From a virus (taxonomy: Duplodnaviria > Caudoviricetes): a stretch of 56,483 nucleotides of DNA. The notes under the pieces are model-generated. The model was not told the origin of the DNA, made no database searches, and saw only the letters and a list, made by a program, of their open reading frames with translations. A program made the translations under genes and the position numbers. The stretch's first letter is position 1. The number at the start of each line of letters is the position of its first letter. Location of the stretch: IMG/VR virus record IMGVR_UViG_3300024520_000087, positions 1 through 56,483 of that record. The stretch is one strand, 5' to 3'. Shown piece after piece: positions 1 through 56,483 of the stretch.

Positions 1-135
1 TAAGCCAACTAGACACCGAGACTAATATTGTCACTCCGTTCTTTGAAGACTCCCTCCCAGAAGCTTGGGACGCTTACGGTATTAGCTGGAACCACGAAGG
101 ACTATTTGTAATCGTCAGAGTTCAGGGAGGTCTAA
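1..135. repeat. Direct terminal repeat, left copy (circular assembly overlap or terminal redundancy)
   Basis: 1-135 is identical to 56349-56483 except at position 9 (C versus G at 56357). Confidence 0.97.
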
Positions 136-815
136 GTTTGGAGAGAGTCTTAATCTATAACAAGAAATTAGAAAGAGTAGGAGAGATGGTTGTAGGACAA
201 GATCAATTAAGAGACGCTCATCAAACCATGTGGCACGATGACAAACTTTGGATCGTATCCAGTGGGCTTAACCAAGTCGTGTGTATACCCGAGAATCAAT
301 TCGACACAACTATCTGGATTCCAGAAGAGGGTGAGAAGGGAGACCGAAACCACATTAATTCCATCTGGTTCCCGCCCGATGAGGATAAAGTTTATCTAGT
401 CGCTCACAACTTCCAAAAGGGAAGTGAGATATGGGAATTCACTTACCCAGGACTAGACTTAATCCAAAAAACAAAGATGGGTTTTCAGGCACACAATGTG
501 GCTAAGGTTAATGGTAAATTAATGACACTCTCCTCAAGAGAAGGAAAAATAATCATGGACGATGAGTCTAAAAAGATAGGAGAATATTATGGTAGAGGAT
601 TGGCCATAAGCAAGGACAGAATATTTATAGGACAGTCAGCAATCATTCCCGATAGAAACGACAGGAAGCTAAGCTCACAAGGAGCGGTCTTGATCTACGA
701 CAAGGACTTAAACTTTATTAAGAAGATAATAATCAACCAGGGAGAGGTTAGGGAAGTTAGAATACTTGATGAACCCGACGAGGCTCATCACTTAAAACCA
801 TGGCTTACAAAATAG
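3..815 (+). CDS. 3' part of a beta-propeller protein (DUF4915/TIGR03032-like, tentative); the gene starts at 56318 and crosses the circular junction
   Basis: The frame is open from ATG 56318 (MKLVVASRNG...) through the repeat into the 138..815 ORF. Blade-like motifs: AYGISW, AHQTMW, NHINSIW, AHNVA, YGRGLA. Confidence 0.6.
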   Translation, partial: SQLDTETNIVTPFFEDSLPEAWDAYGISWNHEGLFVIVRVQGGLSLERVLIYNKKLERVGEMVVGQDQLRDAHQTMWHDDKLWIVSSGLNQVVCIPENQFDTTIWIPEEGEKGDRNHINSIWFPPDEDKVYLVAHNFQKGSEIWEFTYPGLDLIQKTKMGFQAHNVAKVNGKLMTLSSREGKIIMDDESKKIGEYYGRGLAISKDRIFIGQSAIIPDRNDRKLSSQGAVLIYDKDLNFIKKIIINQGEVREVRILDEPDEAHHLKPWLTK

Positions 816-1510
816 TTAAAACAACATTTGAGGCTTACAACGGAACCAATCTTGACTACTTCAGGAGGAAGGACACTAATGACCTAAACACTATTGCCTC
901 CATAGTTGTTAACGACGAGTATCACACCGAGGACATGACCTACAGTGAAGGAGATGTGTTTGTAGACATAGGAGCACATATTGGTGGTTGGGCTAAGCTT
1001 ATGAGGTCTTTGGTCCCTAATTGTGGAATTATTGCTGTTGAACCCTTACCAGAGAACATAGAACTTCTCAAGTCAAATGTGGATGGAGAGATCATAGAGA
1101 AAGCTATCGCTAACAGATCTGACACAACAAGAAAGATACACTATGGAGACAACACTGAGTCTGGCAAACACCATAAATATATAGGCAATGTTGTTATGCT
1201 TGGAGTTAAGAGTGAGGAATATGTAAAAGTTCCAGCCATTAGTCTTAACGACTTACTAAAAAACGTAAAGAGCGTAAGGGTGATGAAGATGGATTGCGAG
1301 GGGGGAGAATACTCAGCGTTACGATTCGCAAGTCGTGAAACTCTAGATAAGATTGATTATATTATTGGTGAATATCACAATCCAGACAACGAGAAGACCA
1401 AGACTCGCAAAGCACTACACAAAGCAACCAAGGGACTCTTCGAAGATATTAGCGAGTCCAAAAAAGACACTCCACTTGGACAGTTTTGGTTTAAAAACAA
1501 GAGACTATGA
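800..1510 (+). CDS. FkbM-family SAM-dependent methyltransferase
   Basis: VFVDIGAHIG motif I, AVEPLPEN, MKMDCEGGEY and IGEYH are FkbM hallmarks. Confidence 0.9.
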   Translation: MAYKIVKTTFEAYNGTNLDYFRRKDTNDLNTIASIVVNDEYHTEDMTYSEGDVFVDIGAHIGGWAKLMRSLVPNCGIIAVEPLPENIELLKSNVDGEIIEKAIANRSDTTRKIHYGDNTESGKHHKYIGNVVMLGVKSEEYVKVPAISLNDLLKNVKSVRVMKMDCEGGEYSALRFASRETLDKIDYIIGEYHNPDNEKTKTRKALHKATKGLFEDISESKKDTPLGQFWFKNKRL

Positions 1511-2565
1511 ATGTATTTGCAGATTTCCACCATTCGGATTTAATGTTGTCATTACAACTCCTGTTCGAGAAAAGACTGGGATGGAAGTTGTATCGCCCTA
1601 TTGGTGAAGAATGGTTTACAGAAGGTTACTGGAAACTAGCTGAACCTTACAACAACAACCCTGCTACAATTGCACAGTATTTAGACAAAAGAGGGGTCAT
1701 ACCAGAAGACGGAACTAAACCCCTAAACACTTCCATTATAGACATAGATGATTATTATCTAATCGACTCTCCCACAATGAACCAGAGAGCTATTACCCTG
1801 GATAGGTTCAAAAGAATGGATATAGACATAGTGATAGCCTCAATTCCTGACCATTTCGAATCCTTTTCAAGACTCATTAAAGACCACAAGCGCAACGCTA
1901 GACTAATTTGTCAGTTTGGAAATATCTTGTGGAACATCAAAGACTACCCTTACAAAAACATAATGGCTTCTATTGCTCCACAGAAAGTACCGAGTGGTTA
2001 CAACACTGTGTTCTACCATCAAGAGTTCGACACGGACGTGTTTAACTACGAACCACCCAAAGGAGGAAGACACATCAGAAGCTTTGTAAACATACTTGAG
2101 ACCGCTTCTATTTACGAGGAGGACTGGAAAACATTTCAAGAAGTAGAAAAACTACTACCACAGTATGCTTTTGAGTCTTATGGATCTTCATGTAGAGAAG
2201 GAGTCGTTAATGGACACAAGGAGATAGCGAAGAAGATGAAAGAAAGTCTTTTCGGTTTTCACCTGAAGAGTGGTGGGGACGGTTTTGGGCATATCCTTCA
2301 CAACTGGTTTGCGGTCGGTAGGCCTCCGATAGTTAGATATTCCCAGTACGAAGGTAAACTAGCGGGAGAGTTGATGTCAGACGGTGAGACATGTATATTT
2401 GTCGATGGTCTAACCCCCGAAGAGATTGCCAACAAGATAACCCATTACAGTTCTCGCGAGAAACACAAAACACTGTGTAAAAATGCTTACAAGATGTTCA
2501 AGAGAAAGGTTAACTTTGATGCAGAGTTTCAGAGAATCAAGTTGTTCTTAAAAAATCTACACTAG
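1507..2565 (+). CDS. GT-B fold glycosyltransferase (GT4-like, divergent)
   Basis: C-terminal GDGFGHILHNWFAVGRPPI resembles the E-x7-E/G-x-P-V-I region, followed by DGETCIFVD. Lies in the glyco cluster. Confidence 0.7.
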   Translation: MNVFADFHHSDLMLSLQLLFEKRLGWKLYRPIGEEWFTEGYWKLAEPYNNNPATIAQYLDKRGVIPEDGTKPLNTSIIDIDDYYLIDSPTMNQRAITLDRFKRMDIDIVIASIPDHFESFSRLIKDHKRNARLICQFGNILWNIKDYPYKNIMASIAPQKVPSGYNTVFYHQEFDTDVFNYEPPKGGRHIRSFVNILETASIYEEDWKTFQEVEKLLPQYAFESYGSSCREGVVNGHKEIAKKMKESLFGFHLKSGGDGFGHILHNWFAVGRPPIVRYSQYEGKLAGELMSDGETCIFVDGLTPEEIANKITHYSSREKHKTLCKNAYKMFKRKVNFDAEFQRIKLFLKNLH

Positions 2566-2585
2566 ATTTTACCTCATCACAAACC

Positions 2586-2789
2586 ATGTCAAACAACGAT
2601 CCAGTATTTAAAACAAAGTTTTTAGCTTTTACTCCACAAATGAAGGTGTTGAGTGGAGCACAGGGTGGAGGATTCCAGATAATATTAGACGTACCCGAAT
2701 CAGAGTGGGAAAAGGTAGCAGACATTAACCATCCAGGCAACAAAAGACTAGAATTCACAGCAACACTGGAGGGTAGAGTGGTTAGATGA
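2586..2789 (+). CDS. Hypothetical protein
   Basis: 67-aa ORF in the + strand gene run. Confidence 0.6.
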   Translation: MSNNDPVFKTKFLAFTPQMKVLSGAQGGGFQIILDVPESEWEKVADINHPGNKRLEFTATLEGRVVR

Positions 2790-2852
2790 TACATTATATT
2801 CTCCCACTATAGTTACGCTACATAACTATATTATGTACATGTCAATAGGGGG

Positions 2853-2881
2853 TTGCATTACTAATAGAAAGGTAGTAATAT
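2853..2881 (+). promoter_or_regulatory. Sigma70-type promoter
   Basis: TTGCAT-N17-TAATAT, preceded by GGGGG. Inverted repeat TATAGTTA/TAACTATA at 2808-2830 just upstream. Confidence 0.55.
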
Positions 2882-2914
2882 CTGGTTGTTCTCTTGTTCT
2901 CCCCCTCTACTAAC

Positions 2915-3100
2915 ATGACAAAGCTATATTACCAACCACCAACAGACAAACAGTTCAACGAATTAAAGAAGAAAGCTATTAAGATATGGCAAACGTACGA
3001 CAACGCTCCATATTTGTACATGTTGTTTGTTCTTTTTATGTGGCTACCTCTTCAAATAGCATTCAGATTCTTTTTAGAGATAGAGGTAGTAGGACAATAA
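2915..3100 (+). CDS. Hypothetical protein with C-terminal hydrophobic segment
   Basis: ORF downstream of the promoter, ATG 2915. Confidence 0.5.
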   Translation: MTKLYYQPPTDKQFNELKKKAIKIWQTYDNAPYLYMLFVLFMWLPLQIAFRFFLEIEVVGQ

Positions 3101-3256
3101 TCGCGTCACTGTGACGCATTTATATATGAGCAAGATCAACATGACTAAATGGGTAGATGACTTTGCAATACCTGTATGTTTTTTTATGTTTTTTATATCA
3201 ACTGGAGTTATATCCATTGCCCTTGCGGTAATAGTAGTGAAGTGGGCAATCACCTT

Positions 3257-3499
3257 ATGAATAAAGAAACTAACAAACTAATGAATCATATCGACGAGAC
3301 AGCAGAAGAACCATGCTACTGTAATCGTTGCATTAAGAGAAGAAGGATCAACGAACTCAAGGAGATATTCTCACTCTCAAACTTGCTAACAGTAATAATA
3401 TTCGTTCTCGGTCTGAGCCTAATAATCAATCTTTCATTCCCTTGGACATTAATAGGATATGGACTCTTAGGTTTCTGGCACGGGAGGGTGTTCCCATGA
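3257..3499 (+). CDS. Small membrane protein with CxCxxC
   Basis: Likely ATG 3257, two hydrophobic helices, ATGA overlap with the next gene. Confidence 0.55.
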   Translation: MNKETNKLMNHIDETAEEPCYCNRCIKRRRINELKEIFSLSNLLTVIIFVLGLSLIINLSFPWTLIGYGLLGFWHGRVFP

Positions 3500-3864
3500 C
3501 TAATAAATTCAGAGCATGGGACAGAAAAGAAAAGAAGATGATCTGTCCTGCTTTAGTGATAAGAAACATGGGCTTTGGTGATGGTTCGGTCGTGGTTAAC
3601 ACGGACGCTCGAAAGGGAAACGAGTTAGACTGGATGCAATACACAGGACTCAAAGACAAAAACGGTAAAGAGATAATCGAATCTGACTTGGTTAAGGACG
3701 ACTATGGTCACACTCTCTTGGTTGAGTGGCGGAATGGGGGTTTCGTTGCGACATTGGACAGCTTAGAAGTGGAAGGCCAAGAGCTACAGGGTGTCTACGA
3801 AGAAAACAAAACCAGCTTTGAAGTAATAGGAAATATATATAACAACCCAGAACTAATTAAATGA
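3496..3864 (+). CDS. YopX-family phage protein
   Basis: KFRAWD...MQYTGLKDKNGKEI.E.D.V...EVIGNIY.NPEL signature. Confidence 0.93.
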   Translation: MTNKFRAWDRKEKKMICPALVIRNMGFGDGSVVVNTDARKGNELDWMQYTGLKDKNGKEIIESDLVKDDYGHTLLVEWRNGGFVATLDSLEVEGQELQGVYEENKTSFEVIGNIYNNPELIK

Positions 3865-4208
3865 TCGGTACATCGTTACAACTTGTCTCAGTTTTCTTGC
3901 TTGGTGTTGTGGTTGCATATCTCACCCTACGAAACGAACCAAAGGATGAACCAGACTCTATAGAAGAACAATTAGATAAATACCTTGTTAACTGTAATCA
4001 ATGCAACGTCCTTCTAAAGAAAAGAGATGCACAAAAGGTTGCAGTTAAAGACTATATGTTTGTGGCCATGAATATGTTTCCGCACAGAGACATATACTTT
4101 TGTGACAAGCACAAGAAACCCTACGATAGAATGGAGATATACGGCACTCGCACTGATTATTACAAGTCTGAAGCAAAGGTTACATCTAAAGGAAAGATAA
4201 CTAAATGA
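3861..4208 (+). CDS. Membrane-anchored hypothetical protein with Zn-ribbon-like cysteines
   Basis: N-terminal TM helix, CxxC and CxxH, ATGA coupling. Confidence 0.6.
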   Translation: MIGTSLQLVSVFLLGVVVAYLTLRNEPKDEPDSIEEQLDKYLVNCNQCNVLLKKRDAQKVAVKDYMFVAMNMFPHRDIYFCDKHKKPYDRMEIYGTRTDYYKSEAKVTSKGKITK

Positions 4209-4411
4209 AACTACAAGACTACACAAACCTAACCGTTGAACAACAACGACTCAATCAAAAGAAGATAATAGCTCTATTCAAAGAGTTCTGGAGCACTAAC
4301 CCAGATGAAGAAGCCTTCACAAGAACAACAGAAGGACTAGTATTGTTCCCTGAAATCATATACCACATGACTACAAACAAACCAAAGAAGAAAATCCCCA
4401 CCTTACTATAA
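4205..4411 (+). CDS. Hypothetical protein
   Basis: ATGA-coupled ORF. Confidence 0.6.
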   Translation: MKLQDYTNLTVEQQRLNQKKIIALFKEFWSTNPDEEAFTRTTEGLVLFPEIIYHMTTNKPKKKIPTLL

Positions 4412-5118
4412 CGCTGATGTATACTTATCCCTGGGTGAGCTGTGGAGTTTAGTTAAATGCTATTCAACAGTTGAAGTGTGCTCTACAACTCCCCCTAATA
4501 GCTTCACCAACCAATCACCCTATTACATTACAGGAGAATACCCCTAATAACTACTTAGTATCAACTAGTCAACTATTAACACTAACTAGCCTCAAAAATC
4601 ACTCTTACTTATAGATTCCTTCATTAGAGGGGTATAACACTAGGCATAAAGAACTACCACTCAATACTACATTACTCAGCAAAACATATACGTTATACAC
4701 AGTAAAATACGTCGCACAATACACATTGTACGACTAAAGGGGTATGTAGATAAGGCCGTAAGCATGGGATATACAGCAGAAGGAGGTAAACCACTTTGCG
4801 TAATTGCGGGTATATGTCTATGGCAATACAAAGTGTACTTACACAGCGATATGTAAAGCCTTTGGGATGTTTTTTGGGTCCCTTATTCCAGATTTTGGGT
4901 CCCATATAGAAGTGTTTTATTTAAGTTATTTTAACTTTCGTGCCTGGAGAATTATTTTGTAATTATTTAGTGGTTTGTCTTTTTGTGCCTAAAATGCACC
5001 TTTCTCCACCGCAGAGTGCAGAATTATTATAGTTGTAAAAGCGTATTGTGGATTCCCAGGCATAAGGTGTGGCTAGAAAGGGTCCCATACTCATAAATTT
5101 TATTTTAAAAGATATAAC
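4412..5118. other. Longest non-coding region, with a compositional switch and short repeats
   Basis: G-poor, A/C-rich ~4500-4730, then G/T-rich ~4860-4990. TTTTGGGTCCC at 4872 and 4893, GGGTCCCATA at 4897 and 5080. Confidence 0.6.
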
Positions 5119-5148
5119 TTGACTTTAGTACACACGCGTGTGTATAGT
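5119..5148 (+). promoter_or_regulatory. Sigma70-type promoter with a 16-bp palindromic operator; leaderless start
   Basis: TTGACT-N18-TATAGT. Perfect palindrome TACACACGCGTGTGTA at 5129-5144. ATG at 5155. Confidence 0.75.
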
Positions 5149-5154
5149 TGTGTC

Positions 5155-5496
5155 ATGTCACATCTATATATACTTAAAGGAAAGAAGATTGTTCCTATTG
5201 ATGATGTATTGGAGTGGGGAAGATGGTTTGAGAAAGCCAATAGGAGAGTAGACGAAACCATTCTTCCTGACGGTAAACGTGTTTCTACTGTCTTTTTTGG
5301 AACTGATTACTATTTCGGTCCCAAAGAAGATCGCGAACCAATATTGTTTGAAACAATGGTCTTTTCTGAGAAGCTTGAGACGGTAAAGCTTGGTAAGAGG
5401 AAAAGGAAAATACATCCAGATTTAGATGTGGAAAGATACTCTACATGGGAAGAAGCAGAGAAGGGTCATAAAGAAATGGTTAAAAAATGGACATGA
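5155..5496 (+). CDS. Conserved phage hypothetical protein
   Basis: VSTVF.G.D...P.LFETMVF...RYSTWEEA..GH pattern, which I recognise from phage hypotheticals. Confidence 0.75.
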   Translation: MSHLYILKGKKIVPIDDVLEWGRWFEKANRRVDETILPDGKRVSTVFFGTDYYFGPKEDREPILFETMVFSEKLETVKLGKRKRKIHPDLDVERYSTWEEAEKGHKEMVKKWT

Positions 5497-5657
5497 GTAC
5501 TCGTTTTTACTTATCAAGCATCTTTAGTAATGTTTGGTTACATTTTTTGCTATGAATCACAAAAAGAAGAACAAAAGTAGAAACTTAAGAAAGGCAAAAA
5601 GAGTTCCTAAGAATGGTCCATGGAGTCGCATGATCCATAAATGGTGGGTTAGGTATT

Positions 5658-6011
5658 ATGAAAAAAAGAATAAACATTTCTATTAAAGAATCATATTTAG
5701 AGAAAATCGATAGTTTCTGTGAGAAGTTTAGATATACTCGCAGTGAGTTAATGGCCGTAGGTGCAATGCATTACATGGATAAATATAAGGATTATAGACC
5801 TCCTGGTGTCAAAAGAGTCCCCAAAGTCAAAAATATCAACAGTTTTAATAGCCGCCTTGAGACATCCCAAGTATTAAAGGACGAATATCCCAAGGTTGTT
5901 AACTCCAAAGAAGAAGTTGTTGATGAGGTTTCTGGCACTTCTGATGTTTGTGCTCATGGAGCTGGAGAGAAAATGTGTAAAGAGAAAGAATGTATTAATT
6001 CTATGTTTTAA
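5658..6011 (+). CDS. Ribbon-helix-helix (CopG/HicB-C-like) DNA-binding protein
   Basis: N-terminal KRINISIKESYLEKIDSFC...TRSELM is a typical RHH pattern. Confidence 0.75.
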   Translation: MKKRINISIKESYLEKIDSFCEKFRYTRSELMAVGAMHYMDKYKDYRPPGVKRVPKVKNINSFNSRLETSQVLKDEYPKVVNSKEEVVDEVSGTSDVCAHGAGEKMCKEKECINSMF

Positions 6012-6146
6012 TGTTGTATTTATGGCTCATTGCTTGGTTAGTCGAAGAAACACCTGAGATTGTATTTAGTCCACCCAATAATTGGGCGATTGCTTTAATT
6101 ATCTGTGCTGTAATGAGTTTTAGTATTTCTTTAAAAGAAAGATAAT

Positions 6147-7214
6147 ATGAAAATCAATCTTAAAGCATTCAACGAATTAGTAAACAAAAACTTCATTGGT
6201 GTACAAAAACACCCCGATTCAGACCTTCTTATTTGGAACTACACTAATAAAGCCCAATACGATGGTGAGTGGTTGCCAGAAACAAGAATGGCTCGTGGAT
6301 TAATCACTGACTTAGATGGGAATATCCTTTATCGTTCTTTTGATAAATTCTTTAACTATGCGGAACACACAGGTGAAGATAGTAAATTAGAACCAATCCC
6401 CAATGAAGAATTCAGTGTTTATGAGAAATATGACGGCAGTCTGGGTATTTTATATTGGATTGATGGAGAGACTTTTATTTCTACTCGTGGCTCTTTTGTT
6501 TCAGACCAGGCCAAGGTTGCCACCAAGATATTACGAGATAAATACCCCAATGTTCCCTTTCAAAACTTACATGAGTGGACAATCCTTTTCGAAATAATCT
6601 ATCCAGAAAACAGAATAGTGGTTGATTACGGTGAAATGAAAGATCTGGTCTTACTAAATGCAATTAATACAGAAACTGGAGAGAGTATTAATTATAAGGA
6701 GCTGACTAAATTTGCGAAAGAAAACAATATTCCCATAGCGGAAAGATATCAATTTACATCTCTTCCAGACATGAATACTGACATTCCAATTAACGTAGAG
6801 GGTTACGTGATTGAATTTGAAGGTGGGATGAAAGTAAAAATGAAATATGACGAGTATGTGCGATTACACCGTTTGGTAACTGGCGTAAACTCAAAAACAA
6901 TTTGGGATCTTCTACGACACAAACAACCGTTTGATGAGTTGTTAGACAAAGTGCCAGATGAATTCTACGATTGGGTTAAGAAAACCAAACTCAATCTGGA
7001 GAACTCTTACAAGGAGATAGAAGACTCTGCAAAAAAGAAGTTTAAAGAGATATCTGACTTAAAAACCAGAAAAGAACAGGCATTTTCTTTATCGGGTTAC
7101 ACTTATCCTGGAATTGTCTTTAAAATGCTGGATGGCAAGGATTACGAAGAACAAATATGGAAAATTATCAAACCCAGAGCGGAAAAACCATTCAAGGAGG
7201 ACGTAGATGCCTAA
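6147..7214 (+). CDS. T4 Rnl1/RnlA-family RNA ligase
   Basis: ARGLI, FDKFFN, motif I EKYDGSLG, STRGSF, FEII.PENRIVVDY, EGYV, KMKY..Y. Confidence 0.92.
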   Translation: MKINLKAFNELVNKNFIGVQKHPDSDLLIWNYTNKAQYDGEWLPETRMARGLITDLDGNILYRSFDKFFNYAEHTGEDSKLEPIPNEEFSVYEKYDGSLGILYWIDGETFISTRGSFVSDQAKVATKILRDKYPNVPFQNLHEWTILFEIIYPENRIVVDYGEMKDLVLLNAINTETGESINYKELTKFAKENNIPIAERYQFTSLPDMNTDIPINVEGYVIEFEGGMKVKMKYDEYVRLHRLVTGVNSKTIWDLLRHKQPFDELLDKVPDEFYDWVKKTKLNLENSYKEIEDSAKKKFKEISDLKTRKEQAFSLSGYTYPGIVFKMLDGKDYEEQIWKIIKPRAEKPFKEDVDA

Positions 7215-8052
7215 AATAATACTAACCAAAGGATTGCCTGCAAGTGGAAAAACTACTTGGGTAAAGGAAGAACAAAAGAAAGATCCCAACCTTGTTCGTG
7301 TTAACAAAGATGATCTTCGTGCCATGTTGCATGGTGGTAAGTGGGGCAAGAATAACGAGAAGGATGTTCTTGCGATCAGAAATTTTATTGTAGATAGGGC
7401 ATTGACTCGTGGACGAAACATCGTTGTCGATGACACCAACCTTCATTCCAAACACGAGATACACTTGAAGCAAGTTGCAAAAAAGCACAACGCAGAATTT
7501 ACAATTAAAGACTTTACGAGTGTTTCACAAGAGGAATGTATAAAACGTGATCTTAAAAGAAGCAATAGTGTTGGTTCCGAAGTAATCCATAAAATGTATA
7601 AACAATTCCTCGACATTGTCTCTCCAGGTATCTTAGAGCCAGATCCAAACTTACCGACTGTGATTATTTGTGATCTTGATGGAACACTTTGTTTGTTCGA
7701 CGGAAATCCTTACGAAAGAGACTTCAGTAAGGATAAGATAAATAAACCCGTGAAATCTATCCTAGACAGCAATGAAGACGTGAAAGACATAATTTTCTTT
7801 TCTGGTAGAAATGGTAAATTCAAAGACCAAACAAGAAAGTGGCTGGACGATCACGGATACGGTGACTGTTCACTGTATATGAGAGCTGAAGGCGACACCC
7901 GCAAGGACGTGCTAGTCAAGAAAGAGATGTATGAAGAACATATTGAGGGCAAATTTAATGTACTATTTGTGTTGGACGACAGAGATCAGGTCGTAAACCT
8001 GTGGAGGGGCCTTGGCCTGGCTTGTTTCCAAGTGGCAGAAGGGAATTTTTAA
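7207..8052 (+). CDS. pseT: Polynucleotide 5'-kinase/3'-phosphatase (T4 PNK-like)
   Basis: Walker A GLPASGKT, NKDDLR, VDDTN, R..KR lid. HAD domain DLDGT, SGR, DDRDQVV..WR..G. Confidence 0.93.
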   Translation: MPKIILTKGLPASGKTTWVKEEQKKDPNLVRVNKDDLRAMLHGGKWGKNNEKDVLAIRNFIVDRALTRGRNIVVDDTNLHSKHEIHLKQVAKKHNAEFTIKDFTSVSQEECIKRDLKRSNSVGSEVIHKMYKQFLDIVSPGILEPDPNLPTVIICDLDGTLCLFDGNPYERDFSKDKINKPVKSILDSNEDVKDIIFFSGRNGKFKDQTRKWLDDHGYGDCSLYMRAEGDTRKDVLVKKEMYEEHIEGKFNVLFVLDDRDQVVNLWRGLGLACFQVAEGNF

Positions 8053-8225
8053 TGGAAAAGAACAAACTCACACTATATATTAGTATCGTACAATTACTCA
8101 TACTTATTTGTTTAATTGTCGTTGTTTTTGTTTTAGAGGCAAGATATGGAGGGTTAACCCACTCCGACTGTGAGATCTCCTACTGCGAGTCAGTAACACA
8201 AGAAAACCCCATACTTCAGTCATAA
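8052..8225 (+). CDS. Small membrane protein
   Basis: ATG overlaps the pseT stop, single TM helix. Confidence 0.55.
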   Translation: MEKNKLTLYISIVQLLILICLIVVVFVLEARYGGLTHSDCEISYCESVTQENPILQS

Positions 8226-8247
8226 TCATTGTAACCACAATGGGGGG

Positions 8248-8276
8248 TTGACAAATGTAACTATATTTTATATATT
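8248..8276 (+). promoter_or_regulatory. Sigma70-type promoter for the RAMP/array operon; leaderless start
   Basis: TTGACA-N17-TATATT, ATG 7 nt later at 8284. TGTAACYAYA boxes at 8230 and 8256. Confidence 0.8.
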
Positions 8277-8283
8277 ACCTCTA

Positions 8284-8475
8284 ATGAAAGTAATAAGCAT
8301 GCGCGACTTTACTACTAACCCCTACCATCATTTGGAGGAACTTCCCCTCGTCGTGATGAAAAGAAACGTCCCCCATCTTTACATACAGGACTTCTCAGAA
8401 GTGGCGACTAAGACCCTTGCAAAGAAAGTTATTAAAATGCACATAGAAAACATTGTGAAAAAGAAGAATAAATAA
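8284..8475 (+). CDS. Phd/YefM-like small DNA-binding protein
   Basis: MKVISMRDF...PLVVMKRNVPHLYI matches the Phd N-terminal pattern (ISxRDF...PVVITxxxxP). Confidence 0.65.
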   Translation: MKVISMRDFTTNPYHHLEELPLVVMKRNVPHLYIQDFSEVATKTLAKKVIKMHIENIVKKKNK

Positions 8476-8477
8476 TC

Positions 8478-9077
8478 ATGGCCAAAAACGTATCAGTACA
8501 TATCCCAGAACCAAATATACAGACAATTAAACTAACTCTTGTTGGTAGGCGACCTCTTATTATGAATGAGTGGAGTGAAAAGGCTAAAACTCAAATAAGA
8601 GACAAACAAGCCAAAAAAGCTAACAAGAAAAAGAATGCACGTAAACCAAAAGAAGAGTACGAGTCAGCCAAAATCAAAAATGGAAAAGGGAAACTTAGCA
8701 TTAAAGCTATCTGGATAAAGAGTGCAATTGTCGGATCTGCAAGATTTGTTGACGATCTTCCAATGACAGTATTAAGAGGCGCAGTCTTTGTAAGAGGTGA
8801 TGATGACGGATTAATACAACTCAGATACAAGAAAGAGGAAATGGTCGAGGACACAGTGAGACTTTCAGGGATGGGTAGAAGTGCAGATTTAAGATACAGG
8901 CCATATATCTACGACTGGGAAGCAGATGTCGAGATAGACTTTGATGGAGACGTTCTTTCTCTCGAACAAGTAGTTAATCTTGTTAAAAAAGCAGGATTCT
9001 CTAACGGTTTAGGAGAAAACAGACCAGAACGTAGTGGAAATGATTATGGAACATTCGACGTAAAAGCAACAAAGTAG
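8478..9077 (+). CDS. Stand-alone RAMP/Cas7-like protein (Vipr-like)
   Basis: RAMP-like layout: beta1 IKLTLVGRRPLIM, SIKAIWIKSAI (cf. IPGSSLKGAL), R.RP...W, and a C-terminal Gly-rich loop AGFSNGLGENRPERSGNDYGTFDV. No other cas genes are present. Confidence 0.72.
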   Translation: MAKNVSVHIPEPNIQTIKLTLVGRRPLIMNEWSEKAKTQIRDKQAKKANKKKNARKPKEEYESAKIKNGKGKLSIKAIWIKSAIVGSARFVDDLPMTVLRGAVFVRGDDDGLIQLRYKKEEMVEDTVRLSGMGRSADLRYRPYIYDWEADVEIDFDGDVLSLEQVVNLVKKAGFSNGLGENRPERSGNDYGTFDVKATK

Positions 9078-9313
9078 TGGCAGGATCGTTACGGTTTTTA
9101 TCGGAAAATTACGCAAGTTATCGGATGGGATGGGATTGGCAGGAGGGGTATCGAGTGTAGGGGATTGGACCAGAAAGGAGTCGAGGGTTAAGGATCGGAA
9201 TAGCAGGAACGGAAGAGAGGGGTATAGAGGGGTGAGGAACAGAAAGGAACGGATTGGCAGGAACGGAGGGGGAAGATTGGAGGGGAGAGTTTAGGAATGG
9301 AGAGGAATGGAAA
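9078..9313 (+). ncRNA. Pentameric (GGA-NN)n array, four units separated by GGCA/AGCA; candidate guide-RNA array
   Basis: T(G/A)GCAGGA at 9078, 9137, 9201 and 9255, spaced 59, 64 and 54 nt (all 5n+4). Between them is a 5-nt register with a mostly GGA/GGT/AGA triplet and a variable dinucleotide. Starts immediately after the RAMP stop codon. Confidence 0.8.
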
Positions 9314-9315
9314 TC

Positions 9316-9762
9316 ATGAAAACAAGAGACAAAATACAAAAAGCATTTAATGAGCTATCAGAAAAAAGCTCAGATGGAGGTGTGAGACCTGAAGACTTGG
9401 TTAAATACGCAAAACCCAAGGATTCACCACTGCATGAACACTTCGAATGGGACAATAAAAAGGCGGGTCAAACATATAGGGTTCACCAAGCAAGACAGTT
9501 GATTGGAAAACTACGAGTAGAAGTAGAAGGAGAAAACGTAAAACAGTTTCACAGTATTGTATTGGAAGTAGAAGAAGGTAAAGAAAGTAAATATTTCTCT
9601 CTAGAGAAAATACTTACAGATAAAGATCTCAAATCAAAAGCACTAAAACAGATGGTTAAGGATATTAAGTTCTTTATTAAAAAATATGAAACGCATAAAG
9701 AATTATTTGAAATAGTGAATACGGATAAAGTCGACGAATACCACAAACAGTATTTAGATTAA
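9316..9762 (+). CDS. Phage protein immediately downstream of the array (possible partner of the RAMP module)
   Basis: P..LV..A....SPLH.HFEWD...A...YR..QARQLI motif. Starts 2 nt after the last pentamer. Confidence 0.75.
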   Translation: MKTRDKIQKAFNELSEKSSDGGVRPEDLVKYAKPKDSPLHEHFEWDNKKAGQTYRVHQARQLIGKLRVEVEGENVKQFHSIVLEVEEGKESKYFSLEKILTDKDLKSKALKQMVKDIKFFIKKYETHKELFEIVNTDKVDEYHKQYLD

Positions 9763-9764
9763 TT

Positions 9765-9971
9765 ATGTTTAAAACAGGAGACAAAGTAACCATAAAAGAG
9801 GGTTCTGCTTACTATGAGAATAGAAAGCAGATGCGTGGAACCATCACGAATATAGATTATGATGATGAATGTACTGTTGAATTTGAAGATGGATATAGAG
9901 GCGAATATGCCCAAGATCAATGTGTAGATTTACTTATAAGGGAGACGAAGCAGAAAAAGAGAGGAAATTAA
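9765..9971 (+). CDS. Small SH3/KOW-like beta-barrel protein
   Basis: FKTGDKVTI...GTIT.I......VEFEDG. Confidence 0.55.
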   Translation: MFKTGDKVTIKEGSAYYENRKQMRGTITNIDYDDECTVEFEDGYRGEYAQDQCVDLLIRETKQKKRGN

Positions 9972-10041
9972 AAATAAATGCATTCGGAGAGATGGTTTAG
10001 GAGAAGACGTTTAAAGTTGAAATAGTTGAAGGAGAAGAAGA

Positions 10042-11214
10042 ATGAAAACCAAGAATAAAAAATGCAAACAGTGCAAGATAACTTTTTCCAGAAAAGTTTG
10101 GAATCAGGTATTTTGTTCCAACAAATGTCAAAGAGAATGGCTTTTAAAGGTCAACTTAAAGATCAAGGAGAAGAAAAAGAAGCAAAAGGAAGAATACAAA
10201 TCTAAACACCCGCTTGTTGAAAGAAAAAAGGAATGTAAACAGTGTGGAGAGACTTTTACCTGGAGGTCTGATAAACCAACTAGAAAATTCTGTGAAGTAA
10301 AGTGTTCATCTAAATATGGTGGCCCAAAAGAAAAAGATAGGAGAAAAAAGATAAAAGAGTCTCAACAAAACATAGACAAAGATAACAAAAATCTAGTTGC
10401 AGTTAATGACGTGTGGCTCACACTCAAGCATTACAAAGAACCTCTCAAAAAAGTTAAAAAGGGTAATCATGGATTTTATGGTGCTCTTCTTTCTACTGTG
10501 GATGGGGAACTTATACAGTGTCATATTTGCGGGAAGCTTTATAAATCATTGATTTTCCACGTGAAGTCGGCTCACAAAATAAACACCAAGGAATATAGGA
10601 AAAAATTTAACCTTGCTGGCAGTACAGCTTTAGTTTCTGAGGTTCTTAGAAATAAATATAAAAAGAGAACGATTGATTGGCTAAATAAAATGAGTAAAGA
10701 AGAAAAGGAGACATATTTTGAAAGAAAACGGGAACGCATTAAAAAATGGTACGCGAGAACAAAAAAGGATGGCACCCTCCACGAAAAAATGTCTCACCCT
10801 ATTACTTTGGAAACTAAAAACAAAAGGGGTACGTGTCCAGACCAATTACTGGACAAAATAAAGAAAGTTTCCAATCAACTTGGCCACACTCCTTCTAAAA
10901 GAGAATTTATTCAAGTCTGTGAAACACAAAGGTATATGCATCTTATTTACAAGACATTTGGGTCTTGGCCCAATGCTCTTAAGATGGCTAAATTGAACCC
11001 AAAACCAAAAACAGAAAATGGAGGACACAGAAAATACTCAGACGAAGAGTTGTTGGAATATTTAAGAATCTTTACACAAGAGTTTAACAAGGTTCCTACA
11101 TATACAGATTTTAGAAGAGGTTTATTGCCAGACTACGCAATATATACGAGACGATGGGGAGGAATAGAAAATGCAAGACAAGAAGCAGGAATTTACGAAT
11201 TTATAGAAGATTAA
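10042..11214 (+). CDS. Multi-domain DNA-binding protein: Zn ribbons, MucR/Ros-like finger, homing-endonuclease-associated helical repeats
   Basis: Two CxxC...FCSxxC-type units, CHICGKLYKSL..HV...H.....EYRKKF, and two TPS...F...FGSW..AL-type repeats. No HNH catalytic motif seen. Confidence 0.7.
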   Translation: MKTKNKKCKQCKITFSRKVWNQVFCSNKCQREWLLKVNLKIKEKKKKQKEEYKSKHPLVERKKECKQCGETFTWRSDKPTRKFCEVKCSSKYGGPKEKDRRKKIKESQQNIDKDNKNLVAVNDVWLTLKHYKEPLKKVKKGNHGFYGALLSTVDGELIQCHICGKLYKSLIFHVKSAHKINTKEYRKKFNLAGSTALVSEVLRNKYKKRTIDWLNKMSKEEKETYFERKRERIKKWYARTKKDGTLHEKMSHPITLETKNKRGTCPDQLLDKIKKVSNQLGHTPSKREFIQVCETQRYMHLIYKTFGSWPNALKMAKLNPKPKTENGGHRKYSDEELLEYLRIFTQEFNKVPTYTDFRRGLLPDYAIYTRRWGGIENARQEAGIYEFIED

Positions 11215-11215
11215 T

Positions 11216-12019
11216 ATGTTATCAGAAAGACTCGGAATACACACTCAACTAGTTGTTCCCCCCGAGTTGCTCGTAAAGAGAGAGGGTTTTGTGGTCAAAA
11301 AAGATGTGGATTCTACAGGATTACAGTCAGATGTAGAAGTAGGAGAATATGATGGAATGCCAGCCATAAGAAAAGTTGCAGGTAAACATTTAGACCAAGA
11401 CACCTTGCAACAAATGGCGTTGACGTCAGTCATTCAAAGACAGCAAATGGCTGAGACTGGAATACTTATTCCACACAACTTTGTAACACACGTAAACGGA
11501 GGATTAGAAGTAATAGACGAACTAGTTTTAACACAGGATGTAGAACAAGACATAAAAGAGAGAGATTACACAGGATACAGAGAGGTAATTAAATACATTT
11601 GCACATTAAATGATGGAACAGTTAGAAGCAAAGTAATGTTTGATGCTATGCCAGGCAACTTTGCACATGACGAGGACGGTTTACACTTCTTCGATTTCTT
11701 TCCGCCGACCCTAAGGGGAAGCGACGGAGGAGTGACACCATACTATGAAGAAGTGTTTGTTAGGCCAAGAGACTTATTCACATTTAATTACGGTGACACC
11801 AGAGGTCAGTTAACTAAACTAATGGCAGGGAACAGGTATAGATTTCCAGAACACGAAGAACAACTAGAAGAGATAGCACTTAGCACCATTCAAGGAAGAG
11901 TGCCAAGAGAAGTAGAACGATATATAAATGAACAAGCAGAAAATAACTATCCAGATATGAATACATTTTATCAAGGGCAGGCGTACGAGGCTGCTGAACT
12001 ATTGCAAACACTAATATGA
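11216..12019 (+). CDS. Putative protein-kinase-like fold protein
   Basis: PAIRK (beta3 Lys), FDAMPGNF (catalytic-loop-like DxxPxN), FFDF (DFG-like). Confidence 0.45.
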   Translation: MLSERLGIHTQLVVPPELLVKREGFVVKKDVDSTGLQSDVEVGEYDGMPAIRKVAGKHLDQDTLQQMALTSVIQRQQMAETGILIPHNFVTHVNGGLEVIDELVLTQDVEQDIKERDYTGYREVIKYICTLNDGTVRSKVMFDAMPGNFAHDEDGLHFFDFFPPTLRGSDGGVTPYYEEVFVRPRDLFTFNYGDTRGQLTKLMAGNRYRFPEHEEQLEEIALSTIQGRVPREVERYINEQAENNYPDMNTFYQGQAYEAAELLQTLI

Positions 12020-12249
12020 AACATAAAAAATTAGAAAAGGTTGTTGGTGAAGATAGATCTGGATCATTCAAAGACTTTCCTGAGAGGTTAGAAATAGTGC
12101 GCAAGAAAAAAGGAATGACTCTAAGAGAATTTGGGGAGACGATTGGTGTCCCGACTAGTACGTTATGGAACTGGGAAAACGGCACTAGGCAAATGCCATA
12201 TGACCTAATCTGGCTGGTTTTGTGTGAACTAAACATGCTTAAGAACTAA
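12016..12249 (+). CDS. XRE-family HTH regulator
   Basis: RL...RKKKGMTLREFGETIGV..STLWNWENG.R.P. Confidence 0.9.
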   Translation: MKHKKLEKVVGEDRSGSFKDFPERLEIVRKKKGMTLREFGETIGVPTSTLWNWENGTRQMPYDLIWLVLCELNMLKN

Positions 12250-12250
12250 T

Positions 12251-12490
12251 ATGAAAATAACGTTCAAACAGACCAGTGGAGCTTGTCCAGAACAGTACGA
12301 TGCTTTAGATGAAAAAGGTAACACGATTGGTTATTTAAGATTGAGACATGGACACTTTACTGTTGAACACCCAGACGTCCATGGTGAAGTGGTATATGAA
12401 GCGAAAACAAAAGGAGATGGGATGTTTACAGAAGACGAAAGAGATTTTTACTTAAACCAAGCACGAGAAAGATTGAGTGAACTTTTATGA
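12251..12490 (+). CDS. Conserved phage hypothetical protein
   Basis: ACPEQYD...GYLRLRHG motif. Confidence 0.7.
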   Translation: MKITFKQTSGACPEQYDALDEKGNTIGYLRLRHGHFTVEHPDVHGEVVYEAKTKGDGMFTEDERDFYLNQARERLSELL

Positions 12491-12678
12491 TTAAAAGGAT
12501 TACATACCGCATTACCAAAGAGACGCCAGCGCACGTTAATTTTAGTTTATGGGTTAATGGAGGGCTTATTTGTTCACCTGGCGGTATGTGTTTAAGAGTT
12601 GATGAGTTTCCCATCTTTGTTGAGAAATTGGGAGCGATTGATGACAGTGAATGGTATAAAAAAGAAATGGGAATCTAA
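12487..12678 (+). CDS. Hypothetical protein
   Basis: ATGA-coupled ORF. Confidence 0.55.
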   Translation: MIKRITYRITKETPAHVNFSLWVNGGLICSPGGMCLRVDEFPIFVEKLGAIDDSEWYKKEMGI

Positions 12679-12679
12679 T

Positions 12680-12868
12680 ATGAGTGATGAACACAAGCAG
12701 GGCGCAGAAGAAATAATTGGCAAAATGTACGAGTTTGCTAGAGAGAGATTGAGTAATGCAGACATGTTTACTAACTCACCCAAGGACAAGTGGAAAGCAA
12801 CAGGAAAAAGAGAATTACTCGGTGATTTATTTAGATATTTAAAGGAGTTGAAAGATTATGAGAATTAA
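12680..12868 (+). CDS. Hypothetical protein
   Basis: ATG 1 nt after the previous stop. Confidence 0.55.
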   Translation: MSDEHKQGAEEIIGKMYEFARERLSNADMFTNSPKDKWKATGKRELLGDLFRYLKELKDYEN

Positions 12869-13043
12869 AATTGGACCAGATAAATTAACACTCTTAGTAC
12901 CATTGATCCTCACTTTATACTCAGTGTCCCAATTGGGGCTAGAAGTAGAATCTAGTGAAGTCGACGGTGAAACCATAGTGGGTATGTTTTTGTTTACATT
13001 TGGATTCTGGATACTTGGATATATAAGTGGAAGAAGTGAATAA
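12858..13043 (+). CDS. Two-TM small membrane protein
   Basis: Two hydrophobic segments. Confidence 0.55.
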   Translation: MRIKIGPDKLTLLVPLILTLYSVSQLGLEVESSEVDGETIVGMFLFTFGFWILGYISGRSE

Positions 13044-13044
13044 T

Positions 13045-13374
13045 ATGAAAAATAAATTATCAGCTTATGATATTGACGGAATACTTACAGCGGGCGTAAA
13101 ACCCAAGAAGCCTTACGTGGTAATCTCTGGACGCTTAAACACTGATTGGGGGAGAACCATTGAACAACTAGGACCAGATGTGGTCAAGAACTCGGATGGA
13201 GTTTATTTGAGACCATTTGGTGAGCAAGGAGACAGGGGCATGGCAGGAGTGTGGAAAGGAAAGATGATTAACATGCTAGGAATTACAGAATTCCATGAAG
13301 ATGAGAAAATACAAGCTGACATAATTAGGGCAATGTGTCCTGACTGTGAAGTGATAGAGCATGAAAAAACTTGA
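13045..13374 (+). CDS. Minimal HAD-superfamily phosphatase-like protein
   Basis: YDIDGIL (DxD), ISGR, K, FHEDE motifs in 109 aa. Confidence 0.7.
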   Translation: MKNKLSAYDIDGILTAGVKPKKPYVVISGRLNTDWGRTIEQLGPDVVKNSDGVYLRPFGEQGDRGMAGVWKGKMINMLGITEFHEDEKIQADIIRAMCPDCEVIEHEKT

Positions 13375-13846
13375 TTACATGACAAGGAAAGAGTACCTAG
13401 ATTGGTACGCCAAAGAGGGTTGCAAAGAATGTCTACTTTGTAAACCTGAGGTACAAATGGTTATTGAAGAATTCAAACATTGGATCTGGATTGTCAACCC
13501 AGCACCTTATGTGGGTAGGCATACAATGCTAATTCCAAGAAGGCATATTCTTTTTGAGAGTGAAATAACAGAAGAAGAACACAAGGAATACAGAAAGATA
13601 TTTGATTTAATTCTTGATAGGTACAGAGCTGCAAAGATGAAGCACCACGATGGGACGCCAGTTAGAAAGTTTACCGTAGCCACAAGGACAAGAGATTATC
13701 GATTTGTACATGATGGGGATCTTCCTCGACCAGAGCATCTACACAAACATTTCATACCAGAACACATAAAGATGTGGAGGAAAATGAATGAAGAGGATGC
13801 ACACACATACAGAGATACTGTTGAATTACTAAAACGTAATGAATAA
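13361..13846 (+). CDS. HIT-family nucleotide hydrolase
   Basis: CLLC, NPAPY...HTMLIPRRH, HLHKHFIP histidine triad. Confidence 0.85.
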   Translation: MKKLDYMTRKEYLDWYAKEGCKECLLCKPEVQMVIEEFKHWIWIVNPAPYVGRHTMLIPRRHILFESEITEEEHKEYRKIFDLILDRYRAAKMKHHDGTPVRKFTVATRTRDYRFVHDGDLPRPEHLHKHFIPEHIKMWRKMNEEDAHTYRDTVELLKRNE

Positions 13847-14435
13847 AAAAATAGTAGAAAGAATCTATCCAAACGACAAGCGTGTTAAACCACAAACAGT
13901 GGCACACCACATCGCTAGATATGAGTTTGCGTCTAAGTTTGAAGGAGAAGTTGCATTAGACGTTGGATGTGGTACTGGATATGGATGTGAAATGTTAAGA
14001 CAAGCAGGATTTTATATGACTAAAGGATTTGATGAGAGTCTGACTGCAATTAATTACGCCAAGGAACATTTCCCCAAGTGCCACTTCTTCAGAAGAGACT
14101 TGGTAGAAATGAATGGCACACTCTATAGACCAGACTTAGTCACAATGTTTGAAGTAATAGAACACATCCCGTTTAATATAGGTAAGGACACCATACGGTG
14201 GATAAGTAAAGTTTTAAGAAACAAAGGTACATTTATCATGTCTACCCCTAGAGATATTAATGGTAAGTATAACGAGTTTCACAAGAGTGAATGGCCCTAT
14301 CCGATTATAAAGAATGAATTAGGATCAGTATTTAAAAATGTAAAGATCTACGGACAAGATTGGGATACTGCTAAAATAACAACAGAACACGTACCAAATG
14401 AAGATTTTTACATAGCAGTTTGTAGTAATGACTGA
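13839..14435 (+). CDS. Class I SAM-dependent methyltransferase
   Basis: HIARYEFA, LDVGCGTGYG, FEVIEHI, STP...NEFH. Confidence 0.9.
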   Translation: MNKKIVERIYPNDKRVKPQTVAHHIARYEFASKFEGEVALDVGCGTGYGCEMLRQAGFYMTKGFDESLTAINYAKEHFPKCHFFRRDLVEMNGTLYRPDLVTMFEVIEHIPFNIGKDTIRWISKVLRNKGTFIMSTPRDINGKYNEFHKSEWPYPIIKNELGSVFKNVKIYGQDWDTAKITTEHVPNEDFYIAVCSND

Positions 14436-14516
14436 ATACACATACTTAATTCTAACGCTCAGCGGTAAATACATAGAAGTAGATGAGGAAGTGTGGAATT
14501 TAATAAAGAGACTTAT

Positions 14517-14825
14517 ATGACAAATAAACAAACAGACAAACACACAACACACCATGCTTGCAAAGAAGTAGCGGATAAGCATGGAGATAAAGCAAAATGC
14601 TGTCGCTGTATTAGACATAAATGTAAAAAGACAAAGAACAGTGTGAGCTTTGGTGTTAAAAACATGAAGGGATCTATGATAATGGCAAACGGTGAATCTT
14701 ATTACCCACAAAGTGTAATCGACCAAGCCCTCAAGCAACGAGATGAGGAGATGATGAGAAAACAATTCAATGTTTGCGAAACACACACAACTCAGAAGCA
14801 CGGAAGAAAGCCAGTAACGCACTGA
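14517..14825 (+). CDS. Cys/His-rich hypothetical protein
   Basis: HHAC...CCRC..HKC. Confidence 0.45.
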   Translation: MTNKQTDKHTTHHACKEVADKHGDKAKCCRCIRHKCKKTKNSVSFGVKNMKGSMIMANGESYYPQSVIDQALKQRDEEMMRKQFNVCETHTTQKHGRKPVTH

Positions 14826-15040
14826 AAGGGCGAGCTGTTTCCGAAGAGTTTCGTATGAAGATGCGAAAAGTGAATACACGCAAGAGACCAGTAGCGATGT
14901 ATAAAGATGAAACTAAGGTTAAAGAATTTGATTCACTTTCATCAGCATCTAGACATTTGGGTTTATGTGTGACTTCTGTCTGGGACGTTCTCGTTGGGAA
15001 AAACAAAACAGCGGGTGGATATAAATTTAAATACTTATGA
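14774..15040 (+). pseudogene. Homing-endonuclease DNA-binding remnant (NUMOD3 + NUMOD1), no nuclease domain
   Basis: HNSEARKKAS...KG...SEE.R.KM and KEFDSLSSASR.LG...KTAGGYKFKY. Weak TTG start overlapping the upstream ORF in another frame. Confidence 0.6.
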
Positions 15041-15318
15041 AATTAGAAGATACATTACGAAAGGTGCTGAGGGAGTTTGAGGACATTGCAGACGATTTAG
15101 ATGCCATGCCGAGTAGAGTAAGAGAAAAAGGGTTAAAACAATTCATCACCAAAGCAATAAAACAAGCACTGGAAGAATATGAGAAGGCTGTGAGGGTGGA
15201 GGAGAAGGTGGACAAAGACTATAGCGAGTGTGCCAACCAATATGGTGTTCATCACCTTAATGGCTACAATGCAAGTATAAAAGACAGAGAAAAGAAAGTG
15301 GAGGATTATCTAAAATGA
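15037..15318 (+). CDS. Hypothetical protein
   Basis: ATGA-coupled ORF. Confidence 0.6.
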   Translation: MKLEDTLRKVLREFEDIADDLDAMPSRVREKGLKQFITKAIKQALEEYEKAVRVEEKVDKDYSECANQYGVHHLNGYNASIKDREKKVEDYLK

Positions 15319-15434
15319 AAATACTAATACATCTAGTAGCAGGAATTATTGTGTACAACATGGGTTTTGAGCCAGCGGGACTATACTTAATAGTAGTGTC
15401 AAGTATGCTTACTGTAAGATTTCTTGAAGATTAG
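15315..15434 (+). CDS. 39-aa hydrophobic peptide
   Basis: Read by hand: MKILIHLVAGIIVYNMGFEPAGLYLIVVSSMLTVRFLED. ATG overlaps the previous stop. Confidence 0.45.
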   Translation: MKILIHLVAGIIVYNMGFEPAGLYLIVVSSMLTVRFLED

Positions 15435-15436
15435 TG

Positions 15437-15600
15437 TGATGGGGATGGCGGTGACGCTAGAGTAGTAAAAAGAGACAAAAGCCGTGCGACTCGGATGAAA
15501 AAATGGTCTCCTTCCCCATCATAGTGATCTTGAGGGGGCCTGGGGTTAAAAACTCAGAGGCAATTCTTTAATTAGGATTGGTCGGGCTTAACCCCCTCAA
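15437..15600 (+). ncRNA. Two tandem stem-closed elements; candidate structured RNAs
   Basis: TGATGGGGA (15437) pairs with TCCCCATCA (15513). TTGAGGGGG (15530) pairs with CCCCCTCAA (15592). Confidence 0.4.
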
Positions 15601-15800
15601 GTAAATAAAATATGAGTCCACTCTTTAATCAGGGTTGGATTGTCCGAGTCCACTCGAACAAATAAAATATGAAGAAACTAATAATAATAATACTATTCGC
15701 AATCTTTTTCTTTATCTTATTCCCTTTTTATCACATGATTAAGTTTGAAGAATGAACAAAAGAGATATTGTCCTTCAGAGAAGGTGAAGCACTTGTACGA

Positions 15801-15830
15801 TTGAATTAACAACACGGGATGTAGTATAGT
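15801..15830 (+). promoter_or_regulatory. Sigma70-type promoter for the terminase genes; leaderless start
   Basis: TTGAAT-N18-TATAGT, ATG at 15837. Confidence 0.7.
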
Positions 15831-15836
15831 CATTTT

Positions 15837-16388
15837 ATGGCTACTCCAAAAACTAAGTCTCCAATACCATTACCAGACTTCTTAAATGTTGACAAAGAAC
15901 TAGTCCCCAGGCAAAGGAAACGTAAGAAAGATAAACACCAGGATGCCTATGAAGAGTTTTGTAAATGGTCCGCCACCCCAAAAGAATTAAGAGAACCAAA
16001 GACTCAAGCTGAATTCGCTAGCTTGTGGAAATTGGCCCCTAAATATATAAGCAACTGGAAAAACAACGAAGACTTCCAAGCAAAGAGACTTAACTACTTC
16101 TGGAACTGGATGTTCGAGAAACTACCCGACGTAATGTATGCAATCTACAGAAGGGCAAAGAGGAACTCTTCAGCCGATGCCAGAATATTCACAGACATAA
16201 TTGGAAAGAGACTAGAAACGAACGCTCCAAAGAAAGAGATGACACCATTCTTAATGGTTGGTATTCCTCAAGATAGGGTAAATAACCTTTTTGTCCCCAA
16301 AGGATATGATTCTGCTATCAAGAAAACTATTGAATTAAACAAAGATAAGGTTGAAGATGCAGAAACAATGCCAGTAGAAAAAGCTTAG
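15837..16388 (+). CDS. terS: Terminase small subunit
   Basis: Directly upstream of TerL. HTH-like P...R.PKTQ.EFA...ISNWK..EDF. Confidence 0.7.
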   Translation: MATPKTKSPIPLPDFLNVDKELVPRQRKRKKDKHQDAYEEFCKWSATPKELREPKTQAEFASLWKLAPKYISNWKNNEDFQAKRLNYFWNWMFEKLPDVMYAIYRRAKRNSSADARIFTDIIGKRLETNAPKKEMTPFLMVGIPQDRVNNLFVPKGYDSAIKKTIELNKDKVEDAETMPVEKA

Positions 16389-16391
16389 CAA

Positions 16392-17879
16392 ATGGATCAA
16401 GATCAATTAGACCAACAAGAACATAACGAGAAGTTCTCAATCACACCCACACCCAAGCAGGCAGAATTTATCACGACAGATGTGAAGTTCTCATGTTACT
16501 CGGGTGGTTACGGAAATGGTAAAACTACTGCGGGATGTTTGAGATCACTCCTTTTATCTTCAGGGATGCCTAACAACTTTGGTTTAATTGGAAGACTTAC
16601 ATATCCAACTCTACGTGATACAACAAGGAGAAGTTTCTTTGAACTGTGCCCTCCAGAGTACTATGCAGCAGAAAATGGTGGTGAGTGGAGGAGATCAGAG
16701 AATCATCTTAAATTTACCAATGGATCAGAGATTATCTTCCGTCATATGGACCAAATATCAGAACAGGAACTAAAATCTCTTAACTTGGGGTGGTTTTACA
16801 TAGATCAAGCAGAAGAGGTTCCAGAATCGGTATTCATGGTACTCCAATCTCGTCTTCGTTTAATGGCAGTCCCCAATAGATTTGGTTTCGTCACCTGCAA
16901 CCCAGAACCAGGAAATTGGCTCTTTCATAAATTCAAGAAACCTCACGATGAAGGAAAACTACACCATGATTACCAGATAATAGAGGCTCCTACCTCTGAG
17001 AATCAAAAGAACTTACCTGATGATTATATTCAGGTTCTAAGAGACGCTTATCCAGACGAAATGCAGAGACGTTACATTGATGGTGAGTGGGAAGTCTTTG
17101 AAGGTCAGATTTATCCAGAGTTCTCTAGAAGAATCCATGTTATCAAGCCGTTCGATATTCCAAAGGGTTGGGAGAAGATAGTTGCCATCGATCACGGAAT
17201 GGTAAATCCAACAGCCGTTCTTTGGGGAGCTATTGATTATGACGGCAATGTTTATATATACAATGAATATTACAATCCTGGCATAGTCTCTACCCACGTT
17301 AAAAACATACTCGAAATAACGGGTGATCAACTGGACGATATATCATTTTGGTTGATTGATCCTTCTACCGTAGCAAAGACCAGAGAAAAAGATGGAATGC
17401 CCTGGTCGATATTAGAGGAGTATGAAGATGGTGGTATTTGGGCCACTCCAGCCAACAACCAAATTCTGGGTGGGATCAACAGAGTTAAGGAGTTCATGAG
17501 AGTCGATCCCAAGAGAAGAAACCCAATTACTGGAGAGCTTGGATCACCAAAGTTGTTTATTTTCTCTAATTGCGTTAATCTAATAAATGAAGTCCCCCCT
17601 TATCAATGGAGAAAGATGAGGAGTGTCCTCCCAAGAAATACTTTGGAGAGGCCAGTGGATTACAACGATCACGCGCTGGATGCACTTAGGTATATGATTA
17701 TGTCTAGATTCCCAGCTCCGCAAAGAAAGAAAACTGGATATGAACTCGTTACACCTTTACAGAGAAAGAACTCAAATTCAATCACGACACCATTCCCCAA
17801 CAGCCACAAAGGAGATGACATGTTGGGTCAATTCGATGGAAATATAGGAGGAATACCACATGGTGAAAAGTTCAGGTAA
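16392..17879 (+). CDS. terL: Terminase large subunit
   Basis: PTPKQ, Walker A GGYGNGKT, Walker B FYIDQAEE, motif C TCNP, nuclease IDHG..NPT and DHALDALRY. Confidence 0.96.
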   Translation: MDQDQLDQQEHNEKFSITPTPKQAEFITTDVKFSCYSGGYGNGKTTAGCLRSLLLSSGMPNNFGLIGRLTYPTLRDTTRRSFFELCPPEYYAAENGGEWRRSENHLKFTNGSEIIFRHMDQISEQELKSLNLGWFYIDQAEEVPESVFMVLQSRLRLMAVPNRFGFVTCNPEPGNWLFHKFKKPHDEGKLHHDYQIIEAPTSENQKNLPDDYIQVLRDAYPDEMQRRYIDGEWEVFEGQIYPEFSRRIHVIKPFDIPKGWEKIVAIDHGMVNPTAVLWGAIDYDGNVYIYNEYYNPGIVSTHVKNILEITGDQLDDISFWLIDPSTVAKTREKDGMPWSILEEYEDGGIWATPANNQILGGINRVKEFMRVDPKRRNPITGELGSPKLFIFSNCVNLINEVPPYQWRKMRSVLPRNTLERPVDYNDHALDALRYMIMSRFPAPQRKKTGYELVTPLQRKNSNSITTPFPNSHKGDDMLGQFDGNIGGIPHGEKFR

Positions 17880-18099
17880 AAATTCAGATAAAAAACAAGA
17901 GTTACACATGTCTCTAGCGTGGTGGTCTGACATAATCAGGACGCTCGACAGTAAAGTTCATGGTATGTCAAAAGTGGGAGCGTATGGGTCGATTTCACTA
18001 GAGATAGTTATCCAAAATGGGAAAACAAAAGACATTGTTTTTTCAGATAAACTCAAATTAAGACAAAAAACCCAAAAGGAAGCAGAAAACAAAGCTTGA
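17860..18099 (+). CDS. Small protein (DUF2292-like YGS.SL.IQNG pattern)
   Basis: GGAGG RBS, overlaps the end of terL. Confidence 0.55.
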   Translation: MVKSSGKNSDKKQELHMSLAWWSDIIRTLDSKVHGMSKVGAYGSISLEIVIQNGKTKDIVFSDKLKLRQKTQKEAENKA

Positions 18100-18125
18100 C
18101 AAGTAGGTAAATTTTCTGTTATTTT
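18096..18125 (+). promoter_or_regulatory. Sigma70-type promoter upstream of the portal operon
   Basis: TTGACA-N18-TATTTT. The leader has a hairpin AACAAC...GTTGTT before ATG 18174. Confidence 0.5.
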
Positions 18126-18173
18126 TAATGTAGTCCAAGAAGAACAACTCACGTGACGCAGTGTGTTGTTTTT

Positions 18174-18461
18174 ATGGAAATATTAACCCTCTCTCTCACA
18201 ATAACTTTTCTCTCTGTTTTTGCTTGGTTTCAATATAAGCTAAACAAGAGAATTATAAGGTCTATAAAGGATGGGCCAACTCCTCAAATTACTCCAAACA
18301 AGATTACTGGATTAGATTCCAACGTTGTCGAACTAACAGAAGGAAATCCTCTCGACTTACCAAATGACGTTAAGGTCGAAGTTGAGGGTGGAGACACACA
18401 CCTTCCTCCACAATATGAATTCACACCTGAACAAACACCTAACCAAATAGTTGCGGAATAA
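18174..18461 (+). CDS. Membrane-anchored hypothetical protein
   Basis: N-terminal TM helix. Confidence 0.6.
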   Translation: MEILTLSLTITFLSVFAWFQYKLNKRIIRSIKDGPTPQITPNKITGLDSNVVELTEGNPLDLPNDVKVEVEGGDTHLPPQYEFTPEQTPNQIVAE

Positions 18462-18464
18462 ACA

Positions 18465-20567
18465 ATGGCAAAGAAAGATGAAGAAAAGAAAAATTCTAAA
18501 AGTAAAGTTAGCGATCAAGAACTTGAAGCAATTGTAGCGGATTCTGAATCAAAGGCGCTCGTTCAAAAATGCCGAAATCTCTTTCATTACGCCAAGGAAG
18601 CTAGAAGGAAGTATGACTGGGAGTGGTTAGTAAGAACACTTTATGTTAGGGGATACCACTTTGCTAGATACAACAGAAACACTAGCACAGTAACTTTCGG
18701 CAATAGGAGTGGAGTTAGAATACCAGTCAATCTCTTACACGCACATTTAAGGGGTGTAAGGAATCAAGTTACTAGTTTTAGGCCAAAATGGGAGGTTTTC
18801 CCTAAGGTTACAACCGAGTCAGCCCTAGAAAACGCTAGATATTCTGGAAAAGTCCTTGATTACATTTACGACCAATCGCACATTAAAAGAGCCATAAAGG
18901 AAGTAGTTACACAATCTTTATTGTATTCAGTTGGTATTTGGCAATTCACTGTGGACAAAGATGGAAAGATTAATGTAAGAACCGTCGATCCATTTGACTT
19001 CTACATAGATCCCAACACTAGGTCCGCAGACATAAACGATCCAGAACAAGGTGCAGAATTTATTATAAGAACAATGAATATGCCTCTAGATGCTGTTGTT
19101 AAGAATCCAAACTATACGGGAGTGGAAGAGTTGCAGCCCGACAATCAGGTTGCCTCCGCTGATTACAAAAGATTTCTTTTGCAAGTAACTAGGCACATTT
19201 ATCAAAGACAACAAGAAGAAGCTCCTACTGTAATTGTTAAAGAATGCCAGTTTAGAGAACGTCAAGACGACGGCACTTTCAAAATAAGGATAGTTACTTA
19301 CATAGATTCTCTACAAACCCCGATAAGGAACGAACTTACGGACAAAACTGAGTATGACTATGAGATCTATCAAGGTGAATTAACACCGCTCGAAGTTTAT
19401 GGAGAGTCTTGGTCTAAACACCTAATACCTATTAATAGAGTAATAGATTCTCTAGAGAGTCACATCTTTGAGTACAACCACCTATTTGCTAGAGGAAGAT
19501 TTGTAATAGACAAAAATTCTGGAATCAGATTAATCGTCAATCAACACGGACAAATAATCGAGAAAAACAGAGGATCTACTGTTACATCTCTACCAATAAC
19601 ACCTCTACCAAACGCACCTTTCCAACAACTCATAAACATGAGACAACACTTTGAAGATATTTCAGGTGTACATGACGCGTCTTTGGGAAGAATACCTGCT
19701 GGAGTTAAGAGTGGAATAGGAATAGCAGAACTTAAACAGGCTGATGCTACTAACCAATCAGATCTAGTCGACAATCTTGAAGATTTTCTCTCCCGAGCAG
19801 GAGGGAGAATCCTTAAGCTTGTTGCTGAACATTGGAATACAAGCAAGCTTATTAATGTAACTGGCGAAGGAGGTAAGCCTGAGTACTTTATGGCGGTTGG
19901 AGAAAGAGGTAAATCTAAAAAGAAAAAGGATGAATTTACTTTTGGAGAGATGAAACTCCCACTAGCAACCATCGGAGCAGAAAACGAAGTAAGAGTAAAG
20001 GTTGGAAGTTGGTTAGCTTACACAAAGGAAGCTAGACAAGAAAAACTTAAAGAACTTTTCAGACTGGGAGCAATCGACCAAAAGGCCTTACTTGAACACA
20101 TGGAGTTTGGTGACATCGACGGAATAATGGAGAGAACCAGACAAGAGAGACTCTTGCAAGGTAGAGCTGGAGCACCATCTCAATCCGTACAAAGAATGAC
20201 TGGTCAGGAAATGAGCGACGAGGAACTAGCACTAGCTGAGAACGAGCTGATGTTAGAAGGAAAAGACCAACCAGTAGAGCCTGACGATGATCACGAAGTA
20301 CACATTTCTGTTCACAGAGAATTACAGGATGATCGGAAACAAGGTCACGTAATAAAGGCACACATTAATGAGCATTTGAGTTTAGCTAGGTGGCAAAGAG
20401 GACAAGAGAGTCAACCTTTTTCACCAGAAGAGCAACAAGCTCAAGGGAATGGTCCAGAAAGAAGTCCAGTAGCGCCAACACCTGACCTGGCAGCAATGCT
20501 TGCAGGAGGAGGAGGTCCAGGAGGACCAGGTCCAGGAGGACCACCACCAGGACCAGGAGGACCATAA
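18465..20567 (+). CDS. Portal protein (P22-like)
   Basis: Follows terL, 700 aa, VDPFDFYIDP, ISGV.DAS.G..P....SG..I..L, D.H..HI..H, Pro/Gly-rich tail. Confidence 0.9.
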   Translation: MAKKDEEKKNSKSKVSDQELEAIVADSESKALVQKCRNLFHYAKEARRKYDWEWLVRTLYVRGYHFARYNRNTSTVTFGNRSGVRIPVNLLHAHLRGVRNQVTSFRPKWEVFPKVTTESALENARYSGKVLDYIYDQSHIKRAIKEVVTQSLLYSVGIWQFTVDKDGKINVRTVDPFDFYIDPNTRSADINDPEQGAEFIIRTMNMPLDAVVKNPNYTGVEELQPDNQVASADYKRFLLQVTRHIYQRQQEEAPTVIVKECQFRERQDDGTFKIRIVTYIDSLQTPIRNELTDKTEYDYEIYQGELTPLEVYGESWSKHLIPINRVIDSLESHIFEYNHLFARGRFVIDKNSGIRLIVNQHGQIIEKNRGSTVTSLPITPLPNAPFQQLINMRQHFEDISGVHDASLGRIPAGVKSGIGIAELKQADATNQSDLVDNLEDFLSRAGGRILKLVAEHWNTSKLINVTGEGGKPEYFMAVGERGKSKKKKDEFTFGEMKLPLATIGAENEVRVKVGSWLAYTKEARQEKLKELFRLGAIDQKALLEHMEFGDIDGIMERTRQERLLQGRAGAPSQSVQRMTGQEMSDEELALAENELMLEGKDQPVEPDDDHEVHISVHRELQDDRKQGHVIKAHINEHLSLARWQRGQESQPFSPEEQQAQGNGPERSPVAPTPDLAAMLAGGGGPGGPGPGGPPPGPGGP

Positions 20568-20719
20568 TGCAATACGGGAAAAGACCAGTAGTCAAGAAGT
20601 TTAGGAGAAAAGTTACGGGACGAGGTAGAGATATAAGAGTCACTACTTTAGAAAGAAAAGAAAGAAAAAGACCAATGAGACAAAGAAGAAACATGAGAAA
20701 ACAAAGGACGGTGAGGTGA
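20567..20719 (+). CDS. Very basic 50-aa peptide (not in the ORF track)
   Basis: Read by hand: MQYGKRPVVKKFRRKVTGRGRDIRVTTLERKERKRPMRQRRNMRKQRTVR. TAATG coupling to the portal gene. Confidence 0.65.
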   Translation: MQYGKRPVVKKFRRKVTGRGRDIRVTTLERKERKRPMRQRRNMRKQRTVR

Positions 20720-20723
20720 TTTT

Positions 20724-21005
20724 ATGAGAATAAAAAGACACGGATTAAGTAAAGAAAGTAGAAAACTAATTAGAAAAGGTTTGGGAATTGCCTCTATGGG
20801 AATAATGGGAGGTAAAGCCGCCAGTGTTGGTCGTGCAGCAGGAAAAAGATTGAAGAAAAGTCTTCCTACGCCCACAAAAAGACGAAGGAAAAGAGTTACG
20901 CCAACAATGAAGGCCCTTCGAAGTAAATATGGGTCACAAATGACAAAACAAGAATGGAGAGAAAGATTAAAGAAAACAAAAAGGTCTCAGAGACCAATGA
21001 AATAG
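20724..21005 (+). CDS. Very basic small protein
   Basis: GAGGTG RBS, Lys/Arg-rich. Confidence 0.7.
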   Translation: MRIKRHGLSKESRKLIRKGLGIASMGIMGGKAASVGRAAGKRLKKSLPTPTKRRRKRVTPTMKALRSKYGSQMTKQEWRERLKKTKRSQRPMK

Positions 21006-21021
21006 AGAGAGGTGATTTAAT

Positions 21022-21276
21022 ATGGCTTGGAAATTCCCAGGATTAACAAAAGAAAATAGAAAAGCTAGAAACAAAGGTTTCTTTGCTCAAGTGAAAGAAG
21101 CCAGAGAAATAAAGAGAACTATCCGTGCTAGAGCAAAAGGAAAACTAACACCTCGACAAAAAGGACAACAGATAGGTAGAGCTGTTAAAAAAAGAGCAAA
21201 CATACACAAACAAATGGATACCCAAAAAAGAAAGCAAAGGCGTCCACAAGAAGACGTTTCTAAATATTTTAGATAA
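21022..21276 (+). CDS. Very basic small protein
   Basis: GAGGTG RBS. GLTKENRK resembles GLSKESRK of the previous gene. Confidence 0.7.
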   Translation: MAWKFPGLTKENRKARNKGFFAQVKEAREIKRTIRARAKGKLTPRQKGQQIGRAVKKRANIHKQMDTQKRKQRRPQEDVSKYFR

Positions 21277-21278
21277 AA

Positions 21279-21443
21279 ATGGCACTTGCAAAAGACAGTC
21301 AGAAAATGAGAAGAAAGGGTCTATATAGATCTCCTTCTAGACGTGTTTCAAAGCCCAAGAAGTTGGGAACTCATCCATCTCTTAGTACTAGAAAAGTGAG
21401 CCCTAAAAGATTATTCAGAACTTTAAGTGGAAAATTACGCTAA
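21279..21443 (+). CDS. Very basic 54-aa peptide (not in the ORF track)
   Basis: Read by hand: MALAKDSQKMRRKGLYRSPSRRVSKPKKLGTHPSLSTRKVSPKRLFRTLSGKLR. Confidence 0.6.
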   Translation: MALAKDSQKMRRKGLYRSPSRRVSKPKKLGTHPSLSTRKVSPKRLFRTLSGKLR

Positions 21444-21460
21444 GGAGGTGTTTAAAAGTT

Positions 21461-21661
21461 ATGCCGATAAAAATACATTCAGACAGATTAGCTCAGGTTA
21501 AAAAAGATAGAAAAAAGAGAATGACCTATTCTATGGGTGGGCCCGAATATATCCCAGTTGACCTTTATGGTGCTAGGACCGACTACCCAAAAGGTAACCC
21601 TGGAAATCTAAAAAGGGCAGCTCAAGATATCAAGGATAGGTTTGATATGGATCTTCCATAG
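21461..21661 (+). CDS. Small basic hypothetical protein
   Basis: AAGGAGGTG RBS. Confidence 0.65.
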   Translation: MPIKIHSDRLAQVKKDRKKRMTYSMGGPEYIPVDLYGARTDYPKGNPGNLKRAAQDIKDRFDMDLP

Positions 21662-21694
21662 GAGAAGAAAACATTGAGGGGGGGTGAACAATAT

Positions 21695-22075
21695 ATGCTT
21701 AAATTTACTTATTTAAATGCAGACAATAGTACAGGTGATTCACAAAACCTAGAAGCTAGGGATGAAGCATCTGGTGCAGGACTTAACAAGGATACTTATG
21801 TGAAATCTATTCACTTTGGTAACCCTGCTAATGGTGATGTCACCATTATCCACGATGCACAAACACAACCAGGACACGCTTCTGGAATGGGAAGTATTGC
21901 AGTTGGGGAAGCCGCGTGGAAATACACACACCCTACGGCAGCAGCAGGACTTCCTCATTTACCAGTGATTGACTTCACTAGTAATGGGGCGACTCAAGGA
22001 CTTCAGGTAAACGGAGGTTCTTTTCACACAGATGCAGAAAACGTTACTGTTATCTGGGAAAGAGTAGACGACTGA
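21695..22075 (+). CDS. Putative virion (head-associated) beta-rich protein
   Basis: GGGGGTG RBS, located in the head module. Confidence 0.6.
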   Translation: MLKFTYLNADNSTGDSQNLEARDEASGAGLNKDTYVKSIHFGNPANGDVTIIHDAQTQPGHASGMGSIAVGEAAWKYTHPTAAAGLPHLPVIDFTSNGATQGLQVNGGSFHTDAENVTVIWERVDD

Positions 22076-22090
22076 TAAGCATTGAATAAT

Positions 22091-22312
22091 ATGCTTTATC
22101 AACACGGAGGAGAAGGAACAGGTTCCTACAAAGGAAAAGGTTCTTCTTCTAAATTAAAACAACATGGAGGGGAAGGGTCGGGATCTGGAAAATCTTCTGG
22201 TGGAGTTAAACTTTTTAACCCATCAAAGGCAGACTATTCTGGACCTGGAAGACATCTTAAGACTGTTTCTTACAGTATGAAAAAGAAAGGCAACAGTAAG
22301 ATGTCCTATTAG
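22091..22312 (+). CDS. Gly/Ser/Lys-rich small protein with a duplicated QHGGEGxGS motif
   Basis: Internal repeat, basic. Confidence 0.6.
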   Translation: MLYQHGGEGTGSYKGKGSSSKLKQHGGEGSGSGKSSGGVKLFNPSKADYSGPGRHLKTVSYSMKKKGNSKMSY

Positions 22313-22465
22313 GATTAAGTTTCTAACTTGTTTGGCTAACATCTTAGATGGCCAAGCAGGTGAGGGTCTTACTCTCAAGGGTCGTCCACTTTAGAGACGT
22401 TAAAAAACGGATCGCCCACGTTAGAGGCGATGGACGTTAAAGAAAGTAGAAGAGAGGGGGTGATT
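22313..22465 (+). promoter_or_regulatory. Structured leader upstream of the scaffold/capsid genes
   Basis: Hairpins ACTTGTTTGGC/GCCAAGCAGGT, CGTCCA/TGGACG and ATCGCC/GGCGAT. Imperfect direct repeat CGYCCACKTTAGAGRCG. Confidence 0.45.
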
Positions 22466-22469
22466 ATGA

Positions 22470-23216
22470 ATGAATAATGACAACAACGATTCTACTTCTC
22501 AAGTATCCGAAGAGGAATTGAGTGATGAGCTCTCGTCAAGCACAGAAGAACAGGGGGTGAAGACAACAGCTACTCCTGTAGAAGATTCATCTGACGAGGA
22601 ATCTACTCAAATAGGTGGGGAGGACGGTGAACCCAAAGGAAGAGGCGCTGAAGCAAGAATAAAACAGCTTTTAGCGGAGAATAAAACTAAAGACGCACAA
22701 ATAGCATCTTTAGAAAACTCTAGGGTAGAGAAATCTACTCCCATTCCACGGGAAACATCCAATCAAAAACCACCCGAGGTTTTAAGAGCTATATCCCAGT
22801 TGAAAAACATGGGAGTCAGTTTTGACAGCGACGTTGACCAAAAGGTCGCGGACGTACAAAACAGATTAACTCTTAACAACGAACATGGAAGGCTAAATGA
22901 AACGTATAACGGTTCAGATGGTCGTCCTAAATACAACTCGGACGAGGTTGAGAAGTATATGCGAGACAATGGAGTGTACCAACCTGAGGTTGCGTATAAG
23001 ACCATGCATGAAACGGAGTTACTTGATTGGAACTTAAAACAATCTTCCCAGAAACCTAAAAGCTATACAGCACCACCTACTGCACCAGGCAGTAGAGGGA
23101 GCCAGACTATAACTAGGGAGAAACTTGCAGAAATGCAAGACAAACCTAATTACAAAGAATGGTACAACAAGAATCGAGACAAGATTCTTAAGTTGATGGC
23201 TGAAGATAAGTTATAA
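22470..23216 (+). CDS. Capsid scaffolding protein
   Basis: Acidic disordered N-terminus, coiled coil (AEARIKQLLAE), directly before the capsid gene. Confidence 0.8.
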   Translation: MNNDNNDSTSQVSEEELSDELSSSTEEQGVKTTATPVEDSSDEESTQIGGEDGEPKGRGAEARIKQLLAENKTKDAQIASLENSRVEKSTPIPRETSNQKPPEVLRAISQLKNMGVSFDSDVDQKVADVQNRLTLNNEHGRLNETYNGSDGRPKYNSDEVEKYMRDNGVYQPEVAYKTMHETELLDWNLKQSSQKPKSYTAPPTAPGSRGSQTITREKLAEMQDKPNYKEWYNKNRDKILKLMAEDKL

Positions 23217-23237
23217 GCAGAAGGGGGGTGAGAAAAA

Positions 23238-24110
23238 ATGGCATTAGGAACAAATCATTTAACAACGACAACATCAGCGATATTTATACCTGAGGTATGG
23301 TCACCGGAAATTCTTAGGGCAACTGAGGAAGCTTTGGTTATGGCCCCTTTGGTAAAACGTTTTGATTCAATGGTTACCTCAAAAGGTGATACTATACATA
23401 TCCCTAATTTGAGTAACTTGAGCGCCAATGATAAGTCAGCTAATACTCAAGTCACGCTACAGTCTCCAACGGAAACTGAAGTAACAATCAGCATCGATAA
23501 GCACAAAGAAGCTTCGTTCTTGGTTGAAGACATAACTAGAGTTCAATCAAACTATGATCTTATGAGTGAGTATACAAATAAGGCAGGATTTGCAATTGCT
23601 AAACAGGTAGATACTGACCTACTCGGTGAGTACACAAACCTTACTAGCACTGACGTCGGAACTTATGGTGACGACATCACAGATCCAACTGTTTTGGCTG
23701 GTATCGAAGCTCTTGATCTCGCAGACGTCCCTATGGAAGATAGGGCTTTTGTTATAGATCCAACTCAAAAGACTGCGCTTTCGAAGATAGATAAATTCGT
23801 AAGAGCTGACTATTTGGGTGAGTATCAAAGTCCAAAACCTGCAAAGGTTGGACCAAACAGCCGATATATGTGGGGAGACATTTATGGAGTTCCTGTGTAT
23901 TACACCAATCAAGTACCTAGTACTGCTGGTACACCTACACAGATTCATAACATCCTTCTACATAAAGAAGCGTTTGCGCTCGCTATGCAACAGTCTCCAA
24001 GAACTCAGAGTGATTACATTCTCGAGTATATTGGTAATTTAGTTGTGGTAGATGTTATTTATGGTATTAAAACCATAAGAGCAGATTTCGCGATCGAAGT
24101 TCGATCGTAA
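23238..24110 (+). CDS. Major capsid protein (HK97 fold, P22-coat/N4-gp56-like)
   Basis: FIPEVWS, GDTIHIP, ISIDK, AIAKQVD, G.IYGV.VY, HKEAFALA, DVIYG. Strong RBS. Confidence 0.92.
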   Translation: MALGTNHLTTTTSAIFIPEVWSPEILRATEEALVMAPLVKRFDSMVTSKGDTIHIPNLSNLSANDKSANTQVTLQSPTETEVTISIDKHKEASFLVEDITRVQSNYDLMSEYTNKAGFAIAKQVDTDLLGEYTNLTSTDVGTYGDDITDPTVLAGIEALDLADVPMEDRAFVIDPTQKTALSKIDKFVRADYLGEYQSPKPAKVGPNSRYMWGDIYGVPVYYTNQVPSTAGTPTQIHNILLHKEAFALAMQQSPRTQSDYILEYIGNLVVVDVIYGIKTIRADFAIEVRS

Positions 24111-24121
24111 AGATAGCTAAT

Positions 24122-24147
24122 GGGGGTAAGGCGAAGTTCTTACCCCC
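24122..24147 (+). terminator. GC-rich hairpin after the capsid gene (terminator or RNA stabiliser)
   Basis: GGGGGTAAG...CTTACCCCC with no clear U-tract. Confidence 0.55.
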
Positions 24148-24156
24148 TCAACTGAT

Positions 24157-24354
24157 ATGAACGACAAGAGTTTAGTTAAACAACACAATAAACAAGTGGA
24201 GAGAGTTATGTCCCAAGGATCTAGTCAATTTAAGAGTCCACGCAATGTGGCTCAGGATATTATGACTAGAGCTGTGGATCGAAAAACAGGTAAGGTTTAC
24301 AGAGGAGAAAGCGGATTGCGTCTGTTGGATCGACAGAGGAGAGGTGGACAGTGA
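24157..24354 (+). CDS. Small basic hypothetical protein
   Basis: ORF coupled to the next gene. Confidence 0.6.
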   Translation: MNDKSLVKQHNKQVERVMSQGSSQFKSPRNVAQDIMTRAVDRKTGKVYRGESGLRLLDRQRRGGQ

Positions 24355-25007
24355 AAGTCGCTGTCGTTACTCCCTCACGGGGGTTGATACATTCAAGAAC
24401 CGTTGAGGCTATAAGGAAGAATTTTTTGGGAATCGAAAAGAATTTTGAATGGAATCATTTTATTTCACACGACAAGCCAATCCCTAAGGCTCAAAACTAT
24501 CTTTTCGAAAAGGCGTTTGACTGGGGTGCAAATTACATCTGGTCGGTAGAAGAAGACAATGTTTTTCCAGCCCACACTCTGATTAAGATGATCAACTTTG
24601 CCAAACAGAAAGAGGCAGAAGTTGTTTATGTAGATTACCCGATAGGAGCTAAAAGAAGTTCGGGAATTTGCAGAAAAGGAAATCAGATTTTGTGGGGACC
24701 GATGGGATGCACGTTAATTTTAAGAAGTGCTCTCGAAAAACTTGATCGTCCTTGGTTTAGGACAGACAAGACATTTAGAATCGAGAACAAAGATCCTCTC
24801 GAATTAATAGAAGAGGACATCCCCAACAAATATGGGGGCCAAGATATATGGTTCGGAATGAAATGCAAGGAGAAGGGAATTAAAGTGGTTCAATTAACCA
24901 GCATACTGGCTGGGCACGTTAAACCAAAAGGAGAAAACAGAGAAATAAACAATACTTATGAATTTGAAATTTGGGACTCTATTAAAGAGCACCAAAGATA
25001 CAACTGA
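24351..25007 (+). CDS. GT-A fold glycosyltransferase inside the virion module
   Basis: VAVVTPSRG, AQN, YIWSVEEDN (DxD-like), GPMGCTLI, PWF, GQDIWFG, GH. Confidence 0.75.
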   Translation: MKVAVVTPSRGLIHSRTVEAIRKNFLGIEKNFEWNHFISHDKPIPKAQNYLFEKAFDWGANYIWSVEEDNVFPAHTLIKMINFAKQKEAEVVYVDYPIGAKRSSGICRKGNQILWGPMGCTLILRSALEKLDRPWFRTDKTFRIENKDPLELIEEDIPNKYGGQDIWFGMKCKEKGIKVVQLTSILAGHVKPKGENREINNTYEFEIWDSIKEHQRYN

Positions 25008-25025
25008 GAAGGGTGGGTGATAATT

Positions 25026-25307
25026 ATGACAGCAACTTTTGAAAAAGCAGATACAAGGAAACTAGCAGTTACAACCTCGGACCAACAAATGGACTTTGGT
25101 AGACCTGTCGTAGATGAAGTTTATGTGGTAGCAGATGAAACAACAGTTAGGCTTGATTTTGATCAACCAACTGATGATAGTTCATTCCATTTATTAACTG
25201 CGAATGAACCTTTCAGAATTAAGGTCAATTTCCACAGACTACATGCTTCTACAACCACAGGGACAGCAAACTTGTACGTATTAGCAACCAGACATAACGA
25301 CGCTTAA
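25026..25307 (+). CDS. Small beta-rich virion protein
   Basis: Context and composition. Confidence 0.55.
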   Translation: MTATFEKADTRKLAVTTSDQQMDFGRPVVDEVYVVADETTVRLDFDQPTDDSSFHLLTANEPFRIKVNFHRLHASTTTGTANLYVLATRHNDA

Positions 25308-25308
25308 A

Positions 25309-26343
25309 ATGGAAGAAATTGTAAACAACGGCAATCGTAAGCCTTTTGTAAGAAACAAGGTTTCTCTTTATTTGGCATACGCGAAAAAGTCTCTACTAGA
25401 GATAGCCTCTGTTGTGTCCCAGAAACTAACTTTCAAAGTTAAAGTGGAAAACGAAGTAGATAACAAGTCTTCACTTAATAGGATCGTTAAAGAACTAAGG
25501 ATTGTTCAAAACGGACTCAAGGAAGTTGTCGCCGTGGAATTCCCCGATAACACAGAAAAACTGACGAGTGCTTTCGGAAAGAATATTGAAGAATTAAACG
25601 AGACACTTGAGAAGGTTGGTTCAGAGGTTGTAAATCTCCAGAAACTACAGAAGGATGTTGAATTCCCCTCCATACAAAAAGTATCTGGTGCTGTAAGTGT
25701 GTCTAAAATACCAGACAGTGCTCAGCTTACCAAGATACTTGAGGCGTTGGGAGCAATTAATAAAGATCTTTCAAAGATCAAATTAGAGATCCCACCTTAC
25801 CCAGAACAAAAAGAGGTTATTATACCCCCGTATCCTGAACCTAAAGAGGTTAAGATTCCTCCTTTTCCCAAGGTTATTCAAACTGTTGAAGGAAAACACA
25901 TAATTCAAGCTATTAATGCTCTCAAGGAAGAGATTGTAAAAATTCCCAAAGGAATAAATATTCCAGAAATAGACTTTCCGTCTCAAATATCCATTGACAA
26001 TTTTCCTCCACAAAAGTATCCAATGCCTGTTACGAATATCAACGTGAACTCATTAAGAGGTCCCGTTAGGGCTACCGCGATCGTTGTTAAGACAACCGTA
26101 ATTCCACTTCCATCCACTCCATTACCTGACAGGCGTTCTTGGGTGTTCTTCAACAACTCTGAAGACACAGATGTGTATATTGGTGCGTCAGATCTCTCTA
26201 TCGCTAATGGAATGCCAGTTGGGCCTAAACAGTATTCACCTTCATTTGATGCGGGACAGTTGGTAGATATTTATGGTGTGGTGGCTAGTGGTGAAGCAGA
26301 AATAAGATTATTTGAAGTTTCCATGGATGCGATCGGAGCATAA
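25309..26343 (+). CDS. Putative virion protein: coiled coil, Pro-rich repeats, C-terminal beta-sandwich
   Basis: Three IPP(Y/F)P repeats. C-terminal RRS...FNNS...VYIG...NG domain resembles the C-terminus of the next gene. Confidence 0.6.
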   Translation: MEEIVNNGNRKPFVRNKVSLYLAYAKKSLLEIASVVSQKLTFKVKVENEVDNKSSLNRIVKELRIVQNGLKEVVAVEFPDNTEKLTSAFGKNIEELNETLEKVGSEVVNLQKLQKDVEFPSIQKVSGAVSVSKIPDSAQLTKILEALGAINKDLSKIKLEIPPYPEQKEVIIPPYPEPKEVKIPPFPKVIQTVEGKHIIQAINALKEEIVKIPKGINIPEIDFPSQISIDNFPPQKYPMPVTNINVNSLRGPVRATAIVVKTTVIPLPSTPLPDRRSWVFFNNSEDTDVYIGASDLSIANGMPVGPKQYSPSFDAGQLVDIYGVVASGEAEIRLFEVSMDAIGA

Positions 26344-26346
26344 ATT

Positions 26347-27090
26347 ATGGGTAGAGCAAGTACAGCAGCTTTTGGAGCGCCTTATAAAACTTCCGCGGGT
26401 AAGGTTAGGTCTGGTTTGGTTGACGATGATGGACATGTACAGGTCGACATCCTCAATAGCACACTATCTGTAACACAGTCTGGAATCTGGGATATTAATG
26501 ATGTTTCTGGAACAATTTCTCTTCCCACAGGTGCAGCTACTTCAGTCAATCAATTAGCCGATGGTCACAATGTGACAGTGGACAATGGATCAGGTGGTGC
26601 AGCAGTTAATATTCAGGATGGGGGTAATACTATTACCGTGGATGGAGCTGTGACGGTTTCTGCGACAGATTTAGATATAAGGGATCTCACAAGTGCCAGT
26701 GATTCGGTATCTGTGCTTCAAGCTACACACGATAGTCTTAATCTGAACGCTAATATCCAAGTAGGGGATTCAGATGTTGCAGCAGGTAATCCTGTACCAA
26801 CAAATGAAGTAGAACCCACAGGTGTGAATGGGGGAGATGTTGCTGTTGGAACGTCAGAAGTTGAGATGACTTTTTCAGGAACAACTCAATCTTTAATGAT
26901 TCAGTCAGATCCAGATAACACAGGTAAGGTGTGGGTTGGCAATACTGGCATAACTAATTCTGGTGGCAATGCATTTGCACAATTGGAACCTGGTGACGCT
27001 GTGTCAATGGATTTAAACGATGCCTCGGCTGCTATGTATGCCATTTCAGACACCGCCTCTCAAAATGTCTTTAAGTCAGCACTAACATGA
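26347..27090 (+). CDS. Virion fibre/decoration protein
   Basis: G/S/T/D-rich, shares repeats with 28618..29601. Confidence 0.65.
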   Translation: MGRASTAAFGAPYKTSAGKVRSGLVDDDGHVQVDILNSTLSVTQSGIWDINDVSGTISLPTGAATSVNQLADGHNVTVDNGSGGAAVNIQDGGNTITVDGAVTVSATDLDIRDLTSASDSVSVLQATHDSLNLNANIQVGDSDVAAGNPVPTNEVEPTGVNGGDVAVGTSEVEMTFSGTTQSLMIQSDPDNTGKVWVGNTGITNSGGNAFAQLEPGDAVSMDLNDASAAMYAISDTASQNVFKSALT

Positions 27091-28286
27091 GCAAACTGAC
27101 ATTACATCACGCACCACTTACTAATAATCAGAAGGCGGAACTCAATTTCTTCAATGGATCATTTCTTGAAACCTTTGACGCTCTTGTGACAAGTGATGGA
27201 GCAATTGTGACATTGACGATTACTAATGCGAGCAGTGGAGATTTAACGACCAGATTTTCAAGTGGTTACTCTATTTTCACTGGAGGCTCAACAATAGCAC
27301 TAACCGCAGGAAGTGACACTTCCCCCACATCAAATTATATTTATATTCTTGAGTCAGATCCAACAAGTTTGGTCAAGTCTACTACGGAGTGGCCCGCCAC
27401 AGAACATATCAAAGTAGCCTATTTCTTTGTTCCAAGTGCAGGATTTGTGCAAACAAATGGAGCTTATATCAATCAAAACTGGAACGACCATGCCCAAAAT
27501 ACTACTAGCCAGGGACACATGACTCACATGACAGAGAGATCGAGAAGGGATGGTGCATACTATTTTTCAGGCGTAGATGGAAATGGTACAAGTGGTTACT
27601 TAACCCCAACGGCATCAAATGTAGAGTTGAAGTCAACAGCAGGTGTTATCTACCAGATGCACAAACACACTGTACCAGCGTTTGATACGAGTGGAGGTGA
27701 CATGGTTTTGGTTAAAAATTGGTCAGGTACTCCATACAATGACATTACTAATTTGTTTGATATTACAGAAGACAGTACGGGTTCATCTATCGGAAACAAT
27801 AAATATTTCAACTTGGTTCTCTGGGCAGTGGCAAATAAGTCAGGTGAATTTTCGCCGATGATAATCAACCTTCCTAGTGGATCATATAATACCCAATCAG
27901 CAGCAGAAAATGATACCAGTGGATTTGATGATTTTTCTGTACCAAGAGAATTCAACCTTGAAAGCTCAACGGCATTTCTTGTAGCCAGAATTACAATACA
28001 GAAAAAAACCACTTGGGCAGTTGCCTCTACCGTGGATCTTAGAGGAACGACACCACAAACTGCAAAAGGTGGTGCAGCAGGGATTGTTACCAGCTTTGCA
28101 GACAATGTATTTACAGTATTTGACGAAAGCGATAATACAAAAATTATGGCATTCGATGTTGGAACCAATGTAACCACAGCAATAACAAGAACGCTAGGTG
28201 TCCCTGACGCAGACGGAACAATCGCTCTTACCGATCAGTCAGATGGGTCTATTAGAGCAGATAAGTTGATTTGGTTGGGGTGGTAA
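27087..28286 (+). CDS. Virion structural/fibre protein
   Basis: S/T-rich beta protein. C-terminal TRTL..PDADGTIAL fibre motif. Confidence 0.65.
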   Translation: MSKLTLHHAPLTNNQKAELNFFNGSFLETFDALVTSDGAIVTLTITNASSGDLTTRFSSGYSIFTGGSTIALTAGSDTSPTSNYIYILESDPTSLVKSTTEWPATEHIKVAYFFVPSAGFVQTNGAYINQNWNDHAQNTTSQGHMTHMTERSRRDGAYYFSGVDGNGTSGYLTPTASNVELKSTAGVIYQMHKHTVPAFDTSGGDMVLVKNWSGTPYNDITNLFDITEDSTGSSIGNNKYFNLVLWAVANKSGEFSPMIINLPSGSYNTQSAAENDTSGFDDFSVPREFNLESSTAFLVARITIQKKTTWAVASTVDLRGTTPQTAKGGAAGIVTSFADNVFTVFDESDNTKIMAFDVGTNVTTAITRTLGVPDADGTIALTDQSDGSIRADKLIWLGW

Positions 28287-28300
28287 GATAACATAAAAAC

Positions 28301-28621
28301 ATGGCAATAACACCGAAACAATTAGCAGATGGTCAATTAGCCAATTCTATAGGTGATTTGTATACCGTGCCTGCAAGTACTACTGGATATGTCAAAAAGA
28401 TCATCTTAGTAAATACTGGTGCTGGAAACAACACCGTTAATTTATATGTAACTCCTTCAGGTGGGACTGCGAGAAAAATTATCTCTGAAGATACTGTTTT
28501 GGCAACAGGTGAATCTTTGGAGCAAACAGATCTAGTTTTGGATACTGGTGATAAAATTCAAGGTGATGCTACCAATGCAACCGAGGTTGACTTTACAATA
28601 TATGGAGCTGAAGAAACATGA
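28301..28621 (+). CDS. Small virion beta-sandwich protein
   Basis: LYTVPASTT...I.LVNT...LVL.TGD.I pattern. Confidence 0.7.
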   Translation: MAITPKQLADGQLANSIGDLYTVPASTTGYVKKIILVNTGAGNNTVNLYVTPSGGTARKIISEDTVLATGESLEQTDLVLDTGDKIQGDATNATEVDFTIYGAEET

Positions 28622-29601
28622 GGGTCTTTAATACCAATTCACAAGAAGTAATCGAACCCAGACAAGCTACTCACGACGATCTGAATGTCAACGCAAACAT
28701 TCAACAAAACGATACTGATGTAGCTACGGGCAATGCCATGTTCGTTCAGCCTGGTACGGGAGCCACTTTCCCTATTTCAGCTGCATCTTTACCCTTACCT
28801 TCTGGTGCAGCCACTTCAGCACTTCAATTAGCCGATGGACATAATGTAACAGTTGATAATGGAGCTGGGGGATCGGCCGTTAACATCCAAGATGGTGGAA
28901 ATTCAATCACAGTAGATAATGACGGACTCACAGAACTGGCTGGAGCTATTACAGCAGGTGTAATGTCTGTAGAAGATACATCAACCATACTAGACGACTC
29001 TATTTTCAATATCACCACCCAAAGAATAACAATGATGGGTGCATTTGTTGACGACACTGCAACAGATTCGGTTGGTGAGGGGGACGGTGGAGCCTTCAGA
29101 ATGTCAGCCGACAGAGTCTTATACACACAAGGCCACGTGGCTCACGATGCAGTAGATAGTGGTAATCCACACAAGATTGGTGGTAGATCACAGGAACCAA
29201 CAAGTGCACTAGAAGAAGTTGCAGATGATGACAGAACAGATGGGGCATTTGATCGACAAGGAAGGCTGGCTGTGTGGATGGGATATCCAGTCCAAAGTGC
29301 AGACATAAACGACTCGACAAGTGGAAACAACACTATTCAGGCGGCAGCGGGGGCTGGCCTTAGAATTGCAGTGATGGGCTATCATGTAATTTCAGATGGG
29401 ACCGTAGACTATAGATGGGAAGACGGGGCTGGTGGAACAGCATTTACTGGACAAATCCCATTACAGGCTCGCGAAGGTGTAGTTGCAGGTTATGGAATGC
29501 ATCCAATGTGGGTGGGAACCGCAAACACATTGCTGAATCTTGAATTGTCAGCAGGGGTTAATGTTCATGGACAAGTATCGTTTGTGGTAATGACAGACTA
29601 A
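28618..29601 (+). CDS. Virion fibre/decoration protein
   Basis: LPSGAATSA, AHDAVDSGNP.KIGG, repeats shared with 26347..27090. Confidence 0.65.
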   Translation: MRVFNTNSQEVIEPRQATHDDLNVNANIQQNDTDVATGNAMFVQPGTGATFPISAASLPLPSGAATSALQLADGHNVTVDNGAGGSAVNIQDGGNSITVDNDGLTELAGAITAGVMSVEDTSTILDDSIFNITTQRITMMGAFVDDTATDSVGEGDGGAFRMSADRVLYTQGHVAHDAVDSGNPHKIGGRSQEPTSALEEVADDDRTDGAFDRQGRLAVWMGYPVQSADINDSTSGNNTIQAAAGAGLRIAVMGYHVISDGTVDYRWEDGAGGTAFTGQIPLQAREGVVAGYGMHPMWVGTANTLLNLELSAGVNVHGQVSFVVMTD

Positions 29602-29602
29602 T

Positions 29603-29797
29603 ATGAAACTTAAAAAATACGAGGACAATATGAAAGAAAAAACACCAGAGAAACTAGATTCTGTTGGATCTAGCGTTGCTTGTAGTGAAGAAAAATGCAA
29701 GGGTGAAATGATGGTAGTACAACCCACCATGAAACATCTACAACTCCCTTTGCATAGAGCCATTTGTGGTAAGTGTGGCTGGAGGGGGTGGGTGTGA
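29603..29797 (+). CDS. Small zinc-ribbon protein
   Basis: CxxxxC...CxxC. Confidence 0.6.
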   Translation: MKLKKYEDNMKEKTPEKLDSVGSSVACSEEKCKGEMMVVQPTMKHLQLPLHRAICGKCGWRGWV

Positions 29798-30108
29798 TAT
29801 ATACCAAATCCACACATAAAGACTTCTACGGAGAATCTTCTGTCAACGTAGAATACGACCCAAACACAATGAAACTAACCAAGTTTAATTGGGATGTTGC
29901 TGTTGGCAAGACAGCACACTTGGAAATTAATGGATATGATAGTGGATTAAAAACAGGCACAGGATCAGAAGACATAATTGTTGACATTTTTTTGATAAAT
30001 GAGGACTGGAAACCAATTGTTATAAATCAGGAGGGTGAAGAGGTGGAGGTTGACTACTCAAGAGTGGTTCTAAAAGAGCCTCAATCCTTCAAGTTGAATA
30101 TTAATTAA
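29794..30108 (+). CDS. Hypothetical protein
   Basis: GTGA coupling, GGAGGGG RBS. Confidence 0.55.
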   Translation: MIYTKSTHKDFYGESSVNVEYDPNTMKLTKFNWDVAVGKTAHLEINGYDSGLKTGTGSEDIIVDIFLINEDWKPIVINQEGEEVEVDYSRVVLKEPQSFKLNIN

Positions 30109-30801
30109 ATGGCAGTAGCATTTGAAAGTATAACCATAAACACAGACTCCTCTGGGAGATCTAGTGCTTCCTTCTCTCACACAAACACTAGTGGGGATAC
30201 ACTTGCTATAATAACCCACAATCAAGAAAACTTTGGATCACTTGTGACATGTACTGCTGCTAGTTACAACTCAGTTGCATTAACCGAAAGAGTGGCAGGA
30301 ACACGTGAGGTTGGACCTTTAGATTTCGCTGCAAAAATATGGACATTAGATGGTCCAGCCACAGGAGCTAACACGGTGTCAGTTACTTATGACGGTACTG
30401 GGGTGAATGACGCAATCATGGTTCTCTCCTTTACTGGTGCGAATAATGGAGTTGGGTCGACTACTGGAACAGCAAACGGTGACAGTGCTAACCCATCAGT
30501 AACATTTGGTACAGATAATAGTACTGGACTAATAATCTCTGGGGCCATGCTCCTTGGCAACGATGGCATACCTTGGACACCTGGCACTGGTGTAACCGAA
30601 AGAGCGGACAATGCAACAGGTGGAAGCAATGTAACTGATCATGCCTTTACTGCTGGCGACAAAGCAGCAACGGGTGGAAGTGACACAATAGATTTTACTG
30701 GATCAACTAGTGATGACTGGTTAATAACAGCTATTGAACTAAATGCAGCCGCAGTCGCAGGAGTAAAACTACAAAGACCTCTTAGGGGGGTTGGTATTTA
30801 A
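30109..30801 (+). CDS. Virion structural protein (two S/T/G-rich beta repeats)
   Basis: Composition and context. Confidence 0.6.
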   Translation: MAVAFESITINTDSSGRSSASFSHTNTSGDTLAIITHNQENFGSLVTCTAASYNSVALTERVAGTREVGPLDFAAKIWTLDGPATGANTVSVTYDGTGVNDAIMVLSFTGANNGVGSTTGTANGDSANPSVTFGTDNSTGLIISGAMLLGNDGIPWTPGTGVTERADNATGGSNVTDHAFTAGDKAATGGSDTIDFTGSTSDDWLITAIELNAAAVAGVKLQRPLRGVGI

Positions 30802-30809
30802 TATTCTCC

Positions 30810-30839
30810 TGGACAAGGGGAGGTATTGGGTGATACATT
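30810..30839 (+). promoter_or_regulatory. Sigma70-type promoter; leaderless start
   Basis: TGGACA-N18-TACATT with TG extension, ATG at 30847. Confidence 0.55.
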
Positions 30840-30846
30840 TAAATCG

Positions 30847-31035
30847 ATGATTATTGAACTTAGTCCAGAACAAATCAGGAATATTAGGGCTTTTCTGGGA
30901 AGAGTAGATCTAAAAGGAAATGAAGCTGTTGCTCTTGTCAGTATTTTTCAGGCACTTGCCTCCCAAAAACCAGTTAGAGTTGAACCTAAAGATGTCAAGA
31001 AAAAGAAACATTTGACAAAGAAGACTAAAAAGTGA
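30847..31035 (+). CDS. Hypothetical protein
   Basis: ORF after the promoter. Confidence 0.55.
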   Translation: MIIELSPEQIRNIRAFLGRVDLKGNEAVALVSIFQALASQKPVRVEPKDVKKKKHLTKKTKK

Positions 31036-31107
31036 TAAATTGAATTGATCCTTGCGAAGTGACTCAGAAGGTGGCACGCGCGTTCTTTTACAGACGCGTG
31101 TTTTTTA
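31012..31107 (+). promoter_or_regulatory. Promoter plus leader containing a terminator-like hairpin
   Basis: TTGACA-N18-TAAATT, then CACGCG...CGCGTG followed by TTTTTT just before the RBS of 31121. Confidence 0.5.
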
Positions 31108-31120
31108 TTGGAGAAATATT

Positions 31121-31840
31121 ATGGCAAAAACATTGGAAACCATCAGAACTCAAGTTAGAAGCTATCTTGACGAAGATACAGCCGCAGATTGGACTGATCC
31201 AGAACTAAATGTTCTTGTTAACACGTATTATCATCATGTTTATTCAGCTGTTGTAGATGTGTTTGAAGAATATGCGCCTCTAAAGACAGATTTTTTGTCA
31301 ACTGTTGCCAATCAACAAGAATATTCTTTGCCTTCTGACTTCTTCAAAATTAGGCGTGTGGAAATTGACTATGATACCGCTAACACAGATTCCATTGCAC
31401 AAAGAGCCATACCAATTAACATGGATGCTGTTAGAAGAGATCTTGGTAACGAAAATTTGGGAGTGACAATCAGGAGAGGGTCTAATTACTACCTTAGAGG
31501 TAATCAGCTCGGATTTGTACCTGTACCAGATCAAACAGGGACCAATGCCATCAAGATTTGGTATTACCCCGTCCAGTCAGATATGACTACAGACGCGACT
31601 ACAATAGATCTTCCTTATCCAGACAGAGATTGGATTTTAATTGCTTGGGGAGCTGCCGCTGAAGCGTTGGCTTTCGGACAACAAGAGACAGCAGAGTCGA
31701 GCAGGCTAGAAAGAAAATATGAAAAAGGAATAGAGATGATGAAGCAAAGACTTGAAGACAGGATCACCGATGAAACAAAGATAGTTGTTGACAGTTCTGG
31801 TGAAAATGTTGATTTCGAGTCACATTATTCAGGATTCTAA
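31121..31840 (+). CDS. Head-tail adaptor protein (podovirus type)
   Basis: TL..IR..VR..LDE...W.D.EL...VN, EYSLPSDF, F.PVPD. Confidence 0.8.
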   Translation: MAKTLETIRTQVRSYLDEDTAADWTDPELNVLVNTYYHHVYSAVVDVFEEYAPLKTDFLSTVANQQEYSLPSDFFKIRRVEIDYDTANTDSIAQRAIPINMDAVRRDLGNENLGVTIRRGSNYYLRGNQLGFVPVPDQTGTNAIKIWYYPVQSDMTTDATTIDLPYPDRDWILIAWGAAAEALAFGQQETAESSRLERKYEKGIEMMKQRLEDRITDETKIVVDSSGENVDFESHYSGF

Positions 31841-31841
31841 C

Positions 31842-33374
31842 ATGCAAAACAATTTACTTATTATCAGAGAACAGCTTTTTGGAAAAGGATACAATGACAA
31901 ACTCCCACCAGAGTTTATCCCTGCGGGTTATTTGGCTGATGTTAAAAACGGGGTTGTTAGCGAAGACAAGATCGAAAAGAGAACGGGATACAGTCTACAA
32001 GGAAATGACACTGGAAATAAGCCAATCCTGGGCTTAAAGGGTATCACAACAGCGGCAGGATTAAAGAGACTCTATAAGTTCCATGACAATTCAGGTGGAA
32101 CAGAAACCGCTATTTATGAGTGGACTGGAAGTGGAGACTGGTCAAATATTGACGAAACTCTTTTTACGACACAAGGGAATGTTGTGAATTGCACGTTGGC
32201 TGAGAATGTTATCTACGCTTTTAATGGTGCAGACACTCCAGTCAAAATAACTCCTGGCTCTCCTGGTACAGCAGCGGCAGTCACTGACGGCAATTTCCCA
32301 GTGGGTAGTTTTAGTGCCTGGTTTCATAATTTTCATTTTGTATCAGGGGTATCTGCTAATCCAAACAGGCTTTATTGGTCGGATCTCGAAGATTCCGACG
32401 ATTTCACTAATGGCGTTACGGGAAGCGTAGATGTTAACCCAGATGACGGAGATCAAATAACAGCTCTGGCGACCCTAAAGGACGAATTAATCATTTTTAA
32501 AAGAAATAGAATCTGGTCTCTTACGGGATTTGGTACTTCAGCATTCACAATCAGTGATGTTAATGAACGTGTTACTGGTTTCGGGACCCCCTCTCATCGT
32601 TCCATTATTAACGTGGGAAATGACCTTTATTATCTCTCTCACACAGGTGGTATTCCCGAGTTTAGAAGTCTCCAAAGAACTAGATTCGGAGTACTTGTTG
32701 AGGGGGGAATAATCTCTGATGACATAACAGGAACAATGAAAGGACTAAACGAAGGAAGACTTAATCAGGTCGCAGGAACATTTGACGGAAGAAGAGCGTA
32801 TTGGTCTTACCCTCTTTCAGGAAGCACAACCAACAATCAAGTATCTGTTTTGGATACGATTACTAAAGGGTGGGTTAGATATACAGGAATGGATGCCACC
32901 ATATGGGCTGAGTTCAACTTTAGTGCTGAATCTTCTATTTACTTTGGTGAGGCTGGTAACGACTCTCTTGTTTATAGACTCGATACGTCAACGAGTGATA
33001 ATGGTGCTGCTATATCATTTAAGGTTGATACTAGGCGCTTCGGAGCCGACAGGCAGGAAATTAAAAAGAAATGGAAGTACTTCTTCGTCACAGCTGACGA
33101 GACAGGAGACTATGATCTTACGGTTCAGTTTTCTCCAGATGGTTTTGATTTCGAAACATTGGAAACAATGAATCTAAAGTCTGGAAGCTCTACTTTTCCT
33201 TTTACTTTCCCAATTACACTAGGAACAACCGATGTGCAAAGGAAAAGATTTAATTTTGCCAAGCAAACAAAATACACAATGCAAATGAGATTCTTACAAG
33301 AAGGACTTGATCAATCAACAGCCATAAGGGACTGGGAGATGCTTTACAAACATCGATCTCTTAGGGACGCGTAA
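31842..33374 (+). CDS. Tail nozzle / head-stabilisation protein (P22 gp10 / T7 gp12-like)
   Basis: KR.GY, NRLYWS, GDQITAL...LIIFK..I propeller pattern. Follows the adaptor. Confidence 0.8.
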   Translation: MQNNLLIIREQLFGKGYNDKLPPEFIPAGYLADVKNGVVSEDKIEKRTGYSLQGNDTGNKPILGLKGITTAAGLKRLYKFHDNSGGTETAIYEWTGSGDWSNIDETLFTTQGNVVNCTLAENVIYAFNGADTPVKITPGSPGTAAAVTDGNFPVGSFSAWFHNFHFVSGVSANPNRLYWSDLEDSDDFTNGVTGSVDVNPDDGDQITALATLKDELIIFKRNRIWSLTGFGTSAFTISDVNERVTGFGTPSHRSIINVGNDLYYLSHTGGIPEFRSLQRTRFGVLVEGGIISDDITGTMKGLNEGRLNQVAGTFDGRRAYWSYPLSGSTTNNQVSVLDTITKGWVRYTGMDATIWAEFNFSAESSIYFGEAGNDSLVYRLDTSTSDNGAAISFKVDTRRFGADRQEIKKKWKYFFVTADETGDYDLTVQFSPDGFDFETLETMNLKSGSSTFPFTFPITLGTTDVQRKRFNFAKQTKYTMQMRFLQEGLDQSTAIRDWEMLYKHRSLRDA

Positions 33375-33389
33375 AGGAGGTGCATTTTA

Positions 33390-33950
33390 ATGGCAATTAT
33401 TACAAAAACAAATACATACAATACAGGAGACACTTTGACTGCTGCTAAATATGAAACAGATCGAGACGACGTCATCGATGATTACAATGGAAATATTACT
33501 AATGCCAATATTGCAGCGGGAGCAGCCATCGATCTTACCAAGTTAGCTTCCACTCCAGCAACCTTGACTGGTTCAGAAACACTTACCAATAAAACTCTAA
33601 CATCACCAGTCGTCAACAACCCAACGATGAAGGGAGCGGTTAATACCTTAGTGACAGCTGCTGATGGAGCTACTGTTACCTTTGATTTAGATAGTGGAAA
33701 CATACAAGCAGTCACTCTTGAAGGGAATAGGACTCTTGCGATATCAAATGAAAACGCAGGGCAAGTCTTTGTCTTGAGATTAATCCAAGATGGAACAGGA
33801 AGTAGAACAGTTACTTGGTTTTCAACCATTAAGTGGGCTGGAGGTTCAGCACCTACACTTACGACAACTGCAAGCAAGGAAGATGTTCTTGGTTTCATTA
33901 CAACGTCAACAGATAATTACTTAGGGTTTATTGTAGGACAGAATCTATAA
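33390..33950 (+). CDS. Tail fibre protein
   Basis: NGNITNANI..GAAI...KL, ETLTNKTLTSP, QDGTGSRTVTW...KW.GG.APTL. Confidence 0.8.
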   Translation: MAIITKTNTYNTGDTLTAAKYETDRDDVIDDYNGNITNANIAAGAAIDLTKLASTPATLTGSETLTNKTLTSPVVNNPTMKGAVNTLVTAADGATVTFDLDSGNIQAVTLEGNRTLAISNENAGQVFVLRLIQDGTGSRTVTWFSTIKWAGGSAPTLTTTASKEDVLGFITTSTDNYLGFIVGQNL

Positions 33951-33951
33951 C

Positions 33952-34560
33952 ATGCCACAACTAACAATTAACGCAGAAACAGGAAGCTCTGGTGGGCAAG
34001 CTAGGGGGATAGACAACTCGTGGGCTACTGTTCGTGGACAAACTAATGCAGATGACGCAGATCAAAATAGTGCAAGAATGGCATCCAATTTCTCGGGTGG
34101 TAGCTATTTTATAAGGCGCGGATTCTTGAAGTACGATCTTACTGGAATCCCATCGGGGTCAACAATAGATGCGGTTACTTATCAACCATATTGTCTCTCT
34201 AGTGGGAGCTCTAATGATGACTCAACTTCGCTTGAGGTTGTTGTCTCTACAGCAGATGACAATATTGGGACAAACGATTATAACAACATCACTTTTAGCA
34301 GTTTGGGGAGTATTAACCTTTCATCTATTAATCAAGACGACTATAGCGACATCACACTAAACAGTACGGGAATAGATCATGTTAAAGATAATTTGACGAA
34401 CGGATCTGTTAAGTTTGCTCACATTACAGGGAGGGATCTCAGCAACAGCGCACCAGGCGGTGACAATGAATGTCAAATAAACGATGGGGATGCGGCGCAA
34501 CCAACCAGAATAGTGGTCACATACACATCACCAGGTGGAATTTTATTTATGTTAACTTAA
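33952..34560 (+). CDS. Virion protein with a DNRLRE/CBM-like beta domain
   Basis: RRGFLKYDLTGIPSGSTI.AV...P.IVVTY pattern. Confidence 0.6.
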   Translation: MPQLTINAETGSSGGQARGIDNSWATVRGQTNADDADQNSARMASNFSGGSYFIRRGFLKYDLTGIPSGSTIDAVTYQPYCLSSGSSNDDSTSLEVVVSTADDNIGTNDYNNITFSSLGSINLSSINQDDYSDITLNSTGIDHVKDNLTNGSVKFAHITGRDLSNSAPGGDNECQINDGDAAQPTRIVVTYTSPGGILFMLT

Positions 34561-34562
34561 TT

Positions 34563-35264
34563 ATGGCAAAAGCAACAAATCTATGGGAGTACTACTCCCA
34601 AAAAGGACAACAGCTCCCTTCTGTTTCAGAAAGAAGAGATCAGTTTAGTCTGGGCGGTGATTATCGGGGAACAGCTCAACAAAACCAACAACTATTGGGT
34701 AGATTGCAGGGCGATCAGTCACGGGTTTTATCCCAATCAGCTCAAGCTCCTCCCACGATTTCTTCTATGACCAGAACAAGACCATCTGTTTCTTATGCGG
34801 AGTACACAAGACCAACTAATCCCTCTGACCCAATATCTCTTATACAAAAGTACTTTCCACAACATGAGTGGGAGAACGCTATTAAAGTGATGCAGGGGGA
34901 GAGTGGTGGAAATTCTGATGCAGTTGGAGACAACTATCCAATAAGAGGACGAACAATTCCTAGTTACGGGCTTTTCCAAATCAGAGCATTAGAGGGAAGA
35001 CCAGCACCAGAACAACTCTTAGACCCAGAAGCTAATGTTAAATATGCAGCCGAAATGCAAGCTGCACAAGGATGGCAACCCTGGACTGTGGCGAGGAACA
35101 TGGGTCTTTCGGGGACCACTCCTATTGCAGGAAAGACTCAAGCTTTCCAACAAGCTGTTCAACAACCAACACAACAACCGACACAGCAAGCACAACCACA
35201 AGGAATGAGTAGAGATGATCTTATGAAAAGAAGTGCAGAAATATTAAAGGGAGGTAAATTATGA
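34563..35264 (+). CDS. Virion-associated lytic transglycosylase (SLT/lysozyme-like)
   Basis: A..VM.GESGG...A, SYGLFQI, LLDPEANV..A, GWQPW. Confidence 0.85.
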   Translation: MAKATNLWEYYSQKGQQLPSVSERRDQFSLGGDYRGTAQQNQQLLGRLQGDQSRVLSQSAQAPPTISSMTRTRPSVSYAEYTRPTNPSDPISLIQKYFPQHEWENAIKVMQGESGGNSDAVGDNYPIRGRTIPSYGLFQIRALEGRPAPEQLLDPEANVKYAAEMQAAQGWQPWTVARNMGLSGTTPIAGKTQAFQQAVQQPTQQPTQQAQPQGMSRDDLMKRSAEILKGGKL

Positions 35265-35932
35265 GTTTTATAGACGATTTGGTAAATGCAGGTTACATTG
35301 GGTATCAAGGATGGGGAGAGGCTGAAGCAGCGGCTGATTTCCAGGCTACTGGTGGAGCAGGAAAAGAAGGTGGCGGAGGAGGGGGCGGTGGTGGTGGCGG
35401 AGGAGGGGGAGACTTTGGAGCACCATTTAACTTTAACTGGGAACAAGCAGAGACTGATGCTCTTGAGAAACTAAGACCTTACTATGAGGAAGTATTAGCT
35501 GAAGCCAAAGGTGACGTTGAGCGCGCCAAGAAGATTATCGAAGAGGACTATTCCACAGGCAAAAGATATAGAGAAGAAGATCTTGGCACTGCTCAAGCTG
35601 GTTTTGCATTAAGTGAACCCAGAGAGAAAAATGTGATGCTTGAGGATTTGAACCGAAGAGGCCTCCTTAAGAGTACTGTTAGAACTGAAGATCAGGATTT
35701 TCTAAACACCAAGCAACAAAGAAGGAGAGAAGCAATTGAAAGAGCCACTCAAAGAAAAGGAGAATTAGCTGGAGTAGATCGCGCACGAGGCATTGAAGAA
35801 ATAGACATTAAATTCCCAAGATTTGAAAGAGACTTAGGAGAGGAAAAGAAAGAGAGAGCGGCTGCAATGGCTGGTCAACAGTTTACTAGAGATCAATCTA
35901 AATTCTTAGCAGAAACAAGTAGATTCCTATAA
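35261..35932 (+). CDS. Putative ejection/internal virion protein
   Basis: Poly-Gly linker, helical, L.RRGLL.S motif, podovirus position. Confidence 0.6.
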   Translation: MSFIDDLVNAGYIGYQGWGEAEAAADFQATGGAGKEGGGGGGGGGGGGGGDFGAPFNFNWEQAETDALEKLRPYYEEVLAEAKGDVERAKKIIEEDYSTGKRYREEDLGTAQAGFALSEPREKNVMLEDLNRRGLLKSTVRTEDQDFLNTKQQRRREAIERATQRKGELAGVDRARGIEEIDIKFPRFERDLGEEKKERAAAMAGQQFTRDQSKFLAETSRFL

Positions 35933-37134
35933 TGGCACAATTTGAAGACATACAAAACCAATTGGCTCAAACTCGAAAAGACTATGGTCAGCGCGTAGCT
36001 GATTATCCAACTTTTGAGAAAGATTTACGTAAAGAAGTATATGGATCAGATCAAATACTTCCAAAACTAAGATCTCAAAAAGACCAAGCATTAATGGAGC
36101 TTTGGAATGCGGACAAGAGACTTTCTGATCGATACGCCAACCCAGAGAGTGAAATGTTTATTAGAGATCCTTATAAGAGAGAGTCAGTCACTTCAGATCA
36201 ATATGGAGGGATCCTTGAGGGACTCGCAGGAACTACTCGCCTCGCTGAACGTCGAGAAGATATGTTGGGGGATATCCTAGAACGTGGTGTGAAGATATTT
36301 GAATTAGGATTAAGCGCTAAATCAAGAGAACACGACATGCTTAGGGGTGAATTAGACGCAATGCTTAAACAAGCAGATATGGCTGAAAAAAAAGCGGATC
36401 AAGCTCAAGCCACGAGTAAAGAGGAGTCAATAAACGAGATAATTAAGTACATTATGTCTGACGTTGACATAACAGACCCAAATGAAATAACGGAAACACT
36501 AAAAGCTGTGGGGAGCCAGCAACCAGAAGTTATTCCTGATCTGATTGGTTTTCTAGGAACTCTACCTAAACAACAAGAAGGGCCAATAACAAGCATTGAA
36601 GACGCTCACACTAAGTTCAGCACTGGAGCTGATAGGAATAAATTCGCAGAACACCTAGATTACTTGTCTGAGTTGAACCAAATAAGGTCTGGTTTTACAG
36701 AAGCTGATGTAAGCAGTAATTTCCTTGCAAATCTATTTGAAGGACAAACGGGACCACTGTCAAGTTTGGCTGGTCAAAAAATTGGACCACAAGAGTCTAG
36801 AGAGCTTAGGTCTAAGTTGGAGGGGTACAGAACTAAAGTCAGAAAAGGACTATATGGTTCTGTGTTGACAGAGAGAGAAATACAAGAAGCCAAGAAATAC
36901 TTACCAGGCACGGGAGTACAAGAGGGTGAAAACTTAGTGAGGATAGAAACACAACTCCAAGAAAAAGAAACCAACCTTAAAAACTTCTTGCTGGCTAATG
37001 GTTTCTCAATGGATGAGGTCGAGGTGATTCTAGAATACACAAAAGCTGGAACCAACGAAGACGCCTCGGACCTTGAGGGTATTATTCCAGGAAGTTATTT
37101 AAATGAAGCTGATTCTTTATTAGGAGATTTTTAA
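35932..37134 (+). CDS. Putative ejection/internal virion protein
   Basis: Helical, R..LYGS.LTE.E...A..YLP, position. Confidence 0.6.
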   Translation: MAQFEDIQNQLAQTRKDYGQRVADYPTFEKDLRKEVYGSDQILPKLRSQKDQALMELWNADKRLSDRYANPESEMFIRDPYKRESVTSDQYGGILEGLAGTTRLAERREDMLGDILERGVKIFELGLSAKSREHDMLRGELDAMLKQADMAEKKADQAQATSKEESINEIIKYIMSDVDITDPNEITETLKAVGSQQPEVIPDLIGFLGTLPKQQEGPITSIEDAHTKFSTGADRNKFAEHLDYLSELNQIRSGFTEADVSSNFLANLFEGQTGPLSSLAGQKIGPQESRELRSKLEGYRTKVRKGLYGSVLTEREIQEAKKYLPGTGVQEGENLVRIETQLQEKETNLKNFLLANGFSMDEVEVILEYTKAGTNEDASDLEGIIPGSYLNEADSLLGDF

Positions 37135-37135
37135 C

Positions 37136-38872
37136 ATGGAAGATATTTCAATATTATCAAGACTTACACAAAACAGAAAGAGAATTGTTAGTCAATTCAA
37201 AACTGACGCTAGAGAGCGTGGTTTGTCTCGTGACCAAGCCACTCAAGAACTCGCGGGTAGACTTAAACAATGGGATGAAGGTGAAGGTTTTTGGACTTCA
37301 TTGGGTAGAGGTCTTGTTTCTCCTTTTGTTGAGACTGGAAGAAATATAGCCACAGCAGGAGTGGAATCTGCAAGAGCACCCGTGCTTGCAGCCCTGTCTA
37401 AAACAGACCCAGAAAGAGCTGCTCAGCTCGCTCAACCCCTTTCTTCTTCCAAGTTGGCGCCCATTTTTAAGAGCGAAGCGCAAATGGAACAAATAGGTGA
37501 AAAACCAGGTAGAGCTTTATATGAACAAGGTGTTAAGCCAAGTGCTGGTGTTGCTTCTTACGCCATACCCTTTGGGAAGGGAGCAAGTCTTCTCACCAAA
37601 GCAGCGGTTCCTGGAGCAGTATCTGGAGGATTACAAAGCCTTGCGCAGACACCAGAAGAGGCCGATCTTAAAGAAACGCTCACAAGTGTAGGTCTTGGAT
37701 CGGTTGTTGGTGCGGTAACTGCAACTGCATCTGCAAAACTAAGTGAATACGCCAAAGGTAAAATAGCCAAAATGGCACAAAAGAGAGCAGCTCTTAAACA
37801 ACAACAGCAAACTGGTTCATGGAAACCATCTGACTTTGGAAAAGGGGATTGGACTCAAGAAAACATTCTCAAAAGAACTGGAACTCGGCTAGTCGCAGGA
37901 CAACAAGACGTTCCTGCTGGAATGGGTAGAGCAACAAACCAAATGGAAACAGCCAGAAAGATGGCGGATTATGGATTAGCCAATGCTGACAATTGGCCTA
38001 GTGCTGCTAATACAATTACAGGAAGAGATGGTCTTATTACAAAAGTAACTCGCAGAGCCGTAGGAAAAGCAGATGATGTTGTTATTGACGGTTGGTTAGA
38101 CATGTCAGATGATCTCTTAATCAATTCACCCGAGATTGGTGCTTCCAAACAAAAAGGAGTAAAGGCATTCTTTAAAAACTTACTAATGAAAACAACTGGT
38201 GGAAGTAAAGGAAGTCTCAATCCTAAAGCAGATCCTACGGATGTTTTTGAGGCTATCCAGATTCTTGAAGGTAAGGCCGCAAGCATTAAAGGAGGAAGAC
38301 CTTCTTGGAGTCTAACCACAGAAGACAAAGCAATGATGGAGGTTTATCATTTAATGGCCGATGAGCTAAAAGATAGACTCTTTATAGAATCAGGAGCTAA
38401 TAACCAAATAATATCGTCTCTTTCAAGGGCTGACATTGCTAAACTAAAATCGATCTCTCCTAACCTATATGATGACGTTGCTGCCGCCAAAACAGTCAGT
38501 CAATTAAGAAACGTTGCTAAACCTTTTGTAGATGCCCATAAGCTCTTCAAAGAAGGAATAGCTACTGGTAGTTCACCGTTTTATCAACTAGGTGGGGGTA
38601 AGCCAAAAGGTCTCGGTAAGCTCGCTGGAGGGTTTGCCAGAGGGCTTCCTTTTGCTGAATCAATCCTTGAAAGTAAACCTGTCACTTCAGGGGCTGGACA
38701 AGCACTCAGGAATATTGGTAGTTCGTCTTTCGCGTCCGTCCCAGGTAAGATTTCTGGTGCGGTTACATCGGGAGCTTCAAAAGCGGCTGGTGCTTTGGGA
38801 AGGGGCACAAAAGGAGCAGCCATTCTACCTTCGTTAATAATGGCAGCACAACAACAACTTAGAAAACGTTAA
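37136..38872 (+). CDS. Putative ejection (DNA transfer) protein
   Basis: Ala/Gly-rich hydrophobic helices, position. Confidence 0.6.
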   Translation: MEDISILSRLTQNRKRIVSQFKTDARERGLSRDQATQELAGRLKQWDEGEGFWTSLGRGLVSPFVETGRNIATAGVESARAPVLAALSKTDPERAAQLAQPLSSSKLAPIFKSEAQMEQIGEKPGRALYEQGVKPSAGVASYAIPFGKGASLLTKAAVPGAVSGGLQSLAQTPEEADLKETLTSVGLGSVVGAVTATASAKLSEYAKGKIAKMAQKRAALKQQQQTGSWKPSDFGKGDWTQENILKRTGTRLVAGQQDVPAGMGRATNQMETARKMADYGLANADNWPSAANTITGRDGLITKVTRRAVGKADDVVIDGWLDMSDDLLINSPEIGASKQKGVKAFFKNLLMKTTGGSKGSLNPKADPTDVFEAIQILEGKAASIKGGRPSWSLTTEDKAMMEVYHLMADELKDRLFIESGANNQIISSLSRADIAKLKSISPNLYDDVAAAKTVSQLRNVAKPFVDAHKLFKEGIATGSSPFYQLGGGKPKGLGKLAGGFARGLPFAESILESKPVTSGAGQALRNIGSSSFASVPGKISGAVTSGASKAAGALGRGTKGAAILPSLIMAAQQQLRKR

Positions 38873-38873
38873 T

Positions 38874-40034
38874 ATGGCAATGTGGCAAGATATATCAGAT
38901 TTATTTAGATCGGGGGCTAAGAGGTCTATTGGTTTTTTGACCAACGATCCTAGTTTTGATGAACCCGTAGCCGCTCAGAAAAACACTCAGGCAACCTTAG
39001 AAGGGAAAGTAATTGAACAAGGCAAACAAGACTTGAGAGATTTTGTTCAACGACAAGGACGCAGTCAACCTTTTCAAAAAAGTGGAGGAGCAGCCGCGTC
39101 TCTGGGACAACGAGTGGCGTCTATTCCAGAGTTCTTGAGAGTTTTGGGAAAAGGAATCCCCCATCAAGTTCCTTATTCAGACAAGCCAGAACAGAGATTT
39201 ATAGGAGAGGAGAAATTGCTTCCTTTTAAAAGTGATCCCAACAAATTCGCTGTCAGACCTAATGAAACGATTTTGGAAAGTATTGCTGCTCTTATGTCAC
39301 AGGGGTTGGATCAATTTATGAGTCCTGCAATGGCCACCAAACAAAGAGCCAGGATAATTAAGGATTTATTCAAAGAGGAAGTAACAGGACCTATATTCCA
39401 AAATTTAAGAGAAAGTCCCGAAGCTGAAATGCTTAGGAAGTTCGAGCAAACAACTGAGTCTACGAAAAAAAGAAGGAGTTTGGTTCCTGAAGTTAAAGCA
39501 GCCAGTACAGAACAAGCTCCAGAGGTCCCAGATCAACCTGGTTGGATGTCGAACAAGGCTGCAATAAGGGCGTTGGAGACTGGAGAGAAAATTGTAGACT
39601 CACCAGTGGGAGAATTCTTGAATCAAACACAACACCCAATGGGAGCAATATTCTCTAATTTAAGTCCAGAGGAAAAGGAGCTATTCACCCAATCCAGGAA
39701 AAAGAAACTTACAGAACTCACGTCGGCAGAACGCAAGGTGGAGGCGAAGGTGTCTCGAAACATTCCCAAGATTGGCTTAACATCCCCACAAACAGTAGGA
39801 CTAACAAGTGTCCCTTTATTTAAGGGAGACAAGGGGTTTAAGCTTCCAAGTAAGATAACGAAAGAGACAGTGACTAAGATAGGTAAAACGGGTAGGCCTT
39901 TATATGAACATCTCGTTGAAAGAGCAACATTTGACCAAAATCCAGCATTATTAAAGAAGATCATTGACGTCATGCCTAATGTCGCAATGAAACCTCACTA
40001 TGCTAGGTATTTAATTAACATGCTAGCCAATTAA
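38874..40034 (+). CDS. Putative ejection/internal virion protein
   Basis: Position and composition only. Confidence 0.5.
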   Translation: MAMWQDISDLFRSGAKRSIGFLTNDPSFDEPVAAQKNTQATLEGKVIEQGKQDLRDFVQRQGRSQPFQKSGGAAASLGQRVASIPEFLRVLGKGIPHQVPYSDKPEQRFIGEEKLLPFKSDPNKFAVRPNETILESIAALMSQGLDQFMSPAMATKQRARIIKDLFKEEVTGPIFQNLRESPEAEMLRKFEQTTESTKKRRSLVPEVKAASTEQAPEVPDQPGWMSNKAAIRALETGEKIVDSPVGEFLNQTQHPMGAIFSNLSPEEKELFTQSRKKKLTELTSAERKVEAKVSRNIPKIGLTSPQTVGLTSVPLFKGDKGFKLPSKITKETVTKIGKTGRPLYEHLVERATFDQNPALLKKIIDVMPNVAMKPHYARYLINMLAN

Positions 40035-40035
40035 T

Positions 40036-40287
40036 ATGACAACAACTAACGGAAAACTACTAGAGAGAGTCGCAAAACTTGAACAACGTGTGGAAAGTGA
40101 GCTCGCAAACATAAAGAAAAGCATAGATGATATTAAGGATAACCACCTTCACACACTACAATCAGACGTAAGCGACTTGAAAATTAAGCTAAATACCCTT
40201 ACAGTGAAAGTATCAGCTATTGTCGCCATAGCAACAGTTACAGTGAACATTGTTTTAGAAGTGGTATTTAGGTTTCTAATCAAATGA
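40036..40287 (+). CDS. Coiled-coil plus C-terminal TM lysis-associated protein (XhlA-like)
   Basis: IKDNHLH motif, C-terminal TM, directly before the endolysin. Confidence 0.6.
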   Translation: MTTTNGKLLERVAKLEQRVESELANIKKSIDDIKDNHLHTLQSDVSDLKIKLNTLTVKVSAIVAIATVTVNIVLEVVFRFLIK

Positions 40288-41129
40288 GTTTAAATAAAAA
40301 ATGGGTTGGGAGCCACCCCAACAACTACATGGTTGGTAGGAATGGTCGAACCATTTCCTTTATTGTTCTTCATTGGATAGTTGGTACATTGGAATCCGCA
40401 GACTCTACTTTCGCCAACCCCGACAGAATTGCTTCAGCAACTTATGGTGTAGGTGGCGAGCAAGTTCATCAGTATGTTAAAGAGGAAGACACTTCATACG
40501 CCAACGGCAACTGGGAAAAGAATTTAACTTCAATATCCATTGAACACGAAGGTGGACAATTACTTGCTGACGGCAAAACAAGAATGAAACCTTCCGACAA
40601 AACACATGAGACGAGTATTAAATTGGTAACCGAGCTTTGCAAGAAATATGGTATCCCAGCAGACAAAGATCACATACTTAAACACAGTGATGTAGGAGAC
40701 AAACCAACACAATGTCCTGGGACATTAGACATAAACAAAATCATTAGAGAAGTAAAAAAGAATCTAGGTGAACAAACAACATCTCCAGTAAGACAATTGA
40801 TCACTGATATACTTTTAGCCCTTAAGGGAGAGACCAGTGAAAACGAGATAGATGCTTGGGAAAAGAAATTCACCAACCCCAAAGAAATGATCGAAGAGTT
40901 GTTAATGAATGACGGTACTGTCAAAAAAAGATGGATAGAAAGTCCCATGAACGAGGCAATTAAAAATTGTAACGAAAATTGGCAGTCCCAACTAAACACT
41001 GCTAACCATAAGATAATCGAAGTACAACAAACAGTATCAGAACTGCATGACCGAAAGGTCGAAGACTTTGACTGGCGAGTACTATTAAGACTTACATGGA
41101 AGAGGTTTTTAAATAGAGGAGGTGATTAG
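40284..41129 (+). CDS. Endolysin, N-acetylmuramoyl-L-alanine amidase (Amidase_2)
   Basis: IVLHW, SATY, QYV.E, N..SISIEHE, ILKH, T.CPG. Confidence 0.9.
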   Translation: MSLNKKWVGSHPNNYMVGRNGRTISFIVLHWIVGTLESADSTFANPDRIASATYGVGGEQVHQYVKEEDTSYANGNWEKNLTSISIEHEGGQLLADGKTRMKPSDKTHETSIKLVTELCKKYGIPADKDHILKHSDVGDKPTQCPGTLDINKIIREVKKNLGEQTTSPVRQLITDILLALKGETSENEIDAWEKKFTNPKEMIEELLMNDGTVKKRWIESPMNEAIKNCNENWQSQLNTANHKIIEVQQTVSELHDRKVEDFDWRVLLRLTWKRFLNRGGD

Positions 41130-41130
41130 T

Positions 41131-41358
41131 ATGGCGAGTAAAATTTTACTTAGCAAACAAGGAAGACTAATTAGTGAAGATCTTAAAAAGATTGGGACTG
41201 GTGCTCTTATGGCGGGTGTCGGTGCATCACTCTTTTATTTATTGGACGGATTAACGGGTGTTGATTTTGGAGAACAATGGACTCCGATAGTCGTTGCCAT
41301 TCTAGGAATACTTTCCAACACGGTAAGAAAGGCGGCGTCTGAAACGAATTACAAGTAG
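41131..41358 (+). CDS. Putative holin
   Basis: Two TM helices, basic C-terminus, after the endolysin, GGAGGTG RBS. Confidence 0.7.
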   Translation: MASKILLSKQGRLISEDLKKIGTGALMAGVGASLFYLLDGLTGVDFGEQWTPIVVAILGILSNTVRKAASETNYK

Positions 41359-41362
41359 GGGG

Positions 41363-41391
41363 TTGATTTGGGCTTAGTTTGTCTATAGAAT
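41363..41391 (+). promoter_or_regulatory. Sigma70-type promoter; leaderless start
   Basis: GGGGG-TTGATT-N17-TAGAAT, ATG at 41399. Confidence 0.7.
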
Positions 41392-41398
41392 GAGACAA

Positions 41399-41623
41399 AT
41401 GGATGTATCTGAGCTTTCTTCATCAGAACTAAAACAGGTAAGACTTGACAGACTGAACGAACTCTATAGTGTTCTCACTGACATTTACTCTCTTCAGGGA
41501 AATGTTGCTATGAATAGGGCTTATCTCGACGGTGTCCCTGTAACAAAAATTGCTAAATGGTTTGACGTTTCTCCACAAGTTATCCGCAAAGTTCTTAACA
41601 AATTTAAGAATACAGATGACTAG
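41399..41623 (+). CDS. HTH DNA-binding protein
   Basis: AYLDG.PVTKIAKWFDVSPQVIRKVL. Confidence 0.7.
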   Translation: MDVSELSSSELKQVRLDRLNELYSVLTDIYSLQGNVAMNRAYLDGVPVTKIAKWFDVSPQVIRKVLNKFKNTDD

Positions 41624-42053
41624 TCAAACCGAAGAAGAAATAAAAGAAGAACTCGAAGAAGCTCTTGGTTCTGGAGAAGAAGAGAAAAAAGTTAAACCTA
41701 CTCCATCCAAGGCTGTTCCTGGTGCAAGTGCTTCAACAAATGTAAGGATGTGGGTCGATGAATATGCTGTTGATTTCACAATGAATGGGAAGACAGACAG
41801 AGAAGTTTTTGAAAGGGCTCTTAAGGTAATTGATGCAGCAAAAGAAAGAGGATGGGAACCTTCATGGAAAAACGACACTGTAGTGTCATCACAAACATCT
41901 CCGCAGACTGCACCAAGTCAACCAGGGGATGTCCCAACATGTCCAACACACAATAGACCCATGAGATCGTTCGATGGACGTTACGGCCAGTATTACAAGT
42001 GCACAGCTAAATTAGATGATGGAACTTGGTGTAATGAGAAGGGTAAAAAATAA
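41616..42053 (+). CDS. Hypothetical protein with a C-terminal zinc ribbon
   Basis: CPTHNRPM...GRYGQYYKC...WC. Confidence 0.65.
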   Translation: MTSQTEEEIKEELEEALGSGEEEKKVKPTPSKAVPGASASTNVRMWVDEYAVDFTMNGKTDREVFERALKVIDAAKERGWEPSWKNDTVVSSQTSPQTAPSQPGDVPTCPTHNRPMRSFDGRYGQYYKCTAKLDDGTWCNEKGKK

Positions 42054-42129
42054 TGACCTCGTATTGCTCCGTTTCCAAAGGTCAACCAGGTCATGTAGGA
42101 CATTCTAATCAAAAAACCAAGTAAATATC

Positions 42130-42198
42130 AAATTAAAGATTGAATAGCGTGGGTGATTGTTGGGCAGGCTTCCATTCACGCTATTGAGTTTTTAATTT
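42130..42198 (+). terminator. Long hairpin/terminator
   Basis: AATAGCGTG (42143) pairs with CACGCTATT (42177), with A/T-rich flanking arms. Confidence 0.55.
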
Positions 42199-42286
42199 AA
42201 ACTCCCTCAGGAAGAGTGTAGAACTTTAGGTTTCACACCGAGCGTCTTAGACAATTCGGGAGGACATTTTTCATGAGTTTTAATTG

Positions 42287-42316
42287 TTGACAAGAAAGGC
42301 TTTAGTCTCCTAAGAT
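42287..42316 (+). promoter_or_regulatory. Sigma70-type promoter for the replication gene; leaderless start
   Basis: TTGACA-N18-TAAGAT, ATG at 42324. Confidence 0.75.
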
Positions 42317-42323
42317 GTACATA

Positions 42324-43064
42324 ATGCATAGTGATAAGTTTCCAGGCTTCCCTCGTGAGTTAGAAAAATCCTATTGGCAATTCCCCACAATAATCAACGG
42401 TCACGCACATTCTCTGACTGGTGCTGAGTTTAAAGTATTGTGGTATATTCTCCGCCACACATTTGGATGGCAAAAGACTACAGACAGGCTTTCTTTGTCT
42501 CAAATTTGCAACGGTATCAAGAAAAGGAATGGAGAACATTTCGACAAGGGGACTGGTTTGTCAAAACCTTGGGTGATAAAAGCAACAAAGACACTTGAAA
42601 GGAAAGGATTCATTAAAGTCAAAAGGTCTAAAGGGAAGTCCAATGAGATCACTTTAATGATCACTGGTAAAGAAAATAAACCAGTTAATAAAGTTAACCA
42701 GAACCAGTTAAGAAAGTTAACCAGAACTGGTAAAGAAAGTTTACATACAATAGATATTACCAATAGAATACCAATAAAAGATTCCGACATTGCTCCGAAA
42801 AGCAAGTCGGGCTCTTGTCCTAATAAACAAGAAACTCATAAAGGATGTATAGAGTTTATTGATTCTTTTGCAGAAAGCCGTGGTGTTAAATTTGCTAACT
42901 ATCCTAAACAGATAAATGGTTTACATAAGTTATTAAGAGCTGGTTATACGTTTAGCCAAATAAACAAACAGATTGACGTTATGGAGAAGAAGAAGTTCTG
43001 GATGAGTAATGGTTTCGATTTAATGAACGTTGTAAATGAAATAGGAAAGGGAAGTTATGGCTAG
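42324..43064 (+). CDS. Replication initiator (lambda O-like N-terminal wHTH)
   Basis: LTGAEFKVL.YI.RHTFGWQK..DRLSLSQ...GTGLS...V..A...L..KG.I, with internal iterons. Confidence 0.85.
   Translation: MHSDKFPGFPRELEKSYWQFPTIINGHAHSLTGAEFKVLWYILRHTFGWQKTTDRLSLSQICNGIKKRNGEHFDKGTGLSKPWVIKATKTLERKGFIKVKRSKGKSNEITLMITGKENKPVNKVNQNQLRKLTRTGKESLHTIDITNRIPIKDSDIAPKSKSGSCPNKQETHKGCIEFIDSFAESRGVKFANYPKQINGLHKLLRAGYTFSQINKQIDVMEKKKFWMSNGFDLMNVVNEIGKGSYG
42663..42747. repeat. 23-bp tandem iterons; probable replication origin
   Basis: AACCAGTTAATAAAGTTAACCAG (42679), AACCAGTTAAGAAAGTTAACCAG (42702), AACTGGTAAAGAAAGTTTACATA (42725), partial copy at 42663. Confidence 0.75.
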
Positions 43065-43398
43065 AAGGAAAACGGTTGAAGAGAAACCCAAGAAACAAGT
43101 TCCGACCATTTCTAAGAAAGAATTTGCTCAAAAGTGTGATACATGGGATCTATACTACGAGAAAGCACGTGATACTAAGGCTGCAAAAAGATTCAGAGCA
43201 CAAATGGAAGCGTGGAAAAAGGGAAACTTTGTCCTTGTCCAGCAGTTTGCCGATAAAGCACGAGAACAGACGGAGAACCAAGAGTGGGAGTTAGAGGTTC
43301 CGCCGTTTAAAGATCCACGTGCACAAATAAGGAGAGGGGAGATTGAAATAGAAATAGATATCATTTCTTATGCTAAGGATGTGTTTAGTACGAATTAA
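43057..43398 (+). CDS. Hypothetical protein
   Basis: Coupled to the initiator gene. Confidence 0.6.
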   Translation: MARRKTVEEKPKKQVPTISKKEFAQKCDTWDLYYEKARDTKAAKRFRAQMEAWKKGNFVLVQQFADKAREQTENQEWELEVPPFKDPRAQIRRGEIEIEIDIISYAKDVFSTN

Positions 43399-43614
43399 AT
43401 GCCACAAATAAAAGAAAAATTAAAGGCGGTTGTTGTAGAAAGAGATTCCACAATCACGGAAAAGAATTCCGCAAAAGAATCTCACGCTATAAATTTATTG
43501 GTTCGCTTATTGGATAAAGCAGAAATATTTCAATACGAGGAAAGAGTGAGAATCATTGCAATAATTGAAACCCTATTAGATAAATCGCCGAATAAGCCGA
43601 GTAAATGGAAATAG
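43399..43614 (+). CDS. Hypothetical protein
   Basis: Adjacent ORF. Confidence 0.55.
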   Translation: MPQIKEKLKAVVVERDSTITEKNSAKESHAINLLVRLLDKAEIFQYEERVRIIAIIETLLDKSPNKPSKWK

Positions 43615-44003
43615 TTAATAACTCACACGGATGGTATGAAACATTAATCGACGAGTGTAGACAAATCCTCACCGAGCATGTATTCCTTTCCAACTGGACT
43701 CTCATCGAAGGTTATTGGTCTTTGGGGCGGAGAATAGACAAAGACAAACATCGATTAAAACGTCACGCCGTGACGCGAATTGCAAAGGATATGGGCAAAA
43801 GCAGACGAACAATTGAAAGAGCTGTTCAGTTTTACAAAAAGTATCCCGACCTTAATTTGTTACCAGAAGGTAAAAATACTTCATGGCACAGGATAGTAAA
43901 CAAGTATCTTCCAGAAACATCAGGCAAGACCGAAAAGAAAGAGAAAAAGGTAAAATGTCCCAACTGTTCCTTTGAATTCAGCCCCCTGTTGACACACGAG
44001 TAG
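43605..44003 (+). CDS. DUF1016 N-terminal-like HTH protein with C-terminal CxxC
   Basis: LI..YW.LG.RI...IAKDMG.S.R......QFY..YPD...SW..I. Confidence 0.7.
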   Translation: MEIVNNSHGWYETLIDECRQILTEHVFLSNWTLIEGYWSLGRRIDKDKHRLKRHAVTRIAKDMGKSRRTIERAVQFYKKYPDLNLLPEGKNTSWHRIVNKYLPETSGKTEKKEKKVKCPNCSFEFSPLLTHE

Positions 44004-44017
44004 AGTAATGATATTTT
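43989..44017 (+). promoter_or_regulatory. Sigma70-type promoter
   Basis: TTGACA-N17-TATTTT with TG extension. Confidence 0.5.
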
Positions 44018-44134
44018 AGGTAAGTTACCTGTTTGGGCATGAAAGAACGTTTGAACCAATGTTGCTTAAAAACTTCTACAGAGGCTTTGCTGCATCCATG
44101 TTGGCCGCTAAAGTGGGTGATCAATAACCCCCCA

Positions 44135-44163
44135 TTGACACAAGTGGTTATTAATAATAATAT
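44135..44163 (+). promoter_or_regulatory. Sigma70-type promoter; leaderless start
   Basis: TTGACA-N17-TAATAT, ATG at 44171. Confidence 0.75.
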
Positions 44164-44170
44164 TATCTCA

Positions 44171-44335
44171 ATGAGCGCATTTTCAGTACCACTAGGGACA
44201 ACTTTCTTCAATAGAGTCCAGGCTCTTTTTTATAGGGCAATCAACTGTAATCACGATGGGCAATTCCATCTCGACGTGGGAGACGAAGATCATATTTATT
44301 TTTATTGCTTTCGCTGCTTAAGGAGAACAAACTAA
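44171..44335 (+). CDS. Small hypothetical protein (CxH...CxxC)
   Basis: ATG 7 nt after the -10 box. Confidence 0.55.
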   Translation: MSAFSVPLGTTFFNRVQALFYRAINCNHDGQFHLDVGDEDHIYFYCFRCLRRTN

Positions 44336-44547
44336 TGGACACAATACAAGAATTACAAAGAGCAGCCATGGAAAGTGCAACCAGGGCCATTGTAGAAATG
44401 ATCGACAAACACTTAGCGACGGTGAAGTTTAAAGGAAAGAAAGACAAGGTTTATGAGAAAGGATACAAGGATGGGTTGAAGGAATTAAGGGAAATACTGG
44501 AAAGTTATCTGAAAGGAAAATCAAACGGAAATGGCAAGCGTAATTAA
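44335..44547 (+). CDS. Hypothetical protein
   Basis: TAATG coupling, AAGGAG RBS. Confidence 0.6.
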   Translation: MDTIQELQRAAMESATRAIVEMIDKHLATVKFKGKKDKVYEKGYKDGLKELREILESYLKGKSNGNGKRN

Positions 44548-44737
44548 TATAAAAAAAATCAACTTGGTCTACGAAGACGGTAGTGAAGCAACGCTCACAG
44601 GAGAGAGTGCCACGTCTGCTGCTAAGGCTATGTTTTCTGGAACCCAGACATTTAATCAAGACGATTGGGAGCTTAGGGGTGGTGTTCCCAAAAAGAAGGG
44701 TTTATTGAGAAAGATACTTAATTTTATAAAAGAATAA
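44531..44737 (+). CDS. Hypothetical protein
   Basis: Overlapping ORF in the run. Confidence 0.55.
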   Translation: MASVINIKKINLVYEDGSEATLTGESATSAAKAMFSGTQTFNQDDWELRGGVPKKKGLLRKILNFIKE

Positions 44738-44738
44738 T

Positions 44739-44927
44739 ATGTTAAAAGGAATTATTTTAGTACTCATAGGTTTCATTTCGTACTCAGCAGTGATGTTCAT
44801 TTATTCTGAGGGTTTCAAAAAAGGTGGCCAGGTTCAAAAGAAAGAAAGTAGACAAAGATGCCGAAAGAATTTAAGTAAACGAAGACAAGCAAAAAAAATT
44901 AGACGTAGGAAAGGCGGTGATAAGTAA
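44739..44927 (+). CDS. Small membrane protein with a basic tail
   Basis: N-terminal TM helix. Confidence 0.55.
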   Translation: MLKGIILVLIGFISYSAVMFIYSEGFKKGGQVQKKESRQRCRKNLSKRRQAKKIRRRKGGDK

Positions 44928-45790
44928 TGGAAAATTTAACAGACGGAGAGAAAAAGAAACTATTCGGAATAGTTAAACTAGGTTTCCTCTCTTTTATCGC
45001 ATTAATCATCCTTTTCCTTGCTGTTGAAACAGTCGAAGCTGGAACAGTGAAAGTTGTTACAAGATGGGGAAGAGTTACAGGTAGAGTCCTTGAACCAGGA
45101 GTTCATTTTTTGTGGCCTTTCGCTGAAAGAAGTCTTGAATATGACACCAAGAAAGTTATTTATGAGACAACCACAGAAGTTAAACAAGAAGGTTCAGACG
45201 CTGACTACAAGGACTTTCCAGTTGATACCAACACCGAAGATGGTCAACAAGTAGATATTTTCTACACAGTTCGATTCTCTACCGATCCTACGAAAGCAGG
45301 ATGGATCGCACAAAACATTGGATCTCAGGGTGCAGTAGTTGAAAAGATTGTTAAAACTGAATCAAGAATCTGGGCTAGGAATATACCTAGAAGGTTTGAT
45401 GCAGAAGATCTTTACAGTGGAAATGGTTCACAAGAAGTACAAGATCAAATTTTCACCTCTTTGAGTACAACCTTTAGTGAGAATGGTTTGATACTAGACT
45501 CAGTTGGTATTCGAGAAATCAAATTCACCAATGAATATGTAGCTGCAATCGAAGCTAAACAGTTAGAAGCAGTTAAGGTTAAAACCGCTGAGAACATAGC
45601 TGAAAGAGCCGTGTTCGAGAAAGAAGCTAGAATAACTCAAGCAGAAGGTCAAGCTAGGGAGCAAGAACTTCAGAAGACATCAATTTCTAGTGAATTACTT
45701 GAGAAAATGTGGATCGAGAAGTGGAATGGAAATCTACCCAACTACATGATGGGAGATAGCCAAGCATTGATTCAATTGCCTCAACAGTAG
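44927..45790 (+). CDS. SPFH/Band-7/prohibitin family membrane protein
   Basis: TM, V..G.V.VV.RWG.V...LEPG.HF..P, T.DGQ.V, Y..AIEAKQ, IEKWNG.LP. Confidence 0.92.
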   Translation: MENLTDGEKKKLFGIVKLGFLSFIALIILFLAVETVEAGTVKVVTRWGRVTGRVLEPGVHFLWPFAERSLEYDTKKVIYETTTEVKQEGSDADYKDFPVDTNTEDGQQVDIFYTVRFSTDPTKAGWIAQNIGSQGAVVEKIVKTESRIWARNIPRRFDAEDLYSGNGSQEVQDQIFTSLSTTFSENGLILDSVGIREIKFTNEYVAAIEAKQLEAVKVKTAENIAERAVFEKEARITQAEGQAREQELQKTSISSELLEKMWIEKWNGNLPNYMMGDSQALIQLPQQ

Positions 45791-45830
45791 TTTTTATACC
45801 CAGCCCTTCTATTATGAGATGGGTTGGACT

Positions 45831-46079
45831 ATGAAAATTAAAGAATTAACAATCAGAAAAGCATCTGGTTACAAAAGGACCCTAAAAGATGCCGCAGGAA
45901 ACTATGACAGTACTAGTGGCGAGGCAGATGTGTCATTAACTGTGATGAGCGAGGATGGGGAAATAGATGCAACCGAAGTCATAGAGAGAGTTAAGAAACT
46001 AGTCAAAGAAACACTAGATCCTGACCCAGCTTGGATGAGGAAAGAGAAGAAGGAAGAATCGAAAGACTTACCTTTTTAA
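45831..46079 (+). CDS. Hypothetical protein with an acidic DLPF tail
   Basis: SSB-like C-terminus. The start lies in a hairpin at 45788-45840. Confidence 0.6.
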   Translation: MKIKELTIRKASGYKRTLKDAAGNYDSTSGEADVSLTVMSEDGEIDATEVIERVKKLVKETLDPDPAWMRKEKKEESKDLPF

Positions 46080-46092
46080 TTCTGCTACATTT

Positions 46093-46341
46093 ATGTTAGT
46101 GGAAAAGTCTGAGTTTACAACAACTGGATTGACGGACGGAGAAGTAAAAGCTCCCGAGGCAGCAATGTTTAGGAAAATGATGACTGGTGAATATCCTGGC
46201 CAAAAGCGGATAGCAGTGAAGTTGATCGAAGAACCTGTACGTGATACAAATAGTAAATGGTCAGAGGTTCTAAAAAGAAAAATAAAGTCACTACTAAACA
46301 AGCTAAGAAAAAGGCGTGGACCATATTCAGCAAGTACGTAA
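46093..46341 (+). CDS. Hypothetical protein
   Basis: Overlaps the 5' end of ninG. Confidence 0.45.
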   Translation: MLVEKSEFTTTGLTDGEVKAPEAAMFRKMMTGEYPGQKRIAVKLIEEPVRDTNSKWSEVLKRKIKSLLNKLRKRRGPYSAST

Positions 46342-46709
46342 GGACAAGAGACGCATTAAAAACCACTGGGGATTTGTATTCTGCAAAATGCGTTACATGT
46401 AACAGATTATATCCAACAACAGGCGTCGGAACTATGCAGGCAGGACACTTTATCGGAGGCAGAAACAATTCAATACTTTACGACGAAAGAGGAGTACACG
46501 CACAATGCTACGGATGTAATGTGGGAAAGAAAGGGAATATTGTTAAATACTACAAGTTTATGTTAAAGGAATACGGCCAAGAAGTGATAGATGATCTAGA
46601 ACACTTGTCTGGTCAAGTAAAACAAATGAAAGCATTTGAACACCTAGAAGTATTTGAGAAATACAAAAAGAAATTCGAAGAGTTAACTGGAGGTGGTAAC
46701 GATGACTAA
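46257..46709 (+). CDS. ninG: NinG/Rap-family recombination endonuclease
   Basis: FSKYVR.RD, CVTC, QAGHF..., DE..VHAQC..CN...GN...Y. Confidence 0.9.
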   Translation: MVRGSKKKNKVTTKQAKKKAWTIFSKYVRTRDALKTTGDLYSAKCVTCNRLYPTTGVGTMQAGHFIGGRNNSILYDERGVHAQCYGCNVGKKGNIVKYYKFMLKEYGQEVIDDLEHLSGQVKQMKAFEHLEVFEKYKKKFEELTGGGNDD

Positions 46710-46911
46710 TAGCCCAATGATTGGTAGATTAATGAAGCTAGATTCCCTTAAGCGTTGTGATTTAGAAGGCTGTACCACTGGACCAGTCAAGTCTGGATAC
46801 AGAATAAATAGCCCAGGTTTTGCAGGATTCTTTTGTGGCGCAGTACACGCTAGAGTTGCACATGGCAACATGGAAGCTCTCAAAAAAGAGCACAACTTAA
46901 AAATAGAATAA
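46702..46911 (+). CDS. Small Cys-containing hypothetical protein
   Basis: GGAGGTGG RBS, CxxxxC...FC...H. Confidence 0.6.
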   Translation: MTNSPMIGRLMKLDSLKRCDLEGCTTGPVKSGYRINSPGFAGFFCGAVHARVAHGNMEALKKEHNLKIE

Positions 46912-47144
46912 TGGCGACTAAATTAGTAAATCCAAGAGGAAGAACGATTGTGGTAGAGGATACCTCTGTTTCGTCGCTGCTTAAAAGAGGTTTTGTTTTC
47001 CCCCCAGAAGATCAAAAGGGTATGCGATATTCGCAAGTTCACGACAAAGGCGCAGATAATGCTAGACCTTACAGAAAGGAGAAGCAACCAGCCAAATTAA
47101 CAATTGAACGACTTGGAGACGTGTTGCCAGTAGATACGATATGA
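46911..47144 (+). CDS. Hypothetical protein
   Basis: TAATG coupling. Confidence 0.6.
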   Translation: MATKLVNPRGRTIVVEDTSVSSLLKRGFVFPPEDQKGMRYSQVHDKGADNARPYRKEKQPAKLTIERLGDVLPVDTI

Positions 47145-48292
47145 TTTGGAGGACAAAAAACGAACTATCGAAACCAGTGAGTGTTAAGTATTGTGGTCCG
47201 TTTCTTGACTTTACAGGATATGGAGAAGCTAATAGAAACGCCATCATGGCACTTCACACAGTAGGAGTAGAAGTAACCACAGAAAAAGTAGAATATGCTT
47301 CAGGAAATGCAGACTTCGGAGAAGCAGCCGAATTAGCACAAAGACTAGAAGGAAGACCAATAAAATACGACATCAAGATTGTCCATGTGCCCTCAGATGG
47401 ATACATGAAGTTTCTCGAACCAGCCAAGTATCACATAGGACATTTGTTTTGGGAAACGGATAGTATTTCAAAAACATGGGTGTGGAATTGTAACTTAATG
47501 GATGAGATATGGACTGGCGGCCAAATACATAAAGAGAACTTCAGAAGAGCGGGAGTCAAGGTTCCGATACACGTTTTCCCACAGGCAATTGATAATGTAA
47601 TTCAAGTACAGAAGCCATTCCGAGTCACAGACCATAAGGGATACATGTTTTATTCCATATTCCAGTGGATAGAGAGAAAGAATCCTAAAGCTTTATTGAA
47701 GGCTTACTGGGAAGAGTTTCAAGGAGAAGACAATGTTTCGCTGTTGCTTAAGGTTTACAGATTTGGTTTCGATAAGAGCGAAAGAGAGCAAATTAGAAAA
47801 GACATCAATGATTGGAAAGAAGAGTTTGGCCATAAACACTTCCCTAAAATATTCTTGTTCTTTGATTTAGTAGATAAATCAGATATGTTTAGGATTCACT
47901 ATACTGGTGATTGTTTTGTTTCAGCACATAGGGGAGAAGGTTGGGGAATCCCTCAAGCAGAAGCAGCCGTTATTGGAAATCCAATAATCTCAACTGGGTT
48001 GGGAGGAGTACATGAATGGTTTGAAGACGAGAAGTCGGCATTCTTAACTAAGTGGAAAAGAACCAAAGTGAAGAATATGGACTTTGCCCCATGGTACGAA
48101 AAAAACCAGCATTGGGCGGAAGTAGATCACGCAGACCTTAAAAAAAGAATGAGGTTTGTTTTTGACAATCCAGAAGAAGCAAAAAAGGTCGGAAACATGG
48201 CCAAAGATGTAGCATACAACAAGCTATCATATAAGGCAGTCGGTGAAGCAATGAGAGACAGGCTGGTTGATATACAAAGATTAATAAAATGA
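47141..48292 (+). CDS. GT4-family glycosyltransferase
   Basis: TGYG, FWET, ERKN, DCFVSAHRGEGWGIP..EA...G.PIIST..GG. Confidence 0.92.
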   Translation: MIWRTKNELSKPVSVKYCGPFLDFTGYGEANRNAIMALHTVGVEVTTEKVEYASGNADFGEAAELAQRLEGRPIKYDIKIVHVPSDGYMKFLEPAKYHIGHLFWETDSISKTWVWNCNLMDEIWTGGQIHKENFRRAGVKVPIHVFPQAIDNVIQVQKPFRVTDHKGYMFYSIFQWIERKNPKALLKAYWEEFQGEDNVSLLLKVYRFGFDKSEREQIRKDINDWKEEFGHKHFPKIFLFFDLVDKSDMFRIHYTGDCFVSAHRGEGWGIPQAEAAVIGNPIISTGLGGVHEWFEDEKSAFLTKWKRTKVKNMDFAPWYEKNQHWAEVDHADLKKRMRFVFDNPEEAKKVGNMAKDVAYNKLSYKAVGEAMRDRLVDIQRLIK

Positions 48293-48495
48293 GAAACGAA
48301 ATAAAAGTAGAAGTAGCAGGGGAAACTGGATATGAGGCGGGTATTAAGTTTTATGGAAGAAGAATAGCGGAATTAAATACAGAAGGAGTTACTGGAATGA
48401 CATTCGAAAATCTTTTAATTGAAGAGGAGCGAGAAACAGCTGTACTTAAATTGGCACAACTCGAAAGAAGAAAGGGGCTGGGTTTTATTAAATGA
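48289..48495 (+). CDS. Hypothetical protein
   Basis: ATGA-coupled ORF. Confidence 0.55.
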   Translation: MRNEIKVEVAGETGYEAGIKFYGRRIAELNTEGVTGMTFENLLIEEERETAVLKLAQLERRKGLGFIK

Positions 48496-49520
48496 AAATA
48501 CTGTATTTATCGTGCCACAGCGTCCTAGAATTTGATGAAGTTTCCTTGTTAACAGAACTCGGCCATGAGGTTTTCTCCTGCGGCGCATACAGCAACCCTC
48601 TTTTGGGGGGAGACAATAGACGTGGACCCATTAAGGGAGCCAAGTTCCATGACACACTTTTTAGTACCTACATGCAATGTTCCAAGGAGAAGCTTCATCC
48701 CGATTTGGTTGCCTGGGCCGATGTAGTTATTTCCATGCATAATTCAAAAATACCTCTTCAAAAAACAGAACAGCCTTGGATTACTGGAAATTGGCCCTTA
48801 CTTAAAAACAAGCGAACCATATGGAGATCGATAGGGCAATCCATCCAGTTAATCGAAGAAGAGCTCCAGTTCTACAAAGACCAAGGACTGCAAATAGTTA
48901 GATATTCTCCTAAAGAAAATACAATCCCTTCTTACGCAGGGGACGACGCCATTATCAGATTCTACAAAGATCCAGACGAGTACAAAGACTGGAATGGTAA
49001 AAAGGAAATAGTTTTAAATTTCAGCCAGTCATTAAAACAAAGGGGAGATCATTGTGGTTACGATGTATTCATGAAAGCCACGGATGGTTTTAATAGAAAA
49101 GTATATGGTCCAGGGAATTCAGATTTGGGAGATTTGTGGGGTGGGGTAGTCGATCAAGATGGACAGAAAAAGTTATATCGAGATAGTAGGGTTTATTTTT
49201 ACAATGGAACCGCACCAGCTTCTTACACATTAAGTCTAATAGAAGCTATGATGACAGGTATCCCCGTGGTTGCAGCAGGCCCAGCATTCACCCAAGGTCT
49301 GTACAATCAAGACACCAATGAAATAGAAGACATAATCCAAAACGGTGTAAATGGATTTGTAAGTAATGACACAGAGGAACTTAAAAAGTATATTGAATTA
49401 ATGATGAATAGCAAAGAAGACGCCAAGAGAATAGGAGATGCAGGTCGAATAACAGCTAAAGCGATGTTCGGAAAAGACGCAATACGTCAACAATGGGAAG
49501 GATTTTTAAACAATGGATGA
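48492..49520 (+). CDS. GT4-like glycosyltransferase
   Basis: SLIEAMMTGIPVV, IQNGVNGFV, IG.AGR..A...F. Confidence 0.9.
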   Translation: MKILYLSCHSVLEFDEVSLLTELGHEVFSCGAYSNPLLGGDNRRGPIKGAKFHDTLFSTYMQCSKEKLHPDLVAWADVVISMHNSKIPLQKTEQPWITGNWPLLKNKRTIWRSIGQSIQLIEEELQFYKDQGLQIVRYSPKENTIPSYAGDDAIIRFYKDPDEYKDWNGKKEIVLNFSQSLKQRGDHCGYDVFMKATDGFNRKVYGPGNSDLGDLWGGVVDQDGQKKLYRDSRVYFYNGTAPASYTLSLIEAMMTGIPVVAAGPAFTQGLYNQDTNEIEDIIQNGVNGFVSNDTEELKKYIELMMNSKEDAKRIGDAGRITAKAMFGKDAIRQQWEGFLNNG

Positions 49521-50121
49521 TTTTCTCACACCCAATAACTGGTTTAAAGAAAAGTTCCGTGATAAATCAGGAGAGCGTTACCACACGTTTAAAGCAGGAC
49601 TCAATCTTTATTTACAGAGACGGGGGGAAATTGCCGTGGAAACAGGAACTCAAAGTAAGTCAGAAGACTGGGAATCAGGATGCAGCACTACATTAATAGG
49701 ATCAGTCACTGATACATGCGGAAGCACTCTGTATACAGTAGATAATGTTAAAAACAACCTCGGAGAATCAAAAAAGGTAACACAAGAATATGGTAAAAGC
49801 ATAAAATACATGTTGACTGACTCGGTTGAGTTCCTGGGCAAGTTCGATAAACGAATAGATTTCCTATATCTTGACAGTTGGGAACTCCCCAAAGAAGAAC
49901 TCGATCTAGAAATCTACAAAAAGGAAATGGTTAGATACCAAAGACATTGTTTGAAAGAAATAGAAACAGCTTGGCCTCGACTACACAAAGACTCAATAGT
50001 ATTATTTGACGACTATGACTTACCGTCAGAAAGTGTGCCCAAGCTAGCGGTAGATTGGCTGAGAGCGATGGGATGGAAAATAGTACTCTCAGGCCAACAG
50101 TGCTTAATGATATCAAGATGA
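49513..50121 (+). CDS. Class I SAM methyltransferase (Methyltransf_24-like)
   Basis: VETG, LYTVD, DSVEFL, IDFLYLDS, VLFDD. Confidence 0.85.
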   Translation: MDDFLTPNNWFKEKFRDKSGERYHTFKAGLNLYLQRRGEIAVETGTQSKSEDWESGCSTTLIGSVTDTCGSTLYTVDNVKNNLGESKKVTQEYGKSIKYMLTDSVEFLGKFDKRIDFLYLDSWELPKEELDLEIYKKEMVRYQRHCLKEIETAWPRLHKDSIVLFDDYDLPSESVPKLAVDWLRAMGWKIVLSGQQCLMISR

Positions 50122-50813
50122 ACCCAACACAAGAAATAATTACAAAAGGTGGATTAACCCTTCAACCTGAGTTCCAAAACGCCAAATATCTAATGTACGA
50201 TGAAGGTGGGATAGAAGCGGAATGTGGTGAGTTTCTTTATGGTTTAATCAGACTTCTCAAACCAGAAAGAATTTTAGAAACGGGAACAAGGAAAGGAATA
50301 GCTTCAGCATATATGGGGCTGGGTTTAAAGAAAAATGGAATTGGAGAGTTGGACACAATAGAGTTTGCCCCCGAACATTGGCCCGTTGCCAAGGACTTGT
50401 GGAAGAAGCTAGAGATAGACAGTCTAATAACACTTCATGAGAAAAAAGTAGAAGACTTTGATCCAGAACCCAACTTTAAAGGGTCTGATTTGTCGAGTAG
50501 TGATTATATGGAGAAAGAGAGAAGAAAGTATGATGTTGCTTTTCTTGACACAGAGCCAGATTTGAGATTCAAGGAACTTGTAAGATTCTTTCCTTATGTG
50601 AAGCATGGTGGATTTATAATCATTCACGACTTACACAGCCACATGTCACAAACCAAAGCTCCAGGTCAACCCTTTGCGTGGCCGTTTGGCAAACTCCCCA
50701 AAAAAATAGTAGACTGGGTAAAGGATGGGGAATTGAGACCATTTCATTTCGAGACACAGAGGGGAATGACGTGTTTTTACAAGAGTAGACCAGGAGATTT
50801 CAAATGGAAATAA
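50118..50813 (+). CDS. Class I SAM O-methyltransferase (Methyltransf_24-like)
   Basis: KPERILETGT..G.AS, YDVAFLD, GG.IIIHD. Confidence 0.88.
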   Translation: MNPTQEIITKGGLTLQPEFQNAKYLMYDEGGIEAECGEFLYGLIRLLKPERILETGTRKGIASAYMGLGLKKNGIGELDTIEFAPEHWPVAKDLWKKLEIDSLITLHEKKVEDFDPEPNFKGSDLSSSDYMEKERRKYDVAFLDTEPDLRFKELVRFFPYVKHGGFIIIHDLHSHMSQTKAPGQPFAWPFGKLPKKIVDWVKDGELRPFHFETQRGMTCFYKSRPGDFKWK

Positions 50814-50829
50814 AAGATCAAACAAATAT

Positions 50830-51834
50830 ATGAAGATTTTAGTAACAGGTGGAGCAGGGTTTATTGGGACCAATGTTTGTCTGGAAGCGATAAGTCGAGG
50901 ACATGAAGTGGCTTCCTTTGACAACCTCGTGCGCCCATTAACTGAAGAAAACATTTCAGTATTAAAAGAAGCTGGCGTGATTATTGTTAACGGTGATATC
51001 AGAAACGAGGTAGACTTCGCTAAGTTTCCCTGGGTCCCTGACGGAATTGTCCACTTAGCTGGTCAGTGTGGTATCCCATATGCACATGTTTCCCCAAGAT
51101 ATGATTTCCAAGTTAACGCTCTGGGTGTTATCAATATTCTCGAATACTCACGTTTAAACGGAAAGATCCCCGTAGCGTTTGCTTCTTCTAATAAGGTCTA
51201 CACAAACATAACTAACTCATATCCCATAGAGGAAGGGAAAACACGTTACACCTGGAAAGAGATTGAGTCCTTAGATGAAAACACACCGATAGATGCTTTT
51301 GGCAAATATGCTCGCTCACTATACGGGACCTCTAAAGTATCAGGAGACTTATATTGTCAGGAATACTGGCAGGCTTTTGGAGTACCAACTGTCATTAACA
51401 GAATGAGTTGTATATATGGCCTGTATCAAAAAGGTATCGAGGATCAAGGATGGGTAGATTGGATGGCAAGACAAGTAGCACTCAAGGATGGAAAGATCAA
51501 CATATTCGGAACTGGTAAGCAAGTAAGAGACATGCTTTTTGGAACAGATGTAGCCAAACTATACATAGACGAGATTGAAAACATTGATAAGGTAGCTGGT
51601 CAGACTTACAATATCGGCGGTGGGATCAATAACACACTTTCCTTACTAGAGGCGATAGATATTATCGAAGAAGAAACAGGGAAGAAAGCTGAACTTAATT
51701 TCACGGACAAACGTCACGGTGACCAGGATATTTGGATCTCTAATATCTCCAAGATCAAGCAAGACTTGGGATGGGAGCCTAGGGTGACTCCAAAGGAAGG
51801 AATCAAGTTAATGATAAAGGAGATGATAAGTTGA
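50830..51834 (+). CDS. NAD-dependent nucleotide-sugar epimerase (CDP-paratose/tyvelose 2-epimerase RfbE-like)
   Basis: TGGAGFIG, HLAGQ, SSNKVY, YGTSK...DLY.QEY, RMSCIYG..Q.G.EDQGWV.W, GKQVRD.L. Confidence 0.9.
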   Translation: MKILVTGGAGFIGTNVCLEAISRGHEVASFDNLVRPLTEENISVLKEAGVIIVNGDIRNEVDFAKFPWVPDGIVHLAGQCGIPYAHVSPRYDFQVNALGVINILEYSRLNGKIPVAFASSNKVYTNITNSYPIEEGKTRYTWKEIESLDENTPIDAFGKYARSLYGTSKVSGDLYCQEYWQAFGVPTVINRMSCIYGLYQKGIEDQGWVDWMARQVALKDGKINIFGTGKQVRDMLFGTDVAKLYIDEIENIDKVAGQTYNIGGGINNTLSLLEAIDIIEEETGKKAELNFTDKRHGDQDIWISNISKIKQDLGWEPRVTPKEGIKLMIKEMIS

Positions 51835-52706
51835 CACGTGCAGTCGTCGTCTGTTTTCACAAGTATCAACCCTATGGCGGGGAATATTACGAACCTATCC
51901 TAGATTTCTTTATTAAGACTATGGAGAAGTACAAGGATGAGTACGACCATGTCTATTTTCTGGACAGTAATTGGAACATAGACCCAAGCAAACTCAAAGA
52001 CTTAAATGCAACCATTATCAGGATAGATCCTTCAACACGTTACTATGACGCTTACAAAGAAGCCCTTCCTCAAATAAAAGAAGATTTAGTTTTGTTTATG
52101 GATAACGACACGGTGGTTTATAAGGAAGATGTGATTAGGGATACATTTGGAAAACTTGAACACTATGGTGTTGTTTCGATTATTGATGAGATCGGAGATT
52201 ACAAGACTGATCTACTGTCATCTGGAAACAAGTTTTGTCCTTACTGGTTCGCCACAAGAAAAAAACTACTCATGAAATACTTAGATGTAGATTGGGGATC
52301 TCACATGCCTCACAGTGAAACCTTAGGACACTTAACAGAAGCTATGTTGAACGACGGAATCAGAGTTCTGGAATGGTGGGAAGATAAATCCAGTCTGCAT
52401 ATTGATGGTACAGAAGGTTATCCGACTAATGCTGGTAAAGGAAAGAATCTTGGTTACTACCACATCAGAGCTGGCAGTGTCCCAGCTCTACTGCTGGCCT
52501 ACAAAGACCACGACACAGAGAAGTATGATGAGTATCTCAAAAACCAACCAAAGAATGAGTATCTTAGACAAATGGCTTGGTTCTGGTACATAACGGATAA
52601 TACACATGTCTTGGGAAAGATCATAGAACTGGTTGAAGACTTAGAGTTAGGTTCGGGGGAGTTTGGTGACTATACTTACAAATTTAGAGACTATCACGGC
52701 CTATGA
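51831..52706 (+). CDS. GT-A fold glycosyltransferase (divergent)
   Basis: VLFMDND (DxD), P.WF...K..L, YYHIR.GS. Confidence 0.7.
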   Translation: MTRAVVVCFHKYQPYGGEYYEPILDFFIKTMEKYKDEYDHVYFLDSNWNIDPSKLKDLNATIIRIDPSTRYYDAYKEALPQIKEDLVLFMDNDTVVYKEDVIRDTFGKLEHYGVVSIIDEIGDYKTDLLSSGNKFCPYWFATRKKLLMKYLDVDWGSHMPHSETLGHLTEAMLNDGIRVLEWWEDKSSLHIDGTEGYPTNAGKGKNLGYYHIRAGSVPALLLAYKDHDTEKYDEYLKNQPKNEYLRQMAWFWYITDNTHVLGKIIELVEDLELGSGEFGDYTYKFRDYHGL

Positions 52707-53293
52707 AAAATTTAACTTGTAAAACTTGTAATAAACAATACCAGGTTCATAATTATCGAGCAAAAATTTCTTCTTATTGTTCTGTTAAATGTAAGGGAGT
52801 GGGGTTTAGGGGGGTTATTCCGAGTTCAGCTTTCAAAAAAGGTAGCACTCCCTGGAACAAAGGCAAGAAGGGGGTTCAGATTATGTCGGAGAAAACCAAA
52901 AAGAAGCTATCAATTTCTATCAGAAAAGCTTATGAAAATCCAGAGTTAAGGAAAAGGCTCAGTGAGATGCATAAAGGAGAAAAAAGTTACTTGTGGAAGG
53001 GTGGAATTACGACTGAAAACCAAATGCAGAGGGTTGTTTTCCGAAACAAAATGAGAAAACAGGTAATGGAGCGAGATGATTATACTTGCCAGATGTGTGA
53101 TAAACGAGGCGGGGTGCTGCACGTTGACCACATCCAATCTTGGTCGGAATACGTGGAGTTGAGGTTTAGTATGGACAATTGTCGTACACTTTGTGAAGAT
53201 TGCCATTACTTCGTCACTTGGGGAAAACGTAAGCCTGCTGGAATGAAGACCTGGGGAAGAAACACGCGATCAAAGGAGGTGTCTCGTGCGTAA
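52703..53293 (+). CDS. HNH homing endonuclease with NUMOD3
   Basis: FKKG..PWNKG, SEKTKKKLS, WKGGIT, RD.YTCQ.C...LHVDHI...N.RTLC..CH. Confidence 0.92.
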   Translation: MKNLTCKTCNKQYQVHNYRAKISSYCSVKCKGVGFRGVIPSSAFKKGSTPWNKGKKGVQIMSEKTKKKLSISIRKAYENPELRKRLSEMHKGEKSYLWKGGITTENQMQRVVFRNKMRKQVMERDDYTCQMCDKRGGVLHVDHIQSWSEYVELRFSMDNCRTLCEDCHYFVTWGKRKPAGMKTWGRNTRSKEVSRA

Positions 53294-53483
53294 AACCCTA
53301 GGAGAACTAATAGATGAACTAACAATAACCAACCTTAAGATTTTCATGTTGGTAGATAAAGTCCAAGACGACAGCCACACTCGTGAAGATTCTAAGAAGA
53401 TACAAGACCTTAATCTTTACAGATCCAAACTAAAGAACGCCATCAATGCAGGGCTAGATCAACAACAGGAGGTAAAGCTGTGA
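53286..53483 (+). CDS. Small helical protein (DUF4254/DUF6165-like)
   Basis: TLGELID.L.I.NLKI...LN..RS.L..AIN. Confidence 0.6.
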   Translation: MRKTLGELIDELTITNLKIFMLVDKVQDDSHTREDSKKIQDLNLYRSKLKNAINAGLDQQQEVKL

Positions 53484-54463
53484 GTAGAGCAGTATTTGTC
53501 AGCGCTTGTGGAGATCCCTTTATTCTCATGATGGCACATAAGCTTTTTAAAGAGAACTTCTATGACGAGGTAGATAAGTTTTACATTAACCTAAACAACA
53601 ACGCTAACGTTCCATCTGACGCAATCTCTGAAGTCTTGGCAAGACTATCTCAAGATCCCAAGGTTCATATAATCTACCACCCTGAAGGAATCGGTAACGG
53701 TATGCCAATTACTGAAATGACCCTAATAGCGAAAGAGGAACTGGTAATGCTTTTAGAGGATGATGGTTTTATCTTCACATCAGGGATAGTTGATGAGTGT
53801 TTTAAAAGAATAGAGTCAGGTGAAGTGGACGCTGTGGGATCTGAAAGATTCTCTTGTGGTCCTGAAATAGGAGAAGCTCTTAAAAAGAAATATAATTTAG
53901 ATTACTCAGGTTATGGAGATGTAGGACCCAACTACTGGCCCAACTTCTTTTTCTGTAAACGTCAGGATTTGCTAGATACTGACATGAACTTCGCCAGTCA
54001 GTCATTCCCTCCTGAGTCTCACTGGAAAGAACTAGACCACACTTTTAAAGAACAAAACTACGCCGACACTTTTGGTTGGGCAACTATGCAAATGCTACAC
54101 AAAGGAGTGAGGTTTGGGTCAGTCCCACAAAACCACGCTTCACCTTATGAGATTTCTGATAAAAGAGCTAAGTTGCTTAACTGGATAGGAGAACCAATGA
54201 AATGGATTCATGGAGGTTCTCTTTCAGCAAGTTGGGGAGGATACTTAGAAGAAGCCACGCCAGACGTTTCAATAGAGATAGCGGTTTATGAAATGGAAAC
54301 AAGATGTGCCTTCTGGAGGATATGTGCTGATGTGGTAGAGGGCTTTGATGACTTTAAAGATAAGTACAAAAAAGGTATTGATGGTCTAGTACAAAGGGCA
54401 GGATTATCAGAGGAAAGGATCAAAGAGAAATACGACTTATATAAAGGATTACTAAAAATATGA
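53480..54463 (+). CDS. GT-A fold glycosyltransferase (divergent)
   Basis: VMLLEDDGF, PNFFF.KR..L..TD..F, WIH.GSLS. Confidence 0.72.
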   Translation: MSRAVFVSACGDPFILMMAHKLFKENFYDEVDKFYINLNNNANVPSDAISEVLARLSQDPKVHIIYHPEGIGNGMPITEMTLIAKEELVMLLEDDGFIFTSGIVDECFKRIESGEVDAVGSERFSCGPEIGEALKKKYNLDYSGYGDVGPNYWPNFFFCKRQDLLDTDMNFASQSFPPESHWKELDHTFKEQNYADTFGWATMQMLHKGVRFGSVPQNHASPYEISDKRAKLLNWIGEPMKWIHGGSLSASWGGYLEEATPDVSIEIAVYEMETRCAFWRICADVVEGFDDFKDKYKKGIDGLVQRAGLSEERIKEKYDLYKGLLKI

Positions 54464-55263
54464 ATAAAATAGATATTGTTTCACAGATTTGCGTATATAA
54501 TGACTATCCAATTTACAGGCAGTTGTTAACTAAATACAGACCCTTTTTTAATAAGATTATTTTGTATCCTTCCCGCCACCATGGGGTAATAGATATGGAA
54601 GAGTTTCTGAAGAAGACGTTTCCAGAGACATGGGTGGAAGATCAGAACATCGACTGGACCACTCCTGGAATAGACTGGAGACAGGTAGAGACAGAACCTT
54701 GTCTTGAACTCTCTGACTCTGAATGGATACTCTTTATGGAACAAGACTTCTTTGTAGATGACTGGCCCAAGCTATGGCTCGATGTAGATAAAGCGATGGA
54801 AATTTCGGACATGATAGGTTGGTGGAATGACACTACCCTACCTTATGTGCATCCTTGCTTCTTGTTGATTAAGCGTGAGTTACTAGACAAAACCAAGAAA
54901 GATTTCAGAGCACACCCAGAGATACACGGTTGTGATCACTTCGCTTTGATAACAAGAGACGCTCAAGAGTTAGGAGCCAAGATAACTAAACTACAAGATA
55001 TTGGTTACGTTAATTGGGAGAACGCATTCCACATGGGAGGTTTAACATATCCTTACCAGAACTGGAAAGGCGACGGGACTGACGAATTTGGTGTAGCAAG
55101 TCCAGAAGCCTTTATGATCTACAATCACTACAGTGGACTCGCACCAGTAGAACAGTCTAAACTATACTTAGAGCTATCGGTTGAGATTGGCGAGAGGCTT
55201 AGAAAACTCTTCCCCGTCCTCAAACTAGAAGACAATAGGTGGACGAAATTCTTTAAACTATGA
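54460..55263 (+). CDS. GT-A fold glycosyltransferase (paralogue of the next gene)
   Basis: DYP.YRQ, DWR, SEWILFMEQDFF, HPCFL, DHF, FHMGGL. Confidence 0.72.
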   Translation: MNKIDIVSQICVYNDYPIYRQLLTKYRPFFNKIILYPSRHHGVIDMEEFLKKTFPETWVEDQNIDWTTPGIDWRQVETEPCLELSDSEWILFMEQDFFVDDWPKLWLDVDKAMEISDMIGWWNDTTLPYVHPCFLLIKRELLDKTKKDFRAHPEIHGCDHFALITRDAQELGAKITKLQDIGYVNWENAFHMGGLTYPYQNWKGDGTDEFGVASPEAFMIYNHYSGLAPVEQSKLYLELSVEIGERLRKLFPVLKLEDNRWTKFFKL

Positions 55264-55285
55264 TAAAACCAGCAGTAATATAATT

Positions 55286-55996
55286 ATGCGGCCAGATCTA
55301 ATAACACCATGGCCTATCCACGTTGACTATCCTTTGTGGCGGCAACAACTTAAAAAGATTAGAGGACACTTTGATAAAGTAATCATCGTCTTCACTCAAA
55401 TGAATGCCGAAGGAGATTACCGTGAGTTCATAAAAGATTCTCTAGCTGGAGATGATTGTATTATTGTAGACAGTAACAATCTAAAACCTGGTGAGGATTG
55501 GAGAAATGTAGCCACAAATACAGGGTTAGAATACTCACAGTCTGATTGGGTTTTCTTCACAGAGGAAGACTTCTTCATAAACGATATGGATAGGTTCTGG
55601 GAACTCGTTAACAGTTTGGTTGACGCAGGAGTTAAGGCTATCGGATATTTCCAATCAGGTGACAGATTCCACCCATGCTGCTTATTTGTAGAGAGAGAAA
55701 CAATCAACGCAACCCAAAGGGATTTCGGTGTACGTCCTGATGTCTCAGACCACTTTTCAATATTCACCCAAGATCTTCTTAATAATAAAGTTCCTGTTGG
55801 TTACATCACAGAGCCAATGAGAATGAGTATCTTTTACCATTTAAACGGCCTCTCTCAAAACATATATTTACTACAGTCAGGTGAAGTTCCTAACTACGAC
55901 CCACCTAGTTTTAAGAAATACATGGAGGATTGCCTACTAGTAAGCCCTATACATGAAGACTTTATTAAAATGGCTAAGGAGTATCTACATGAGTAG
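55286..55996 (+). CDS. GT-A fold glycosyltransferase (paralogue of the previous gene)
   Basis: DYP.WRQ, DWR, SDWVFFTEEDFF, HPCCL, DHF, YHLNGL. Confidence 0.72.
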   Translation: MRPDLITPWPIHVDYPLWRQQLKKIRGHFDKVIIVFTQMNAEGDYREFIKDSLAGDDCIIVDSNNLKPGEDWRNVATNTGLEYSQSDWVFFTEEDFFINDMDRFWELVNSLVDAGVKAIGYFQSGDRFHPCCLFVERETINATQRDFGVRPDVSDHFSIFTQDLLNNKVPVGYITEPMRMSIFYHLNGLSQNIYLLQSGEVPNYDPPSFKKYMEDCLLVSPIHEDFIKMAKEYLHE

Positions 55997-56321
55997 TTTT
56001 TGTAGCGTGTGTCAAAACAAAGACGGAGAACCTCTAGAGTTTCCTAGTGTAAAAGAACTTAGCGAGCATCTTAAATCTGGGCACAAACTGGGTAGGCCCA
56101 AACCCAAATCAGTAGCACCTAAGACCGATAAAGGAGGGAAAGTCGCAGTCGCTCCTAAGCCAATAGTTCTCAAGTATAAGTACGAAGGAAAGTGTCCCAC
56201 TTGCCAAAGAGAGGTTGATACCATTAAAGTAGAGATGTCTAAAGACGAACACGTAATGATTGCATTCTGTAATTTCTGTAAGATCCAACCCAAACAAACC
56301 AAAGTAAAACCAATTAAATGA
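55989..56321 (+). CDS. Zinc-finger protein
   Basis: CxxC...H...H followed by two CxxC. Confidence 0.6.
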   Translation: MSSFCSVCQNKDGEPLEFPSVKELSEHLKSGHKLGRPKPKSVAPKTDKGGKVAVAPKPIVLKYKYEGKCPTCQREVDTIKVEMSKDEHVMIAFCNFCKIQPKQTKVKPIK

Positions 56322-56483
56322 AACTAGTAGTAGCATCGAGAAATGGCATAAGCCAAGTAGACACCGAGACTAATATTGTCACTCCGTTCTTTGAAGACTC
56401 CCTCCCAGAAGCTTGGGACGCTTACGGTATTAGCTGGAACCACGAAGGACTATTTGTAATCGTCAGAGTTCAGGGAGGTCTAA
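56318..56483 (+). CDS. 5' part of the beta-propeller gene that continues at the window start
   Basis: ATG 56318 overlaps the previous stop. Open to the window end and in frame with 138..815. Confidence 0.8.
   Translation, partial: MKLVVASRNGISQVDTETNIVTPFFEDSLPEAWDAYGISWNHEGLFVIVRVQGGL
56349..56483. repeat. Direct terminal repeat, right copy
   Basis: Matches 1-135 at 134 of 135 positions. Confidence 0.97.

Follow-up and report, generated by a model that had tools for sequence, protein, structure and literature searches.

A VIPR operon with a mostly GGA-anchored guide array and a guide matching ychF in a 56-kb tailed marine phage

Layout of the locus and its proteins

The IMG/VR record IMGVR_UViG_3300024520_000087 is a 56,483-bp stretch of phage DNA, hereafter the window. 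Its positions 8248 to 9762 carry a promoter-like sequence, a small ORF, a gene encoding a 199-aa protein, a non-coding spacer built of pentamers and a gene encoding a 148-aa protein (Table 1). A promoter followed by these four parts had been proposed in an earlier reading of the window made from the sequence alone (the sequence-only reading), and each part was found again where that reading had placed it.

Table 1. Features of the locus, in window coordinates
Feature	Position	Strand	Remarks
Sigma-70-like promoter, TTGACA-17-TATATT	8248..8276	+	11/12 consensus positions; consensus match only
Small ORF, function unassigned	8284..8475	+	63 aa (ATG 8284) or 58 aa (ATG 8299)
vipr, 199-aa stand-alone RAMP (Cas7-like) protein	8478..9077	+	Profile, hhalign, AF2, Foldseek, phrog_4652
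First GGCAG boundary pentamer	9079..9083	+	Guide 1 begins with its last G
vrRNA unit 1, 12 pentamers, ends GGCAG	9083..9142	+	Degenerate; alternate units without GG
vrRNA unit 2, 13 pentamers, ends AGCAG	9142..9206	+	NN are YchF P-loop codon letters
vrRNA unit 3, 11 pentamers, ends GGCAG	9206..9260	+	Phasing; target unassigned
Worn last unit(s)	9260..9313	+	4 pentamers ending GATTG, then 7 one base out of step
vap, 148-aa vipr-accessory gene	9316..9762	+	ATG 9316; alternative ATG 9307 gives 151 aa

Judged by its match to the consensus, the promoter is likely the start of the operon, in a region where such sites are not enriched (4 found vs. 5.4 expected). No terminator-like site was detected between 7900 and 10100. 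The small ORF downstream of the promoter had been described as Phd-like. It matched no Pfam family at E ≤ 1 (Phd/YefM included), no PHROG and no Atlas entry, and no homologue was present in 80 related loci. The Phd-like label therefore came from a first impression, and by its sequence this ORF falls outside the conserved VIPR module. The absence of cas genes and of a CRISPR structure, also pointed out in the sequence-only reading, is in agreement with our searches: PADLOC, applied to 60 of the 91 ORFs, returned no Cas model match, and Tandem Repeats Finder returned no CRISPR-like array. A search of the phage for an integrase of the tyrosine type was likewise negative. The DNA of the locus matched none of 50,697 phage records. 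Among sequencing runs, five of seawater DNA contain this stretch or part of it, two of them being its possible source, and no RNA run was found to contain it; the contigs from four of the DNA runs are identical to the window wherever they overlap it and give no view of the variability at the variable positions (NN) of the array.

We compared the 199-aa protein with solved structures using a family profile built from 34 homologues. This profile had a sole significant match among solved proteins, the chain 36pp_D ("SUSP1 Vipr protein") of the PDB, with an E-value of 1.7e-11, the next best match having an E-value of 0.38. It also retrieved gp039 of SUSP1 at E 5.8e-14, and hhalign aligned the present protein with gp039 over 63 columns (probability 97.7%, E 1.7e-12). 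The protein is thus homologous to the founding Vipr family. In this alignment, R138 and R179 of SUSP1 correspond to R141 and R182 (both family-invariant) and D177 to E180, while W178 faces N181 and C173 faces N176; H17 and the helix-1 residues lie outside the aligned region. The AF2 model (pLDDT 88) displays a beta-hairpin at 119–145 and a C-terminal G-loop. With this model as query, Foldseek placed Csm3/Cas7 chains at the top (E 9e-6; 57 matches at E ≤ 0.001; TM about 0.5). The RRM core, the Gly-rich loop (173–193) and the thumb, here a thumb-like hairpin, which define a minimal RAMP fold, are all present, together with a Lys-rich helical insert at 34–64. The C-terminal end of the ORF, GLGENRPERSGNDYGTF, is the most conserved block of the family, in which G173, G177, R182, G187, G191 and F193 are invariant. 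The RAMP/Cas7-like fold anticipated for this protein is therefore supported by the profile match, hhalign, the AF2 model and Foldseek, and the VIPR architecture to which the same reading had likened the locus does exist in print (bioRxiv 10.64898/2026.04.26.720920). The superfamily is large: 7562 cluster representatives were retrieved at E ≤ 0.001, and IMG/VR contains 368 relatives; a metagenome scan with the Vipr protein returned only 2 loci.

The 148-aa gene that follows the array, previously proposed to be a partner gene, is a conserved accessory gene: a homologue adjoins vipr in 66 of the 80 related loci. It corresponds to phrog_15946 and was modelled by AF2 with a pLDDT of 93.6. Foldseek matched the model to forkhead/winged-helix domains, although weakly (E 0.09, probability 0.97), and comparison with PadR/Fox winged helices gave VIA Z of 5–6. 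With such weak scores, the N-terminal domain is predicted to be winged-helix-like and to be followed by a helical hairpin. The vap family differs from that of SUSP1 vap1 (hhalign probability 0.14%). The vap of the window matched no Pfam family, the 40 family members giving only scattered weak single-member matches, and vap had no significant sequence match in the PDB. Neither the vipr nor the vap ORF is interrupted, and both retain every family-invariant residue.

The pentamer array and its anchor

The 236-nt non-coding spacer (9078–9313) begins, as had been noticed, at the base directly 3' of the vipr stop codon TAG and ends at 9313–9315. It displays the strongest 5-nt G periodicity of the whole phage: considering both strands, the top 12 windows of 100 nt all start between 9071 and 9166, with a peak power of 2.59 vs. 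1.61 for the 99.9th percentile. As a positive control, the same metric recovers the known array of SUSP1. Once phased, the array has GG at the start of 31 of its 47 pentamers, vs. a mean of 8.6 (sd 2.3, maximum 17) in 5000 shuffles, and 16 lack GG. G occupies the first position in 37 units and the second in 38. The information content is 0.83–1.11 bits at positions 1–3, falls to 0.36 bits at position 4 and is 0.02 bits at position 5.

The phase shifts by one base exactly at (G/A)GCAG, and does so in relatives as well, in agreement with the "staggered arrays with 1-nt overlap" already described (bioRxiv 10.64898/2026.04.26.720920, fig. S18). The GGCAG punctuation was also found in the arrays of five related loci (L001, L002, L014, L081 and L082) and of Gordonia phage UmaThurman. 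The spacer is a staggered vrRNA array in which (G/A)GCAG delimits four or five guides 55–65 nt in length, and the spacing of the boundaries agrees with the unit length expected in the sequence-only reading. Its first three guides consist of 12, 13 and 11 adjacent pentamers, each with a fixed triplet and a variable NN, within the range of 9–16 per guide. At its 3' end the array has no terminal GGCAG and also provides the gene that follows with its Shine-Dalgarno sequence (GGAGAGG). The array RNA is less structured than shuffled sequences (z +1.54), and no Rfam family was detected in 7900–9900. The array is presumably transcribed and processed. Likewise, 75 of the 80 related loci have their strongest 5-nt G periodicity downstream of vipr and on the vipr strand, so that the prediction that homologues adjoin such arrays was confirmed.

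Given the homology and fold of Vipr, the periodic array and the cognate accessory gene, we identify the region 8248–9762 as a VIPR (Viral Interference Programmable Repeat) operon, carried by a tailed marine phage of 56 kb; it is therefore an additional member of a published kind and not a new system. VIPR, an RNA-guided system related to CRISPR that silences DNA, was first described in 2026, and seven types have been reported (bioRxiv 10.64898/2026.04.26.720920, fig. S18).

The array does not carry the canonical GGY anchor, with A at position 3 in 34 units out of 47 and a pyrimidine (C or T) in 12. The remark that the constant triplet is mostly GGA thus holds, both here and in L081, the closest relative with DNA. 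Repeats of the NNNGG form have already been admitted as VIPR (bioRxiv 10.64898/2026.04.26.720920), as have other non-canonical anchors (10.64898/2026.10.21.760802); a non-GGY anchor therefore does not exclude VIPR membership. Whether the GGA anchor reflects a changed specificity, i.e. a sub-branch of Vipr with a remodelled Y3 pocket that accepts or prefers a purine at position 3 (the "distinct subtype" of the sequence-only reading), is a question on which we consider the chances to be balanced. In SUSP1, changes of GGY, including to GGA, abolished silencing (bioRxiv 10.64898/2026.04.26.720920, fig. S12), and the Y3 pocket is described as one that "sterically excludes purines" (10.64898/2026.04.26.720927). 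According to the sequence alignment, the phage Vipr has other residues at the G-loop positions that in SUSP1 hold G2 and keep purines out of Y3, but the helix-1 half of the pocket is outside this alignment. We examined the anchors of 83 systems, 77 of which had 8 or more in-phase units. A reaches at least 50% at position 3 in 7 of these 77 (the window, L081, L072, L036, L027, L028 and L080), counts that are not independent because the loci are related; C plus T dominate most of the others. The motif FSNG(L/I)GENRPE, in which N176 and N181 replace C173 and W178 of SUSP1, is common to the window and L081, and L027, L028 and L036 have GLCE(Y/F) in common. The replacement of W by N is however insufficient for A, as L017 and L041 possess N yet have C/T anchors. 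AT-rich genomes may moreover drift to A or T, as in L082, where position 3 is 44% A and 49% T, and the non-GGY anchors already in print also weigh against a special status of GGA.

Guide 2 and the ychF P-loop codons

Under the published 1-nt-skip rule, guide 2 agrees with the P-loop codons of ychF (GIVGLPNVGKSM) at 24 letters out of 24. The NN of its units 1–12 are codon positions 1–2 of G-I-V-G-L-P-N-V-G-K-S-M, the P-loop of YchF; the match is in frame and the skipped base is the wobble position of each codon. The 24-letter pattern has 3 exact matches in 596 Gb of genomes, all of them in frame on the ychF P-loop, vs. about 0.004 expected (our own arithmetic with uniform letters). The matched gene was identified as YchF by TIGR00092 (409 bits vs. 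a cut-off of 279). Allowing up to 2 mismatches, the target was found in 285 of 401 Patescibacteria genomes (284 of 400 without the unpublished genome G157) and in 54 of 61 Bacteroidota genomes, while the reversed guide gave 0/401 and 0/61, respectively. This database scan is confirmatory and not blind, because the ychF motif had been recognised by eye beforehand. Rules skipping 0, 2 or 3 nt gave 0/3 genomes each, a weak control since these genomes were picked by the 1-nt match. The guide has no self-target within the window at up to 3 mismatches, and its full 12-unit target has no exact match in viral_contigs. Guide 2 itself was found in none of 82 related loci, nor, by exact pattern, in any other IMG/VR contig. 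Only 7 of the 13 units of guide 2 start with GG, and its degenerate triplets (CGA, GTA, AGA, GTT) still carry matching NN.

The ychF guide is the only guide of the array with a recognisable target, and a 1-nt-skip natural target with the skip aligned on the wobble base was found for guide 2 only. Guide 3 gave no match in three genomes (G001–G003) at up to 3 mismatches and no exact match in viral_contigs; among Bacteroidota, it matched 1 of 61 genomes vs. 2 of 61 for its reversed control, i.e. the noise level. No exact 1-nt-skip target of guide 1 and no exact match of two guides of the close relative L081 were found in viral_contigs. Such exact-match scans are insensitive, the published criterion being an NN identity of 80% or more.

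We propose that one promoter would drive the small ORF, vipr, four or five staggered vrRNAs and the winged-helix-like vap. By homology with the SUSP1 complex, Vipr and vrRNA would form an RNP in which protomers coat each 55–65-nt guide, one per pentamer. Each protomer would bury the fixed triplet, mostly GGA rather than GGY, and present the two variable letters; a subunit per pentamer that holds the triplet and displays NN had been suggested in the sequence-only reading and is what has been reported for SUSP1 (10.64898/2026.04.26.720927). The variable letters would pair with dsDNA, every third target base being skipped, and transcription would be blocked there; by analogy, the 1-nt-skip rule and DNA silencing would be valid in the clade of the present Vipr. 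Guide 2 would bring the Vipr filament onto the P-loop codons of the host ychF, at the 5' end of the gene, where its sequence predicts that the phage would place it. This reading as a whole, a VIPR operon with staggered vrRNAs, DNA silencing by the 1-nt-skip rule and guide 2 on the host ychF, appears highly probable to us. Weighing against it are the many units without GG, the abolished silencing of GGA-changed guides in SUSP1, N181 in place of W178, the single guide with a recognisable target and the occurrence of this guide in the present phage only. The GGA anchor and the ychF-matched guide go beyond the published VIPR accounts, as far as the accessible parts of these accounts extend. That guide 2 is the first VIPR guide directed at a universal housekeeping gene, through a GGA anchor and a remodelled purine-accepting pocket that would extend the GGY code, is a more tentative proposal, to which we give somewhat less than an even chance.

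The sense of guide 2 and the state of its triplets bear on two other readings of the locus. A stand-alone Cas7-like protein could target RNA, as does Csm3 of type III, instead of DNA, and the best structural matches of Vipr are indeed Csm3/Cas7 of the RNA-targeting type III and VII complexes. The sequence homology of the protein is nevertheless to Vipr and not to Csm3, and published VIPR binds dsDNA (bioRxiv 10.64898/2026.04.26.720920; 10.64898/2026.04.26.720927). Guide 2 has the sense of the coding strand; it can therefore pair with DNA but not with the ychF mRNA, and we regard RNA targeting as extremely improbable. It is also very unlikely, albeit slightly less so, that the array is a decaying or non-functional relic with an inconsequential ychF match and a Vipr that is inactive or uses guides encoded elsewhere. 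The 16 of 47 units without GG, the half-degenerate unit 1, the lost boundary of the last unit, the replacement of SUSP1 W178 by N181 and the much cleaner arrays of relatives would all suit such a decay, but the NN are intact even in units with degenerate triplets, a sign of selection on NN. In addition, the chance of a 24/24 in-frame match to a universal motif is about 5e-15 per site (our own arithmetic with the letter frequencies of the array), vipr and vap have kept their reading frames and invariant residues, and the closest relative, L081, whose G-loop is the same (FSNGIGENRPE), has a clean GGA array.

The binding of ychF directed by guide 2 may have one of two purposes, the shutdown of YchF or the blocking of an attachment site of rival prophages. 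The loss of YchF in Escherichia coli boosts leaderless-mRNA translation as well as the resistance to the RNase toxin MazF. In the second case, an alternative to the silencing of a host gene, guide 2 would bind the 5' end of ychF to block the integration (attB) or the excision (attR) of a rival prophage, a scenario that we consider rather unlikely. Temperate phages do use the ychF 5' end as an attachment site. Among 26 IMG/VR contigs with an 11-unit target, the latter is within 60 nt of the contig end in 10 and within 1.5 kb in 23, and a tyrosine integrase ends about 175 nt from the motif in 4 of the 5 contigs tested, all four being related and from one metagenome. The complete 60.6-kb provirus G464 has a 55-bp direct repeat at both ends. 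This repeat includes the start codon of ychF, and its last letters, GGCATCGT, are the first 8 of the guide-2 target; however, only these 8 of the 35 target positions are inside the repeat, so that attP and attL are without the full target. The expression of ychF is altered by a pneumococcal prophage inserted immediately upstream of the gene (PMC6375853). The published natural targets of VIPR are satellites, prophages and other VIPR loci, i.e. mostly rival elements, and the blocking of attB or attR would resemble the satellite immobilisation already described, although the latter acts by silencing a recombinase gene and not by occupation of the att site.

If guide 2 is indeed host-directed, phages would also use the VIPR code to reprogramme their host or to guard a chromosomal integration site. 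Owing to the skipping of wobble bases, guide 2 would work across most bacteria, a single guide thus being valid across phyla. The GGA anchor and the altered G-loop would also be a natural start for mapping the residues that determine anchor specificity and could be useful for orthogonal VIPR tools.

Relation to known systems

Unlike class 1 CRISPR-Cas systems, the locus is without Cas10, Cas5, Cas6, Cas11, a CRISPR array or adaptation genes (60/91 ORFs scanned). Vipr shares the RRM core, the G-loop and the thumb hairpin with the Cas7/Csm3 proteins of types III and VII and, by analogy, would polymerise along its guide at a fixed step. This step, taken from the VIPR papers, is however of 5 nt rather than 6 nt, and the sequence identity is only 11–15%.

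The type II VIPR of Escherichia phage SUSP1 (NC_028808.2 gp039/gp038; PDB 36pp) is closer. The C-terminal half of Vipr is homologous, R138, D177 and R179 have equivalents (R141, E180 and R182) in the sequence alignment, the operon follows the same logic and the two proteins are of similar size. On the other hand, vap has no similarity to the vap1 of type II, and the array has no invariant structured 3' tail behind its repeat tracts, no pseudoknot and no Rfam match, its guides abutting at GGCAG. Two G-loop residues, C173 and W178, the latter stacking on G2 in SUSP1, are both N here. While the target of the SUSP1 guides is a satellite, the gene matched by guide 2 is a housekeeping gene of the host.

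Homologues of Vipr with 34–35% identity are found in Gordonia phage UmaThurman (gp39) and in Mycobacterium phages Brocalys, Saal, Donkeykong and others. As in the present phage, the vipr homologue of UmaThurman is followed immediately by a staggered array punctuated by GGCAG. The arrays of these actinophages differ from the present one in being high-GC with clean GGY, and the phages are temperate, with the locus beside the immunity region. The vrRNA array of UmaThurman is annotated as a protein-coding gene (gp40); vrRNA arrays of cultured actinophages currently labelled as protein genes are thus an annotation issue.

The closest correspondence is with the staggered-array VIPR. The anchor is mostly GGA here instead of GGY, many triplets are degenerate, and the array is located between vipr and vap, while most relatives have the order vipr-vap-array. 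The other features are shared: a single small Vipr RAMP protein borne by a phage, pentamers with a fixed triplet and a variable NN, guides of 11–13 repeats that overlap by one base, a vap of the DNA-binding type and, for guide 2, a target that follows the 1-nt-skip, wobble-aligned code.

A lone Vipr protein and its guide array

The locus is a genuine VIPR (Viral Interference Programmable Repeat), an already published kind of system, here with a GGA-anchored staggered array. Such systems are described, in the available parts of three 2026 preprints from one laboratory (10.64898/2026.04.26.720920; 10.64898/2026.04.26.720927; 10.64898/2026.10.15.759431), as a lone RAMP protein, Vipr, with guide RNAs (vrRNAs) of 9-16 YNNGG repeats. 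Each repeat is held by one protomer, with GGY buried and NN shown. Double-stranded DNA is recognised with every third target base skipped, usually the wobble base, and rival elements are silenced transcriptionally.

A database search at E<=0.001 found 36 relatives of the 199-aa protein, all of them lacking Pfam domains. A profile of 34 relatives matched a single solved protein significantly, 36pp_D, the 'SUSP1 Vipr protein' of an Escherichia phage (E 1.7e-11; next E 0.38), and also recovered the corresponding gene product, SUSP1 gp039. With hhalign, the alignment to gp039 (probability 97.7%) spans the thumb end, helix 2 and the G-loop. The AlphaFold model (pLDDT 88) was matched by Foldseek to Csm3/Cas7 of type III and VII complexes (57 matches at E<=0.001, TM about 0.5). 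The sequence-only reading had proposed a RAMP/Cas7-like fold and pointed to a likeness to VIPR; the fold is recovered, and the likeness is borne out by the profile match and the architecture in print. On profile and model evidence, the 199-aa protein is thus a Vipr. Its profile retrieved 7562 cluster representatives (E<=0.001) among 1.84 billion proteins and 368 relatives in IMG/VR; homologues occur in cultured Mycobacterium and Gordonia phages, one cyanophage and one Pseudomonas phage.

The pentamer array claimed from the sequence is real. Across the entire genome, both strands were scanned in 100-nt windows for the Fourier power of G at a 5-nt period: the top 12 windows all begin within 9071-9166, with a peak of 2.59 vs a 99.9th percentile of 1.61, and the same measure recovered the published SUSP1 array as a positive control. 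Every (G/A)GCAG brings a one-base shift of phase, and units were defined so that the last G of this motif is the first G of the following unit. Over 47 pentamers, G occupies position 1 in 37 and position 2 in 38, position 3 is A in 34 and C or T in 12, and position 5 carries 0.02 bits. GG starts 31 of the 47 pentamers, vs 8.6 +/- 2.3 (maximum 17) in 5000 shuffles. The array is worn; its RNA folds more weakly than 192 of 200 shuffles and matches no Rfam family. Two ORFs run through it, at 9118-9339 (-, 73 aa) and 9130-9294 (+, 54 aa); both arise as by-products of the purine-rich repeat, and gene callers could mistake them for genes.

A guide matching ychF and what its binding might do

Read by the 1-nt-skip rule, guide 2 (unit 2) gives the codons of G-I-V-G-L-P-N-V-G-K-S-M, the P-loop of the universal host gene ychF, which makes this gene a striking predicted target. 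The motif was recognised by eye before the genome scan; calculated with the letter frequencies of the array itself, the per-site chance of such a match is about 5e-15. In 596 Gb of species-representative genomes, the pattern has three exact matches, each in frame on the P-loop and some 5-8 codons past the likely ychF start; the genomes are a Cardinium endosymbiont and two MAGs, one of Patescibacteria and one unclassified. The Patescibacteria target gene is YchF by TIGR00092 (409 bits vs a cut-off of 279). With <=2 mismatches, the pattern occurs, almost always once each, in 285 of 401 Patescibacteria genomes (one unpublished genome included) and 54 of 61 Bacteroidota genomes, while the reversed pattern occurs in none of them. 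Guide 3, treated in the same way, stays at noise level in Bacteroidota (1/61 vs 2/61 for the control). The phage genome itself holds no guide-2 target at up to 3 mismatches. As guide 2 has coding-strand sense, it could pair with DNA and not with ychF mRNA. The match also supports the 1-nt-skip rule in the GGA clade. A recognisable target was found for only this one of the four or five guides, and the ychF guide is in no other array examined. The VIPR preprint text examined holds no host housekeeping-gene target, and 'ychF' and 'housekeeping' are absent from the main text of 10.64898/2026.10.15.759431.

Host takeover through predicted Vipr binding at ychF is one candidate role. The VIPR operon directly follows the genes of an RNA ligase and a polynucleotide kinase, a T4-like pair that forms a known RNA-repair module. 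According to the available part of PMC8138138, E. coli cells that lose YchF become more resistant to stress and to MazF and translate more leaderless mRNA. Alternatively, a filament at ychF could block the attachment site of rival elements. IMG/VR has 26 contigs with an 11-unit form of the target, which lies <=60 nt from a contig end in 10 of them, and a tyrosine integrase lies about 175 nt from it in 4 of the 5 contigs tested. In G464, a complete IMG/VR provirus (60,649 bp), a 55-bp direct repeat at both ends (1-55 and 60548-60602) spans the region upstream of ychF, its start codon and its first codons and extends into the target as far as the eighth letter, with a tyrosine integrase just inside; this element therefore integrates at the ychF 5' end, where it supplies a new promoter and start. 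A pneumococcal prophage adjoining ychF is also in print (PMC6375853, available part). Contig ends, integrases, provirus repeat and pneumococcal prophage together suggest that blocking of the attachment site could occur.

Operon layout and genome surroundings

The window, 56,483 bp long, makes up the complete virus record of a tailed phage, which encodes terminase, portal, major head protein, tail fibre and endolysin; no tyrosine integrase was found in the genome. A search of 7900-10100 gave no terminator-like site. The small ORF has its first ATG at 8284, close behind the -10 box, whose last base is 8276 (interval 8276-8286); if this ATG is used, the operon's first gene would be nearly leaderless, a point that matters only in view of the gain in leaderless translation on YchF loss. 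The gene two ORFs downstream of vap, the accessory gene, is possibly a mobile HNH-type element inserted beside the VIPR locus, judging from its domains. The 23-bp repeats are likely a set of origin iterons, and the two mad2-matching ORFs probably encode phage methyltransferases that act on DNA or RNA.

Features of the VIPR locus, its surroundings and a related phage locus
Feature	Coordinates	Strand	Remarks
RNA ligase + polynucleotide kinase	6147-8052		directly upstream of VIPR operon; phrog_562 E 7.6e-74; phrog_505 E 1.8e-82
Promoter	8248-8276	+	near-consensus, 11/12 positions
Small ORF	end 8475	+	ORF call
199-aa ORF	8478-9077	+	ORF call
Non-coding stretch	from 9078	+	first base past stop codon of 199-aa ORF
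Unit 1	9083-9142		12 pentamers; end GGCAG
Unit 2	9142-9206		13 pentamers; end AGCAG
Unit 3	9206-9260		11 pentamers; end GGCAG
Unit 4 (worn)	9260-9313		4 + 7 pentamers; without boundary
148-aa ORF	ATG 9316 to 9762	+	ORF call
Gene two ORFs downstream of vap	10042-11214		Ros/MucR zinc-finger region, two homing-endonuclease-associated repeats; PF18780 E 1.5e-23, PF05443 E 9e-10
Methyltransferase-like ORF	13839-14432		PADLOC model mad2 (MADS system), E 1.4e-11
23-bp unit x 2.7	42679-42741		within replication-initiator O-like gene 42315-43061
Methyltransferase-like ORF	50055-50810		PADLOC model mad2 (MADS system), E 2.8e-5
gp40 CDS, Gordonia phage UmaThurman	L122 2125-2448 = NC_031249.1 33362-33685		directly after Vipr homologue gp39

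Relatives, the GGA anchor and known VIPR systems

Pentamer periodicity recurs near the homologues, and the gene after the array is indeed a partner, as the sequence-only reading had supposed. In 75 of 80 related IMG/VR loci, the strongest 5-nt G signal lies downstream on the vipr strand, above the window's 99.9th percentile in 73 of these 75. A homologue of the 148-aa protein adjoins vipr in 66 of the 80, so this protein is the cognate Vap. The usual gene order is vipr-vap-array; the array lies between the two genes in the window, L002, L004, L005, L079 and L080. In the Vap model (pLDDT 93.6), the N-terminal domain is winged-helix-like and is matched by Foldseek to forkhead domains (E 0.09, probability 0.97) and by VIA to PadR and Fox domains (Z 5-6, a range 'middling' by the tool's own grading). 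GGCAG punctuation is common to the arrays of L001, L002, L014, L081, L082 and UmaThurman. In the last, gp40 ('hypothetical protein') consists of GGCAG-punctuated GGY/NN pentamers (5-nt G power 6.6) and is, very likely, a vrRNA array that was wrongly annotated as coding.

In-phase GGxNNGG instances were counted in 83 systems, 77 of them with 8 or more. A makes up at least 50% of position 3 in 7 of the 77: the window (85%, in keeping with the mostly GGA triplet first read there), L081 (87%), L072, L036, L027, L028 and L080; in most of the remaining systems, C and T together dominate. L081, the closest relative among the loci with DNA compared (Vipr 69% identical), shares the G-loop, FSNGIGENRPE, and its GGA array is clean. 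In SUSP1, according to the available text of 10.64898/2026.04.26.720927, G2 stacks on W178, and the Y3 pocket includes C173 and 'sterically excludes purines'. By the hhalign alignment, W178 and C173 correspond to N181 and N176 in the window, and R138, D177 and R179 to R141, E180 and R182. These correspondences fit a shifted anchor preference, as a correlation among related loci. W->N also occurs in L017 and L041 without an A anchor and is not, alone, predictive of A.

The available parts of the three VIPR preprints (720920, 720927, 759431) describe six vap genes and seven types, 'staggered arrays' with a 1-nt overlap, and the alternative repeats NNNGG, YNNNG and NNNNG. More non-canonical anchors (e.g. 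GAC, CAC, WGT, TGH) are given in 10.64898/2026.10.21.760802, in whose main text 'GGA' is absent. The window's Vap is unrelated to SUSP1 Vap1 (probability 0.14%), and the structured tail, a type II feature, is absent from the locus, which is therefore not type II. In SUSP1, a DNA ligase gene adjoins the VIPR locus; here, the neighbours are the RNA ligase and polynucleotide kinase genes.

What the first reader, a model, noticed from the sequence alone, without database searches (positions are those of the whole stretch)
9142..9201. Unit 2 variable dinucleotides spell the YchF GTPase P-loop when every third base is skipped
Seen: unit 2 is GGAgg GGTat CGAgt GTAgg GGAtt GGAcc AGAaa GGAgt CGAgg GTTaa GGAtc GGAat, so NN = GG AT GT GG TT CC AA GT GG AA TC (AT). 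As codon positions 1-2 this reads G-[I/M]-V-G-[L/F]-P-[N/K]-V-G-[K/N]-S. Known: GIVGLPNVGKST is the N-terminal G1 motif of bacterial YchF/EngD. Eleven consecutive pairs fit (22 bases, about 6e-14 per site under a uniform model, although I recognised it post hoc). The 12th pair (AT rather than AC) belongs to the semi-constant end pentamer. Inference: the guide reads DNA as NN-x-NN-x, ignores wobble positions so synonymous changes do not escape, and targets the 5' end of a conserved host gene. The effect could be repression or anchoring of the phage DNA. I found no such GTPase among the ORFs in this window.
Basis: partly seen in the sequence, partly recalled or inferred. Interest (0 to 1): 0.97.

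Follow-up and report, generated by a model that had tools for sequence, protein, structure and literature searches.

The report
VIPR guide RNA matching host ychF
The repeat unit is a guide RNA of a phage VIPR system (a recently described relative of CRISPR that reads DNA two bases at a time, skipping every third), and its code matches the P-loop codons of the universal bacterial gene ychF, which suggests the phage silences a host housekeeping gene.

Summary
Window 9142-9201 reads exactly as written. Its variable dinucleotides, read as NN-x, match codon positions 1-2 of GIVGLPNVGKS at 11 of 11 pairs, and 23 of 24 bases with the 12th pair.

The array is a VIPR locus, a system described in 2026 bioRxiv preprints.
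- P0001 (8478-9077) folds as a Cas7-like RAMP. Its family profile hits the validated Vipr gene of phage phiSUSP1 (E 1.2e-13).
- P0002 (9307-9762) is the conserved accessory partner.
- The 9078-9314 array consists of GGA/NN pentamers punctuated by GGCA.

A related phage supports it independently: one of its guides matches another phage's vipr gene 22 of 22, in frame.

The unit-2 pattern hit ychF in all 120 fetched bacterial stretches. It also matched 166 of 603 sampled genomes, against 0 for the backwards control. The phage itself has no such site.

Still inferred: that the unknown marine host carries a matching allele, and that binding represses ychF. The main texts I read do not mention ychF or host-gene targets.

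Verdict: a new member of a known kind with an unusual host-gene target. The scan's earlier notes all concern this same window.

The parts
8248..8276 (+). Near-consensus sigma-70-like promoter (TTGACA, 17 nt, TATATT) ahead of the vipr gene. It is the likely promoter of the whole module.
   Evidence: 11 of 12 hexamer positions match. The total count of promoter-like sites in the region is not above the shuffles, so this is only a consensus match. No terminator-like site was found between 8000 and 10100.
8478..9077 (+). vipr gene (P0001, 199 aa). It encodes a single-RRM, Cas7-like RAMP protein with the C-terminal glycine-rich loop GLGENRPERSGNDYGTF.
   Evidence: AlphaFold2 model with pLDDT 90.7. 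The Foldseek PDB top hits are all Csm3/Cmr4/type VII Cas7 chains, at E 1e-6 to 1e-4, probability 1.00 and TM about 0.5. The family profile A1 hits the phiSUSP1 vipr ORF at E 1.2e-13. hhalign gives probability 97.9% over the thumb-to-G-loop part. It matches phrog_4652 and no Pfam family.
9079..9082 (+). GGCA punctuation before unit 1.
   Evidence: In related arrays, GGCA makes up 344 of 366 separators.
9083..9137 (+). Unit 1: 11 pentamers with a partly degenerate scaffold (GGA GTT GGT TTA GGA ATT GCA TTA GGA GGA GGA). Target unknown.
   Evidence: Its exact 1-nt-skip pattern found 0 stretches in viral contigs.
9138..9141 (+). GGCA punctuation.
9142..9201 (+). Unit 2, the finding: 12 pentamers. 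By the 1-nt-skip rule its variable pairs equal codon positions 1-2 of the ychF P-loop, G-I-V-G-L-P-N-V-G-K-S-(T).
9202..9205 (+). AGCA punctuation.
9206..9255 (+). Unit 3: 10 pentamers. Target unknown.
   Evidence: Its exact pattern found 0 stretches in viral contigs. With up to 2 mismatches it matched 1 of 101 genomes, against 3 of 101 for the control.
9256..9259 (+). GGCA punctuation.
9260..9314 (+). Unit 4: three in-phase pentamers, then a phase slip. Its end overlaps the ribosome-binding region and start of the next gene.
9307..9762 (+). vap-like accessory gene (P0002, 151 aa; alternative start at 9316). Its N-terminal ~100 residues look like a winged helix.
   Evidence: It is a conserved neighbour of vipr and the arrays. 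Model pLDDT 88.3. Fold matches are only weak to middling: forkhead at E 0.2-1, and PadR/forkhead/LOTUS-type winged helices at Z 6-7. It matches phrog_15946 and no Pfam family. No match to the phiSUSP1 vap was found.

Best explanation
The 9078-9314 stretch is the guide-RNA (vrRNA) array of a phage VIPR system. P0001 is the Vipr protein, and P0002 is its accessory protein.

By analogy with the solved SUSP1 system, one Vipr protomer binds each pentamer. It buries the constant trinucleotide (here GGA or GGC) and presents the two variable bases. These bases pair with double-stranded DNA while every third target base is skipped.

Unit 2 therefore specifies GG.AT.GT.GG.TT.CC.AA.GT.GG.AA.TC(.AT). This is the coding strand of the ychF P-loop, about codons 5-16, with the skipped base on the wobble position.

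The predicted consequence is that a Vipr filament sits on the promoter-proximal part of the host's ychF gene and silences it during infection. Synonymous changes in ychF, other than Leu CTN or Ser AGY codons, would not allow escape.

Shown here:
- membership of the locus in VIPR;
- the exact in-frame match to ychF in many bacteria;
- absence of the site from the phage itself;
- an independent perfect in-frame guide-target pair in the same Vipr clade.

Inferred:
- expression and processing of unit 2;
- a matching ychF allele in the unknown marine host;
- repression, and its benefit to the phage.
For: (1) Association of array and genes. A DNA pattern taken only from unit junctions matched 3 times in the window, with 0 expected, and found 111 viral stretches.
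- 35 of those stretches carry the same kind of array.
- 28 of those 35 encode a P0001 homologue, and 5 more encode a P0002 homologue.
- None of the 76 stretches without an array did.
- Conversely, 56 of 80 viral loci fetched by P0001 homology and 46 of 80 metagenome loci carry a same-strand array.

(2) P0001 is a RAMP and a Vipr homologue. The phiSUSP1 locus that the profile hit has the published layout: one pentamer array upstream and three downstream.

(3) Published mechanism.
- The 1-nt skip rule, wobble alignment and CRISPRi-like silencing come from 10.64898/2026.04.26.720920.
- One protomer per repeat, with the trinucleotide sequestered, comes from 10.64898/2026.04.26.720927 (abstract and section 5).

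(4) The rule holds in this clade. An 11-pair unit of L145 matches L128's vipr gene 22 of 22. The match is in frame on the codons for EDMVRVGMGTA, with the skipped base on the wobble position. L145's own Vipr reads EDMVRLNLATA at that place.

(5) Target.
- All 120 of 120 genome hits are in-frame ychF, and 10 of 10 tested ORFs are TIGR00092.
- There is one site per genome in 5 of 5 genomes checked.
- 166 of 603 sampled genomes have a perfect site, against 0 of 603 for the backwards control.
- Shuffles and other skip lengths stay at or below 20 of 24.

(6) No self-target with up to 3 mismatches.
Against: - The host is unknown. The large terminase subunit has at best 32% identity to any isolated phage, so a matching ychF allele in the host is not shown.
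- Perfect sites were found in only 166 of 603 sampled genomes.
- Among 632 distinct related units of 8-20 pentamers, drawn from those compared with the ychF code, no other unit resembles that code. The next best is 8 of 12 bases over a partial overlap. The closest available relative is only 62% identical in Vipr. The target is therefore not corroborated by relatives.
- Six of the 12 scaffold trinucleotides in unit 2 depart from GGA (GGT, CGA, GTA, AGA, CGA, GTT).
- The scaffold consensus here has a purine at position 3. In SUSP1 the position-3 pocket excludes purines, and GGY>GGA was among the substitutions tested where the text says that perturbing GGY abolished silencing. The mechanism is thus transferred from a different VIPR type.
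- Published natural targets are competing mobile elements, not host genes.
- I have no expression data. No RNA run was listed.
Confidence: 0.75

Rival explanations
1. Unit 2 is a real VIPR guide, but its relevant target is a copy of the ychF 5' end carried by, or abutting, a competing mobile element. Examples would be a prophage or satellite inserted next to or into ychF, or a phage ORF that has captured the ychF N-terminus. This would be inter-element conflict, as in the published cases.
For: - Published natural targets are satellites, prophages and other VIPR loci.
- The pattern occurs in 5 viral stretches.
- In L320 a full ychF lies about 2.5 kb from a terminase gene.
- In L322 a 185-aa ORF shares only its first ~30 residues, including the target site, with YchF. 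It sits among MazG, PTPS and NUDIX genes.
Against:
- L319's copy sits beside secA and a ZIP transporter, so it is host flank.
- Any host with a matching allele would be bound as well, so the host gene cannot be spared.
Confidence: 0.12
2. Unit 2 directs Vipr to ychF without a repressive purpose. It could act as a parking or decoy site, or as an anchor on the chromosome. [quoted passage not shown]
For: Host-genome decoy targeting is described in 10.64898/2026.10.15.759431 (abstract and section 7).
Against: - REP decoys are multi-copy, with over a thousand loci. ychF is a single site per genome, which makes it a poor sink.
- The guide lies in the phage's own VIPR locus, not in a rival element.
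- The exact wobble-aligned match to an invariant coding motif fits escape-proof gene targeting.
Confidence: 0.08
3. The YchF reading is a coincidence. The unit has another target or none.
For: Units 1 and 3 have no identified target. No relative shares the guide.
Against: The expectation is about 5e-7 per genome (my arithmetic). Controls stay at or below 20 of 24, and the backwards pattern hit 0 of 603 genomes. The match is in frame with the skipped base on the wobble position in 120 of 120 hits.
Confidence: 0.03
4. The GGA-rich array is not a guide at all. It could be a protein sponge or binding platform, such as a CsrA- or TRAP-type GGA/GAG repeat RNA or a Shine-Dalgarno-like sponge, or a decayed pentanucleotide microsatellite.
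For: This was my first reading, from memory of GGA- and GAG-repeat binding proteins. The region is purine-rich with many GGAG-like words.
Against: - The array is tightly linked to a RAMP gene that is homologous to a validated Vipr.
- Positions 4-5 are near-uniform while positions 1-3 are fixed over 4199 pentamers.
- There are perfect in-frame guide-target pairs.
- Rfam has no match.
Confidence: 0.02

Closest known systems
VIPR (Viral Interference Programmable Repeat) systems, type II as in Escherichia phage phiSUSP1 (bioRxiv 10.64898/2026.04.26.720920 and 10.64898/2026.04.26.720927)
   Same: - A phage-encoded, single small RAMP protein that is homologous to SUSP1 Vipr.
- An adjacent accessory gene.
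- Same-strand arrays of about 9-13 pentamers with a fixed trinucleotide and hypervariable dinucleotide.
- Targets that fit the 1-nt skip with the skipped base on the wobble position.
- No self-target.
   Different: - The scaffold is GGA (63%) or GGC (25%), not GGY.
- Units are contiguous and separated only by GGCA. In phiSUSP1 each vrRNA has a conserved tail of about 40 nt.
- The accessory protein P0002 shows no detectable similarity to the SUSP1 vap.
- P0001 has Asn where the family and SUSP1 have the G-loop Trp.
- The matched target is a host housekeeping gene.

Which of the paper's seven types this is I could not tell, because figures S16-S18 and the data files were not visible.
CRISPR-Cas class 1 backbone proteins (Cas7/Csm3/Cmr4)
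   Same: The predicted fold of P0001 is closest to these chains. The logic is also shared: protein protomers are strung along a guide RNA and interrupt pairing periodically.
   Different: - There is no repeat-spacer array.
- The period is 5 nt on the RNA with 2 paired bases, against 6 nt with 5 paired.
- Only one RAMP gene is present, and no other cas gene stands among the neighbours scanned.
- Guides are hard-wired, not acquired.
Satellite solo vrRNAs aimed at host REP elements (bioRxiv 10.64898/2026.10.15.759431)
   Same: A natural vrRNA whose best match lies in the host chromosome.
   Different: Those guides are encoded by a rival element. They hit multi-copy non-coding repeats and act as decoys. 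Unit 2 lies in the phage's own VIPR locus and matches a single-copy coding motif.

Membership tests
VIPR system | Vipr protein: a small (~20 kDa) single-RRM RAMP with a glycine-rich loop and thumb | tested here: met
   P0001 is 199 aa, with model pLDDT 90.7. All top Foldseek PDB hits are Cas7-family RAMPs at probability 1.00. The conserved C-terminal motif is G.G[ED]WRP...G..G.F.
VIPR system | Sequence homology to an experimentally validated Vipr (phiSUSP1) | tested here: met
   Profile A1 hits a single ORF in KT454805.2 at E 1.2e-13, covering profile positions 17-198 of 206. hhalign gives probability 97.9% and E 4.5e-13 over 56 columns. That ORF is flanked by GGY/NN arrays as published.
VIPR system | vrRNA made of tandem pentamers, with a fixed trinucleotide alternating with hypervariable NN, about 9-16 repeats per guide | tested here: met
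   The window's units have 11, 12 and 10 pentamers. Across 4199 related pentamers, position 1 is G in 93% and position 2 is G in 79%, while positions 4-5 are near-uniform. Unit length has its mode at 9-10.
VIPR system | Canonical GGY trinucleotide | tested here: not met
   Position 3 is A in 63%, C in 25%, T in 6% and G in 5% of pentamers. The discovery paper allows "a related consensus", including NNNGG repeats, in other types. This therefore argues against type II, not against VIPR.
VIPR system | Adjacent accessory (vap) gene, often a predicted DNA binder | tested here: met
   P0002 homologues stand beside vipr and the array in 29 of the 111 pattern-fetched loci and in L001-L005. The winged-helix-like fold match is only weak.
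VIPR system | Targets obey the 1-nt skip rule, with the skipped base mostly on the wobble position | tested here: met
   Unit 2 matches ychF 23 of 24 at skip 1, against 17-18 of 24 at skips 0, 2 and 3, and is in frame in 120 of 120 hits. L145's guide matches L128's vipr 22 of 22, in frame. The in-box database is too small for a clade-wide statistic. Units with a best match of at least 0.95 numbered 2 at skip 1 and 0 at skips 0 and 2. Skip 3 gave 4, which I attribute, without checking, to arrays left unmasked.
VIPR system | No self-targeting by the system's own guides | tested here: met
   The unit-2 pattern has 0 sites in the 56,483-base phage record with up to 3 mismatches. The other units were not tested.
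VIPR system | vrRNA is expressed, co-purifies with Vipr, and the ribonucleoprotein binds dsDNA and silences transcription | not testable with these tools
   No RNA run holds the stretch. This needs bench work.
VIPR type II (SUSP1-like) | Each vrRNA ends in a conserved structured tail of about 40 nt | tested here: not met
   Units are separated by only 4 nt, RGCA. The phiSUSP1 arrays show the tails. I did not fold the window's array.
CRISPR-Cas type III | Repeat-spacer array plus a Cas10/Csm or Cmr gene set | tested here: not met
   Tandem Repeats Finder found no long-period direct repeats in the window. The neighbours are RNA ligase, PNKP, an HNH-repeat protein and unknowns. A dedicated cas search of the whole window was not run.

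The most novel reading that the evidence does not exclude
A marine phage has aimed one guide of its VIPR array at the invariant P-loop codons of ychF, a gene present in nearly all bacteria. VIPR would then serve host takeover, by silencing a housekeeping gene, and not only warfare between mobile elements. Because the code skips wobble bases and sits on residues the host cannot change, the guide would work across many host lineages and be nearly escape-proof. In the main texts I read, this would be the first natural VIPR guide against a host protein-coding gene.
Probability: 0.5. Interest if true: 0.75.

Novelty: new member of a known kind. Interest (0 to 1): 0.6.

Why it matters
VIPR was described only in 2026. 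Its reported natural targets are rival phages, satellites, prophages, other VIPR loci and, for satellite decoy guides, host REP repeats.

A guide in a phage's own locus that matches a universal host gene at its most constrained codons points to a second use: programmable silencing of host genes during infection. It also offers a ready-made natural test of the wobble-skipping logic on a target that cannot mutate away.

The result also shows that a Vipr clade works with a purine at scaffold position 3 and with tail-less, GGCA-punctuated arrays. That bears on how the protein pocket and RNA processing differ between types.

Practically, the ychF site gives a defined, single-copy, cross-species target for bench tests.

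Tried and rejected
- My first reading was a CsrA- or TRAP-like GGA/GAG repeat RNA or a Shine-Dalgarno sponge, recalled from memory. I dropped it once the arrays proved linked to a RAMP gene.
- The Rfam gathering search found 0 matches and the tRNA scan found 0.
- blastn of 8478-9762 against isolated phages found no match.
- The search for related loci with P0001 alone found 0 relatives. An alignment of relatives then worked.
- L001-L005, found through P0002, have the two genes abutting with no array between them. I did not scan their wider flanks separately.
- Exact 1-nt-skip patterns of units 3 and 1 found 0 viral stretches each. Unit 3 with up to 2 mismatches matched 1 of 101 genomes against 3 of 101 for the control. 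Only exact or near-exact matches could be searched, so targets at the paper's threshold of 80% or more are not excluded.
- Host inference failed.
- No RNA holder was listed for the stretch.
- The four DNA runs laid hold the same sequence, with no differing letter where they cover it. They gave no variant arrays to compare.
- P0002 has no match in phiSUSP1, and only weak winged-helix-like fold matches.
- No other unit among those from relatives compared resembles the ychF code.
- Complex prediction, the protein atlas and the search of protein representatives were not used.
- Supplementary files of the papers are closed. Figures S16-S18 and data S3 of the discovery paper could show that this array type, or a ychF or host target, is already listed.

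Full report
**The observation**

It lies in a 236-base non-coding stretch (9078-9314) on the + strand. That stretch sits between a 199-aa gene (P0001, 8478-9077) and a 151-aa gene (P0002, 9307-9762).

The stretch has a real 5-nt period. Lag-5 identity is 0.423, against 0.314 +/- 0.029 in shuffles (z 3.8). It is cut into units of 11, 12 and 10 pentamers by the 4-nt words GGCA, GGCA, AGCA and GGCA. A last unit loses phase before the next gene.

Positions 1-3 of the pentamers are mostly GGA. Positions 4-5 vary.

The window is a complete 56,483-base IMG/VR virus record. All genes lie on one strand. An RNA ligase and a polynucleotide kinase/phosphatase lie just upstream. Rfam has no match.

**What the array is**

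A pattern taken only from the unit junctions (GGANNGGANNRGCAGGANNGGW) occurs 3 times in the window, with 0 expected. It occurs in 111 stretches of the viral collection.
- 35 of those stretches carry long arrays of the same grammar.
- Over 4199 parsed pentamers, position 1 is G in 93% and position 2 is G in 79%. Position 3 is A in 63% and C in 25%. Positions 4-5 are close to uniform.
- GGCA makes up 344 of 366 separators.
- Units are mostly 8-13 pentamers long. Some arrays exceed 1 kb.

These loci were fetched by DNA alone. Even so, 28 of the 35 array-bearing loci encode a P0001 homologue and 5 more a P0002 homologue. The genes lie on the same strand, next to the array, in variable order. None of the 76 stretches without an array did.

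The reverse also holds. Of 80 viral loci fetched by P0001 homology, 56 carry a same-strand array within 2.5 kb. Of 80 mostly short metagenome contigs, 46 do.

This is therefore a three-part module: protein 1, protein 2 and a pentamer array.

**The proteins**

P0001 folds with high confidence (pLDDT 90.7). Its best structural matches are all Cas7-family RAMP subunits of type III and VII CRISPR complexes, at E down to 1.4e-6, probability 1.00 and TM about 0.5.

P0002 folds well (pLDDT 88.3). It gives only weak winged-helix-like matches.

**The literature**

A full-text search led to bioRxiv 10.64898/2026.04.26.720920. I read its Results, its Discussion and four Methods sections.

It describes VIPR systems. 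These consist of a small ancestral RAMP protein (Vipr), an accessory gene (vap), and vrRNAs of 9-16 pentamers in which GGY alternates with hypervariable NN.
- The NN pairs recognise double-stranded DNA with one target base skipped after each pair.
- The skipped base mostly falls on the codon wobble position.
- Binding silences transcription.
- Natural targets are mostly competing satellites, prophages and other VIPR loci.

A companion preprint, 10.64898/2026.04.26.720927, gives the structural basis. I read the abstract and one section. One protomer binds each repeat, the trinucleotide is sequestered, and the NN bases are presented.

A third preprint, 10.64898/2026.10.15.759431, shows satellite solo vrRNAs that send VIPR to host REP elements as decoys. 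I read the abstract, one section and some passages.

A fourth, 10.64898/2026.10.21.760802, reports non-canonical pentamer scaffolds. I saw passages only.

None of the main texts I searched mentions ychF, a GTPase or a housekeeping target. The supplements were not visible.

**Membership**

The profile of the P0001 family hits exactly one ORF in phage phiSUSP1, at E 1.2e-13. hhalign gives 97.9% probability over the thumb-to-G-loop region.

That ORF is flanked by one upstream and three downstream GGY/NN arrays, as published. P0001 is thus a homologue of the validated Vipr.

The locus differs from the SUSP1 type in four ways.
- The scaffold has a purine-rich third position. SUSP1's pocket excludes purines.
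- The units are tail-less and punctuated by GGCA.
- The accessory protein is unrelated to the SUSP1 vap.
- P0001 has Asn in place of the G-loop Trp.

The discovery paper says that other types use "a related consensus" and other array layouts. I could not place this locus in a type.

**The code and the target**

I found independent support for it within this Vipr clade. An 11-pair unit of locus L145 matches the vipr gene of locus L128 at 22 of 22 bases. The match is in frame on the codons for EDMVRVGMGTA, with the skipped base on the wobble position. L145's own Vipr differs at that place.

For unit 2, the results are as follows.
- All 120 are in-frame ychF. The peptide is GIVGLPNVGKST in 113 of them, and it begins about five residues from the start in 87.
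- 10 of 10 tested ORFs score as the YchF equivalog.
- There is one site per genome in 5 of 5 genomes checked.
- Perfect sites occur in 84 of 201, 27 of 201 and 55 of 201 genomes sampled from three phyla. The backwards control hit 0 of 603.
- With the 12th pair, the match is 23 of 24 bases.
- Shuffles reach at most 20 of 24, and other skip lengths reach 17-18 of 24.
- By my arithmetic, about 0.07 chance hits are expected in the whole collection.
- The phage has no such site.
- Only 5 viral stretches hold it. Of the three whose neighbours I scanned, L319 lies beside host genes and L320's ychF lies about 2.5 kb from a phage terminase gene. L318 and L321 carry ychF-like ORFs that I did not examine further. 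L322 is a curious chimeric ORF.

**What remains open**

The host is unknown. The same sequence is held by seawater metagenome runs from several studies, with no differences in the array.

No relative shares the ychF guide. Units 1 and 3 have no exact target in the viral collection. Unit 3 has no conserved bacterial target in one phylum sample.

Expression, processing at GGCA, binding and repression are inferred from the SUSP1 work. From memory, not from any call here, YchF is a ribosome-associated ATPase that dampens stress responses. I can offer no tested reason why a phage would silence it.

**Verdict**

The locus is a new member of that known kind, with a variant scaffold and array layout.

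The notable point is the target. A guide in the phage's own locus matches a universal, single-copy host gene at codons that cannot change.

Noticed in passing
L145:3614-3668 (guide) and L128:2855-2887 (target): [quoted passage not shown] An 8-pair unit of L127 hits the same motif 16 of 16. This is VIPR-against-VIPR conflict in this clade.
   Followed up: partly
L322:1692-2249 (-): A small viral contig carries a 185-aa ORF. Only its first ~30 residues are the YchF N-terminus, including the unit-2 target site. The ORF is flanked by MazG, PTPS (QueD-like) and NUDIX genes. It could be a captured fragment, a decoy or a target.
   Followed up: partly
window 6147-8052: A T4 Rnl1-like RNA ligase and a polynucleotide kinase/phosphatase lie directly upstream of the VIPR module. 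Together they form a tRNA-repair pair.
   Followed up: no
window 8248-8475: The 75-aa TTG ORF begins at the -35 hexamer of a near-consensus promoter (TTGACA, 17 nt, TATATT, at 8248-8276). It has no family match, so it may not be a gene.
   Followed up: no
window 9260-9314: The last unit keeps phase for three pentamers and then slips by four bases. It runs into the ribosome-binding region and start codon of P0002, so its 3' part may serve translation rather than guiding.
   Followed up: no
window 9014-9062 (P0001 residues ~177-195): P0001 has GENRP where the family consensus and SUSP1 Vipr have G[DE]WRP. In SUSP1 that Trp stacks on the second G of the repeat.
   Followed up: no
phage records (for example NC_051648.1 37415-37945): P0001 homologues at 29-39% identity, all annotated as hypothetical protein. 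They occur in 27 Mycobacterium and 7 Gordonia phage records, in Cyanophage Cy-LDV1 and in Pseudomonas phage LESphi2.
   Followed up: no
L109:2814-4092 and L067:11308-12797: Pentamer arrays of 1.3-1.5 kb with GGC-rich scaffolds and some 20 or more units. They are far longer than the window's array.
   Followed up: no
window 10042-11214: A 390-aa protein with homing-endonuclease-associated repeats and a ROS/MucR domain lies just downstream of the module.
   Followed up: no

Follow-up and report, generated by a model that had tools for sequence, protein, structure and literature searches.

A pentamer-repeat tract in a marine phage genome read as a staggered VIPR guide RNA array, with one guide that matches ychF

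What does a phage encode in a run of five-nucleotide repeats lodged between two genes? The window analyzed here, positions 1–56,483, is a complete phage genome (56,483 bp, 40% G+C), and its region 8800–9600 is present in Logan contigs of several seawater metagenome runs. Between a gene for a 199-aa protein (8478–9077, +) and a gene for a 151-aa protein (9307–9762, +) lies a purine-rich tract, 9078–9313, with a strong 5-nt period. A first-pass annotation had proposed that it holds guide-sized units of pentamers coded by two variable bases, bounded by GGCA and bound by a filament-forming protein. This idea coincides with the published staggered vrRNA arrays, and we consider it very probable that the tract encodes the vrRNAs (guide RNAs) of a phage VIPR system whose array is staggered. 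The overall interpretation of the annotation holds in part: its guides and their boundary are supported, while the system and the protein had been left unnamed.

In the accessible parts of the 2026 VIPR preprints, Vipr is a small phage-encoded RAMP protein that polymerizes on vrRNAs of 9–16 YNNGG repeats (10.64898/2026.04.26.720920, 10.64898/2026.04.26.720927, 10.64898/2026.10.15.759431), with one protomer per repeat. It hides GGY, presents NN to DNA, skips every third target base, and silences transcription. In staggered arrays the vrRNAs come from positions that overlap by 1 nt; we take this definition from a figure legend alone (10.64898/2026.04.26.720920, legend of fig. S18).

Grammar of the pentamer tract

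Autocorrelation over 9078–9313 peaks at lags 5, 10, and 15 (0.42–0.47 vs about 0.25–0.30 off-peak). The summed period-5 power of the G indicator is 7.49, a value attained by none of 2000 dinucleotide shuffles (mean 1.03, sd 0.51, maximum 3.78), and 14 of the 15 most period-5 55-nt windows genome-wide fall inside the array. The pentamers are interrupted by 4-nt units, GGCA at 9079, 9138, and 9256 and the variant AGCA at 9202. Their spacings of 59, 64, and 54 nt are all 5n+4 and leave 11, 12, and 10 pentamers between them; autocorrelation and motif scan thus agree with the two-level grammar that the annotation had described. The parts of the locus are as follows.

8248..8276, + strand: promoter-like site (TTGACA, 17 nt, TATATT), 11/12 consensus matches, upstream of vipr
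8478..9077, + strand: putative vipr, 199-aa Cas7-like RAMP protein (profile, hhalign, AlphaFold/Foldseek)
9079..9082, + strand: delimiter 1, GGCA, two bases past the vipr stop codon (9075–9077)
9083..9137, + strand: guide 1, 11 pentamers, degenerate, 6/11 units starting with GG
9138..9141, + strand: delimiter 2, GGCA (motif position)
9142..9201, + strand: guide 2, 12 pentamers, variable dinucleotides matching ychF codons (1-nt-skip alignment)
9202..9205, + strand: delimiter 3, AGCA variant (motif position)
9206..9255, + strand: guide 3, 10 pentamers (pentamer parse)
9256..9259, + strand: delimiter 4, GGCA (motif position)
9260..9313, + strand: guide 4 or array trailer; 3 units, a 4-nt unit with a 1-nt slip, then 7 units
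9307..9762, + strand: putative vap, 151-aa accessory protein, winged-helix-like (homologues beside vipr in relatives)

Across 43 units, the pentamer has G at position 1 (34/43) and position 2 (35/43), and A in 34, T in 8, G in 1, and C in 0 at position 3; positions 4 and 5 carry 0.34 and 0.00 bits and are essentially random. Guides 1–3 end in GGATT, GGAAT, and GGATT, and each is followed by a restart with GGA, as had been noted. The motif T[GA]GCAGGA, which the annotation took for a guide boundary, stands at 9078, 9137, 9201, and 9255; in the whole 56,483 nt it occurs at 7 sites on the + strand and 0 on the − strand.

Three guides are well formed (9083–9137, 9142–9201, and 9206–9255) and the fourth is irregular. 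The proposal of four guides therefore survives for the three that are cleanly delimited; the fourth has an internal slip, is not closed by GGCA, and overlaps the vap start codon at 9307 with its final units. One base of register is lost in it between 9268 and 9278, in keeping with the slip reported earlier, for which there are two parses, a shortened G-run or a GATT unit of 4 nt at 9275–9278. Over 9265–9275 the Logan contigs of runs X1, X2, and X4 (contigs rather than raw reads were compared) have 0 differences and 0 gaps relative to the genome, so the slip is not peculiar to one assembly. Guide 1 is the most degenerate, with all four of the aberrant triplets that had been listed (GTT, TTA, ATT, GCA). 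It also has a 10-nt super-period, in which GG-type units alternate with the T/A-rich GTTAC, TTATC, ATTAC, and TTATC; this pattern, absent from the first guides of the related loci L001, L002, and L082, may mark a decayed guide or a second signal.

The tract RNA folds no better than its shuffles (z = +1.48; 185/200 shuffles fold at least as well), consistent with the expectation of a largely unstructured purine-rich strand. An Rfam search of 8000–10500 at E ≤ 10 returned no family, and neither a hammerhead nor any other known RNA was found between the guides. An unstructured RNA without an Rfam family counts in favor of a VIPR array. The tract would also escape a tandem-repeat finder, as had been foreseen: the sole report of TRF is a 19-nt 10-mer repeat at 9293–9311. 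No RNA-type run is on record among the listed runs that contain 8800–9600, which counts against a VIPR array.

The site at 8248–8276 is a candidate promoter of a vipr–array–vap unit, a weak suggestion that comes from a consensus match in a region where 4 promoter-like sites were seen and 5.4 were expected from shuffles. Terminator-like sites were absent from 7900–10100. A listed 75-aa TTG open reading frame (8248–8475) begins exactly on the TTGACA of this best promoter-like site and is therefore probably not a gene. Farther out, at 6147–8052 and about 425 nt upstream of the locus, is an RNA repair pair resembling that of T4: one gene encodes an RNA ligase (RNA_lig_T4_1), the other a polynucleotide kinase-phosphatase in which HAD_PNKP is joined to a P-loop kinase domain. 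Escherichia phage SUSP1 carries a DNA ligase next to its vipr. On the other side, a 390-aa protein (10042–11214) combines a ROS/MucR-type zinc-finger region with two HNH_repeat units of the kind associated with homing endonucleases.

Vipr, vap, and the related loci

The gene directly upstream of the array is assigned as encoding a Vipr/Cas7-like RAMP protein from profile and model comparisons. The single 199-aa sequence matched PDB 36pp, "SUSP1 Vipr protein," weakly (E = 0.008), a profile of 33 homologues matched the same entry at E = 2e-11, and hhalign against the SUSP1 gene product gave a probability of 97.6%. In a Foldseek search its AlphaFold model (pLDDT 88.7) came closest to Csm3/Cas7 from CRISPR complexes of types III and VII (probability 1.00, TM about 0.5). 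The protein matches PHROG phrog_4652, and a Pfam search with it found no family. Residues R141, E180, and R182 correspond to R138, D177, and R179 of SUSP1, and the G-loop, GLGENRPE, is residues 177–184; Vipr proteins are minimal RAMPs built of an RRM core, a G-loop, and a thumb. Two RNA-contacting residues are changed, N30 for SUSP1 H17, the residue in contact with the repeat's first G (2026 VIPR preprints), and N181 for W178; residue 30 is H in at least 90% of the close clade. The presence of N at these two positions counts against a VIPR array.

We assign the 151-aa gene, also by sequence comparison, as the vap of the locus, its conserved accessory gene. In 70/84 related loci a homologue is encoded beside vipr or the array and on the same strand as vipr, whereas five other neighbor genes from the phage genome had no match in those 84. 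The vap model (pLDDT 92.2) looks weakly winged-helix-like, since its best Foldseek matches, forkhead/winged-helix DNA-binding domains, are weak (E = 0.037, TM 0.55 on the target). A Pfam search found no family for it, and kinship with SUSP1 Vap1 was ruled out (hhalign probability 0.1%).

The portal protein of the phage has distant matches alone, at <27% identity, to Bacillus, Arthrobacter, and Paenibacillus phages; blastn of 8400–9800 against 50,697 phage records gave no match, and a single-protein scan of viral contigs found no relative. The closest protein relatives (P0002–P0007) share 70–76% identity, and a scan of genome contigs found Vipr relatives in many phyla at ≤44% identity (one 48-residue fragment, 54%). 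Profile-guided scans yielded the set of related loci used here: 80 viral (≤49% Vipr identity) and 4 from metagenomes (L081–L084, 62–69%). GG period-5 arrays are present in 73/80 of the viral loci, all calls but one being on the vipr strand, and in L081–L084 as well. Some are very long, 600–750 nt with a dozen or more guides (L074 2248–2997, L050 3505–4139, L030 4404–5018).

The delimiter spacing is conserved among these relatives. Of 304 distances between successive GGCAG in the arrays of the 84 loci, 226 are 4 mod 5, 63 are 0, 11 are 3, and 4 are 1; the modes of 44, 49, 54, 59, 64, and 69 nt correspond to 8–13 pentamers, and 4 mod 5 is the majority class in 68 of the 71 loci with at least one GGCAG pair. 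Control pentamers are often 4 mod 5 too (GGCGG, 36 vs 39 at 0 mod 5), as expected where they sit in neighboring guides, so the mod-5 count alone does not single out GGCA. What does so is the clustering of its distances at 44–69 nt and its dominance among 4-nt units, of which it is the commonest in most related loci. In 1,711 units from 168 GGCA-delimited guides in 64 loci, position 1 is G in 96% and position 2 is G in 84%, position 3 is C in 54%, T in 35%, and A in 8%, and positions 4 and 5 are mixed. Variation among relatives is thus confined to NN, as the annotation had anticipated, rather than spread evenly over all five positions.

The locus has an array-adjacent Vipr, pentamers of GG plus hypervariable NN, a vap gene, and abutting guides with a one-base offset. 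In these respects it is like the staggered VIPR loci as far as they are described in 10.64898/2026.04.26.720920: a phage-borne Vipr RAMP gene with one accessory gene, tandem pentamers of constant GG and variable NN, and abutting guides offset by one base (5n+4) with no tail between. The 4-nt unit is the published one-base offset of such arrays. It is unlike published VIPR in its constant triplet, GGA rather than GGY; the repeat forms named in the main text of that preprint are YNNGG, NNNGG, YNNNG, and NNNNG alone.

With the type II VIPR of SUSP1 (NC_028808.2: vipr 28474–29061, vap1 28031–28471; PDB 36pp) it shares a homologous Vipr, a pentameric code, and, for guide 2, the 1-nt-skip rule. In our own parse of the SUSP1 locus, the vrRNAs are about 11–15 mostly GGT-NN units followed by a non-repeat stretch of about 70 nt, without GGCA grammar; in the published description the conserved tail is about 40 nt long and carries a pseudoknot that caps the filament (2026 VIPR preprints). 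In the phage array, guides are separated by 4 nt and have neither the 3′ tail nor the pseudoknot of type II vrRNAs. Type II loci (SUSP1 and P. fulva) are recognized by vap1 and by an invariant 3′ tail behind each repeat tract (with a pseudoknot in the SUSP1 clade), both absent here; SUSP1 W178 and H17 are both replaced by N in the phage Vipr, and SUSP1 Vap1 is unrelated to the phage vap. The non-repeat stretches of SUSP1, set against the 4-nt units here, lead us to assign the locus to VIPR but not to type II, and the lack of a type II-like tail and pseudoknot counts against a VIPR array.

Class 1 CRISPR backbones built from Cas7 (Csm3, Cmr4, type VII Cas7) have the same fold as the phage protein and likewise place one protomer per RNA repeat length; periodically flipped-out bases are common to Cas7–crRNA backbones and VIPR. 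The Cas7–crRNA period is 6 nt on a contiguous spacer, and CRISPR arrays alternate repeat and spacer. Such a repeat-spacer array is absent from the phage locus.

The GGA scaffold was followed across the relatives, which mostly have GGC or GGT. The closest available one, L081, is also GGA (A in 45/52 GG units); GGA is dominant in L072, L036, and L027/L028 as well, and mixed in L082–L084, L079, and L080. The position-3 pocket of the SUSP1 structure is described as excluding purines, and A at this position therefore counts against a VIPR array, although repeats of "a related consensus" are allowed (2026 VIPR preprints). The G-loop residue at the W178 position was rejected as a simple cause of GGA: N occurs there with GGY arrays too (L017, L041), and F, D, or M occurs there with GGC/GGT arrays (L023, L031, L025, L055), which leaves no G-loop rule. 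At the column of residue I75, F is found in 64/65 GGY-type relatives and in SUSP1, whereas five GGA-type lineages have I, I, Y, M, and I; the exception is L001, with I and a GGY array. A GGA scaffold thus appears to go with loss of phenylalanine at this column, a correlation that, we stress, is a lead only, as the sequences share kinship. C at position 3 is absent from every body unit yet retained in the delimiter GGCA, which suggests that the delimiter is read separately from the body units, by something besides the ordinary repeat pocket.

Guide 2 and the ychF P-loop segment

When the NN dinucleotides of the guides were read as codon positions 1 and 2 under the published 1-nt-skip rule (NN, skip one base, NN), guide 2 gave a Walker-A-like peptide. 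The codons that guide 2 (9142–9201) matches are those of ychF for GIVGLPNVGKST. With the E. coli K-12 gene it agrees at 23/24 informative positions, and the alignment is in frame, each skipped base being a wobble base. In the ychF loci of 30 diverse GTDB genomes from many phyla, guide 2 scored at least 20/24 at the identical ychF segment in 20 (5 at 23, 14 at 22, and 1 at 20 of 24) and at best 14–18 of 24 in the other 10. Among these, L165, L167, L168, L172, and L173 have as best site a visibly diverged form of the motif, and the ychF locus of L166 spans profile positions 90–368 alone. In L165 (G018, an uncultured Bacteroidetes MAG) the YchF P-loop reads GIIGLTNTGKTT and guide 2 scores 18/24; if host ychF is the target, hosts with an L165-like P-loop would escape.

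The match depends on the skip and on the order of the guide. Skips of 0, 2, or 3 gave at most 16–17 of 24, so that skip 1 alone works, and permuted versions of guide 2 reached ≤19 (300 shuffles of unit order) or ≤20 (300 shuffles of bases). When 383 delimited guides of 111 loci were read forward and backward, guide 2 alone fitted YchF, with 11/12 residues, the next best having 6/9. Its sole constant mismatch is the T directly before the next delimiter, the T of the boundary motif T[GA]GCAGGA. Because the alignment runs from the first to the last unit between delimiters, the guide spans the whole inter-delimiter segment, and this, together with the conserved 5n+4 spacing of GGCAG, upholds the motif as a guide boundary.

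Guide 2 has the sense of the ychF coding strand, and its pairing partner would be the template strand of the DNA rather than the mRNA. It appears to be aimed at the P-loop coding segment, the most conserved stretch of ychF. The phage genome itself has no ychF match, and among the papers of the collection searched none mentions both vrRNA and ychF. YchF is a ribosome-associated ATPase that has been tied to leaderless-mRNA translation and stress, according to the parts of two articles available (PMC8138138, PMC8779481). We call the phage virulent-looking because its genome has no tyrosine-integrase match. That such a marine phage aims a VIPR guide at the conserved 5′ P-loop of ychF, there either to silence a host housekeeping gene or to occupy an integration site of rival prophages, is a reading to which we give an even chance.

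Viral contigs carrying ychF lend support to occupation of an integration site, in that tyrosine integrase genes immediately precede either ychF itself or a 63-nt piece of its 5′ end with which the contig terminates. These integrase genes (by Pfam in L178, L184, L202, and L204, and as open reading frames at the same coordinates in L205–L207) end 80–120 nt before the ychF start (L204–L207, 2756–4064; L202; L178; L184), and five of the contigs stop about 21–23 codons into ychF. The arrangement suggests that prophages repeatedly integrate at the 5′ end of ychF. The contigs were found with a profile of 15 YchF sequences (E. coli YchF alone retrieved nothing from viral contigs). Because they were selected by the motif, how well guide 2 scores on them carries no independent weight. 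One 2.6-kb viral contig, L208, has at 350–907 a chimeric open reading frame of about 20 YchF residues followed by unrelated sequence, and may represent a phage attachment region that mimics the ychF 5′ end. The ends of this contig repeat each other, and PTPS and NUDIX genes lie beside the chimeric frame.

The NN-skip-one-NN pattern found its target for guide 2 alone. Guides 1, 3, and 4 had no targets in the phage's own genome, the 84 related loci, or the ychF loci of the 30 genomes. Within the phage genome the best 1-nt-skip self-targets reached 15–17 of 20–24, inside the range of shuffled guides, and a codon-level six-frame scan with the guides was within the null; targets in the 84 related loci were likewise absent. 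These target-less guides count against a VIPR array, as do the degenerate guide 1 and the out-of-register guide 4.

Competing explanations and proposed mechanism

Points in favor of the VIPR array reading include the Vipr homologue directly upstream, the arrays of related loci, the conserved grammar, the variation confined to NN, the same elements in the preprints, and the ychF match of guide 2. The alternative closest to it keeps the VIPR array and denies its processing, so that GGCA would be a register break alone and one long transcript would hold several out-of-phase filaments without ever being cut. The locus consists of vipr and vap alone, no nuclease or ribozyme is evident, Rfam found nothing, and neither a tail nor a hairpin is present for a processing enzyme to recognize; moreover, the architectures confirmed by sRNA-seq in 10.64898/2026.04.26.720920, so far as its text could be consulted, did not include staggered arrays. 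Against this, the fig. S18 legend of the same preprint speaks of "individual processed vrRNAs," and the C retained in GGCA, absent from body position 3, suggests that the delimiter is read separately. We regard an uncut transcript as unlikely, while granting it some weight.

The remaining explanations do without VIPR and are far less credible. The last units, GGAGA and GGAAT, abut the ATG at 9307, as would suit a purine-rich leader, similar to a Shine-Dalgarno sequence, by which translation of the 151-aa gene behind it is tuned, but in most relatives the array comes after the vap homologue (vap at about 3080–3540, arrays from about 3550), and the 5-nt period, the GGCA phasing, and the ychF match would be left unexplained; we judge this very improbable. 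Many closely spaced GGA triplets, 10–12 per unit, might instead recall a sponge RNA for a host regulator or a wrap-around binding site: CsrA/RsmA-type proteins are GGA-binding host regulators, and TRAP-type proteins are rings with wrap-around RNA sites. Relatives with the same grammar use GGT or GGC, not GGA, however; no hairpins present the triplets, the conserved partner is a Cas7-like protein, and the variable bases of guide 2 read as a gene, so that we would assign such a role hardly any probability. Chance low-complexity sequence or a coding remnant, for which one could cite the overlapping open reading frames of 54 aa (9130–9294, +) and 73 aa (9118–9339, −), is already refuted and has a negligible claim: the period-5 power was reached in 0/2000 shuffles, a 5-nt period is unfit for codons, and the grammar is conserved in dozens of loci.

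For the VIPR array, we infer the steps of transcription, RNP assembly, cutting at GGCA, and silencing. Array and vipr would probably share a + strand transcript. If Vipr works as in the solved SUSP1 complex, each protomer would bind one pentamer; it would hold the constant triplet, which is GGA in this phage and GGY in published VIPR, and would present the two variable bases for pairing with double-stranded DNA, one target base in every three being skipped. Binding to DNA would silence transcription. Every 10–12 pentamers GGCA would shift the register by one base, marking the end of one guide and the start of the next.

The array itself is a further example of VIPR, the CRISPR-related phage DNA silencer published in 2026, and the I75/phenylalanine correlation in several Vipr lineages offers a handle on how the constant triplet is read. 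What is new is the match of guide 2 to ychF, a check on a natural target that is independent of the original VIPR work and by which a staggered, tail-less, GGA-type array still obeys the 1-nt-skip code. If true, either reading of the ychF match would extend VIPR targets past the satellites, prophages, rival VIPR loci, viral sequences, and host REP decoys named in the accessible parts of the preprints. The 23/24 match in E. coli K-12 makes the target directly testable there. Since that target is a gene segment conserved across bacteria and not a mobile element, VIPR may act on host genes or integration sites.
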